Assembly (NCBI GenBank): GCA_022340845.1
Contig: JAJDNG010000136.1
Coordinates: forward strand, 1 to 47,640
Direction: 5' to 3'
Length of the DNA stretch: 47,640 nucleotides
Source: Gammaproteobacteria bacterium
Lineage (GTDB): Bacteria; Pseudomonadota; Gammaproteobacteria; SZUA-152
The position numbers and the translations under genes were made by a program. The number at the start of each line of letters is the position of its first letter. The first letter of the stretch is position 1. This document shows, piece by piece, positions 1 to 47,640 of this stretch. Below the pieces are notes generated by a model, which searched no databases, was not told where the DNA came from, and saw only the letters and a program-made list of their open reading frames with translations.

Positions 1-1148
1 CCGATAATAATGGTCAATACCGGCTCAATTGCGGCACTTAAACGCTCCAATTCGTATTCCACTTCCGAGTCGTAATATTCAGCCACCTCCTGCAGCAGTT
101 CCTCCATGGAGCCGGTTTGTTCCCCCACGCTCATCATTTGCAACACCAAATGATCGAACATGCCGGTGGCGGCCGCCGTGTTGGAGATGCTCTCGCCCCG
201 CTCGATGCCGGTTTGCATGCTCAACACCCGGGCTTCCACGTATTTATTGTCCAACGCCCGCGCCACCACGGTCAGCGCCGTAATCAGAGGCACCCCGGAA
301 CGCGTGGACATGGAGAACAACCGCGCGAAGCGCGCCATGGTGGAACGGTGGATCAAGTCGCCGACCACAGGCAGTTGGAGTTTGCGCTTATCCCACAAAT
401 AACGGCCTCTCTCAGTGCCAATGTAATACCGCAGCCAGATGACGCCACCGATAAACGCCGCCAACAGTTCCGGCCAGTGGTTCACCGTAAACGTCGATGT
501 GGTCATGAGAATATTGGTGGCCCAGGGTAAATCGGCGTTGTATTTGGCAAACACCTTGGAGAACGCCGGAATCACAAATAAATTAATGATCACCAACGCG
601 ACGCTGATGGCTGCCAGCACAAACATGGGGTAGCGCACGGCAGACTTGATTTGATCGCGGGTTTTTTTGTCCCGCTCCATGTATTTGGCCAGCTGCAAAA
701 AAATGGCGTCCAGATTACCGGAGGTCTCGCCAATACGAATCATGCTGACATAGAACATATTAAACACCTCAGAATGCTCGTTCATAGAGGTGGCCAAATC
801 CCTTCCGGACTCCAGACTGATGGAGACGTTCTTTATGGTCGCTTTGAGGGTTTCGTTTTTGGTGATTTCCGCCAGCCCGGAAAACGCCGTTAAAATCGGC
901 ACGCCCGCTTTTAACAAGCTGTGCATTTGGCGGCTGAATTGAATGAGATCACCGCTTTGCACTTTGGCTGGGAACAGTTTTTCGAACTGAATCGCATTGT
1001 CCACCGGCTTGGCAGTTGGCTCTATATTCACCGGCGTTAACCCGTTTTCGATCAACTGCGATGCCACGACATCGGAGCTTGCCGCCTCGATCACGCCTTG
1101 TACCGCGTCGCCGGTGTGAGCTCTTGCCTTATATTGAAATAGCGCCAT
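1..1148 (-). CDS. mshG: Type IV pilus/T2SS inner-membrane platform protein, GspF/PilC family (MshG-like); 3' end lies outside the window
   Basis: Not in the ORF track because no stop lies in the window. The minus-strand ATG at 1148 opens a frame I could read without stops to position 1: MALFQYKARAHTGDAVQGVIEAASSDVVASQLIENGLTPVNIE...FSRQMHSLLKAGVPIL...FARLFSMSTRSGVPLITAL... It has two GspF-type repeats plus hydrophobic segments and lies directly downstream of the MshE-like ATPase. Confidence 0.85.
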   Translation of the reverse strand, partial: MALFQYKARAHTGDAVQGVIEAASSDVVASQLIENGLTPVNIEPTAKPVDNAIQFEKLFPAKVQSGDLIQFSRQMHSLLKAGVPILTAFSGLAEITKNETLKATIKNVSISLESGRDLATSMNEHSEVFNMFYVSMIRIGETSGNLDAIFLQLAKYMERDKKTRDQIKSAVRYPMFVLAAISVALVIINLFVIPAFSKVFAKYNADLPWATNILMTTSTFTVNHWPELLAAFIGGVIWLRYYIGTERGRYLWDKRKLQLPVVGDLIHRSTMARFARLFSMSTRSGVPLITALTVVARALDNKYVEARVLSMQTGIERGESISNTAAATGMFDHLVLQMMSVGEQTGSMEELLQEVAEYYDSEVEYELERLSAAIEPVLTIII

Positions 1149-1150
1149 AA

Positions 1151-1195
1151 GTATGTTCGAAATAGGTATGTACGAAATAGGTATCTTCGAAAAAA
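1151..1195. repeat. Three tandem 15-bp repeats filling most of the mshE-mshG spacer
   Basis: GTATGTTCGAAATAG (1151-1165), GTATGTACGAAATAG (1166-1180), GTATCTTCGAAAAAA (1181-1195). The array starts 3 nt from the mshG ATG. Confidence 0.9.
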
Positions 1196-1211
1196 TTAGT
1201 CCAATATAGAA

Positions 1212-2909
1212 TTATTCGATCCAGCCGCTGATGCGAATCACTTCGGCCAGACTGGTTTCCCCCCGCTGCGCCAACGCGAGCGCGCTAAACACCAGCGGCT
1301 GGTAATCCGGTTTCTCCAGGGCGATGTTTTTAAACTCCGCATAATCCCTGCGCCTCAGCGCATCCGCCAGTGTGTCGTTCAGCTCCAACAGTTCGTGTAC
1401 CGCGACGCGCCCCCGGTAACCGGTATAGTTGCAGGCACCACAGCCGGCGCCGCGTTTTAAGCGAATGGCTTGCGCTTTTTCGCCCAACACATTGTTCAGC
1501 CAGACTTGTTCGCCGGCATCGGGGTTGTGATCGGTGAGGCATTTTTCGCAGATTTTGCGTACCAGGCGCTGCGACAATATGGCGTGTACGGCGGTGGCCA
1601 CCATATAACTTTCCAGCCCCATATCGATCAGGCGGGTGGCCGTGCTGATGGCATCGTTGGTGTGCAGCGTGGACAACACCAAGTGGCCGGTAATCGAGGC
1701 CCGTAGTGCAATCTCGGCGGTTTCTTTGTCGCGGATCTCACCGACCAGTATGACATCGGGGTCTTGCCGCAATGTGGTACGTAGCACACGAGCAAAATCC
1801 AGCCCGACTTTGGTATTGACCTGTACTTGATTGATTCTGGGCAACTGGTATTCCACCGGGTCTTCCACGGTAATGATTTTGCGTTCGGGTTTATTCAATT
1901 CGTTGAGGGCGGCGTACAAGGTGGTGGTTTTACCGCTACCCGTTGGCCCGGTCACCAACAGCAAGCCGTGAGGCTTAAAGATCGCTTTGCGGACGCGCTC
2001 CTCCATGTCGGCTTGCATGCCGATTCTGTCCAGGCGCAATATCGCCCCGGAATGATCCAGCAACCGCATTACCACGGCTTCCCCGTAAACCACGGGCATA
2101 GTGGACAAACGCACGTCTATGGCTTTGTTTTTTAACTTGAGATTGAACCGCCCGTCCTGCGGCAGACGCCGTTCCGAGATATCCAGACCCGCCATCAGTT
2201 TCAAGCGGGATACCAGTGCCGCGGCAATGCGTTTTTCATCCATCACTTGTTCATGCAATACGCCGTCGATACGCCGGCGAATACGTAGCACATTTTCATC
2301 CGGCTCGATATGAATATCCGAAGCGTTGGCTTTCACGGCATCTTCAAACACCGTTTCAATCAGTTTGACCACCGGCGCATCGCTTTGCGCGGCGGACTGG
2401 TTCAAGGTGCTTAAATCGAAAACATTATCCGCGAGTTCATCACCCAACTCCGACGCCAGGGATTTGATTTCATCCTCGCGCTGGTAGACTTTATCGATGC
2501 CTTGCAGCAAGTCGCTTTCTTTAACCACCGCCAGTGAAATCGGCCGCTTCAACACTTTGACCACTTCGTCGTAGGCAAAAATGTTCGTGGGGTCCGCCAT
2601 GCCCACCAAGACACCGTTGCTTTTTTCTTCCAACGCCAGTACCCGATAGCGTCGCGCTAAAGTCTCGGGGATCATCTTGGAAATTTCCGGCTGGAACTGG
2701 TAGGTGTTGAGATCGACAAACGGCAAATTCAGTTGCGAGGAAAGCAGGTTCAGCAAGGTGTCTTCCTTGACATAACCATTTTCAATGAGCACTCGGCCCA
2801 GCTTGCGGCCGGACTTTTTTTGTTCCTCCAGGGCCGCCTGCAGCTGGCCTTCGGAAATCAGTTTGTGCTCTACCAGCAGATCGCCTAAGCGTAGTCTTTT
2901 TTGTGCCAT
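1212..2909 (-). CDS. mshE: Type IV pilus assembly ATPase, GspE/PilB family, with an N-terminal MshEN-type c-di-GMP-binding module (MshE-like)
   Basis: 565-aa ORF with ATG at 2909. Walker A GPTGSGKTT and a C-terminal tetracysteine CEKC...CGAC. The N-terminus reads RLGDLLVEHKLISEGQLQAALEEQ-KKSGR-KLGRVLIENGYVKEDTLLNLLSSQ. Confidence 0.9.
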   Translation of the reverse strand: MAQKRLRLGDLLVEHKLISEGQLQAALEEQKKSGRKLGRVLIENGYVKEDTLLNLLSSQLNLPFVDLNTYQFQPEISKMIPETLARRYRVLALEEKSNGVLVGMADPTNIFAYDEVVKVLKRPISLAVVKESDLLQGIDKVYQREDEIKSLASELGDELADNVFDLSTLNQSAAQSDAPVVKLIETVFEDAVKANASDIHIEPDENVLRIRRRIDGVLHEQVMDEKRIAAALVSRLKLMAGLDISERRLPQDGRFNLKLKNKAIDVRLSTMPVVYGEAVVMRLLDHSGAILRLDRIGMQADMEERVRKAIFKPHGLLLVTGPTGSGKTTTLYAALNELNKPERKIITVEDPVEYQLPRINQVQVNTKVGLDFARVLRTTLRQDPDVILVGEIRDKETAEIALRASITGHLVLSTLHTNDAISTATRLIDMGLESYMVATAVHAILSQRLVRKICEKCLTDHNPDAGEQVWLNNVLGEKAQAIRLKRGAGCGACNYTGYRGRVAVHELLELNDTLADALRRRDYAEFKNIALEKPDYQPLVFSALALAQRGETSLAEVIRISGWIE

Positions 2910-3026
2910 GACTTTGTCTTCATCACCTGTGATTGCCGCTCAAAATTACTCACTATCCACTATCGGCAATGGGGCTGGAAAATTTAACCGTCAGAACCGC
3001 TGGAAAACGCTTTCTCTGACTATGCC

Positions 3027-4844
3027 TTATTCTGCGAGCGAGGTGGGCGCGGGGGTCTGCGGTGGCTGAGTTTCAGTAGCGGTGGGCGCATTTCGATAGC
3101 CGGTCAGCCGGTCGAACTGACTGCGGGTGAAATCCATGTATTCATCCCATACCTCATCATCATCCACAATGATGGGCCTGAGCAGGATGACCAGTTCGCT
3201 TTTGATGCTGACCTGTTTGCGGTGGCGGAATAAGCCACCCACTATGGGTACCTGGCTGAGATACGGCACACCGGCTTCGTTGTCTTGCACCACGGTTTGC
3301 ATCAAGCCACCGATGACGACTACTTGGCCACTATGGGCGCGGATGATGCTGTCGGATTCGCGTATGGTGCTTAGCGCTAACGGTATTTTTAACAAGCCAT
3401 CATCGCCACTACTCACCTGGATCTGTTTGGTTTTTTCCTTTACTTCGCTCACCGATGGATGAATGTGTAATGTCACTTCGCCGCTGGCGTTGATTTGCGG
3501 TATGACATCCAGCGCCACCCCGGAGAAAAACGGTGTCAACTCCACGTTGATGGAAGTGTTGAAATTGTTGTTCGCTTGCGTTGTGTCGGTTTCTATGCCG
3601 GTGACAAAAAACTCGTCCGTACCCACTTTAATGACCGCTTTTTGATTGTTCACCGTCGAGACTCTGGGACTGGACAACACGTGCACATCGCCTTGTTTTT
3701 CCAGAGCCTCGATGAATGCGGTAAAATCATTGGTGGCAATGGCCATGGTCAAGACGCCGCCAAAGGCAGACGTTGCCAGCCCTTCCGCCCCGGACAGATT
3801 CGCCAGGTCAATGGGAGTCCCGGCAATTTCACTGACTTCATTGCCGCTAAACACACTGCCGCCGCCCACCTGGCCAATGTTTGCCGCGTTGGAGCCGCTG
3901 CGCACAAACGCCGCCCAATTGATGCCGGCCTGGAAACCGTCACTCAATTCCACTTCCACAATCTTGGCTTCCAGAATCACCTGCCGTTGTATGGTTCCTT
4001 GAATGGTATTGAGATAATCTTCCACGTAGCGCAGCTCCGTGGGCATGGCCCGCACGACAATGATGCCGGTATCCGAATTGACCACCACACTGCGCCCGTC
4101 TTGCTCGCCGACAATGGTTTGCAACGTGGTCAGCAAATCCTGCCAGAAGTCGGATACCGAACGGGTATTGACCTCGCTGCCGGACAACGATTGACCGGGT
4201 TTGTTTTTCTGGCCGTCTTGCCGATTTGCGGTATTGTTGTTGCCCTTGGATTTTTTGTCGGTCAGTTGCCCGGAACTGACCCGCACCTGAGATTCACCGC
4301 TGCGTTTCACATTGAGATAATCCACTTTGAACAACCGGGTTTGCATGGACGAGGCCAGGACTTCGTAACCGATGGCGGTGCGTCGATATTCATAGCCGTA
4401 CACACTACGTAGCGCCTGCAACACATCCTCTACCGTCACCGCTTTCAAACTTAAGGAAATGGAGCCTTGTACCGAAGGGTGCACAATCATATTCAGCCGC
4501 GTGCCGTTCACCAGGCTCATCAATACTTCGCGTACCGGGCCGTTTTCCACGGCAAGATCAAAGCGTGGTTGCGCCGGCGTTTTTTGCGCCTTTTGGTGTA
4601 GTGCGGATTGCGGTGCGGGATGCACTTCAGTGGACGGCAACCGCGTGGACGGCAGTGCTTGCGGTGGTTTGTGCCGGTGGCGCTGGGTATCGGGTTTGCT
4701 AAATCCGCTGTTAAGCGCAGCATGAACTTCATCCGCCGAACTGGCCGCAGTTGACTTGTCTTCAGTTGTGGCGCAACCAGCGCTTAACATGGCTGCTGTA
4801 ATTCCTACAATTAGTATGACTTGTATCTTTACTGAGCGTCGCAT
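3027..4844 (-). CDS. mshL: Pilus secretin, MshL-like outer-membrane lipoprotein
   Basis: ORF 3027-4847 (GTG at 4847, ATG at 4844). Lipoprotein signal ...ITAAMLSAGC. C-terminal secretin domain (VLSSPRVSTVNNQKAVIKVGTDEFF, IRESDSIIRAHSGQVVVIGGL, VPYLSQVPIVGGLFRH). Its start shares one base with the mshK stop (TGATG). Confidence 0.85.
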   Translation of the reverse strand: MRRSVKIQVILIVGITAAMLSAGCATTEDKSTAASSADEVHAALNSGFSKPDTQRHRHKPPQALPSTRLPSTEVHPAPQSALHQKAQKTPAQPRFDLAVENGPVREVLMSLVNGTRLNMIVHPSVQGSISLSLKAVTVEDVLQALRSVYGYEYRRTAIGYEVLASSMQTRLFKVDYLNVKRSGESQVRVSSGQLTDKKSKGNNNTANRQDGQKNKPGQSLSGSEVNTRSVSDFWQDLLTTLQTIVGEQDGRSVVVNSDTGIIVVRAMPTELRYVEDYLNTIQGTIQRQVILEAKIVEVELSDGFQAGINWAAFVRSGSNAANIGQVGGGSVFSGNEVSEIAGTPIDLANLSGAEGLATSAFGGVLTMAIATNDFTAFIEALEKQGDVHVLSSPRVSTVNNQKAVIKVGTDEFFVTGIETDTTQANNNFNTSINVELTPFFSGVALDVIPQINASGEVTLHIHPSVSEVKEKTKQIQVSSGDDGLLKIPLALSTIRESDSIIRAHSGQVVVIGGLMQTVVQDNEAGVPYLSQVPIVGGLFRHRKQVSIKSELVILLRPIIVDDDEVWDEYMDFTRSQFDRLTGYRNAPTATETQPPQTPAPTSLAE

Positions 4845-5287
4845 CACGGCTGGTCCTTCAATCCTTGGGGTTGTCCGTTGACCACAGTGCTATTCATCTC
4901 CGAATCCGTGATAACAGAACGTGTATATTGTGAAGACGGCAAGCGCACCACAATCTCGTGCCGCGCTTTGCTGAGTGTCACCTCAGCGGCATTGATTGTG
5001 GTAACCGTCGCATCGCCGGATTTCCCCGCCTTCACGGCATCGCCGATGGTGACGACTTGATTGTTAATGACTGCCACTTTTCTTTGCTCGGATACTAAAA
5101 TCGAGGTCACTTGGTAGTCTTGTGGATTCAGCCTGGGCCGATTATCGACCGGCGCGGGTTTTCGTTGGTTAAAGACCGGTGGTTTGGTGGGATCGAAGGT
5201 TTCCGCCTGTAAGGGCAAACAAAACCAGGCCAGCACAGTGAATAACACTGCCGTTCGCACCGGAATTGTTGGGCTACGGCTAGACAC
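4844..5287 (-). CDS. mshK: Small secreted pilus biogenesis protein (MshK-like)
   Basis: 147-aa ORF sitting between the PilO-like gene and the secretin, as in msh clusters. Signal-peptide-like ...RTAVLFTVLAWFCLPLQA/ETF. Non-ATG start: GTG at 5287, or GTG at 5260, which would give MRTAVLF... Confidence 0.5.
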   Translation of the reverse strand: MSSRSPTIPVRTAVLFTVLAWFCLPLQAETFDPTKPPVFNQRKPAPVDNRPRLNPQDYQVTSILVSEQRKVAVINNQVVTIGDAVKAGKSGDATVTTINAAEVTLSKARHEIVVRLPSSQYTRSVITDSEMNSTVVNGQPQGLKDQP

Positions 5288-6044
5288 TGATCCACCTCTT
5301 ATCCAAGCTCAAGGTATGGATACGCACTAAAATTTGTGCCTTGGGATAGTTCAGCACCTCATACGCCACTTCTTCCCAATAAAACTTCCAGGGCAATTGC
5401 TCCAGCTTTCTTAAGTAACTCAACGTGCTGTTATAGTCGCCCTGGAACACGATTTCCAAACCATGTTTGTACACTTCCGGTAAAGAAGCAGCGCCGTCGG
5501 TAGCAGTTTGTTCCTCGGGCTGAGATTTGGTTTTCGCGCCGGATGAGACCTTTGGCGTTTTCACAGCGCGGCCTTTGCTTGGCGAGATTAATTCAGGCGA
5601 TCTGTGAACCAATGACTGCACCGCCTGGCTCTGCAATCGGGTCAGTTGCAGCCCTTTTTCGGTGGCTAATAAGCCTTTTAATACATCAACCATCTGCCCC
5701 GGCCGGATAAAGCTAACCGCCAGCGCTTTTTGCCGCTGATTTAGCTCACTAATTTCATTTTTGAGTCGCTCGATGTGTTGTATCGCTTGATTTTTCCCGG
5801 TATCGCTCATGCTGGTGCTGGTTATTTGGATGCGTTTGTCTATATCCGCAATCTGGCTGCGCCATTTTTTTACTTGAATCGTCGAGGCTTTTTGCTGGCC
5901 GCGAATTCGCTCCATCAAAACCATATCCCAGCCAATGTACATTACCGCTAAAATAACCCCCAGGAACAACAGCCGCTCGCGTAAAGACAACGCCTCAAAT
6001 CGCTCTGACCACAGTTGCATTTTTTCTTTTAAGGGGCTAATCAT
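5280..6044 (-). CDS. mshJ: PilO-like pilus assembly protein (MshJ-like)
   Basis: 254-aa ORF with ATG at 6044. Single N-terminal TM (LLFLGVILAVMYIGWDMVL) followed by a coiled-coil. Its position between the PilN-like gene and mshK supports the call. Confidence 0.6.
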   Translation of the reverse strand: MISPLKEKMQLWSERFEALSLRERLLFLGVILAVMYIGWDMVLMERIRGQQKASTIQVKKWRSQIADIDKRIQITSTSMSDTGKNQAIQHIERLKNEISELNQRQKALAVSFIRPGQMVDVLKGLLATEKGLQLTRLQSQAVQSLVHRSPELISPSKGRAVKTPKVSSGAKTKSQPEEQTATDGAASLPEVYKHGLEIVFQGDYNSTLSYLRKLEQLPWKFYWEEVAYEVLNYPKAQILVRIHTLSLDKRWISV

Positions 6045-6062
6045 CTGTGCCTGGTTATAGTC

Positions 6063-6680
6063 TTATTTATTCACGCCCGGGACTTGCAGTTCTTTGGATG
6101 ACAGTACAAATTCGATCCACGAACGGCTGGATTCTTCACGAGCCATTTGCAATACGGTAAATTCCAAACCCGCTAACGCAGGTTCTTCGGACAAGCCCTG
6201 CAAAAACAAAGGCAACAATTCAGCCGACAATGCTCCGCCCTTGATTAGCATATGTTCTCCGCCGTCAAATATGCTGAATTTGCTTATCCACATACCCTGC
6301 ACGACACGCCGCGAAAAAATCTCCAGATATTCTGAAAATCCCAATGCTTTGCCCAGCTTGTCTTTGCCCAGCAGGGAAACTATGTACCTTTCGGCGGCAA
6401 GCTCCGCTTCCAGCCGTTGAATTTCTTCTTCCACATCATTGCCATTAGCAAGGTTGGCGGCTTCGCGGCTGATGCGCTCCAGCATGCTAATGCGCTCATC
6501 ATGCTGCTTTTTTAAGCCACTGACTTCTGTCGCCAGTCCGTGGTTACTCCACATGCCATAGCCATACAAAGCGGCCAAGGCGACAATCACAATGCCACTG
6601 ATCTGCACAAGCGCCTCGAACGACAGAACCTTGCGCTCTTTGCGAAAAATAGGTTGAAACAGATTAATCTGCTGGTTCAT
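6063..6680 (-). CDS. mshI: PilN-like fimbrial assembly protein (corresponds to the C-terminal part of MshI)
   Basis: ORF 6063-6692 (GTG at 6692, ATG at 6680). MNQQINLFQPIFRKERKVLSFE + TM (ISGIVIVALAALYGYGMW) + coiled coil is the typical PilN N-terminus. No PilM-like domain is encoded upstream. Confidence 0.6.
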   Translation of the reverse strand: MNQQINLFQPIFRKERKVLSFEALVQISGIVIVALAALYGYGMWSNHGLATEVSGLKKQHDERISMLERISREAANLANGNDVEEEIQRLEAELAAERYIVSLLGKDKLGKALGFSEYLEIFSRRVVQGMWISKFSIFDGGEHMLIKGGALSAELLPLFLQGLSEEPALAGLEFTVLQMAREESSRSWIEFVLSSKELQVPGVNK

Positions 6681-6805
6681 AGCAATGCCCACGCCGTGGC
6701 CTTGAAGTTTGCGGAATTCGCAGTAGAGGAACTGCCGTTTGACAATATAAGGCCGGGCGAATCAATCCAATGTATGGAGCTTTGTTCAATTTTGCACATA
6801 AAAAG

Positions 6806-6821
6806 AGCAAGTTATGTGCCA
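6806..6821 (-). promoter_or_regulatory. Candidate sigma-54 (RpoN) -24/-12 promoter for the msh pilus operon
   Basis: The reverse complement of 6806-6821 reads TGGCAC-ATAAC-TTGCT. This matches TGGCAC-N5-TTGCW with correct GG/GC spacing. It lies about 115-125 nt upstream of the first msh start (6680/6692), in the 243-bp gap after pyrD. Confidence 0.6.
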
Positions 6822-6935
6822 TTGATAAATACGACGGGCAAAACGAGGGGGAAACCAACCGCGTGTTACGCAGTGAGGGCGGCTTTCACCGCCAAACCAT
6901 ACGGCACCACTATCAAGCGAGTTGGTGTTGGGCGG

Positions 6936-7856
6936 TCAATTTACGATAAGTGTACCAACCAGCTGATCCACTTCGGTCAGTTCATGGCGTTGCAAATATT
7001 CCACGATGCCTGCATTGATTTTTGGGCATAGTAATGGATCGTAAAACAGTGCCGTGCCTATACCGACGGCGCTGGCGCCGGCAATCATAAATTCGATGGC
7101 GTCAGTGGCGGTGGTGATGCCACCCTGGCCGATAATGGGAATCCCGTGCGCTTTGCACACTTGATAGACTTGGTGGACTTTCAGCAAGGCGATGGGTTTG
7201 ATGGCAGGGCCGGATAATCCGCCTTGGTTATTACCCAGGATAGGCGTGCGGCTGTCGATGTCTATGGCCATGCCCATCAAGGTATTGATCACCGCGAAAC
7301 CGTCGCTACCGGCCTCGATGCAACGGCGGGCGTTTTCCGCGATATCGGTCTGATTGGGTGAGAGTTTGGTGATTAACGGTTTGCTGGTGGCCGAGCGGCA
7401 AACTTCCACCACCCGGGCGGACATGTCCGGGTCATTGCCGAACGCCACGCCACCCTCTTTGACGTTGGGACAGGAAATATTGATTTCGATAGCGTCGATG
7501 GGCGAGTCATCGAACAAGCGGGTGACTTGTTCATATTCCTCCACCGTGGAACCGGAGACGTTGGCAATAAAGCGGGTTTCCTCAAAATCCAGCGTGGGCA
7601 GTATCTTATCCACGACGTGGCGGGTACCGGGATTCTGTAAACCGATGGCGTTTAACATGCCCATGGGAGTCTCGGCGATGCGATGTGGCTGATTGCCCAG
7701 ACGCGGCTCCAGGGTAGTGCCTTTCAAACACACCGCGCCCACGTCGCGGTTGGAAAATCCTTTTACCCGGGTGTACTCTTCGCCGAATCCCACGCAGCCG
7801 GACAACAACACCAACGGGGTCTCGAAGTCCATGCCGCAGAATTGGGTTTTTAACAT
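6936..7856 (-). CDS. pyrD: Dihydroorotate dehydrogenase, class 1B-type catalytic subunit
   Basis: ORF 6936-7877 (GTG at 7877). The ATG at 7856 gives MLKTQFCGMDFETPLVLLSGC, collinear with Bacillus PyrD [21 protein letters not shown]. Other motifs: MLNAIGLQNPG, catalytic-Cys motif NISCPNVKEGG, GGLSGPAIKPIAL. Confidence 0.85.
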   Translation of the reverse strand: MLKTQFCGMDFETPLVLLSGCVGFGEEYTRVKGFSNRDVGAVCLKGTTLEPRLGNQPHRIAETPMGMLNAIGLQNPGTRHVVDKILPTLDFEETRFIANVSGSTVEEYEQVTRLFDDSPIDAIEINISCPNVKEGGVAFGNDPDMSARVVEVCRSATSKPLITKLSPNQTDIAENARRCIEAGSDGFAVINTLMGMAIDIDSRTPILGNNQGGLSGPAIKPIALLKVHQVYQVCKAHGIPIIGQGGITTATDAIEFMIAGASAVGIGTALFYDPLLCPKINAGIVEYLQRHELTEVDQLVGTLIVN

Positions 7857-7889
7857 TGCGTTGTCTTCTTTATTCACATTGCCATCCTA

Positions 7890-7914
7890 TCACTTGGTCC
7901 TGTCACTTGGTCCT
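7890..7914. repeat. 12-bp direct repeat x2 (13-bp period) upstream of pyrD
   Basis: TCACTTGGTCCT (7890-7901), G, TCACTTGGTCCT (7903-7914). A degenerate third copy follows toward the gene. Confidence 0.85.
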
Positions 7915-7989
7915 ATAACATGAGTGAATGCTGGCTTATTGTAGCCCATCTTTGCCAAAGAGCCTCATAAAAAGCCTCATGACGGGATT

Positions 7990-8454
7990 TCAACCCGGCA
8001 TTTCGAATCCCAGCTGCCGCCAGGCTTCATACACAATAATGGCCACGGCATTGGATAGATTCAAACTGCGGCTGCCGGCCAGCATGGGAATGCGGATGAC
8101 ATGTTCTTGCCCCAGGGTGTCTAATACGCCCTGCGGCAAGCCACGGGTTTCCGGGCCGAATAAAAATACGTCTCCGGACTGATACTCAACTTCGGTGTAG
8201 GATTTACGCCCTTTAGTGGAACAGCCATAAACGCGCTTTGGTTGTATCACCTGCCAACACGCCGCCAGTGAAGCGTGTTGCTGCACATTGGCAAGCTGAT
8301 GATAATCCAATCCCGCGCGCTTGACCTGGCGATCGGACAACTCAAAGCCTAACGGCTCGATGAGATGCAATTGCGCGCCGCAATTGGCGCACAAGCGAAT
8401 GATGTTGCCGGTATTGGGGGGTATTTCCGGCTCGAATAATACGATGTGAAACAT
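7990..8454 (-). CDS. trmL: tRNA (cytidine/uridine-2'-O)-methyltransferase TrmL (SpoU family)
   Basis: 154 aa. [37 protein letters not shown] closely parallels E. coli YibK/TrmL; C-terminal knot motif [17 protein letters not shown]. Confidence 0.85.
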
Positions 8455-8470
8455 GAAAAGCTCTTAATTA

Positions 8471-8527
8471 ACCACGAAGACACGAAGAGTTTTATATTGT
8501 TAATCCCACCCTTCGTGTCTTCGTGGT
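8471..8527. repeat. REP-like perfect 17-bp inverted repeat in the gpsA-trmL spacer
   Basis: ACCACGAAGACACGAAG (8471-8487), then a 23-nt loop, then CTTCGTGTCTTCGTGGT (8511-8527). No U-run follows in either orientation. Confidence 0.8.
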
Positions 8528-8551
8528 AAATAAAACACGGCGGCGGCTTAG

Positions 8552-9562
8552 CTAAAAAGTCTCCGCCTTCTGTTGCCGCGCCAGCAAGTCATGCACGGCG
8601 TCACGCGGCGATTTGTCTTCGTATAACACCTGAAAGACTTGTTCCGTGATGGGCATTTCCACGCCCATCTTCGTGGCCAGATTGTGTACTTCCCGTGCCG
8701 CTTGCGTACCTTCCACCACTTGATCGATGCTGGCCAGAGCGTCATGCGGATTCAGCCCCTGCCCCATGGCCAAGCCAAATCGCCGGTTGCGTGACAAGTT
8801 ATCGGTGCAAGTCAATACCAAATCCCCCAGGCCCGCCAATCCCATAAACGTCTCCCGCTGACCGCCGAGCGCATCGCCGAGGCGCATGATTTCCACCAAA
8901 CCCCGGGTTATCAATGCCGCACGGGTGTTTGCGCCAAATCCCAGGCCGTCGGCAATACCCGCCGCGATGGCTAACACATTTTTTACGCAGCCGCCCACTT
9001 CCACGCCGATAACATCATCGCTGGTATATGCGCGAAAAGTCTCATCGTGCAATCGCTCCGCCAGTTCTGTAGCGAAAGATTCATTGCTGGAAGCGACGGT
9101 GACTGCCGTTGGCAATCCCTTGGCCACTTCTTTGGCGAAGGTAGGACCCGACACCACCGCGGTGACAAAACCTTCGCCCAATTCTTCGGCCACCACCGCA
9201 TGCAGTAATTTACAGGTATGCGGCTCGAATCCCTTGGTCGCCCATACCAGCCGCTGCCCTTGACGCACCAACGGCCGCAGGGATTGCAAGGTACTGCGAA
9301 ACGCGTGACTGGGGGTCACCACCAGCAAGTCGCGGCTATGGGCAACCACCGCCGCCATATCATCACTGAGCGTCAGCGCGGGAGGCAACGCAACGTCTGG
9401 TAAATAGCGCGAATTGCATCGGTCACGTTGCATGGCAGCGACTTTTTGGGTATCGCGCGCCCACAACAGCGTGTTCTCACCGTTGCGCGATAGCAGCACC
9501 GCCAGCGCTGTACCCCAAGAACCGGCGCCGATCACAGCCATAGTGGCATTGGGCAAATTCAT
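8552..9562 (-). CDS. gpsA: NAD(P)H-dependent glycerol-3-phosphate dehydrogenase
   Basis: The ORF track extends to 9667 but that overlaps secB. The ATG at 9562 gives MNLPNATMAVIGAGSWGTALA, matching E. coli [21 protein letters not shown]. Confidence 0.9.
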   Translation of the reverse strand: MNLPNATMAVIGAGSWGTALAVLLSRNGENTLLWARDTQKVAAMQRDRCNSRYLPDVALPPALTLSDDMAAVVAHSRDLLVVTPSHAFRSTLQSLRPLVRQGQRLVWATKGFEPHTCKLLHAVVAEELGEGFVTAVVSGPTFAKEVAKGLPTAVTVASSNESFATELAERLHDETFRAYTSDDVIGVEVGGCVKNVLAIAAGIADGLGFGANTRAALITRGLVEIMRLGDALGGQRETFMGLAGLGDLVLTCTDNLSRNRRFGLAMGQGLNPHDALASIDQVVEGTQAAREVHNLATKMGVEMPITEQVFQVLYEDKSPRDAVHDLLARQQKAETF

Positions 9563-9578
9563 ATCGATTAGCGTGGGC

Positions 9579-10103
9579 TCAATGAACTTTGGCGGCTTCG
9601 GATTCCGGCTTTTCGGGAGTTTGCTGTTGTTGCTGCTTTTTGACGTGATCCATGTAGATGGCATCAAAGTTCACAGGCGCTAACAGCAGTTGTGGAAATC
9701 CCCCTTTGGTCACCAGATCGGATATGGCTTCCCGAGCATAAGGGAATAATACATTGGGGCAATAGCTGCCTAACATGGGTCCCAGTTCCTGATCGCCGAA
9801 TCCTTTGACGGCAAATACCCCCGCTTGATGCACCTCACAAAGGTAAGCCACTTTCTCGCCCACTTTTGCCGTGATGGTAATGCCTAACACTACTTCGTGA
9901 ACATCGGGCCCCAGCGGTTTACCATTGGTATTAAGTTCTATGTTGACGCTGGGCTCCCATTTTTCGGTGAACACGGCGGGAGAATTTGGTGTTTCAAAGG
10001 AAACATCTTTAATGTAAATTTTTTGCAATGCGAATTGTTTGTCGTTTTGATCCTGGTCTTTTTGTTGGTTTTGATCGGGATTCGCAGTGGTCTCGTCGGT
10101 CAT
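9579..10103 (-). CDS. secB: Protein-export chaperone SecB
   Basis: FALQKIYIKDVSFETPNSP...YCPNVLFPYAREAISDLVTKGGFPQLLLAPVNFDAIY. AGGAA lies 6 nt upstream of the ATG at 10103; an alternative ATG is at 10109. Confidence 0.9.
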   Translation of the reverse strand: MTDETTANPDQNQQKDQDQNDKQFALQKIYIKDVSFETPNSPAVFTEKWEPSVNIELNTNGKPLGPDVHEVVLGITITAKVGEKVAYLCEVHQAGVFAVKGFGDQELGPMLGSYCPNVLFPYAREAISDLVTKGGFPQLLLAPVNFDAIYMDHVKKQQQQQTPEKPESEAAKVH

Positions 10104-10360
10104 GATCATTTCCTGATAAATATTTAGGGTTTAGCAAAAGGGGGGCTATTGTAACAGGAGAACAAAGCCGAAAACCACGTGAAACAGTGATTGTGAATGG
10201 GGAAAAATCGGCGAATGCAGAAAACACTAAGAGCGCCGTGGCTAGCATTCAGCTACATTTTATGGCTCAGGTTGGTGTTCAGGGCAATCCGCCTTGGGGG
10301 TGAAGTTTTCGCGATCGAACGTCACAATTCCAGAGATTCTGAACTGGTTTCCGAGGTAGG

Positions 10361-10795
10361 TTACAAATGCTGACGCACCCAGGCGATGAGGTTGGCTTTG
10401 TCCATGGCACCGGCTATGCGGGCCGCTTCAGCGCCATTTTTAAACAAAACCAAGGTCGGGATGCTGCGGATATTCATTTCCGCGGCCAGGTTTTGCTCCA
10501 TTTCGGTGTTAATCTTCACCAGCCGCGCAAAAGGCTCCAGCTCAAGGGCAGCCTGGGCAAATATGGGGGCCATCATTTTACAGGGCCCGCACCACGACGC
10601 CCAGAAATCCACCAACAATGGAATCTGGCTGCGACTGACATGTTGGTGAAATCGTGACGAGTTCAATTCCAGCGGTTGACCAGCAAACAAAGCTTGCCGG
10701 CAGGAACCGCATTTTCCGCCTGCGGCTAATTTGTCGCTGGGTACCCGATTGACGCTATCACAATGAGGGCAAACGATATGTAGCGATTCTGTCAT
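10361..10795 (-). CDS. trxC: Thioredoxin 2 type (N-terminal zinc-finger + thioredoxin fold)
   Basis: 144 aa. CPHC...CGSC zinc-finger pairs at the N-terminus and a WCGPC active site. Confidence 0.85.
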   Translation of the reverse strand: MTESLHIVCPHCDSVNRVPSDKLAAGGKCGSCRQALFAGQPLELNSSRFHQHVSRSQIPLLVDFWASWCGPCKMMAPIFAQAALELEPFARLVKINTEMEQNLAAEMNIRSIPTLVLFKNGAEAARIAGAMDKANLIAWVRQHL

Positions 10796-10865
10796 GCTTG
10801 AGGGTAATACCTTGTGGGTGACAAAGTTCAGTAAGACTTATTCAAGACCCAACACTGTTCAGGAC

Positions 10866-11150
10866 CTAACTTTTTTCAAGACCTAACAAAGTATCCAGTT
10901 CACCATCCATATCCAACTCAACCATGTCGTCAAACCCGCCAATATGGCGGTCACTGATGAATATTTGCGGCACGCTGGTGCGTTGGCTGCGTTGTTCCAT
11001 TTCGGTGCGCAATTGCGGGTCTTTGTCCACCCGGTATTCGGTGAACTCTATACCCTTTTTCTCCAAAAGATGGCGCGCGCGGCTGCAATACGGGCACAAC
11101 GCCGTACTATAGACTTCCACTCTCACTGCTTGGGTTGCTGGATTGTTCAT
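10866..11150 (-). CDS. grxC: Glutaredoxin 3
   Basis: The ATG at 11150 gives MNNPATQAVRVEVYSTALCPYCSRARHLLEKKGIEF...VPQIFISDRHIGGFDDM. The longer ORF-track start (11273) adds a non-homologous extension. Confidence 0.85.
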   Translation of the reverse strand: MNNPATQAVRVEVYSTALCPYCSRARHLLEKKGIEFTEYRVDKDPQLRTEMEQRSQRTSVPQIFISDRHIGGFDDMVELDMDGELDTLLGLEKS

Positions 11151-11371
11151 GAAATTCTTGCCTTTTTTCAGATCAAACCTTACTCGGAAAAAAAACAGAT
11201 CAGTTCGGTTGTCGATTGTTGACCACCAGTTGCGCTCACTAAAGCTAACATCAAAGGAGCCACCCCGGACCATTAGTAACCGCTAATAGAGGAGTCACCT
11301 TAGCAGTTTTGACGCTTCGTTGACAAGTGTTTTCGTAAGCCTGCAACGGACCTATGTCATTGCTTTGCGGG

Positions 11372-12274
11372 TTATTTTAAACCCAACATCAAGTCCAACC
11401 GGCCCCGGTTTTCCAAGTCATACATGTCATCGCAACCGCCCACATGCACATCGCCTATGAAGATTTGCGGCACGGTTTTGCGTTTGGCTTTTTGTTCCAT
11501 TTCTTCGCGCAGCTGGGGATTTTGGTCGATGTCAATTTCTTTAAAACCGACACCTTTGGTGGTGAGCAGATTCACCGCGCGTACGCAAAAGGGACAGCGC
11601 CGGGTGGTATATACTACCACTTTCTCCTCCAGTGCCTGGCGGTCTTGGTTGGATGTAGAATCTTCGCCGCGGGTATTCGCATTGGTTTTTGAGGCTTTGG
11701 TTTTTGAGGCTTTGGTTTTTGAATTATTGGTTTCGGAAGCATGAGTGTCAGAGGCTTCGTCGCTGACTGTGGCCGCGTTATCGGTGGAATTATCTTCTGA
11801 ACGCTTGTGTTGTTGATCGGTTGAACCGGAGCCACTATCGCCGGGCGGTGGCGTTTTGTCTTTGGTTAAAGGTAAACTAGCGTTTTGCCAGGCCATCACG
11901 CCGCCGGCCAGGTTATAGACTTGTTCAAAGCCTTGTTTTTTCAACCGACCGCCGGCCTGACTGGAACGATTACCGCTGCGGCAATAGAGAATGAGTGGCC
12001 GGTTTTTGTATTTACTGATTTCCTTGAGTTTGCTATCCAGCAATCCTAACGGCGCATGCAAGGAATGCAGGATATGACCATCGCGATATTCATCATCGGT
12101 GCGCACGTCGATAAACACGGCGTTTTTGTGATTGGACATGCCTACGGCTTCCATTGGCCCGATGCCTTTTACACCACCGGGTGTAATCCAGGTACGTGCC
12201 AACAGCACGAGTATTATAATCAGCGCTAAAAACAGCACCGCGTTGTTGGTCACAAACTCGGTCAATTGGTCCAT
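11372..12274 (-). CDS. Membrane-anchored rhodanese (YibN-like) fused through a low-complexity linker to a C-terminal glutaredoxin domain
   Basis: 300 aa. TM (AVLFLALIIILVLLA). Rhodanese domain with active-site loop LYCRSGNRS (Cys98). S/T/D/N/K-rich linker at aa ~141-214. Grx domain VVVYTTRRCPFCVRAVNLL...VPQIFIGDVHVGGCDDM (CPFC at 227-230). Confidence 0.8.
   Translation of the reverse strand: MDQLTEFVTNNAVLFLALIIILVLLARTWITPGGVKGIGPMEAVGMSNHKNAVFIDVRTDDEYRDGHILHSLHAPLGLLDSKLKEISKYKNRPLILYCRSGNRSSQAGGRLKKQGFEQVYNLAGGVMAWQNASLPLTKDKTPPPGDSGSGSTDQQHKRSEDNSTDNAATVSDEASDTHASETNNSKTKASKTKASKTNANTRGEDSTSNQDRQALEEKVVVYTTRRCPFCVRAVNLLTTKGVGFKEIDIDQNPQLREEMEQKAKRKTVPQIFIGDVHVGGCDDMYDLENRGRLDLMLGLK
11681..11736. 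repeat. In-frame 15-bp tandem repeat (about 3.5 units) inside the rhodanese-Grx linker
   Basis: ATTGGTTTTTGAGGC / TTTGGTTTTTGAGGC / TTTGGTTTTTGAATT / ATTGGTTTCGG. These encode ...SKTKASKTKASKTNAN... on the minus strand. Confidence 0.85.
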
Positions 12275-12553
12275 TTAAACACTCACATTCATCATTTTTG
12301 TTATCACTCAATTGCTATCACTCATCCGGATACCACGGCCCATTCATATCAATATCCGACGCAATGCAGTACATACACATTGTGTTACAACGACACGAGA
12401 CATAATCGGGGATGCAGGTATAGCGAGTGCCAGCCTGAATTGACTAGCGGTGTAACGGTGCAGAATGCCGGTGAGCCCCCGATAGTTCCAATTGTCGATG
12501 TTTTAGTCTGCCGAAAATTGCAACAATCTATGTTTTTTAATTATTTAGGAATT

Positions 12554-12591
12554 CTTAAGTTACTGTGTTTAAGTTACTGTGCTTAAGTTAC
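12554..12591. repeat. 14-bp tandem repeat (about 2.7 units) in the arsR-to-rhodanese intergenic region
   Basis: CTTAAGTTACTGTG / TTTAAGTTACTGTG / CTTAAGTTAC. Confidence 0.85.
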
Positions 12592-12700
12592 AAATGGTGC
12601 CGCCAACCTTGCCGGCGGCGGATATTATACCGCGTTCAATGCAAAAGTTTGATTTTTTATTATACGATCAGCGCCACGCCCGCACCGCAGGGGTATGCTT

Positions 12701-13024
12701 TTACACAGCGCTGCAAAAAACCTCTCGCATCATACTGATGAGGCGTAAGGTCCGGGAATCACCCACCCGGTAGTACACCCGGTTCGCGTCTTTTCTGGCT
12801 GCCAGTATGCCTTTATCCCTCAATATCGCCAAATGCTGGGAAATATTGCTTTGCGATGTACCTACCATTGAGACTATGTCTTGTACGCTGACCTCCTGGT
12901 CACCCAGCGCACATAATATCTTCAAGCGCAAGGGATGCGACATGGCTTTGATAGAGCGGGAAGCCCGCTCAATGTCTTCATCTCTGGTAATTAATGCTTC
13001 ATCGTGACCCATATACATCACCAT
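12701..13024 (-). CDS. ArsR/SmtB-family winged-helix transcriptional regulator with a two-cysteine (BigR/SqrR-like) arrangement
   Basis: HPLRLKILCALGDQEVSVQDIVSMVGTSQSNISQHLAILRDKGIL...RVYYRV. The ORF opens at TTG 13054; ATGs lie at 13024, 13018 and 13012, so the start is uncertain. The only two Cys residues are 66 residues apart. Confidence 0.75.
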   Translation of the reverse strand: MVMYMGHDEALITRDEDIERASRSIKAMSHPLRLKILCALGDQEVSVQDIVSMVGTSQSNISQHLAILRDKGILAARKDANRVYYRVGDSRTLRLISMMREVFCSAV

Positions 13025-13133
13025 CTGTTTCTCACTGTAATATAAACTGTCCAAGCGCTAGGATTGTTTGCATCAAATCACAATCGATTCAGAACACAAT
13101 CTACGCACGAAATCTAAGTTATGATTGTTCGAG

Positions 13134-13158
13134 GTACTCACTGTTTGTACTCACTGTT
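13134..13158. repeat. 12-bp direct repeat x2 (13-bp period) in the divergent arsR/gpmI promoter region
   Basis: GTACTCACTGTT (13134-13145), T, GTACTCACTGTT (13147-13158). Confidence 0.85.
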
Positions 13159-13358
13159 CACTCTTTATACTATTACATAATTACACAATATAATTCATTA
13201 GCTAATTACTAATATTAGCAATTATTACACTTTTTTACCGTACGGGCATGTTGATTTTTGGGTTTTTCTCTGAAACAACTGTTTTTTGACGCTGGGCAGG
13301 GTTTGTTTCTGGTGTGTTGTCTATTAAAATTAGCATTTTAGCTTAGACTGATAAGAAG

Positions 13359-14966
13359 ATGTCCATGACACCCAAACCAATTGTACTCATCGTGCTCGAC
13401 GGCTGGGGATACAGCGAAGATCGCGATTACAATGCCATTTTAAACGCGAATACCCCGTGCTGGGACCGTCTCTGGCAGTCCAAACCCCATATGCTGATCA
13501 AAGGTTCCGGCTCTTACGTGGGTTTGCCCAACGGACAAATGGGAAATTCCGAAGTCGGACACTTGAATTTGGGCGCCGGGCGGGTGGTTTACCAAGAATT
13601 TACCCGCGTCAGCCGGGCGATACGTACAGGATCCTTTTTTACCAATCAAACCCTGACCGATGCCGTAGATGTGGCCGTGCGCAATAACAAAGCCGTCCAT
13701 ATTCTGGGATTGTTATCAGACGGTGGTGTGCACAGCCATGAAGAGCATATTCAAGCCATGGCGAAATTAGCGGCTGAACGCGGTACGGCTGAATTGTACC
13801 TGCACGCCTTTCTGGATGGCCGTGATACACCGCCGAAAAGCGCACAGGCGTATTTATCTGCCATGGAACAAACTTTCACTGAAGCGGGTAAAGGGCGGAT
13901 CGCTTCTATTATTGGCCGCTATTATGCCATGGACCGCGACCATCGCTGGCCTAGAGTCAAAGCAGCTTATGATTTGATCGCTCTGGGCCAGCCTGAATTC
14001 GAAGCCTCGTCGGCACAGCAAGGCCTGGACATGGCATACCAGCGCGGCGAAACCGATGAATTCGTCAAAGCGACCGCCATCGTGCCTGACGGCGAAACAC
14101 CGGTTACTGTCAAAGATGGCGATGTAGTGATTTTTATGAATTACCGCTCTGACCGCGCCCGACAAATCACCCGCCCGTTTATTGAGCCGGATTTTCAGGA
14201 GTTTGACCGGCCGGCATTCCCCAAGTTAGGCGCATTTGTCAGCTTGACCGAATACAGTGCGGATTTCGATGTACCGGTTGCCTTTCCCCCCGAGCGCTTA
14301 AAAAATGTGTTTGGCGAATACATCGCTCAACTGGGTTTGCATCAACTGCGCATCGCCGAGACGGAAAAATACGCTCATGTGACGTTTTTCTTCAACGGCG
14401 GCAAAGAAGAACCCTGGCAAGGCGAAGACAGAATTTTAATCAATTCTCCGGATGTGGCCACGTACGACTTACAGCCGGAAATGAGTGCGGAGCCACTGAC
14501 GGACCAACTGGTGCAAGCCATACGCGGTAACAAATATGATGTCATTATCTGTAACTACGCCAATCCCGACATGGTAGGTCATACCGGCAATTTCGACGCC
14601 ACGGTTAAGGCCATTGAGGCATTGGACAGCTGCCTGGACAGAGTCGTGGAAGCTGCCGCACAGGTTGGCGGAGAGTTATTGGTTACCGCTGACCACGGAA
14701 ACGCCGAACAAATGCGCAATCCGGAAACTGGCCAACCCCACACCGCCCATACCAGCAATCCGGTGCCCTTGGTGTATGTGGGCCGGCCTGCCACCATGGC
14801 TGACAGCGGTGCGCTTTCGGACATTGCACCGACCATGTTGTATTTGATGGGTGTCGACAAACCCACGGAAATGGGAGGCGACTCGCTGATCACGCTCGCA
14901 CGGGATGCATCGGAACCACCGATACGGGCGCTCGACACCCAATCCGATGGCCGTAAAATCAGTTAA
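13359..14966 (+). CDS. gpmI: 2,3-bisphosphoglycerate-independent phosphoglycerate mutase
   Basis: 535 aa. [35 protein letters not shown]-type motif ([11 protein letters not shown]). A ~20-aa C-terminal extension overlaps the envC start region. Confidence 0.9.
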
Positions 14967-16104
14967 GCGGCTGGTCTATGGGCTGATCACGCTTATTGTC
15001 ATATTGGCCGGCGGAGGGCAGGCCTCCGGTAACGAAGATCCGGCCCCAAACAAACAACAACTTGATCGGTTACGCGAGCAAATCCACGCCCTGCGTGGCG
15101 AACTGGAGTCTGTGAAACTCAGTCAGTCTTCGGTGGAAGATCAACTGCGTGTAACGGAAAAAAGCATCAGCAAAATGAACGCGCTACTGCGTTCCCTGGA
15201 GAAAAAAATCCAACACCAAAACGCTGAAGTGGTGCAACTCAACCGCCGGCGGGCAGCGGCTCAAACCCATATTGAGCAGCAAAAAACGGCATTGGCCAAA
15301 CAAGTACGCAGCGATTATTTACTGGGCAAACAACCTTATTTGAAGCTACTCCTGAATCAACAACAGCCGCAAAAGCTGGCACGCACGGTGGCGTATTTCA
15401 AGTATTACCATCGCGCCCGGCTGGCCAACATAGAACAACTGAATCACCAGCTGGACGAACTGCAACAGGTGGAACAGGCCATCAACACCACCAACGCCCA
15501 GTTGGCCCAAGACCAGCAGGAAAAACTCGCCGAAAAACACAACCTAGAAATCCGCCGTCAACAACGCGCTACTTTATTGGCCAGCCTGAATAAGCAATTT
15601 AAGCAAAAAGAGGCCAGGCTCACGCGATTACTGGAAGATGAACAAAGATTGTCCGCACTTGTCCAACAGCTACAATCTGACCTGAGCCTGGATTCCTTAC
15701 CCAAGCAACCTTTTGCGGAACTAAGAGGTCAATTACGCTGGCCAGTGCAAGGCCCCATCGCGGTTCAGTTCGGCAGCAAACGAAACATCGGTCAGTTAAC
15801 CTGGCAAGGTGTGGTGATTTCCTCGCCTTCGGGCGCAGACGTGCGGGCCGTGTCCCGTGGCCGAGTGGCGTTTGCCGACTGGTTTCGAGGCTTTGGCTTG
15901 TTGTTGATCCTCGACCACGGCAATGGTTATATGAGCTTATATGGCCACAATGACAGCTTGTTTAAGGAACACGGTGACTGGGTGGAAGCCAATGAAGTCA
16001 TCGCCCGGGTGGGCTCAGGCAACGGGCAATTAGGATCTGGCCTGTATTTTGAAATACGACATAACGGCAAGCCCATCAACCCCACGCGCTGGTGTAAAAA
16101 ATAA
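14947..16104 (+). CDS. envC: Murein hydrolase activator EnvC-like (coiled-coil + LytM/M23 domain)
   Basis: ORF from ATG 14905. The ATG at 14947 gives [28 protein letters not shown] (signal/TM), followed by a long Q/L-rich coiled coil. C-terminal M23 domain [16 protein letters not shown]...[15 protein letters not shown]. Confidence 0.8.
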
Positions 16105-16332
16105 GCCCAGTAAAAGCCGCAACAGACGGCAGAAACTGAAACGGTTTTGAAAATAGTTTGATTTGATCCCGTAAAATATTGATTAGCGACTAAAATAGTA
16201 TGTACAAACCGGCAAAAACTCCGGCATACTTACTTGATTAGTGGATTTAACCATTTGCAAATAGCGGCCGGATATTCCTCCAATGCCTCAATAATGGTTG
16301 ATTGTGAAATACAATTTTATTAATAACGGAAA

Positions 16333-17661
16333 ATGTTTGGAAACTATATGAACTCAACGACTCGCTCATTCTTGGTACTCACCATTGGCCTGATGTTAGG
16401 CATTTCCTTAACCATCGGTCATGGTGTATTTGCAAAAAAAGAGGACGCCGACTTCAGCAGTCTGCCATTGAACGAACTTCGCAGCCTCACGGAAGTGTTC
16501 GGCCGGATCAAACAAGACTATGTCGAGCAAGTCAGCGATAAGGAGTTACTGGATAACGCCATCCGCGGTATGCTGGCCGGCCTGGACCCACACTCCAGCT
16601 ATTTGGACGCGGAAGGTTACAAAGATTTGCAAGTGGGCACTTCCGGTGAATTCGGCGGATTGGGGATCGAAGTGGGCATGGAAGACGGCTTTGTCAAAGT
16701 CATTGCCCCCATAGATGATACGCCGGCGCAACGAGCGGGAATACTGGCAGGTGACATGATCATTCGCCTGGACAGCAAACCCGTCAAAGGTCTGACGCTG
16801 CATCAAGCCGTAAACATCATGCGCGGTAAAGTGGGCACGCCCATTGTGTTGACCGTGGTGCGCGACGGCACCGACAAACCTTTGGAAATTAAAATCGTGC
16901 GCGATACGATTAAGGTCAAAAGCGTAAAACACCGCTCTTTAGGCGACGGCTATGGCTATTTGCGGATTTCTCAGTTTCAGTCCCATACCGGCGACAATCT
17001 GGCCGATGCGCTGGACAAATTACGTGAAGAACAAGGCGGTGAACTGAACGGCCTGGTGCTGGATTTACGCAACAATCCGGGCGGTGTACTGAATGCCGCG
17101 GTTGAAGTCAGTGACGCCTTTCTGGATAAAGGCTTAATCGTCTACACCCAGGGCCGTGTGCCGGATTCCGAATTGCGTTTCAACGCCACACCCAAAGAGC
17201 TCTTAGAAGGCGCGCCTCTGGTGGTGCTGGTCAACGGCGGCTCGGCCTCCGCCTCGGAAATCGTGGCAGGGGCGTTGCAAGACCACAAGCGGGCGGTCAT
17301 TATCGGCGAACGCACCTTCGGCAAAGGATCGGTTCAAACCATTTTGCCATTGCAGAATAATACCGCACTGAAATTGACCACGGCCCGCTATTACACCCCG
17401 TCGGGCCGCTCCATACAAGCCGAGGGCATTCAACCCGACATCGTACTGGAATCCATTAAAGTGACCAGCCTGGTTGAACAAGCTTCCATGCGCCTAAAAG
17501 AAAAGGATTTGACCGGTCATTTGCAGGGTGACGAGGAAGACACCGACGCCACCGCGGGCAAAGGCGAGGAAGAAGAGGTTTCCCTGGCACAATCTGATTA
17601 CCAGTTGTACGAAGCGCTTAACGTACTCAAAGGATTGCATATTCTCAAAATGCGCAATTAA
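16333..17661 (+). CDS. ctpA: Carboxy-terminal processing protease (S41 family, PDZ domain)
   Basis: 442 aa. Signal/TM region, PDZ (GEFGGLGIEV...PAQRAGILAGDMI), S41 catalytic region LVLDLRNNPGG...GGSASASEIVAGALQD...GERTFGKGSVQ. An alternative ATG is at 16348. Confidence 0.85.
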   Translation: MFGNYMNSTTRSFLVLTIGLMLGISLTIGHGVFAKKEDADFSSLPLNELRSLTEVFGRIKQDYVEQVSDKELLDNAIRGMLAGLDPHSSYLDAEGYKDLQVGTSGEFGGLGIEVGMEDGFVKVIAPIDDTPAQRAGILAGDMIIRLDSKPVKGLTLHQAVNIMRGKVGTPIVLTVVRDGTDKPLEIKIVRDTIKVKSVKHRSLGDGYGYLRISQFQSHTGDNLADALDKLREEQGGELNGLVLDLRNNPGGVLNAAVEVSDAFLDKGLIVYTQGRVPDSELRFNATPKELLEGAPLVVLVNGGSASASEIVAGALQDHKRAVIIGERTFGKGSVQTILPLQNNTALKLTTARYYTPSGRSIQAEGIQPDIVLESIKVTSLVEQASMRLKEKDLTGHLQGDEEDTDATAGKGEEEEVSLAQSDYQLYEALNVLKGLHILKMRN

Positions 17662-17689
17662 TCGTATCATCTTTGTTCTAAGCTCCTGG

Positions 17690-17730
17690 CGGCCGGATTA
17701 AAGCTTTCGCTTAATCCGGCCGTTTTATTT
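17690..17730 (+). terminator. Rho-independent terminator after ctpA
   Basis: CGGCCGGATTAA(A)GC - TTTC - GCTTAATCCGGCCG, about 14 bp with one bulge, followed by TTTTATTT. Confidence 0.8.
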
Positions 17731-17799
17731 CCGGGGTGCTGTTTTTATGCACCAACCATCGGCAATCGCTTTAGATACCGTCCGGACTGGGAGTCATAT

Positions 17800-18663
17800 A
17801 TGCACAAGGACCGCTACCATCTCCACCGACCGCTATATCATCAATCGCTTTTTAAATGGAGACTCAACTTTTGTGGCTTCTTTGGGCTAGCCGCGTGGCT
17901 GCTATTGATGGGCAGCACACCCGTGTATGCCGCCCACCCATCTCCAGCCGGAGGGGATATTCCGGCCATTGCCATCATTATCGACGACTTGGGCAATGGC
18001 TATGAGCGGGACAAGCGCGCCGTGCTATTGCCCGGCAACCTCTCCTACGCGTTCCTACCGCATACCCCGTACACCGCCGAACTGGCTGAATTAGCCTATC
18101 GTTTGCACAAAGACATATTATTGCATCTACCCATGCAGGCCACTGCCGCTGAATCTTTGGGACCGGGGGCACTGACACTGGACATGTCCGCCCGGCAACT
18201 GCGGCAAACCTTTCTTGCCAGCCTGGCGTCAGTACCTCACGCCATCGGCGTCAACAACCACATGGGCAGTCTGTTAACCCAACACCCAGGCCATATGCAA
18301 TGGTTGATGCAAGCCATTGCGGAGTCAGGTGATTTGTTTTTTGTGGACAGTTTTACCGCCCCTAAAAGCGTGGCCTATAAAATCGCGACCGAAAACCGGA
18401 TACCCAATGTTAAACGCAATGTCTTCCTGGATTCGGATCGCTCATCTACCGCTATCAGGCAGCAATTTTACCGCCTGCTGGCGGTCGCCCGTAAAAACGG
18501 TATTGCATTAGCCATCGGCCATCCTTATCCTGAAACCCTGGCGGTATTGGAAACGCTGCTTCCCACATTGGCGGAGCGTGGTGTCCGGCTGGTGCCGGTA
18601 TCTCAATTAATTTATCTGGAGAACCAAAGGATTCGAACATGGCGAGCGTCCTTGTCCCATTAG
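17800..18663 (+). CDS. yibQ: Divergent polysaccharide deacetylase family protein (YibQ-like)
   Basis: 287 aa. Signal peptide, IAIIIDDLG, AFLPHTPY, NNHMGS motifs. GGGAG lies 7 nt upstream of the ATG. Synteny gpmI-envC-(ctpA)-yibQ supports the call. Confidence 0.75.
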   Translation: MHKDRYHLHRPLYHQSLFKWRLNFCGFFGLAAWLLLMGSTPVYAAHPSPAGGDIPAIAIIIDDLGNGYERDKRAVLLPGNLSYAFLPHTPYTAELAELAYRLHKDILLHLPMQATAAESLGPGALTLDMSARQLRQTFLASLASVPHAIGVNNHMGSLLTQHPGHMQWLMQAIAESGDLFFVDSFTAPKSVAYKIATENRIPNVKRNVFLDSDRSSTAIRQQFYRLLAVARKNGIALAIGHPYPETLAVLETLLPTLAERGVRLVPVSQLIYLENQRIRTWRASLSH

Positions 18664-19190
18664 CCCAGGGTTGCGAAGAGCTTGAGGCAGTAACCATTAT
18701 CGACCTTCTACGCCGGGCCGGCATAGAGGTCATTTCCGCCTCCTTAAGCGAGGGCCCGGTGACTGCCAGCCGTGGAACCGTGTTAGTGGCGGATTCCACC
18801 TTACATGAAGCGCTTCATCGTGAGTACGATATGGTGGTGCTGCCAGGCGGCCTGCCCGGAGCGGATCATCTAGACCGCGATGAGCGCATACAGCATTTGC
18901 TACAGTCCATGGCGAAAGCCAATAAATTCACTGCTGCGATTTGTGCGGCCCCCAAGGTTTTGGCGACAGCGGGTTTGCTGGAAGGCAAACGAGCCACCGG
19001 CTTTCCTGGCGTGTTGGAAAAACTGCAGTTGCCCGCGACTCAATTGGAGACTTCCGCCGTGGTGAGAGACGGCAAAATCATTACTTCGCGAGGACCGGGA
19101 ACGGCAATGGATTTTGCACTGGAGCTCATCGAGGTATTGGCGGGTAAAGCCCGGCGGGACGAAGTGGAATCCGCCTTACAGCGCCCTTAA
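18639..19190 (+). CDS. yajL: DJ-1/PfpI family protein (YajL-like)
   Basis: 183 aa. VLVPLAQGCEELEAVTIIDLLRRAGIEV, nucleophile-elbow Cys in FTAAICAAPKVL. Overlaps the yibQ end by 25 nt. AAGGA lies 8 nt upstream of the ATG. Confidence 0.8.
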   Translation: MASVLVPLAQGCEELEAVTIIDLLRRAGIEVISASLSEGPVTASRGTVLVADSTLHEALHREYDMVVLPGGLPGADHLDRDERIQHLLQSMAKANKFTAAICAAPKVLATAGLLEGKRATGFPGVLEKLQLPATQLETSAVVRDGKIITSRGPGTAMDFALELIEVLAGKARRDEVESALQRP

Positions 19191-19266
19191 CAAACTCATG
19201 CGGCGTCCCCACAAGGCGCGCCGCACCGCATGGAAATTGACGCAGTAAGGCACATTAAACCAATCG

Positions 19267-20739
19267 TCATGCAGCGGACTCCGTGAGTTCCTCGGCGGCA
19301 TTTTCCGTTTCAATGGCAGCGGGAATGCGCACCGTAAAAGTGGTCCCTGTACCTACAGTACTACTAACAGCAATAGTCCCGCCCATCATTTCGCAAAATT
19401 GCTTACTGATCGCCAAACCCAGCCCGGTGCCACCGTATTTACGTGTTGTGGAGCCGTCCGCCTGAACAAACGGTTTAAACAGGTTATTCATTTGACCTTG
19501 ACTCATACCGATACCGGTATCGCTAATATTTATGGTCAACCAACCGTGTTGCGACTCAATACTAATGATAATCGTGCCATTTTCAGTGAACTTTGACGCG
19601 TTACTTAACAAATTAAACAGGATTTGGCGCAACTTAACCACATCCGTTTTGATTTTCTCGCGTGGATTGCCACATTCCATCTTGAGAATATTATTTCGCT
19701 CTACAATGAGTGGATTTAAAACTGAAACCACCTCATCCAGCAATTTGCCGATGGACACGTTTTCCACAAACAATCCCATTTGCCCTGCTTCAATTTTGGA
19801 CAAATCCAGTATTTCGCTGATGAGATTCAATAAATGGCGCGCTGCCGTTCGAATTTTTGACAAGTCCTTGGCAGCCGCATGATTACCCTCAGTATCGCAG
19901 TCTTCCGCCAGCAGCTCACTATAACCAATAATCGCGTTCAGCGGGGTGCGCAGCTCATGGCTCATGTTAGCCAAAAACCGGCTTTTGGCTTTGTTGGCGT
20001 CTTTCTCGCTGTCCCTGGCCACCACCAGTTCGATGTTATTTTGAATCGTGCGCTCCAGGTAACGCAAGGTAAAAAACAGCACAAACCCCATCACAACAAA
20101 CACACAGGACAACACCAGAGCAAATTTATATTGACTCACGTGGATTTGATCATAGACATCCGTGATATCCGTATAGATCTCGATGACGGCTTCTATGTTT
20201 TGGTTGCTGGTATTGCGCAGCGGCATATAGCTGGATAATACGTAGCGGTTACGCAATGTTACACCGCTAAAAGATGGGAATTGTTTATGAAACCGAATAT
20301 GCGCAGTCACTTCACCGCGGCGGGCGTTGGCTATTCCGCCATAGTTTTCATCATGCCGAACTCCCGCCTGATGCGATTCGGTGGAAAATAGCGTCAAGCC
20401 ATCCAAGTCGAACAATTTGACTTTTAAAACATTGGTCCCTGTGACCAGTTCGGCCAGCGGCTCATCCATCATCAGAGCAATCATATCCATAACCATATTA
20501 TTTTGCAGATCGATCGGCGTGTGTTCCGGAGTGCTCTCGGCATTCAAGGAAGCTACCAGGCCGTGTATTTGCGGCCAGAGCACATTCGCCATGGCTCGGG
20601 ATAAGATGATATTGCTTTTTTCGGAGACTTTCTGAATATCGTTGAATGCCACGATCCGGAACATCCAGGTCAACAACACAATAATCACAATGGTTAATGG
20701 CAATCCAACGAGAAAAAGATATTTGGTCAGTCGAAACAT
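19267..20739 (-). CDS. Membrane sensor histidine kinase (two TM segments flanking a periplasmic domain; HisKA + HATPase_c), no adjacent response regulator
   Basis: The ORF opens at TTG 20775; the ATG at 20739 gives MFRLTKYLFLVGLPLTIVIIVLL. H-box FLANMSHELRTPLNAIIGYSELL, N-box LLSNASKFT, G-boxes DTGIGM and GGTGLGLAISK. Confidence 0.85.
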   Translation of the reverse strand: MFRLTKYLFLVGLPLTIVIIVLLTWMFRIVAFNDIQKVSEKSNIILSRAMANVLWPQIHGLVASLNAESTPEHTPIDLQNNMVMDMIALMMDEPLAELVTGTNVLKVKLFDLDGLTLFSTESHQAGVRHDENYGGIANARRGEVTAHIRFHKQFPSFSGVTLRNRYVLSSYMPLRNTSNQNIEAVIEIYTDITDVYDQIHVSQYKFALVLSCVFVVMGFVLFFTLRYLERTIQNNIELVVARDSEKDANKAKSRFLANMSHELRTPLNAIIGYSELLAEDCDTEGNHAAAKDLSKIRTAARHLLNLISEILDLSKIEAGQMGLFVENVSIGKLLDEVVSVLNPLIVERNNILKMECGNPREKIKTDVVKLRQILFNLLSNASKFTENGTIIISIESQHGWLTINISDTGIGMSQGQMNNLFKPFVQADGSTTRKYGGTGLGLAISKQFCEMMGGTIAVSSTVGTGTTFTVRIPAAIETENAAEELTESAA

Positions 20740-20939
20740 TGTTTTTTGTATTGTTGGTGGTGGTACTGCGGCCAAACCTTATGCCAGCACATACTGCATT
20801 TTTCCGCGCTAATAGGTTGTTCTATAGTCAACGGCTGAACGCGCAATATCTTTAGCGGCATCGACCAGGTTGTCGGTAGCAACTTTTATTATTTCAAAGA
20901 GTTGTATAAATTCCTGACAGTATGCAGGGAATTGGAAGG

Positions 20940-22598
20940 TTAGTCTTTATGGGAAGGCCAGGCAAAAACCAATATCAAAGCGCCAAGCCCCCCCAGCATC
21001 CAGGTCAACACTGGAGCGTTGGCCCATTTGACGGGGGCGTAATCGGCCAGGCCTTGGAGCAACAACACCGCGCAGATGATCATAACCGAACCAATGACCA
21101 CTTTGACGGTGCGTTGATTGGCGCGGCGAATTTCCCGGCGTATTTGCTCGAAGCTTTCCGCGGATTGCGCCACCGGCTGGCCGGGCTGATGGCGTTTTAA
21201 GGCGTCGTACAACATCTGGGGCATTTCGGGGAATTTTTCCGTCCAAAACGTGGAATTATCTTTCAGGCTTTTAACGAGCGAACGCACCCCCAGCTGTTCG
21301 CTCATCCAGCGTTCCAGAAACGGCTTTGCCGTTTGCCATAAATCCAGTTCGGGATACAATTGGCGCCCCAGCCCTTCGATGTTAAGCAGGGTTTTTTGCA
21401 ACAACACCAGCTGCGGCTGAACCTGCATGTTAAAGCGGCGCGCGGTCTGGAACAGCCGCAACAGCAGGTGACCAAACGAGATATCTTGCAGCGGCCGGTC
21501 GAATATGGGTTCGCAGACCGTGCGTATGGCGGATTCAAACTCATCGATGCGCGTGCCGGCCGGCACCCACCCGGATTCCACGTGCAACTCGGCCACTTTA
21601 CGGTAATCGCGATGAAAAAAAGCCAGAAAATTGCCGGCCAAATAACGCTGATCCTCCGGGCTTAAAGTACCCATGATGCCGAAGTCCACGGCGATATACT
21701 GGCCCTCGGGGGAGACAAAAATGTTGCCCGGGTGCATGTCGGCATGAAAGAAATTGTGCCCGAACACCTGGGTGAAAAATATTTCCACCCCGTTTTCCGC
21801 CAACTGCTTCAAATCCACACCCATCTTGTTCAAGCGCTTAATATCGCTGACCGGCGTGCCGGAGATGCGCTCCATGACCATGACATTAGGGCGTGTCAGC
21901 GGCCAATGCACTTCGGGCACATACAACAAGGCAGAATCCTCGAAATTACGCCTTAGCTGCGACGCCGAAGCCGCTTCGCGCATCAAGTCCAATTCGTCAA
22001 TAATGGTTTTTTCATACTCCGCCACCACTTCCAGCGGCCGCAGGCGTTTGGCCTCTTGCCAATAGCGTTCGGCCAGTTCGGCGATGGTATACAGCAACTC
22101 CAGATCACTGCGGATGGTGGATTCGATGCCGGGGCGCACGATTTTCACCACAACTTTTTCACCGCTTAATAATTGTGCCGCGTGTACCTGGGCAATGGAA
22201 GCCGAGGCCAATGGCTCGGCATCAAAAGCGGCAAATAATTCGTTGAGAGGCTTTTTATAGGCTTTTTCCACAATCTGCCTTGCCTGCTCGCTGGGAAAGC
22301 TGGGCACGTTGTCCTGTAAACGCGCCAGCTCCAAAGCAATGTCATCCGGCAGCAAATCTCGGCGGGTGGAAAGCAACTGACCAAACTTGATAAAGATAGG
22401 TCCTAAATCCTCCAACACACGGCGAATGCGCACCGCCCGCGGTACATCTTTTTCGCGAAACCAGCGCCAGGGCGACAAATAAGCAAGGAAACCCACGGGG
22501 CGAAACAAATGGGTGGCCAGCACGACTTCGTCCAGGCCGTGGCGCATCAACACCCAATTAATGTAGGTGAGTCGCAGGAGTTGCTTTACGGCCTTCAA
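20940..22598 (-). CDS. ubiB: Ubiquinone biosynthesis protein kinase-like UbiB (ABC1/ADCK family)
   Basis: 552 aa. [45 protein letters not shown]-terminal TM segments. The TTG start overlaps the ubiJ stop (TTGA). Confidence 0.9.
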
Positions 22599-23245
22599 GG
22601 CTTCGCCGCCTTTAGCGCAGCCGGCACAGCGGATGCCAAGCGTTGCACGCGCGCCGCTAGCCGCTCCACGTCATCGCGCAAGGTATCCACTTCCCGTTCA
22701 AACGCGTCTACTTCGAACCGGGCGGGCAAGGCGTCGGATTCGAATTTTAAATATTCCGCCAGGTTGTCCTGCATCGAGGCAACGGTGTGCGCACCCCACT
22801 GCATAACACTACGTACTGTGTTACCCATTTTATGAGCCGCCACATCACCGACAAGATACGACAGCCGCTCTTCCCAATCGAAGTCCATGGCGCGCAGAAT
22901 ATCTTGGAACTCCTGACCTAACTCCACATCTCCCTGGATATGAACCGAGCCTTTAAACAAACTTTCGCCGGGCCTTGCGGACACTCCCATGGACAACAAT
23001 TCAATGGACGACCCCCGCAAGCGGGTATCCACCCTACCGTCGTAGTAACTGAAAACCTGCAATTCGTCCTCGGTGGGAATGAAATACAACTTAACGGGCA
23101 CATCACTGAGTTCGATGGCCAATACCTTGCCGGCGAGCTTTTGGAAACGGGATTTTGCGGTTTGGTCCAACTCCAGAACGCGGTTAACCGCCGTTTGCAG
23201 TGCCGCGGTTAATCCGGTGAACAACAGATTCATGTTCGGCCTCAT
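22595..23245 (-). CDS. ubiJ: Ubiquinone biosynthesis accessory factor UbiJ (SCP2 domain)
   Basis: 216 aa. Sits between ubiE and ubiB as in E. coli yigP. N-terminal SCP2-like region followed by a C-terminal amphipathic helix. An alternative ATG is at 23233. Confidence 0.7.
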
Positions 23246-23370
23246 CTTATTTTAATCATCAACCACGAGGCTCACGAAGAAAGCAAATATTAAAGACAAA
23301 AAACGTATTCAAATCGTCGTGTGCTTTGTAGTTGTAGTGCAATAAAAAATTTTCTTCCCCTGCCAGCGCT

Positions 23371-23841
23371 CTAACGTATTTCGTTGATCAACTGTAGCAA
23401 TGATTTTTGCGACTCGTCATCGGTTCGCAAATGGGCATTGTATAACACGACCGTGTTGGCGATTTTGTCATGAAAACCCTGTTTGCGCGGGTCCCAAGCG
23501 ATCCATAAAAACCCCAAGCCTAATGTCAGCGCCGACACATAATAGCCCAAATAACGCAATGCGGCCTGGGGGATGCTCACAGGCTGAGCGCTGTCCGCGT
23601 CCACCACTTGACAGCCCATCAGCAATTTTCCGGGCGTGCCGAACCACTTGACCCAAAATCCGACGGTGATAATCAGACTGAGGAGGTTTTCAACAACGCC
23701 TTCCAAGGACCAAAAGCTGGCATTGACATATTGCGGACCCAGCACAATGAAAAACACAATCAGTAAAAATCCAGTATCCACCAGCGCCGCCGCCAGCCGC
23801 CGCCAAAACCCCGCATATTGGAGTTCCGCGTCCGAAATCAC
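23371..23841 (-). CDS. RDD-family integral membrane protein
   Basis: 156 aa. [21 protein letters not shown] (RDD signature start), three hydrophobic segments, ...[17 protein letters not shown]. The GTG start overlaps the ubiE stop (GTGA). Confidence 0.7.
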
Positions 23842-24608
23842 AATTTAAACCCTCGATGCAAGGCCACAATGCCACCGGTCAAATTGTGATAGTCACAGCG
23901 TTCGAAGCCGGCTTGTTCCATCATGGTTTTTAAGGTTTGTTGATCGGGGTGCATACGGATGGATTCGGCAAGGTAGTTGTAGCTGCTCGCATCGTTGGCA
24001 ACCAGCTTACCCATGATCGGCAGCACATTAAACGAATAGGCGTCGTAAACCGGGCCTAGGCCCGGCAATACCGGTTTGGAAAACTCCAGCACCAGCAATC
24101 GTCCGCCCGGCTTAAGCACGCGAAACATGGAAGCCAGCGCTTTGTCGATGTGTGTAACGTTGCGCAGGCCAAATGCAATGCTGATGCAATCGAAATGGTT
24201 TTCCGCAAACGGCAGGCATTCGGCATTGGCTTGCACATATTCCACGTTACCCACTACGCCAGTATCCACCAGGCGGGCGCGCCCTTGCTGCAACATGGAA
24301 GAGTTAATATCCGCCAGGACGATCTCACCGCGCTCGCCCACCAAACGGGCAAACTTAGCAGCCAGATCGCCAGTACCTCCGGCAATATCCAACACCCGCT
24401 GCCCGCTGCGCACGCCACTCATTTCAATCGCAAATCGCTTCCATAAACGATGCACGCCAAATGACATTAAATCGTTCATGACATCGTATTTGTCCGCCAC
24501 CGAGTGGAACACGCCGGCTACTTTGCCGGCTTTTTCCGTGACTGGGACTTTTTGATAACCGAAATGGGTTTGGTCTTGTTTGGCGGATGTGCCGGGTTTA
24601 TCGCTCAT
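23838..24608 (-). CDS. ubiE: Demethylmenaquinone/ubiquinone C-methyltransferase UbiE
   Basis: The ATG at 24608 gives [23 protein letters not shown]...[26 protein letters not shown], collinear with E. coli UbiE. SAM motif [10 protein letters not shown]. The ORF-track start at 24620 is GTG. Confidence 0.9.
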
Positions 24609-24637
24609 ATTGGTTTGCACCTCTTTTTAACTAAGCA

Positions 24638-24728
24638 TCAAGACGCCGGGGACGCCAAGGTTTTCTAGCTTTTTGGCTTGAATCCTCTTGGCATCCAGCG
24701 CGTCCCCGGCATCTTGACGGTTTTTTTT
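24638..24728. repeat. Long REP-like hairpin (18-bp stem, 1 mismatch) followed by T8 on the plus strand, in the DUF971-ubiE spacer
   Basis: TCAAGACGCCGGGGACGC (24638-24655), then a 43-nt loop, then GCGTCCCCGGCATCTTGA (24699-24716), then ACGG + TTTTTTTT (24721-24728). Confidence 0.75.
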
Positions 24729-24732
24729 ATTC

Positions 24733-25095
24733 TCAGGATTTGCGTTTATGGCCGGCTTGTTCGAGTTTGCTTAAATAATCCTGCCACAAGGCCTCTTGAT
24801 CGGCGCCCAATTGGTACAACGTGTCCCAGGAATATATTCCCGTATTATGGCCATCGTCGAATTCCAGCTTGATGGCGTAGTTGCCCACCGGCTCTATGTT
24901 GGTGATATTGACCTCTTCTTTGCCCACTTGCAATACTTCCTGGCCCGGTCCGTGGCCCCTGACTTCCGCCGATGGTGAATATACACGCAGGTATTCGCAC
25001 GGCAGTTTGTAAGTATTGCCGTCATCGAATGAGATTTCCAATATTTTGGATTTTTGATGCAGGTTTATATCGATAGGTCGGGGGGATGTTGGCAC
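24733..25095 (-). CDS. DUF971 family protein (gamma-butyrobetaine hydroxylase-like N-terminal domain)
   Basis: 120 aa. ...LEISFDDGNTYKLPCEYLRVYSPSAEV...PVGNYAIKLEFDDGHNTGIYSWDTLYQL. Its position downstream of hslU is common in gammaproteobacteria. Confidence 0.75.
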   Translation of the reverse strand: MPTSPRPIDINLHQKSKILEISFDDGNTYKLPCEYLRVYSPSAEVRGHGPGQEVLQVGKEEVNITNIEPVGNYAIKLEFDDGHNTGIYSWDTLYQLGADQEALWQDYLSKLEQAGHKRKS

Positions 25096-25191
25096 TGCCG
25101 TTTCCTCTTTTGATCACTTAATAAGTCAATCTTCAAGACACCTGGTATTTTGTACGACTTTTGTTGCCTGGCGTCTTGGGAATTGTTCGTA

Positions 25192-26529
25192 TTATAAAAT
25201 GTAACGGCTCAAGTCTTCATCCAGGGCCAGGTCCGACAATTGCTGGTTGACATACTCAGCGGTAACTTCAATGGTGTCACCGCCATTGTCGGAGGCGGAA
25301 AACGAAATGTCTTCCAACAATCTCTCCATGACCGTATGCAAGCGGCGGGCGCCGATGTTTTCGGTACGTTCATTGACTTGCCAGGCCACTTCGGCGAGCC
25401 GGGCGATGCCTTCGGCGGTGTATTTGAGCGTCACCTGTTCGGTAGCCAGTAAGGCGGAATATTGTTCGGTCAACGAGGCGTCGGGCTCAGTGAGGATGCG
25501 CACGAAATCCTCCACGGTCAGGGCATTGAGTTCCACGCGGATGGGAAACCGGCCTTGCAACTCCGGGATTAAATCGGATGGTTTGGAAAGATGAAATGCC
25601 CCTGAAGCGATGAATAAAATATGGTCGGTTTTAACCATGCCGTGTTTGGTGGATACCGTGGAACCCTCCACCAGCGGCAACAAATCCCGTTGCACCCCTT
25701 CGCGGGACACATCCGGTCCGTGGGTATCGCTGCGACGGCAGATTTTGTCCATTTCATCGAGAAATACAATGCCGTTTTGCTCCACATTGGCCACGGAACG
25801 CAATTTGATGTCTTCTTCGTTGAGCATTTTGGCCGCTTCTTCGTCCGTCAGCAGCTTGAAGGCGTCTTTAATGCGCAACTTGCGGGTTTTGGTGCGCCCG
25901 CCGCCGAGGTTTTGAAACATGCCTTGCAGTTGGCTGGTCATCTCTTCCATACCCGGCGGGGCCATGATTTCCACACCGATAGGACTGGCGGTCAATTCCA
26001 CTTCGATTTCCTTGTCATCCAGATCCCCTTCGCGCAATTTTTTGCGGAATTTTTGTCGCGTGGTGGATTGGGTTTCGTCCCCGGGTTCGTCGGACAGGAA
26101 GCCCACGCTGCGGGCCGGCGGCAATAATATATCCAAAATGCGCTCTTCGGCGGATTCTTCGGCGTGGTTGCGCACTTTGGCCATTTCTTCTTCACGGGTC
26201 ATTTTGATGGAAATATCCACCAAGTCACGAATGATGGATTCCACATCCCGTCCTACATAACCCACTTCGGTGAATTTGGTGGCTTCCACTTTCACAAACG
26301 GGGCATTGGCCAGTTTGGCCAGGCGCCGCGCAATTTCCGTTTTGCCCACGCCGGTAGGCCCGATCATGAGGATGTTTTTGGGGGTGATTTCACTTTTCAG
26401 TTCGTCACTGACCTGGCTGCGGCGCCAGCGGTTGCGCAACGCTATGGCCACGGCACGCTTGGCTTCGGACTGGCCGATGATGTGTTTATCCAGTTCTTGT
26501 ACGATTTCTCGAGGGGTCATTTGGGACAT
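25192..26529 (-). CDS. hslU: ATP-dependent protease ATPase subunit HslU
   Basis: 445 aa. [17 protein letters not shown], Walker [28 protein letters not shown]-terminal ...DEDLSRYIL. Confidence 0.95.
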
Positions 26530-26575
26530 AATCTATTCTCAAAAACTACGCTATTAGGTGGCGGTTAGGCGGTTG

Positions 26576-27118
26576 TTAAATACTCAGCTCTTCAATGGTG
26601 AGTTGATCATTAGTAAATACACAAATATTGGCAGCAATATGCAAGGATTTTTCCACGATGGTGCGGGCATCCAAATCGGTATTTTCCAACAGTGCTGTAG
26701 CAGCGGCCTGAGCGAACGGTCCGCCGGAACCCATGGCGATCAAACTGTGTTCCGGTTCGATGACGTCGCCGTTGCCGGAAATTATCAGTGAGGAGGTGGC
26801 ATCTGCGACGGCCAATAAGGCTTCCAAGCGCCGCAACATGCGATCGGTACGCCAGTCTTTGGCCAGTTCTACGGCCGAACGCGTCAAATTGCCCTGATGC
26901 TTTTCCAGTTTGCCTTCAAATCGTTCAAACAAAGTAAACGCGTCGGCCGTGCCGCCGGCAAATCCAGCCAACACTTTTTCGTGATACAGCCGCCGCACTT
27001 TGCGGGCATTGCCTTTCATGATGGTATTGCCCAGGGAGACTTGACCGTCCCCGCCAATGACCACTTTACCATTGCGGCGCACGCTGACAATGGTCGTGCC
27101 GTGAAACGTAGGATCCAA
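26576..27118 (-). CDS. hslV: ATP-dependent protease peptidase subunit HslV
   Basis: [38 protein letters not shown]... is nearly collinear with E. coli/Pseudomonas HslV. No ATG directly precedes the catalytic Thr. I place the start at TTG 27118 (AGGAA 6 nt upstream), giving [11 protein letters not shown]; the ORF-track ATG is at 27199. Confidence 0.85.
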
Positions 27119-27213
27119 GATGATTTCCTTTTTAGTTTGTCTTCTTAGAGTGTACAACAATCCCGGCGTTATCGCGGGAGAGGCTGAGGCCGAATTCAAT
27201 AAATGTGTTGGAA

Positions 27214-28155
27214 TCAGGCGTTTTTCAATGGCTTGTGCTTGGATTTGAGCGTGGATTTCTGCGCTGCCTTGGCCCTTGGGTGGGCTGCATCATATACCTT
27301 GGCCAGGTGTTGAAAATCAATGTGGGTGTAGATTTGGGTGGTGGAGATGTCGGCATGGCCCAGCAACTCCTGCACGGCACGCAAATCCCCGCTGGATTCC
27401 AATAAATGGCTGGCGAAAGAATGGCGCAAGCGGTGGGGGTGTACCGGGGTATCGACGCCTTGCATTATGCCCCAATGTTTCATGCGTTGCTGTACCGCGC
27501 GCACCGAGATCCGCGTACCGCGCTTGCTGACAAATAATGCGGTTTCACTGCTATTGGCCAGTGTTACCCGCGCTTTTAACCATTGCTTGAGACTTTCGCG
27601 GGCAAATCGGCCGATGGGTACAATGCGCGTTTTTGCGCCCTTGCCGGATACCGGTACGCTGTCATCGGCCGGATCAATACTGTCGATATTCAGAGAAACC
27701 AGCTCCGCCAGGCGCAGTCCCGCCGAATACATCAATTCCATCATGGCCCAGTCGCGCACCGCCGTGGGGGTGTCGTGGTTGAGGTTCAGCAATTGGCTCA
27801 TTTCGTCCACGTCCAGCGGGGTGGGCAATTTGCGGCCGGTTTTCGGAGCGCTAATCCCAATGACCGGGTTATGTTTCACTTGCGCCTCGCGGCACAGGAA
27901 ATGAAAAAAACTGCGTATGGCCGATAACTCCCGTTGCAGGCTGCGCCCACCCAGGCCTTTGCGATGGCGGGTAGCGATGTAGGAACGCATGAGATGATTG
28001 TCCACTTCTGTCCAGTGTTTGATGTCGTGCTGCAAACAATAGTCGATGAATTGCCGTAAATCGCGCTGATAATTGCTGATGGTGTGGGGAGAGTAGCGTT
28101 TTTCGCTGGTCAGGTACTGATAGAAAGCGTCCGCTTGTGTGTGCAATGACGGCAA
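27214..28155 (-). CDS. xerC: Tyrosine recombinase XerC (chromosome dimer resolution)
   Basis: 313 aa, TTG start. ...[20 protein letters not shown]..., catalytic R...HxxR...Y ([38 protein letters not shown]). Classic dapF-DUF484-xerC context. Confidence 0.85.
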
Positions 28156-28196
28156 GTGCGAGTGCTTTTTGTGGTTCGTCTTAATTGGCTAGCGAC

Positions 28197-28916
28197 TTAT
28201 TTTGCTTCGACCTTAGTTTCTATGAACCGTAACACGGCTTTACTGATCAAGTGGCTCATCTGGTTCAAATACACGGTTCCCATGCCGGGATGAAAACGGG
28301 TGTCTTCGAAGCTGCCGATGGCCAATAGCCCGAAACCTTTTTGCGCCATCAACGGCAATAAAGCCACTGAACCGATGCGTTCAGATGCACCGGCAAACAA
28401 AAACTCCCGTTGAGTCTGCTTCAACCGTCCACACAGCGGGCGGCCGTCTTCGAAAATCTTGCCAAACAATTGCTTTAAATCATCGGCATTACTGATGAAC
28501 TCGCGGCGGTTCAAAGCGTTGACGACTTTGGGAGTCGCAACGATGCGCAATGCCACGGCATCGGCGGCGAAATCGGTTTTCAGGTTTTGAACCAGCAAAT
28601 TGACCACTTCAGAGACCGAGTCCGCTTCCATTAAATTCAGGGTGAGTTTGTATACCTGACGGTTTAATCTTTCGTTGTCCCGGGCGATTTGCACCAGGTC
28701 ATCCAACTGTTTTTGCAATTTACGGTTTTGTTTGCGAAGCACATCCACCTGGCGCTCCACCAAGGACACGGCACCGCCGGTGACGTGCGGCACTTTTAAA
28801 TCAGTGAGCAGCTGTGTGTGTTTTTCGAAAAAATCGGGATGCTGTTGGAGGAATTTCTCCACATCCTTGTCTGATACGCGCTCTTGTACATCGCCTGGTT
28901 TGGTTTGAATGCTCAT
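28197..28916 (-). CDS. DUF484 family protein (YigA-like, GAF-like fold)
   Basis: The ATG at 28916 overlaps the dapF stop (ATGA). [33 protein letters not shown] is typical of DUF484. It lies between dapF and xerC as in E. coli. Confidence 0.75.
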
Positions 28917-29743
28917 ATTGATATACGCCCCTCGAATACGCTTTCCGCCGGACCGGTCATCCACACGGGCTCACCCTCACCCGCCCATTGAACCACTAAT
29001 TGGCCGCCAGGTAAATTAACATTCACCTGCTGCTGCAACAATCCCCATTTGCGGCCCACGACCACCGCCGCACAAGCCCCCGTGCCACACGCCTGGGTTT
29101 CACCCACGCCGCGTTCAAACACCCTCAGCTTTATATTCAGTGTATCAACGATTTGCATAAATCCAACATTGGTTCGTCGGGGAAACCGCTCATGGTGCTC
29201 CAGCAACGGTCCCCAGGTTAACACCGGCGCCTGTGCCACATCATCCACCAATAATACCGCATGCGGATTACCCATGGATAGCGCGCCAATTTCCACATCT
29301 TGCGACGGTAATGCAATAACATAGCGCTCCTTGAGTGAATCCGCCGACAGCGGTATGTCCTTAGGATCAAATTTGGGCACGCCCATATTCACTGTCACCT
29401 GGCCGTCTTCACGCTCGTTGAGCGCAATGACACCGGTATTGGTGCTCACGGTGATGGGATTTTTATCAGTCAATTGCTTGTCGCGTACAAAACGGGCAAA
29501 ACAACGGGCACCGTTTCCGCATTGCTCTACTTCGCCACCGTCGCTGTTAAAAATACGGTAACGAAAATCCACATCCGGGCGATCCGCTGGCTCGACCAAT
29601 AAAAGTTGGTCACATCCCACCCCCCGATGGCGGTCGGCAATGAAACGAATTTGTTCGCCAGTTAATGACACGGTTTGATCGATGGCGTTGATGACCACAA
29701 AGTCGTTACCCAGGCCGTGCATCTTGGTAAATTCCAGTTCCAT
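28913..29743 (-). CDS. dapF: Diaminopimelate epimerase
   Basis: 276 aa. [14 protein letters not shown], catalytic Cys motifs EQCGNGARC and QACGTGACA. Confidence 0.95.
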
Positions 29744-29749
29744 TCGGCT

Positions 29750-30280
29750 TTATTTTGCTTGTGATTGATTCGTTTGGGTTGGCGCCGATTGAGCTTGCCG
29801 GGTTAAAGGCGCATCCCGGTTCCATTCACCGGATTTGCCACCGCTTTTATGCACCAACCCTATGGCTTCCATGTGCATGCCCCGGTCTACAGCCTTACAC
29901 ATGTCATATATGGTCAATAAGCCCACTTGAACCGCTGTCAGCGCTTCCATTTCCACCCCGGTCTGACCTTGGCTTTGAGCACTCACCCGGCACAACACGC
30001 AGAAATCTTCAATCACAAAATCCACACTGACTTGGGTCAGTGGAATCGGATGACACAAAGGGATTAACTCAGCGGTTTTTTTCGCGCCCATTATGGCGGC
30101 GATGCGGGCCACTGCCAATACATCGCCTTTTTTATGCCCCCTCTCTTTAATCAACGCCAATGTCCCGGCCTGCATGCAAATACGGCCTTCGGCCACCGCC
30201 GCACGCTGGGTAGTGGGTTTGTTGCCCACATCCACCATCACCGCTTGTCCGGATTGATCAAAATGCGTTAGTTTCGTCAT
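29750..30280 (-). CDS. moaC: Cyclic pyranopterin monophosphate synthase MoaC
   Basis: 176 aa. [24 protein letters not shown]..., [20 protein letters not shown]. Carries a ~20-aa Q/T/S-rich C-terminal tail. Confidence 0.9.
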
Positions 30281-30288
30281 GGGATTCG

Positions 30289-30330
30289 CTATTGATAATT
30301 AACTATTGATTATTACCTATTGATTATAGT
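30289..30330. repeat. Three tandem 14-bp repeats immediately upstream of the moaC start
   Basis: CTATTGATAATTAA (30289-30302), CTATTGATTATTAC (30303-30316), CTATTGATTATAGT (30317-30330). Confidence 0.9.
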
Positions 30331-30550
30331 CATCAAACGCAGGCATAAGTTACACTTTCAGCCAGTATACCGTAAGATGGGTTGCGTCAAGTCAGCCAAC
30401 GGCTTCAACCAACTATAGTTTGAGCAGTATGGTCCAATCTGACCGTTTCAATGTCAGCGGTCTTAATACCAGAATCACCCATAGCCGAGTGATATATATT
30501 AAAACATGACCTTAAATGATGCGCAGCGCTAAACCCTGTAAAGAGACAAC

Positions 30551-30784
30551 ATGGCCATAACCGCGAAGTTTTTTGCCAGTTTACGCGAGTCATTGGGATT
30601 AGACGAGAGTCGTATCGCACTGTCTGAGGTGAATACTGTGGCCGAGGTGTGGGACCAGGCCACTCAGGGGGCGCAAATGCCGCCCAATACATTAATGGCC
30701 GTGAATATGGAATACGTTACCGGGGATCATCACGTCAAAGATGGCGACGAAGTGGCGTTTTTCCCGCCGGTTTCCGGTGGATAA
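30551..30784 (+). CDS. moaD: Molybdopterin synthase sulfur-carrier subunit MoaD
   Basis: 77 aa, ubiquitin-like. MAITAKFFASLRE...GDEVAFFPPVSGG, ending in the diagnostic Gly-Gly. Confidence 0.85.
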   Translation: MAITAKFFASLRESLGLDESRIALSEVNTVAEVWDQATQGAQMPPNTLMAVNMEYVTGDHHVKDGDEVAFFPPVSGG

Positions 30785-30938
30785 AATCGATAACCCACCG
30801 CCGGTAGCAAATCAGTAGGCCGTAGACCATCAGAGTGGTATTTTCCGTGAGTGATCCATTGTTTCGCGCGGCATAGAAAATGGTTCACCTGCTATCACAC
30901 GCACCTTGTCCATTATCATTTGACGATGAAAAAACACT

Positions 30939-31379
30939 ATGAAAATTGAACTCTACGCCAATGCATTTAATCCGTGGGAGGAGTTGAACCGCTATCAAAA
31001 CACCCACGCGCTGCAAGGCCGTGTTGGCGCAGCGTGTGTGTTTGTCGGTACCATGCGGGATTTCAATGAAGGCGATACTGTAAGCGCCATGTACCTGGAA
31101 CATTACCCGGAAATGACCAGCGCGTATTTACAAAAAATCGCCGCCGAGGCCCAGCAAAAATGGCCGATCGAAGACCTCGTGATGCTGCACCGCTACGGCC
31201 AGATCCAACCCAACGACACTATTGTGTTGTTAGCGGTGTGGAGTGCACACCGGGAGTCGGCGTTTGCCGCCTGCCGCTACCTCATTGAAGAGCTTAAAAC
31301 CCGGGCGCCCTTCTGGAAAAAAGAAACCTTGTTGGCGGACAATTCCAGCCGCTGGGTTCAAGGTACGCTTAAGGCATAA
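30939..31379 (+). CDS. moaE: Molybdopterin synthase catalytic subunit MoaE
   Basis: 146 aa. ...GAACVFVGTMRDFNEGD...LEHYPEMT...APFWKKE. Follows moaD after a 154-bp gap. Confidence 0.8.
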   Translation: MKIELYANAFNPWEELNRYQNTHALQGRVGAACVFVGTMRDFNEGDTVSAMYLEHYPEMTSAYLQKIAAEAQQKWPIEDLVMLHRYGQIQPNDTIVLLAVWSAHRESAFAACRYLIEELKTRAPFWKKETLLADNSSRWVQGTLKA

Positions 31380-31430
31380 AATCACTTCACACCTTGACTA
31401 CTTTTTCGTCTTTAGCGGTTTACCAATGCA

Positions 31431-31988
31431 TCAATCATGAACCGTGACATGGGGTTTGTTATACGCCATGGATTCAGCCACTGGGACATAGTGGATTTCA
31501 AAACGCATGGTACTCAAGTCCCCAATCACATAAGTAGGATCGGCGCCGACTCCGCCCACGGTGCCGGGATTGATCAACACGGTGGTGGTTTGTTTAATGG
31601 TTGCCACCTCACGGATTTCCACCCTGTGATCATGGCCGCAGCACACCAAATCCCACTCTCCAGTGGTGCTTAAAGCTCGTGCGTAGTGGGGATAATGCAC
31701 CAGGAATATTTTTCGCCCCGCCAATTCCATCCCGGCGTCCTGGCCATAAAAATTCACTACACTTTCGGGTTCCTGGGCCAGCATGGTCATGTTGTACAAA
31801 TCACCGGTATTGTTGCCATGAATCACGTGCACGGGCAAGCCGTGCTTCTGTAATACCCGCAACGTGGTTGGCGCCACCACATCACCGCAGTGCAACACAG
31901 CTTGCGCGCCGGCGGCTTTGGCGTCTTCCACGGCAACGTCCAACAGTTTTCGGTTGTCATGGCTATCGGATAGGATACAAATTTTCAT
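31431..31988 (-). CDS. Metallophosphoesterase, YfcE/MJ0936 family
   Basis: 185 aa. MKICILSDSHDN, LHCGDV, IHGNN, CCGHDH motifs. Confidence 0.8.
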   Translation of the reverse strand: MKICILSDSHDNRKLLDVAVEDAKAAGAQAVLHCGDVVAPTTLRVLQKHGLPVHVIHGNNTGDLYNMTMLAQEPESVVNFYGQDAGMELAGRKIFLVHYPHYARALSTTGEWDLVCCGHDHRVEIREVATIKQTTTVLINPGTVGGVGADPTYVIGDLSTMRFEIHYVPVAESMAYNKPHVTVHD

Positions 31989-32317
31989 AAAAGCCTTCCA
32001 AATTCAATGAATACTCGAAATTTTCTTTTATAATCAGACAAATAGCGATTACCAGCGGATTATCGCCGCCTTCAATATGAACCACTGTCAGGGGGTACTT
32101 CAGGAATTGCTTTCGTGATTTACATCAATAGAGCAGAATAATCACCCGAAATTGCGCTTTTGGCCGGTTGTGTACCCAATTCTAACCCAGTTATGATAGC
32201 AAAGCTCTAAAAACAGCATCACTAAAAATGATGGGAGGACGGTACGGCAGTTTCAAGCATGACAAACAAAAATAAATTAAGGCCGGTCAAACAAAGTTCC
32301 ACTTAGATTCCGCACCT

Positions 32318-32367
32318 ACACGCTACCCACTGGCAAGCGGTTTGCCGGTGCTTCTCCGGTAGTGTGT
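32318..32367 (+). promoter_or_regulatory. 50-nt imperfect palindrome / potential RNA hairpin about 95 nt upstream of hppA; its centre also matches a sigma-54 -24/-12 pattern
   Basis: Outer stem ACACGCTACC (32318-32327) pairs with GGTAGTGTGT (32358-32367). Inner 9-bp stem runs from 32328 to 32350, around loop GCGGT. TGGCAA-GCGGT-TTGCC lies at 32331-32346. Confidence 0.4.
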
Positions 32368-32459
32368 GCTGGCATTAAAAGAGACATCGGTGAGGGATCG
32401 TCGTTACACTGCTGTTTGACTGGATTGAAAACAACAACAAGTCGGAGGATGTCACGGGA

Positions 32460-34481
<2,022 letters not shown>

Positions 34482-34541
34482 TCTGCGTTGCTTTAAGCGG
34501 GTTGATTTGCACCCGCTAAGCCTTTTTACGGTATCAATAGT

Positions 34542-34579
34542 AAAAGCCCTTATTCAACTTATTGGATAAGGGCTTTTTT
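34542..34579 (+). terminator. Strong rho-independent terminator after hppA
   Basis: AAAAGCCCTTATTCAA - CTTA - TTGGATAAGGGCTTTT, about 16 bp with one G.U pair, running into T6. A weaker hairpin AGCGGGT...ACCCGCT lies at ~34496-34517. Confidence 0.85.
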
Positions 34580-34745
34580 CATTCCCCGCTGGTTTACTTT
34601 TCCCTCATGTTTAAAAGTGTTCACCGTACCGCTGGCTGGTTTATTGGTCTAATATAACAAAGCGGATGAATGTGGTGTTGCCGGTGAGACGTTTGGACTT
34701 GCTGCAGCCGCCACACGATCAACTCGCCAATTGATTTACCTTATT

Positions 34746-37700
34746 ATGCAAACGACCCGACCATCGCCAGCCGATCAATATTATCGCGTTTTGTTTGATG
34801 CCAGCAATGATGTGATGTTAGTGCTGGAACCTCGAAGCGGAATGATTCTGGATGCCAATCACGCATTCACTGAATTGTTTGGCTACACCAGCGCCGAGTG
34901 GGAGAATTTGTCCTTATCCTCCGTTGTGTGCAATGAAAAACAGGCGTTCTCCGACACGCTATCCACAGGACTGCATGCTCTGAGGGAGCCACTGAAATTT
35001 GAATGCCTTGCGGTGTGTAAATCCCAGGCAAATTTCTGGGTACAAGCCCTTCTCAAACCCATCGTGATCAACGAACAACAACGGGTTCTCGCAATCCTTC
35101 AGGATATCAGCGAATACAAACACATCGAATCGAGTTTGATGGATTCGGAAAAGCACTGGCGCACTTTAGCGGAAAACGTGCCCGATTTCATTGTCATCGT
35201 AGATCGGCAAGGCACTATGCAGTTCGTGAACAAAGTGTCACCCGGGAGGGAAAAAAGCGACATCATCGGCAAGTCTATGTTCGATTTTCAACCGCCTGAG
35301 TATCATGAACCCATGCAGCGCTGTTTGCAGCAGGTTTTCACTAGCGCAAAAGTCTGTACCTTGCAAACCGTCGCCACCGGCCCGCAAGGGGATTTAGGCC
35401 ACTATTTCGTCCGCTTCTCCCCGATTGAGGAAAACCGTCAGGTCGCTGCGGCGCTGCTTATCGCCACCGATATCACCGAGCAAAAGCAAACCCAAGACGC
35501 TTTACATCAATCCGAAGAAAAATTCAAAAAAGCGTTTTACGCCAGCCCCGATGTCATCGCCATCACACGGTTAGGCGACGGCATGATTCTGGAAGTCAAC
35601 GATAGCTTTGAACACATAACCGGCTACCACAAGCAAGAAGCCATTGGCCGCACCACGCTAGGACTCAATATATACGCCGACCCTGACGAGCGCCAGGCAT
35701 TGATCCAGCGCCTGCATGAGACGCACAGCGTCAAAGATTTTCCCTGGACCATGCGCACCAAATCCGGCGAACTCAAAGATTGTCTGATATCAAGCGAAGT
35801 ATTCACCATAGGCGACGAAACCCATATGGTTTCGGCGATCCGTGACATCACCGCCGCCAATAAAACCGAACAAGCGTTGCGTACCAACGAGGCCTCGTTA
35901 CGCAAAGCGCATGAAATTGCCAACATTGGCAATTGGAGCTGGGACTTGCACACCAACCAAGTAGTGTGGTCGGACAACCTTTACCGGATCTACGGCTTTG
36001 ATAAAGCCTCTTATGAAGGCGATGTGTGGGACATTATCTTCCAGACTATCCATCCGGAGGATAAAACCAAACTGGAATCCACCTTGCACAACATCAGTAC
36101 CGAACACAAACCCAATTGGAGAATGGACTACCGTATAATCCGCCCCGACGGCGAACTGCGTTATTTGTGGGGCGACGGGGAGTATCTGTATGATGACGCC
36201 GGCAATCTGGTCAAAGTCATAGGTATCGTGCAAGACGTTACCGAACGCGTTCTCAATCAACAAGCCCTACTACGATCGGAAAAAGAACTCAAACAACGCA
36301 ACTTGTCATTGGCCACCATTAACGCCATTGCTGACCGGGTGTTTCGCTCCTTCGATGTGCAGTCTATTGCTCACGAGGTGGTGGCCGCGATCGCCGAATT
36401 TTCCAACTCGCCTTCGATTTCGTTTTATCTGCTCAACCACCAAAACCGGACTCTGGACCTGGCTCACAGCAGCGAAACCGATAAGACCATGTTAAACAAA
36501 GTACGGCAACTGCCCATCGATGGCTCGATCTCCGGCCGCGCTGTGGTGGAGAAAACAATATTTGCGGCTGAAGACATACGCAATGATAAGCGCATGCACG
36601 AAGGTGCCAAAAACGCGGCCTTGCAACAAGGTTATGTATCCGCCGTGTGTCTGCCGGCAATTTTTCAAGATGAAGTATTGGCGATAATCAATTTCGCCTA
36701 TAAAGAGCGGCGAGAGTTTTCCCATGCCGAAGTCGAAACCTATTTGGCCATCGGCAAATCCGTCGGCCTGGCATTGGCCAATGCCCGGCATATTTCCCAA
36801 CTTGAAATAGAAATGCGCGAGCGCCAGCAAGCCGAAGAAACCTTGCGCAATATCGCTGTCGGTGTCTCGGCGGCGACGGGGAGTGAATTTTTTCGCTCAT
36901 TAGTGACCAACGTCGCCACCACATTTGCGATCGACTTTGCCTTTCTCGGTGAATTGGACAAAACCACGAGAGACAAAATTAATACCATCGCCGTTTGGGT
37001 TAAAGGCTCCATGGCGCCGAATTTCCAATACGATCTCGAACACACCCCTTGCAAAAACGTCGTGAATAAACAGCCATGCATCATCACGGATTCGGTGCAA
37101 CAACAATATCCTAAGGATTTGCTGTTTCAGGACATGGGCGTGGAAAGTTATATCGGTACACCATTGCGTGACTCCAGCGGCGATGTCATTGGTCTGTTTG
37201 TGGCCATGCACAGCAAACCTTTGTACAACCCAGATTTGATCATGTCCACGCTGCAGGTTTTCGCCGTCAGGGCGGCGGCGGAAATGGAGCGGCTCGCCGG
37301 CGAAGCAGCACTACGTAGCAGCGAAGAGCATTTGCGCCTGGCTCTACATTCTTCCAACGTAGGCACATGGGAATGGAATATCGAAAGCGGGGAAGTAATC
37401 TGGTCACAAAACGTGGAAAAGATTTTCAATCTGCCGTCCGGCTCTTTCGGAGGGAGTTACACCGACTATTTCGATTTAATTAAACCTGAAGATGTTGCGC
37501 ACGTGCAAACCGCCATAGATGGTGCCATCAAGGGAATTAGTCCGTATGCAGTGGAACACCGGATAAAAAACAACGGCGACAAAGAGCATGGTGAGCGCTG
37601 GATTTACTGTCAGGGCGAGGTGCATCGCGATGCGGCGGGCAAACCCATTCGCATGCTGGGTACCATATCGGACATTAGCGAGCGTAAATACGCCGAACTC

Positions 37701-39212
37701 AACACCAAAGCTTCGCAAAAGATGCTGCAACTGGTGTTGGACTCCATTCCTGTGCGGGTATTTTGGAAAGATCTCAATTCTGTGTTCCTGGGCTGTAACA
37801 AATTATTTGCTGGGGATGCCGGGATACAAAACGCGCAACAAATTATCGGCAAAACGGATTACGACATGTCGTGGCGCGCACAAGCGGATGACTACCGCCG
37901 CGACGACCAGGAAGTGATGCGCAGTGGGGTACCGAAACTGCGTTACGAAGAAGCCCAAACCCAAAAAGACAAGACCGTATGGCTGCAAACCAGCAAAATT
38001 CCCCTCACCGATCTTAGCGGCAACATTATCGGCCTATTAGGCACCTACTCGGATATCACCGAACGCAAACAAGCCCTGGAAGACAAGCGCCGCTCCGAAC
38101 AACGGCTGATGCTGCATTTCAAACAAACTCCCCTGGCGGTAATCGAATGGAATACCGACATGAAAATTGTCGAATGGAACCAGGCGGCGGAACGTATCTT
38201 CGGTTATACCCGCGACGAAGCCATTGGCCGTCAAGTTATCGACCTGATCATACCGAAGGACTACAAAAATCAAGTCAATCGTGTGGCCGATACCTTATTA
38301 AGCAAGCAGGGAGCACGTCGCCACACCAATCGAAACATCACCAAAGACGGCCGAATTATCACTTGCGAATGGTACAACACACCGCTGGTAGACGACACCG
38401 GCCAGGTTATCGGTGTTGCCTCAGCGGCTATGGACATTACTGAACGAATCAAAACTGAACAGGAACTGGCACAATACCGCGAGCACTTGGAAGAACTGGT
38501 CACCCAGCGCACTGACGAACTCACCCGAGTCAACAAGGAACTGGAGGCGTTTTCCTATTCCGTATCCCATGACTTGCGCGCACCGCTGCGATCCATAGAC
38601 GGTTTCAGCCAGATACTACTGGAAGACTATGTGAATACGCTGGACGAACAAGGCAAAGAATATTTACAACGCGTTCGCAACGGTGCTCAGCGTATGGCAC
38701 AGCTCATTGATGACATGCTGAGACTGTCCCGCCTTACCCGCAGCCAACTCGCCTATCAAGTGGTGAATTTAAGCGAAATCTCCACAGAGATTATCGCAGC
38801 GCTGCAAAACGAATCACCACAGCGTTCGGTTGAGGTTCACATTGCGCCAGACCTGTTGGCACACGGTGACGAAAGCTTACTCATTGCCGTGTTGGACAAT
38901 CTCATCAGTAATGCCTGGAAATATACCAGTAAAAAACCGCACTCGGTGATCGAAATCGGCGGCTTCGCCGATGACAAGGAAACCACTTATTGGATCAAAG
39001 ACAATGGCGCCGGTTTTAACATGAAATACGTCGACAAACTGTTTGGTGCTTTTCAACGCCTGCATCACATTCACGAATTTGAAGGCAGTGGCATAGGACT
39101 GGCGACAGTTGCCCGCATCATTCATCGCCACGGCGGCAGTGTGTGGGCAGAAGGCGAGGAAAACCGGGGCGCAACCTTTTATTTTACCCTGCCAAATCCC
39201 GACACCCGATAA
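34746..39212 (+). CDS. Very large soluble multi-sensor histidine kinase (about 7 PAS/PAC + 2 GAF modules, HisKA, HATPase_c; no TM segment, no receiver)
   Basis: The ORF opens at TTG 34731; the first ATG is at 34746. Repeated PAS starts (e.g. FKKAFYASPDVIAITRLGDGMILEVNDSFEHITGY; IANIGNWSWDLHTNQVVWSD; SNVGTWEWNIESGEVIWSQ; KQTPLAVIEWNTDMKIVEWNQAAERIFGY), each ending in DIT/SERK-type PAC motifs. H-box FSYSVSHDLRAPLRSI, N-box LDNLISNAWKYT, G-boxes DNGAGF and GSGIGLA. Confidence 0.9.
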   Translation: MQTTRPSPADQYYRVLFDASNDVMLVLEPRSGMILDANHAFTELFGYTSAEWENLSLSSVVCNEKQAFSDTLSTGLHALREPLKFECLAVCKSQANFWVQALLKPIVINEQQRVLAILQDISEYKHIESSLMDSEKHWRTLAENVPDFIVIVDRQGTMQFVNKVSPGREKSDIIGKSMFDFQPPEYHEPMQRCLQQVFTSAKVCTLQTVATGPQGDLGHYFVRFSPIEENRQVAAALLIATDITEQKQTQDALHQSEEKFKKAFYASPDVIAITRLGDGMILEVNDSFEHITGYHKQEAIGRTTLGLNIYADPDERQALIQRLHETHSVKDFPWTMRTKSGELKDCLISSEVFTIGDETHMVSAIRDITAANKTEQALRTNEASLRKAHEIANIGNWSWDLHTNQVVWSDNLYRIYGFDKASYEGDVWDIIFQTIHPEDKTKLESTLHNISTEHKPNWRMDYRIIRPDGELRYLWGDGEYLYDDAGNLVKVIGIVQDVTERVLNQQALLRSEKELKQRNLSLATINAIADRVFRSFDVQSIAHEVVAAIAEFSNSPSISFYLLNHQNRTLDLAHSSETDKTMLNKVRQLPIDGSISGRAVVEKTIFAAEDIRNDKRMHEGAKNAALQQGYVSAVCLPAIFQDEVLAIINFAYKERREFSHAEVETYLAIGKSVGLALANARHISQLEIEMRERQQAEETLRNIAVGVSAATGSEFFRSLVTNVATTFAIDFAFLGELDKTTRDKINTIAVWVKGSMAPNFQYDLEHTPCKNVVNKQPCIITDSVQQQYPKDLLFQDMGVESYIGTPLRDSSGDVIGLFVAMHSKPLYNPDLIMSTLQVFAVRAAAEMERLAGEAALRSSEEHLRLALHSSNVGTWEWNIESGEVIWSQNVEKIFNLPSGSFGGSYTDYFDLIKPEDVAHVQTAIDGAIKGISPYAVEHRIKNNGDKEHGERWIYCQGEVHRDAAGKPIRMLGTISDISERKYAELNTKASQKMLQLVLDSIPVRVFWKDLNSVFLGCNKLFAGDAGIQNAQQIIGKTDYDMSWRAQADDYRRDDQEVMRSGVPKLRYEEAQTQKDKTVWLQTSKIPLTDLSGNIIGLLGTYSDITERKQALEDKRRSEQRLMLHFKQTPLAVIEWNTDMKIVEWNQAAERIFGYTRDEAIGRQVIDLIIPKDYKNQVNRVADTLLSKQGARRHTNRNITKDGRIITCEWYNTPLVDDTGQVIGVASAAMDITERIKTEQELAQYREHLEELVTQRTDELTRVNKELEAFSYSVSHDLRAPLRSIDGFSQILLEDYVNTLDEQGKEYLQRVRNGAQRMAQLIDDMLRLSRLTRSQLAYQVVNLSEISTEIIAALQNESPQRSVEVHIAPDLLAHGDESLLIAVLDNLISNAWKYTSKKPHSVIEIGGFADDKETTYWIKDNGAGFNMKYVDKLFGAFQRLHHIHEFEGSGIGLATVARIIHRHGGSVWAEGEENRGATFYFTLPNPDTR

Positions 39213-39278
39213 CCAAGCCACGCGCAAAACGCTACCCAGCGTCCAATTGACAGCGACGGAATCGGTATCTCCTCGCAT

Positions 39279-39311
39279 AAAAAAACCCTTATCCGCCCGG
39301 ATAAGGGTTTT
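39279..39311. terminator. Bidirectional rho-independent terminator shared by the PAS/GAF kinase (+) and pfp (-)
   Basis: A7 - CCCTTATCCG - CC - CGGATAAGGG - TTTT. This gives a U-run after the hairpin in both orientations, 7 U for the minus-strand transcript. Confidence 0.85.
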
Positions 39312-39339
39312 GTGAACAACAAAATCAAGCGAATCGATC

Positions 39340-40605
39340 TTATTTAACGGTAAAACTCTTTTTGAGTTTTTTCTTCACCGGTGTGTTTTTTAATTTCACG
39401 TATTGTGGCAAGCCATTTTTATACGGCGGATAGTCTTCGCCTTTGATCAACGGCGAAAGGTATTCGCGGCACTTATCGGTGATGTGAAATCCGTCGTTGG
39501 TAATAAAATTCTTCGGCATCATTTTTTCCACATTGGCAACCTTGGACAGGGGCGCTTCGCCGACGGTCCATTTATAGGGCTTACTGGATTTTCTGACAAT
39601 GGTGGGCATAACAGCGTTTTTTCCTTTAAGCGCCATCTCAACGGCAGCTTTACCCATGGCATAGGCTTGTTCCACATCCGTTTTGGAAGCGATATGGCGA
39701 GCTGCGCGCTGCAAATAATCCGCCACCGCCCAGTGATATTTATACCCCAGCTTGTCTTTGATCAATTGAGCCACCACCGGTGCCACGCCACCGAGTTGCG
39801 CGTGTCCAAATGCATCGCGAGTACCGGCCTCAGCCAAAAACCCACCGTCCTTGTTTTTCACACCTTCTGATACAACGATGGCGCAATAATCAAACTTCTT
39901 CACGCTTTGTTCGACTTTCTTCAGAAATTTTTCTTCATTAAACGTCACTTCGGGAAACAAAATAATGTGAGGGGCATCACCTTCTTGCTCGTTGGCAAGT
40001 CCGCCGGCTGCGGCAATCCAACCCGCATGACGACCCATAACTTCCATGACGAAGATTTTAGTGGAGGTTTTCGCCATCGAGGCCACATCAAATCCCGCTT
40101 CGCGAATGGAAACCGCCACATATTTGGCCACTGAACCGAAACCCGGGCAGTTATCGGTGATGGGCAAATCGTTATCCACGGTTTTCGGAATGCCGACGCA
40201 GGTAATCGGGTAACCCATGGTTTCGCTTAATTGAGAGACCTTATTGGCAGTATCTTGTGAATCGCCACCGCCGTTATAGAAAAAATAGCCAATATCGTGT
40301 GCCTCGAAGACTTCAATCAAGCGTTCATATTCCGCTCTATTCTCTTCCAAGCCTTTTAATTTATAGCGACAGGAACCAAAAGCGCCCGAGGGGGTGTAAC
40401 GTAAGGCGGATATGGACTTATCCGATTCTTTACTGGTATCGATGAGATCTTCAGTCAATGCGCCAATAATCCCGTTACGCCCCGCATAGACTTTGCCGAT
40501 TTTCTTGCTGTTCTTGCGCGCGGTCTCTATTAAACCGCATGCCGAAGCATTAATTACGGCGGTTACCCCTCCGGATTGCGCATAAAAAGCGTTTTTTACT
40601 GCCAT
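39340..40605 (-). CDS. pfp: Pyrophosphate-dependent 6-phosphofructokinase (PPi-PFK)
   Basis: 421 aa. AFYAQSGGVTAVINA, FFYNGGGDS, GIPKTVDNDL (Lys at the position that is Gly in ATP-PFKs), MGRHAGW. Strong SD GGAGGAGG upstream of the ATG. Confidence 0.85.
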   Translation of the reverse strand: MAVKNAFYAQSGGVTAVINASACGLIETARKNSKKIGKVYAGRNGIIGALTEDLIDTSKESDKSISALRYTPSGAFGSCRYKLKGLEENRAEYERLIEVFEAHDIGYFFYNGGGDSQDTANKVSQLSETMGYPITCVGIPKTVDNDLPITDNCPGFGSVAKYVAVSIREAGFDVASMAKTSTKIFVMEVMGRHAGWIAAAGGLANEQEGDAPHIILFPEVTFNEEKFLKKVEQSVKKFDYCAIVVSEGVKNKDGGFLAEAGTRDAFGHAQLGGVAPVVAQLIKDKLGYKYHWAVADYLQRAARHIASKTDVEQAYAMGKAAVEMALKGKNAVMPTIVRKSSKPYKWTVGEAPLSKVANVEKMMPKNFITNDGFHITDKCREYLSPLIKGEDYPPYKNGLPQYVKLKNTPVKKKLKKSFTVK

Positions 40606-41045
40606 GTGTCCTCCTCCATCTCTAGTCGATGATTGGTTTTATTATGTCTAACGCATCGTCAAAGAATAACCTTGGTGATGCCTGTACAAAACAAGAAAAT
40701 TTTTATTGTTGAAAAAGAAAAAACGACACCGTTTTATCGATTAAACATTTATTTTGCGCAATGATACCCATTTTTGGATGCACTTGGGTTAGTTTTTTGC
40801 ATTTTTTTAAAAATAATTGTTGATTTCATGCTGACTTTTTATTAAGTTCCAACTATTTTTAGAATAAGTATTAATCATTACTTATTAGCAAGTTAGTAAA
40901 TGCGACAAAATAGAATGTCATAACATGATCTTGATGCTTATAGACACGTTTACCAACACTATTTCAAATACGCGCATTTCCATGCATTTGCAAACGGACA
41001 CAATATCGCGCAACATGACGGCAGCCAAGGGAGATAAATAGCCAG

Positions 41046-42128
41046 ATGAGAATCGTACTAGTGGGTGCGCCTGGATCAGGTAAAGGCACGCAGGCAAAAA
41101 TGCTAGTCGATAAGTATGGCGTTCCACAAATTTCGACCGGCGACCTTCTTCGCAAAGCAGTTGCCGAACAAACCCCGTTGGGTTTAATGGCAAAAGCCGC
41201 CATGGATACTGGCCAGTTAGTCACCGACCAAATCGTGTTGGACATCATCAAAGAACGCCTCGCCCGGGCCGATGCAGACAATGGTTTTATTCTCGACGGA
41301 TTTCCCCGCAACCTTAATCAAGCGCAGGCATTGGATGATGCGCTGGCCAGCATCGGTAAACCACTACAAGGTGCTATTCTCATTAAAATCGATTACGATC
41401 TGTTAATTCAACGCATTACTGGGCGTAGAACTTGCTTATCGTGTGGTGCGGTTTACAATATATACACATCGCCTGCGAAGCTGGAAGACCATTGCGACGA
41501 ATGCGGTGGTAATCTGCATCATCGGGCCGATGATAATGAGCAAACGATTTCCAATCGATTGCGCGTATACGAAACCCAAACGTCTCCATTGATTCATTAC
41601 TACCGGGACCAAAGCAAACTTTTTACCGTAGAAGGCACGGGCGAAATAGATGAGATCTTTGATCAACTGTGCAAAGTCATCGACACCATAGAAGCGCAGG
41701 AACAGCAAAAGGAGCAAGAGCAATATCGCGTAATGAACGAACTGAAGTCCGCGTTGAGCGAACTTGCAGAAGAATCCCATAATAATAATGAAAAACAACA
41801 ACAAAAAACTAAAGAAACAGCAGTAACTTCCGAAAAGAAGGCAAAAGAAGCACCTAAACAAACAGGCACTATTGCCAATAAGGAGGCCACAACAATGGCA
41901 GCAAAACCTAAGAGAGCAAGAGCGGCAGCAAAGAAAAAAGTCGCTCCTAAAAAGAAAGTAGCAACCAAGAAGAAAGCGGCTAAGAAAAAAGTCGCATCCA
42001 AGAAGAAAGTAGCCAAGAAAAAGGTAGCGGCAAAGAAAAAAGCCGCTCCTAAGAAGAAGGCTGCCAAGAAAAAGGTTGCTAAAAAGAAAACCGCTGCGAA
42101 GAAAAAAGCAGCGAAAAAGCGCAAGTAA
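41046..42128 (+). CDS. adk: Adenylate kinase (Cys4 zinc-lid type) continuing in frame into an acidic linker and a lysine/alanine-rich histone-H1-like C-terminal tail
   Basis: 360-aa ORF. Adk core aa 1-~215 (MRIVLVGAPGSGKGTQA, ILDGFPRN, lid CLSC...CDEC, RLRVYETQTSPLIHYY). Tail aa 284-360 is (KKKxA)n ending KKRK. Confidence 0.85.
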   Translation: MRIVLVGAPGSGKGTQAKMLVDKYGVPQISTGDLLRKAVAEQTPLGLMAKAAMDTGQLVTDQIVLDIIKERLARADADNGFILDGFPRNLNQAQALDDALASIGKPLQGAILIKIDYDLLIQRITGRRTCLSCGAVYNIYTSPAKLEDHCDECGGNLHHRADDNEQTISNRLRVYETQTSPLIHYYRDQSKLFTVEGTGEIDEIFDQLCKVIDTIEAQEQQKEQEQYRVMNELKSALSELAEESHNNNEKQQQKTKETAVTSEKKAKEAPKQTGTIANKEATTMAAKPKRARAAAKKKVAPKKKVATKKKAAKKKVASKKKVAKKKVAAKKKAAPKKKAAKKKVAKKKTAAKKKAAKKRK

Positions 42129-42195
42129 AGGGTTGTAATCCTGCTGTTACGCATTCGCAGTCAGGATTGACAACACTCAACGCGTTTTTACTCTT

Positions 42196-42228
42196 AAAAA
42201 GGGTGCATTTCGATGCACCCTTTTTTTT
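42196..42228 (+). terminator. Rho-independent terminator after adk
   Basis: AAAAA-GGGTGCAT-TTCG-ATGCACCC-TTTTTTTT. Confidence 0.9.
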
Positions 42229-42249
42229 GGCAGCGAAAAAGTCACCCTT

Positions 42250-43422
<1,173 letters not shown>

Positions 43423-43487
43423 TAAATAAAAAAATTCTTGACGACTCTTAACCTCTTGGCGGTTTAACACAAACAGCGGATACTCCC

Positions 43488-44342
43488 ATGCCATCATTAT
43501 TTGATTTTGAATCCAAACCTGACGCTTATGCCGTCATGGGCAATCCCATCGCGCACAGCAAATCACCGCAAATACACCAGGCGTTTGCCCGGCAAACACG
43601 GCAAAACATCACGTACGAAGCCATTCTGGTGGATGCCGGCGGATTCGATCAGGCCGTAGGGAATTTCGTGGCTACCGGCGGTAAAGGTCTGAATATCACC
43701 GTGCCCTTCAAACGTGAAGCCTGGAAATTGGTCAACCAACGCAGCCGGCGAGCCGAACTAGCCGGCGCCGTCAACACTATCATCGTCACCAAAGACCAGG
43801 GTTTGACCGGCGACAATACTGATGGTGTCGGTCTGGCAAGGGATTTAATTCAAAATCACGGCATGCAATTGCAGGACAAAACCATTTTGCTATTGGGTGC
43901 CGGCGGTGCCGCCCGCGGCGTGTTAGAACCGTTGCTGAATGAAAATCCAGCGTTGGTACTCATCGCCAACCGCAGCCCTGACCGGGCGCATGAATTGGCC
44001 GGCATTTTTTCCAAATTTGGCAAGGTGAAAGGTTGCGGGTTCACGGCATTGGTTCAGCAGACACAGACCTGGGACATTATTATTAATGCCACTTCCGCCA
44101 GCCTGCAAGGCGAAGCGCCTGACGTCCCGGCCAGTATCTTCAACGATAACCGTTTTTGCTACGATATGATGTACAGTGCCCAACCTACCGCGTTTATGCG
44201 GTTTGCCGGTGAACAAGGCGCCATGCGCTGCGTGGATGGATTAGGTATGCTGGTGGAACAAGCCGCCGAATCGTTTCATCTTTGGCGTGGCGTTCGCCCG
44301 CAAACCGGTGAGGTGATTGAGGCAATCCGGAAAAAACTTTAA
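43488..44342 (+). CDS. aroE: Shikimate dehydrogenase
   Basis: 284 aa. YAVMGNPIAHSKSPQIHQAF, LNITVPFKREA, NTDGVG, LLGAGGAARG. Confidence 0.9.
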   Translation: MPSLFDFESKPDAYAVMGNPIAHSKSPQIHQAFARQTRQNITYEAILVDAGGFDQAVGNFVATGGKGLNITVPFKREAWKLVNQRSRRAELAGAVNTIIVTKDQGLTGDNTDGVGLARDLIQNHGMQLQDKTILLLGAGGAARGVLEPLLNENPALVLIANRSPDRAHELAGIFSKFGKVKGCGFTALVQQTQTWDIIINATSASLQGEAPDVPASIFNDNRFCYDMMYSAQPTAFMRFAGEQGAMRCVDGLGMLVEQAAESFHLWRGVRPQTGEVIEAIRKKL

Positions 44343-44346
44343 GGCT

Positions 44347-44769
44347 TCAAGCAAACTCGTCTTGTTTTTTCTCCAAATCCACCGTCGGTTGACGGCGATC
44401 CCGCATGCGCCGTTCCCCGCCTTCCCAGTGTTTCAGGCGCCAGCTCAATGCGCGGCGATCATTATTGTTAATGCGGGTGACATACTCTCGAACCACCAGC
44501 ACATTATCACGATACTGGCTGTCATTCAGCCGTTCGATGACACGCTCGGCCAGTATATCGGGTTCGATATTAACCTTTCCGTGACGCACGATACCAAACA
44601 TGGTCAATTTATCGAATACATCGTATTGCGCCCGTTTTATCCGTTCGCTTCTTAATAAAAAATGCTTGGCGGTCTCCTGCAATCCCTGCGGCATTAACGC
44701 GCGCTCAACAATTCTCCGCAATTCAAATGCGTTCATCGTTCTGGGTAAATTACCAATAAACAATTGCAT
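44347..44769 (-). CDS. Hypothetical small protein with a divergent RRM-like (RNP-2 LFIGNL) N-terminal domain and an Arg-rich tail
   Basis: 140 aa. MQLFIGNLPRTMNAFELRRIVE..., ...AERVIERLNDSQYRDNVLVVREYV resembles the RRM beta4 region. C-terminal RRALSWRLKHWEGGERRMRDRRQ. The function call is weak. Confidence 0.5.
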   Translation of the reverse strand: MQLFIGNLPRTMNAFELRRIVERALMPQGLQETAKHFLLRSERIKRAQYDVFDKLTMFGIVRHGKVNIEPDILAERVIERLNDSQYRDNVLVVREYVTRINNNDRRALSWRLKHWEGGERRMRDRRQPTVDLEKKQDEFA

Positions 44770-44911
44770 ATCGCTTTCTAACCTGGCTCGTTTCTATTAC
44801 CTTTATAGCTATTACTCTGCAACCTGTCGCTTAATTGCCTATAACGTCTTTGGTCTAAATCCTCATAGACAAATGACAAATTGTTGATGTCTGGAAGACT
44901 ATCTCAAGCTT

Positions 44912-45442
44912 TTATTTACGCAGATAGCGATTCTTCAACTCCACATAGTGCTTAGCTGAATAGTCAATCCAGTGGCGCTCTTCGGTGGTTAAAGGCCTCG
45001 CCTTGCGCACAGGGACACCCAACCAGAGATAACCGCCTTCGAGCTCCTTGCCGGGAGAAACCAGACTGCCTGCCCCCACCAAGGTATACGGATGCACTAT
45101 GGCGCCGTCCATAATGGTGGCACCCATGCCAATTAAACAGTCATCACTGATGGTGCAGCCGTGCAGGATGACCCGATGCCCCACCGTCACATTGTTGCCC
45201 ACTTGCAAACCATAGCCCCCGGGCATGGTTTCGTGGGGGTGAGTCACGTGCAACACCGAACCGTCTTGAATATTCGTACAGTGCCCAATTCGTATTTTGT
45301 TCACATCACCGCGCAACACGGTCATGGGCCATACCGAGCAGTCATCGCCCATGGCCACATCACCGATGATCAACGCGGCATCATCCACATAAGAGTGTTT
45401 GCCAATGGATGGCAAGGTATTGTCAAATTCCCGAATCGTCAT
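44912..45442 (-). CDS. Gamma-carbonic-anhydrase-like / hexapeptide-repeat protein (YrdA/PaaY family)
   Basis: 176 aa. ...VDDAALIIGDVAMGDDCSVWPMTVLRGDVNKIRIGHCTNIQDGSVLHV..., left-handed beta-helix hexapeptide periodicity. Confidence 0.8.
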   Translation of the reverse strand: MTIREFDNTLPSIGKHSYVDDAALIIGDVAMGDDCSVWPMTVLRGDVNKIRIGHCTNIQDGSVLHVTHPHETMPGGYGLQVGNNVTVGHRVILHGCTISDDCLIGMGATIMDGAIVHPYTLVGAGSLVSPGKELEGGYLWLGVPVRKARPLTTEERHWIDYSAKHYVELKNRYLRK

Positions 45443-45471
45443 GCTTTGCTCGCTATCGAATGTGTGCGCGC

Positions 45472-46821
45472 TTAACGCATCGTGACCAGCTCTTCGGCGC
45501 TGGTCGGATGAATAGCCACTGTGTTGTCGAAGTCTTTTTTGGTGGCGCCCATTTTAATGGCCACCGCAAAACCTTGCAGCATTTCATCGGCGCCGTGACC
45601 GATGATGTGGCAGCCAACGATTTTTTCCTGCGCCCCCACCGTCACCAATTTCATCGCCGTGCGTTCCTGTTTTCCGGTGACGGCGTAATACATGGGGGTA
45701 AACCGCGTTTGGTAAATTTTCACTGCTTCACCGTGGATTTTCCGCGCCTCACCTTCGGTCAATCCCACTGTGCCTATGGGTGGATGACTGAACACGACCG
45801 TTGGAATATTCTCGTAATCCAACCGCCGCTCAGTTTGATGGTTAAACAAGCGATCCGCCAAGCGACGTGCGGCGGCGATAGCCACCGGCGTCAGCGCCGC
45901 GCGACCGGTGGCGTCGCCCACGGCGTAGATACCATCGACTTTGGTGTTCTGAAATTCGTCGGTAGGAATAAAACCGTTCTCGTCCATGCTGAGCCCGGCC
46001 GCTTCCAAATTTAAATCGGCCGTGGCGGGCGCACGCCCTATGGCCCACAGCAAGGCATCGAAACCTTTTAATTCGTGCCCACCCTGGCAGTGCAGGGTCA
46101 GGGTCCCGTCGGCGACTTTTTCCACTTTCTCCACGGACAGATTGGGCATGATGTTGACGCCGTTATCCAACATCTCTTCCATTAATGTCTCCCGCAGCAT
46201 GGCATCGAACTGGGCCAGAAAATGCTGCCGGCGCAATAAAAGATCCACTTCGCTGCCTAGTGCGTTTAACATACCCGCCAGTTCCACCGCAATATAACCG
46301 CCGCCCACCACCGCCACCCGTTTAGGCTGTTCGCTTAATGCAAAAAACCCGTCGGAGGTTATGCCCAATTCGGCGCCTTCGATGGCGGGAATCACCGGAT
46401 AGCCGCCCGGGGCGATCACAATGTGCTTCGCGCTGTAGTGCTCGCCGTTGACTTCCAGGGTTTGGGCGTCGACAAATCGGGCCGTACCGCTGATTTCTTC
46501 GATATTGGAGTCTTGTAAATAGGTGTGGTACCAGTCGTTGATACCGTTGATGTAGGCTTCGCGGATTTTCACCAGTTGCGACCAGTCAAAGTGTTTCTGC
46601 TCCACATCAAAACCGTAGTCTTTGGCGATTTGCATCGTCAACGCGACACTGGCTCCGCTCCACATGATTTTTTTAGGCACACAGCCGACATTCACGCAGG
46701 TTCCGCCGATGCGGGCTTTTTCGATTACGGCACATTTGGCGCCGTACTCCGCCGCCCGTTCCGCCGCCGACAACCCCCCGCTGCCGCCACCGATGGCAAT
46801 AAGATCGAACTGTTTGCTCAT
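45472..46821 (-). CDS. gor: Glutathione-disulfide reductase
   Basis: The ATG at 46821 gives [16 protein letters not shown]. Redox-active [14 protein letters not shown]-terminal [12 protein letters not shown] is typical of Gor. The ORF-track start at 46872 adds 17 aa. Confidence 0.85.
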
Positions 46822-47174
46822 ATCTGTCAGGTTCCTGTTTTTAAGACTGCTTTTAGAGATTACTTTTGCCAAAGCTGGTGCTTATCGAAACGAATAATCG
46901 AAATAACCAATTGTTATTATTAATTATAATAATTTGAATGAAACGCCGATTTGGCAAGATACTTTTACTATTTTTATTATTTTTTTGCTGCTGGATTTGA
47001 CTGTATGTTATACCACATTCGGCTTCTTTATTGGAAAACCGGATAAAGAACCATAGCCATAAAATTTCGCTGAACAACCATAACAACTCGATTTTATTAG
47101 CCATTTGTCGCGTAAAACAGGTAAGATGACCGCATTGCAAGCAACCTTCGTGTAATTTATCGGCAGCGGTTCTC

Positions 47175-47640
47175 ATGGCAGTGATCAAAACCTCATCAAC
47201 CCTCTCAACCTTCATTACCCTATTGTTTTTGTTAATGTTATTGGCATTGAGCGGATGTTTCTCAGTGGAATCCCCGCCCACAGAAGAGCCCGTGGTCTTG
47301 GAAAGTCAAAACCTGGATGTTTTCAGCGCCCATGCCAGCGGTGTATGTACGTCGACGGCCTGTGAAGGCGAAAATTGCGCCAGCGCCAATTGCCATAGAG
47401 AAGACGCGGACAACATTGTATTCCCCCTGTCCGGGACGGTGTTCGATTACCAGGATCTCAACAGCCCGCTGGTCAATTCCACTGCCACCATCGAGTTTTA
47501 TTCCGAAGTCGCGGGTGGTGGGGAGTTGCTTAAATCCTTGGGCGTGGACGCTTATGGTAATTTTTACAGCACCGAGCCCATTACCACGAACGCTTTTCCA
47601 GCATTACGCTATCAGGACGGTCTCGGCAATACCAGAGTCG
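47175..47640 (+). CDS. Lipoprotein of unknown function (partial, continues beyond the window); contains a CX4CH motif
   Basis: Not in the ORF track (no stop in window). My translation from ATG 47175: MAVIKTSSTLSTFITLLFLLMLLALSGCFSVESPPTEEP...CTSTACEGENCASANCHREDADNIVFPLSG... Lipobox LSGC. Confidence 0.65.
   Translation, partial: MAVIKTSSTLSTFITLLFLLMLLALSGCFSVESPPTEEPVVLESQNLDVFSAHASGVCTSTACEGENCASANCHREDADNIVFPLSGTVFDYQDLNSPLVNSTATIEFYSEVAGGGELLKSLGVDAYGNFYSTEPITTNAFPALRYQDGLGNTRV

Follow-up and report, generated by a model that had tools for sequence, protein, structure and literature searches.

The adk locus and its adenylate kinase core

The adk gene analysed here encodes an adenylate kinase (Adk) followed by a long polycationic tail. 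It lies in a window (the whole stretch of DNA analysed, 47,640 nt) where its reading frame runs without internal stop or frameshift. The 360-residue product, with a predicted mass of 39.6 kDa, consists of an Adk core (residues 1–214), a Q/E-rich segment predicted to be helical (residues 215–257), a short spacer and a tail of 77 residues (Table 1). The neighbours of adk include genes of PPi-based energy metabolism, namely an H+-PPase and a phosphofructokinase (Pfam PFK), the latter presumably PPi-dependent. Neither ppk nor ppx was found among the ~30 ORFs scanned in the window, and no gene tying adk to polyphosphate (polyP) or nucleoid functions was seen in it. Downstream of adk, the first-pass annotation had placed a strong terminator. 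Folding bears this out: a U-run follows a hairpin of 13 bp (dG −18.2 kcal/mol, z = −4.5), whose stability none of 200 shuffled sequences equals. A simple consensus terminator scan left this element unlisted.

Table 1. Coordinates of the features of the adk locus in the window
Feature	Position	Strand	Details
Shine-Dalgarno-like AGGGAG of adk	41028..41033	+	12 nt 5' of annotated ATG; read from sequence
adk reading frame	41046..42128	+	360 aa; ORF translation
Adk core, aa 1-214	41046..41687	+	Pfam, NCBIfam, PDB alignment, AF2
Cys4 Zn-type lid	41433..41504	+	C130, C133, C150, C153
Q/E-rich extension, aa 215-257	41688..41816	+	composition, AF2; net charge -4
Predicted disordered spacer, aa 258-283	41817..41894	+	AF2 pLDDT <50 from aa 256 on
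Internal Shine-Dalgarno AAGGAGG	41880..41886	+	K279-E280-A281 codons; 8 nt 5' of internal ATG; AGGAGG proper 41881-41886
Candidate internal start ATG (Met284), in frame	41895..41897	+	would begin free 77-aa basic protein
Polycationic tail, aa 284-360, and stop	41895..42128	+	KKK(V/A)A(x) repeats, C-terminal KKAAKKRK
Intrinsic terminator	42196..42228	+	hairpin AAAAAGGGUGCAU-UUCG-AUGCACCCUUUUU, then three more U

As judged by profile matches, the core belongs to the adenylate kinase family, with a score above the equivalog cutoff and a complete P-loop and lid. The Pfam domains ADK and ADK_lid span residues 5–190 (E=2.7e-53 and E=2.3e-13), with 180.6 bits for PF00406 (cutoff 26.8) and 50.2 bits for PF05191 (cutoff 26.6). 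The NCBIfam adk equivalog NF001380 is matched with 290.6 bits (cutoff 251) and TIGR01351 with 252.6 bits (cutoff 168). Residues 1–214 correspond to positions 1–214 of the 216 in NF001380, in keeping with the first-pass annotation, which had the core complete by about residue 215. Likewise, Adks of the PDB (181–245 aa) match the protein over residues 1–213 only. The P-loop GAPGSGKGT occupies residues 7–15, and the four cysteines of the lid are invariant in an alignment of 22 relatives (alignment A1). This part of the protein is acidic (pI 5.2) and of the Zn-lid type. In the AF2 model, pLDDT is ~90 across most of the core and 66–82 over the lid region (residues 121–180).

The C-terminal extension

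Past the core, the frame remains open through a linker made of the Q/E-rich extension and the spacer. The extension contains 10 D/E and 8 Q residues, and AF2 predicts a single helix over residues 201–257 that prolongs the last helix of Adk, with pLDDT dropping from 92 to 60. Its sequence is poorly conserved among relatives, and the frame is open in all of them. Two semi-conserved motifs, KTKE and SEKKAKEAP, lie in the spacer, which ends in a K-E dipeptide, of which K279 is nearly invariant (at least 90%) and E280 invariant in the 22 sequences of alignment A1. The linker is otherwise 37% identical in this alignment, yet both E280 and M284, the first residue of the tail, are invariant. Stop codons are distributed unevenly among the three frames of 30 distinct linkers (mean length 61 codons), with none in frame 0, 96 in frame +1 and 174 in frame +2. 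This comparison shows that the fused frame is under selection to remain open.

The tail itself is made of 38 Lys and 3 Arg per 77 residues (~49% Lys), with 3 Pro and not a single D or E, giving a net charge of +41, a mass of 8.3 kDa and a pI of 12. Its units KKKVA, KKKAA and KKKVAx reflect an imperfect tandem array in the DNA (41928–42119), with periods of 15, 18, 33 and 51 nt, i.e. units of 5–6 residues. The first-pass annotation had assigned the tail to the Adk ORF, counted 38 Lys in 77 residues and described 5–6-residue periods; the uninterrupted frame, an identical count and the array in the DNA agree with it on each point. A pLDDT of ~30 predicts disorder. In close relatives the length of the tail varies, and the frame and a C-terminal KKR[KR] are retained. 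No other K-rich tail is found in the ORFs of the window. The first-pass annotation had suggested a nucleoid-tethered Adk as one reading; the composition would suit any polyanion, be it DNA, RNA or polyP. On the reverse strand, an ORF of 163 aa (41663–42154, poly-Phe/Ala/Leu) simply reflects the Lys/Ala repeats of the opposite strand and was discounted.

Spread and age of the fusion

The same 360-residue protein is encoded, without any difference, on four further contigs from four different metagenome samples. More distantly, >200 distinct gammaproteobacterial Adks carry fused basic tails, reaching down to ~45–50% identity in the core, with tail charges ranging from +40 to +130. The best 120 homologues have lengths of 254–505 aa; all are at least 290 aa long except a fragment (P0019), and all have K/A-rich tails except a partial sequence (P0009). 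Two scans, both seeded on core motifs only and not on the tail, give a similar picture. Among the matches listed, fused tails occur in 33 of 80 GTDB species representatives, the nearest representatives having Adks of 63–69% identity. In the metagenome loci, every complete locus has a fused tail except one (L163), where adk-hemB synteny is kept and neither tail nor small ORF is present. Since this tailless locus has the same synteny, some backgrounds can do without the tail.

In a neighbour-joining tree of 230 distinct cores, Adks with K-rich tails form a single large block, with the clade of the window (~95 cores) nested within it. Their carriers are numerous and widespread Gammaproteobacteria, most of them uncultured, from sediments, vents and symbioses. 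Among the matches listed, metagenome-assembled genomes (MAGs) with Thiotrichaceae, Chromatiales/tubeworm-symbiont and Ectothiorhodospiraceae titles are rich in tailed Adks; in Steroidobacteraceae, Arg-rich tails occur. A cultured strain, Steroidobacter gossypii S1-65 (L044), has a tailed Adk of 350 aa that lacks the nested start. Chance does not account for the feature, as the identical protein recurs on four further contigs and the architecture is kept in hundreds of relatives. The first-pass annotation had considered that adk might recently have lost its stop and so become fused to a downstream small histone-like gene. This view has to be abandoned, given the clade of ~95 cores, the wider clades at ~45–50% core identity and the 30 distinct linkers without any in-frame stop. 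Phylogenetic spread thus indicates a fusion that is old and maintained, not recent.

An internal Shine-Dalgarno sequence and candidate start codon

At the junction between spacer and tail, the first-pass annotation had seen a perfect AGGAGG 8 nt before an in-frame ATG (41895), exactly where the basic tail begins, and had suggested the tail as a possible protein in its own right. The motif is there, the extended sequence AAGGAGG preceding the ATG at a distance within the 5–10 nt expected of a Shine-Dalgarno (SD) sequence. As for separate translation of the tail, it becomes the best-supported part of the finding, because the internal SD and ATG are conserved beyond what the amino acids need. Met284 is invariant in alignment A1 and across the whole clade of ~95 distinct cores, and the internal-start motif is found in 87 of the best 120 homologues. 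The residue that follows the internal Met is A, T or S without exception, and such second residues are compatible with removal of the N-terminal Met.

Conservation extends to synonymous positions. Of 30 distinct coding sequences (CDSs), 28 encode K-E at the site by AAG-GAG, a count of related, non-independent sequences that overstates the number of independent events. In those genes GAG makes up 22% of Glu codons, and K-E dipeptides elsewhere are encoded by AAAGAA in 49 of 64 cases (77%). Synonymous sites flanking the internal SD vary freely. In two loci the arrangement AGGAG, 9 nt, ATG is retained despite an amino acid replacement, K to Q in L100 (CAGGAG) and K to E in L117 (GAGGAG); in a third (L005, AAGGAG) K-E is retained and the spacing to the ATG is likewise 9 nt. 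Predicted pairing with the anti-SD of the ribosome is strong. The internal site of the window gene gives a duplex of −12.2 kcal/mol, a value unsurpassed in the window that matches the strongest SD of any gene there, and the annotated adk start, with −8.1 kcal/mol, is weaker. Averaged over 31 CDSs, the values are −10.6 kcal/mol for the internal Met, −9.7 kcal/mol for the annotated start and −1.3 kcal/mol for other in-frame Mets. The RNA around the internal SD is unstructured (folding z = −0.1), and no structure that would mask or expose the internal ribosome-binding site was found. Codon comparison shows selection on this site at synonymous positions. Nothing else in the extension is as well conserved as the internal SD with its ATG, whether amino acids or synonymous codons are compared.

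Two other roles for the region were considered and rejected. A programmed frameshift stimulated by the SD lacks a slippery heptamer at the right spacing, the A-runs of the tail being at most 6 nt long. An internal promoter would have to rely on a single sigma-70-like match (41754–41783), where 3.1 matches are expected by chance; this match sits in a stretch conserved among close relatives only.

One frame, one or two products

On balance, the conserved features make it probable that the single adk frame yields two proteins, a polyanion-tethered Adk and a free 8-kDa polycation. The full-length protein would combine Adk with a helical spacer of ~40 residues and the disordered polylysine/alanine tail (+41), which would act as an electrostatic tether and concentrate the enzyme on nucleoid DNA, RNA or polyP. 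Equilibration of 2 ADP with ATP and AMP would then occur where the tail holds Adk. Ribosomes would also initiate at the internal SD and ATG (41880–41897) of the same mRNA, releasing the tail (pI 12) as a polycation resembling histone H1. The tail can be seen as a polyanion binder because of its net charge, its lack of acidic residues and its predicted disorder. We infer the production of both proteins from sequence, and the binding in vivo, together with the choice of polyanion, is to be read in the same conditional sense. The absence of any Met from the tails of most other K-rich-tailed clades implies that a free tail is unnecessary for the role of the tail on Adk, and limits the idea of two products to the clade of the window.

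The odd length of the protein and its internal SD with ATG were the sole reasons to suspect an artefact, i.e. an error of sequencing or assembly, or else a pseudogenised stop, hiding a true Adk of 214 residues and a separate small gene. Nothing was found in favour of this reading, which sequence comparison effectively refutes and whose probability is close to nil. The identical ORF recurs in the four further assemblies, no stop or frameshift lies between ~41690 and 41895, and the frame is open in hundreds of diverged relatives although their linkers have undergone many indels. Two separate ORFs instead of the fusion occur in no sampled relative. When the 3-kb flanks of 47 short-adk loci were scanned for K/R/A-rich ORFs, just off-frame noise of high-GC DNA was found, and no K-rich ORF lies 3' of any short-adk locus sampled. 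Outside Adk, a hidden Markov model (HMM) built on the linker with the start motif has no match among 1.84 billion representative proteins, its only hits being two Adk fragments, a negative that is weak because the protein set holds one representative per 50% cluster. Another explanation, though an unlikely one, is that only the Adk-tail fusion matters and that a free tail is not made in any relevant quantity. The internal AAGGAG...ATG would then be either a relic left when, long ago, adk became fused to an H1-like gene downstream of it, or a site where translation pauses after the folded domain and before the polylysine tract; that intragenic SD-like sequences make elongating ribosomes pause has been proposed and is disputed. 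The missing Met of most other tailed clades agrees with a tail that works as part of Adk, and read-through is clearly selected, with zero frame-0 stops in 30 linkers. A relic, however, should decay, and the SD is preserved at its synonymous sites next to others that vary, surviving even amino acid replacement. A pause site, for its part, would work without a Met kept invariant at exactly 9 nt downstream and without a small residue next to that Met, and a single product does not account for an internal SD at least as strong as that of the gene itself.

Within the two-product explanation, it is tempting to ask whether the tail targets polyP rather than DNA, although we regard this variant as doubtful. 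Adk would reside on polyP granules, where conversion of 2 ADP into ATP and AMP would complete the regeneration of ATP from polyP with a PPK2/PAP-type enzyme, and the free tail would be a granule organiser like AlgP. By analogy, AlgP and Caulobacter Ppk1 are brought to polyP granules by basic C-terminal tails. In E. coli and Acinetobacter, a polyP:AMP phosphotransferase activity reportedly arises from Adk combined with PPK or PAP (Ishige and Noguchi 2000). Furthermore, tailed Adks are concentrated, among the matches listed, in MAGs of Thiotrichaceae, Chromatiales/tubeworm symbionts and Ectothiorhodospiraceae, groups that include conspicuous polyP accumulators, and the gene adjoins the H+-PPase and PFK genes. 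On the other hand, the window has no polyP gene, charge alone cannot tell polyP from DNA or RNA, and Arg-rich tails are found in Steroidobacteraceae, which to our knowledge are not polyP specialists. Returning to the two-product reading in its broadest form, adk may be dual-coding throughout the clade, with both products building and populating a polyanion compartment, either polyP granules or the nucleoid; as a proposal from sequence this is speculative.

Implications

As a rule, adenylate kinase is taken to be a housekeeping enzyme that diffuses freely. Eukaryotic isoforms are known to be positioned in the cell, and we know of no such case in bacteria. A maintained fusion to tails of +40 to +130 implies that Adk is positioned inside the cell. 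If the dual-coding reading is true, a bacterium would have a localised site for the equilibration of ATP, ADP and AMP. Should polyP be the target, a polyP store would be physically coupled to ATP regeneration, which would give a direct handle on the coupling of polyP stores to the adenylate pool. For comparative genomics, a nested in-frame protein that would consist of the disordered tail only is a clean case. Annotation pipelines give all tailed members the plain name 'adenylate kinase', and thereby miss the tail and the putative nested product.

Comparison with known systems

The core is of the same family as the canonical short Adks (NF001380; PDB 1zin, 1p3j and 1ake), and its Cys4 lid is like that of Bacillus/Geobacillus Adk. 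To the first-pass annotation, a tail of this kind on a characterised Adk was unknown, and none has come to light since: the open-access literature searched yielded no report of a bacterial Adk with a tail, all solved Adks in the PDB have 181–245 aa and none has a 146-aa extension. Profile scans of Pfam and NCBIfam gave no curated family that covers the tail. One model, NF010381 (PRK13808, 'adenylate kinase', 335 positions), is curated for an unusually long Adk, a type with which annotators are thus familiar, and in this respect recalls the protein of the window. The latter reaches 212.3 bits against a cutoff of 426, its best stretch being profile positions 1–127; seven other tailed Adks score 173–209 bits, equally below 426, and most match positions 1–127 only. 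By these scores, NF010381 is a separate lineage of long Adk.

Histone-like proteins resemble the tail in composition. Eukaryotic linker histone H1 shares with it only the composition of its C-terminal domain; the winged-helix domain is absent, and Pfam Linker_histone gives no match at E<=1 with the whole protein or with residues 216–360. Nor does the protein match chlamydial Hc2 (PF07382) at E<=1, and for the Burkholderia-type histone H1-like family NF038053 it scores 13.2 bits (E = 0.077) against a cutoff of 80. Some longer-tailed relatives bear a precomputed PF07382 match, which is likely composition-driven. Small, extremely Lys/Ala-rich bacterial proteins of the Hc1/Hc2 type have pentamer-like repeats, the number of which varies by slippage (PMC2848022). 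Hc1/Hc2 and the H1-like proteins of Burkholderia and Bordetella are free-standing, as the putative 8-kDa internal product would be. Each of them, however, has its own gene, whereas the polycation of the window is nested in frame inside adk.

A comparable architecture is that of Pseudomonas AlgP and PhaF, in which disordered, histone-H1-like C-terminal domains of Lys/Ala-rich repeats, variable in number, are attached to an unrelated N-terminal module, as in the window. Their units are KPAA (KPVA, KTAAA), whereas the tail of the window is built of KKK(V/A)A(x), without KPAA units or profile-level similarity, and its N-terminal partner is a core metabolic enzyme. We know of no internal start site described for AlgP or PhaF. 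The KPAA repeats of AlgP bind DNA in vitro, and through its tail AlgP is found on polyP granules (PMC9239181); a basic C-terminal tail is required for the localisation of Caulobacter Ppk1 to these granules (PMC3806658). A Lys-rich low-complexity C-terminal tail on a conserved core, like that of the window Adk, is also present in the actinobacterial proteins Ku, HupB, topoisomerase I and Streptomyces DdbA. The PAKKA-type tails of mycobacterial Ku and HupB are reported to modulate DNA binding (PMC3553676, PMC5676037) and, more generally, Lys-rich tails of Actinobacteria affect nucleic-acid binding or localisation (PMC3553676, PMC5676037, PMC9760754, PMC3643593). These partners already act on DNA, whereas Adk has no known nucleic-acid substrate, and they further differ from the protein of the window by phylum, by repeat unit and by having no nested start.

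For the nested start itself, precedents exist in E. coli, where in-frame internal initiation in infB, clpB and cheA gives C-terminal proteoforms (see the Ribo-RET catalogue, bioRxiv 10.1101/520783). In these genes an SD and an in-frame start within the ORF yield the C-terminal part of the protein, as proposed for adk of the window. The E. coli cases are experimentally shown, whereas that of the window is deduced from conservation. Unlike the products of infB, clpB and cheA, the short product of adk would be the disordered tail alone, with no folded domain.

Architecture of the tailed adenylate kinase

The adk ORF encodes a complete adenylate kinase (Adk) core, assigned to the NCBIfam equivalog NF001380: profile positions 1–214 of 216 are covered, with 290.6 bits against a cutoff of 251. 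PDB Adk structures (181–245 aa) match the protein only at aa 1–213. The lid carries four cysteines, invariant among relatives, like Bacillus-type Zn-Adks. The core alone has a mass of 23.5 kDa and a pI of 5.2, and the full protein a mass of 39.6 kDa. In the AlphaFold2 model, the Q/E-rich segment prolongs the last Adk helix, with pLDDT dropping from 92 to 60, and the tail (net charge +41, 8.3 kDa, pI 12) has a pLDDT of ∼30; helical spacer and disordered polycation are predicted features. Imperfect tandem repeats, with periods of 15, 18, 33 and 51 nt, make up the tail DNA. All that the first-pass annotation had read from the sequence proved correct, including its count of 38 lysines in 77 residues. 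A 163-aa reverse-strand ORF of Phe/Ala/Leu runs (41663–42154) merely mirrors the Lys/Ala repeat on the opposite strand and was rejected as a gene; gene finders could mis-call it.

Features of the adk region (nucleotide positions in the window; aa, residues of the adk product)
Feature	Position	Strand	Properties
Membrane H+-pyrophosphatase	32460–34481	+	Pfam H_PPase, E=1e-259; close to adk
Sensor histidine kinase, 1493 aa	34731–39212	+	Many PAS, two GAF, then HisKA/HATPase_c
Phosphofructokinase (PFK), 421 aa	39340–40605	-	Pfam PFK; divergent from adk
adk ORF	41046–42128	+	360 aa; frame free of stops and frameshifts
Adk core	aa 1–214	+	Pfam ADK and ADK_lid; NF001380
Q/E-rich segment	aa 215–257	+	Net charge -4
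Spacer	aa 258–283	+	Predicted disordered
Internal Shine–Dalgarno (SD)	41880–41886	+	AAGGAGG, 8 nt ahead of in-frame ATG
Internal start ATG	41895	+	In frame with adk; candidate start of 77-aa product
Polycationic tail	aa 284–360	+	38 Lys, 3 Arg, 23 Ala, zero acidic residues
Terminator	42196–42228	+	13-bp hairpin, then U-run; dG -18.2 kcal/mol, z = -4.5

Age and spread of the fusion

A recent fusion through loss of the adk stop, as had been suggested from the sequence, does not hold. The identical 360-aa protein occurs on four further contigs, each from a different JGI metagenome sample, and diverged relatives are fused as well; the fusion is therefore neither artefact nor recent. No stop or frameshift was found in frame. 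Thirty distinct linkers between core and tail (14–78 codons, mean 61) contain no stop in frame 0, 96 in frame +1 and 174 in frame +2, so read-through from core into tail is under selection. Nor does any sampled relative carry the two parts as separate ORFs: no K-rich ORF lies close to a short adk at any short-adk locus examined. Metagenome locus L163 is simply tail-less: it has a 228-aa Adk (51–737) and keeps the adk–hemB synteny (hemB at 900–1925), so the tail was lost, or never gained, near the tailed clades.

The 120 best matches of the protein search span 254–505 aa, all of at least 290 aa except fragment P0019, and all except the partial P0009 have K/A-rich tails, at identities down to ∼48%. 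Because this word-based search favours K-rich matches, sampling was redone by DNA scans seeded on Adk-core peptides only. Basic tails of 50–360 aa were found in 33 of the 80 best-matching GTDB species representatives, titled Thiotrichaceae, Thiotrichales, Ectothiorhodospiraceae, Steroidobacteraceae, Nevskiaceae, Chromatiales (a MAG, L015) and, near-identical to L015, Lamellibrachia endosymbiont (L014); one of the 33 is the cultured strain Steroidobacter gossypii S1-65. Adks of ordinary length, 212–230 aa, are found in Methylophaga, Oceanococcus, Woeseiaceae and non-gammaproteobacterial phyla. Among 80 metagenome loci, every complete adk ORF is long except that of L163. When 230 distinct cores were placed on a neighbour-joining tree, a quick distance tree that is indicative only, K-rich-tailed Adks formed a single large block in which the window's clade (∼95 cores) is nested, and Steroidobacteraceae and Nevskiaceae, with their Arg/Lys tails, made up a set of their own. 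A tailed Adk of 78% identity (P0009) is deposited as Kaarinaea lacus, a cyanobacterial (Nostocales) species name; its relatives are all gammaproteobacterial, so its 5.5-kb contig is probably a contaminant of a non-axenic culture.

Tails vary among relatives. In four Thiotrichaceae/Ectothiorhodospiraceae MAGs from GTDB (L010:3001–4251, L012:3001–4293, L017:3001–4107 and L021), an extra 50–100-aa segment, not of low complexity (e.g. ...LKQMQEQLKAIKAEIRQSEMRANALLKIDAQKE...), follows the K-rich block; it looks coiled-coil-like and would be a third module, without counterpart in the window's protein. The Adks of the Lamellibrachia tubeworm endosymbiont (L014:3001–4572) and of the related Chromatiales MAG L015 reach 524 and 545 aa, with a strongly acidic block (EPEPESEPEPE...) followed by >250 aa of KKK(A/V)(S/T)(A/S) repeats that contain as many as 126 Lys. 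Several clades, as well as the homologues P0095 and P0101, show this acidic-then-basic order. The Adks of Steroidobacteraceae MAGs (L036–L063) and S. gossypii S1-65 (L044) form a separate group with 65–140-aa tails. In its high-GC members the tails are rich in Arg instead of Lys (e.g. 24 R versus 8 K), which suggests selection on charge, not on one residue or repeat.

The probable internal start

The perfect SD and in-frame ATG noticed earlier at the start of the tail are present, and conserved at the level of both residues and synonymous codons. Column identity in the linker averages 37%; Met284, encoded by this ATG, and Glu280 are invariant there and Lys279 nearly so, making the internal start the most conserved part of the extension. 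The motif [KE]E-x3-M-[AT]-[AVT] occurs in 87 of 120 homologues. Of 30 distinct CDSs, 28 encode the K-E pair before Met284 as AAG-GAG and two as AAG-GAA, counts that come from related sequences and are not independent events. In these genes GAG is used for only 22% of Glu residues and AAG for 51% of Lys residues, and AAAGAA encodes 49 of the 64 other K-E dipeptides. Simple inheritance is argued against by saturated neighbouring sites, with free variation at the three codons separating GAG from ATG and at surrounding codons, and by loci where the residues differ, CAG-GAG (Q-E) in L100 and GAG-GAG (E-E) in L117, yet AGGAG, 9 nt and ATG are kept. Locus L005 keeps K-E and AAGGAG, 9 nt and ATG downstream of a first K-rich block.

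Mean predicted pairing with the 16S 3′ tail over 31 CDSs is -10.6 kcal/mol at Met284; the annotated adk starts reach -9.7 and all other in-frame Mets -1.3. The window's internal SD (-12.2 kcal/mol predicted) is on par with the best among the window's genes (PFK -12.1, H+-PPase -9.5, hemB -8.9, adk's own start -8.1), and no significant RNA structure was found around it. The residue following Met284 is always Ala, Thr or Ser, as is typical for processed N-termini. Taken together, conservation of protein and DNA, predicted pairing and N-terminus suggest a functional ribosome-binding site, beyond what the protein motif alone would require. A sigma-70-like match in the linker (TTGAGC-18-CATAAT, 41754–41783, + strand), 112 nt ahead of the internal ATG, is at chance level (1 found, 3.1 expected), and its stretch is kept only in close relatives.

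Proposed products and polyanion target

Comparison across relatives shows that the fused frame and the internal ribosome-binding site are conserved, and makes it very probable that a free H1-like polycation has its own start nested within adk. The full-length product would be an Adk held on a polyanion through its tail, and the same mRNA would also give a free 77-aa polycation; tethering, free-tail production and, entirely so, the function of the long-form Adk are what we infer here. Since most other tailed clades lack Met in the tail, the tail's role on Adk is the general feature, and the nested product would be an extra particular to the window's clade.

Adk finishes ATP regeneration from polyP-derived ADP in E. 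coli and Acinetobacter, so polyP as target would make metabolic sense; no polyP gene was seen among the ∼30 ORFs scanned in the window. The sequence does not single out a polyanion, and there are precedents for DNA as well as for polyP. The KPAA tail of AlgP binds DNA in vitro and AlgP is found at polyP granules (PMC9239181), a 22-residue basic C-terminal tail is required for Caulobacter Ppk1 to reach polyP granules (PMC3806658), and PAKKA-type tails are used on DNA by mycobacterial Ku and HupB (PMC3553676, PMC5676037).

Genomic neighbourhood

The source organism is an uncultured gammaproteobacterium (window GC 51%), and the window carries the housekeeping genes hslU, xerC, dapF, ubiE, gpsA, secB, gpmI, hemB and aroE. 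The PFK is taken to be PPi-dependent; it and the H+-PPase appear to set the adenylate-pool enzyme beside genes of a pyrophosphate-based energy economy. The histidine kinase between them is also found upstream of PFK–adk on an independent contig (L001). Elsewhere, a 300-aa ORF (11372–12274, - strand) joins rhodanese (aa 45–132) and glutaredoxin (aa 219–278) domains; its start, assigned mechanically, may lie too far 5′, so the ORF could represent either a true fusion or two neighbouring genes run together. Two ORFs of 254 and 209 aa (5280–6044 and 6063–6692, both - strand) adjoin a secretin and an MshE-type ATPase (T2SSE and MshEN domains); they have no Pfam match at E<=1e-5 and may be divergent pilus-assembly components.

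Comparison with known families and systems

The open-access literature yielded no description of a comparable tail on any bacterial Adk, and an HMM built for the linker/start-motif module matched only two Adk fragments among 1.84 billion representative proteins, one per 50% cluster. The long-form Adk is real, conserved and widespread but uncharacterised. Lys-rich tails on bacterial proteins and in-frame internal initiation in bacteria are each known, the latter from infB, clpB, cheA and a Ribo-RET catalogue (bioRxiv 10.1101/520783); their combination here is, as far as could be found, undescribed. The tail belongs to none of the families compared. It has no match to the globular domain of linker histone H1 or, at E<=1, to chlamydial Hc2 (PF07382), it scores 13 bits against the Burkholderia H1-like NF038053 (cutoff 80), and its KKKVA/KKKAA units differ from the KPAA units of AlgP/PhaF; the protein also falls outside the long Adk model NF010381 (212 bits, cutoff 426). 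In composition, the tail is similar to H1, Hc2, NF038053 and AlgP/PhaF, and its physical behaviour is probably like theirs.
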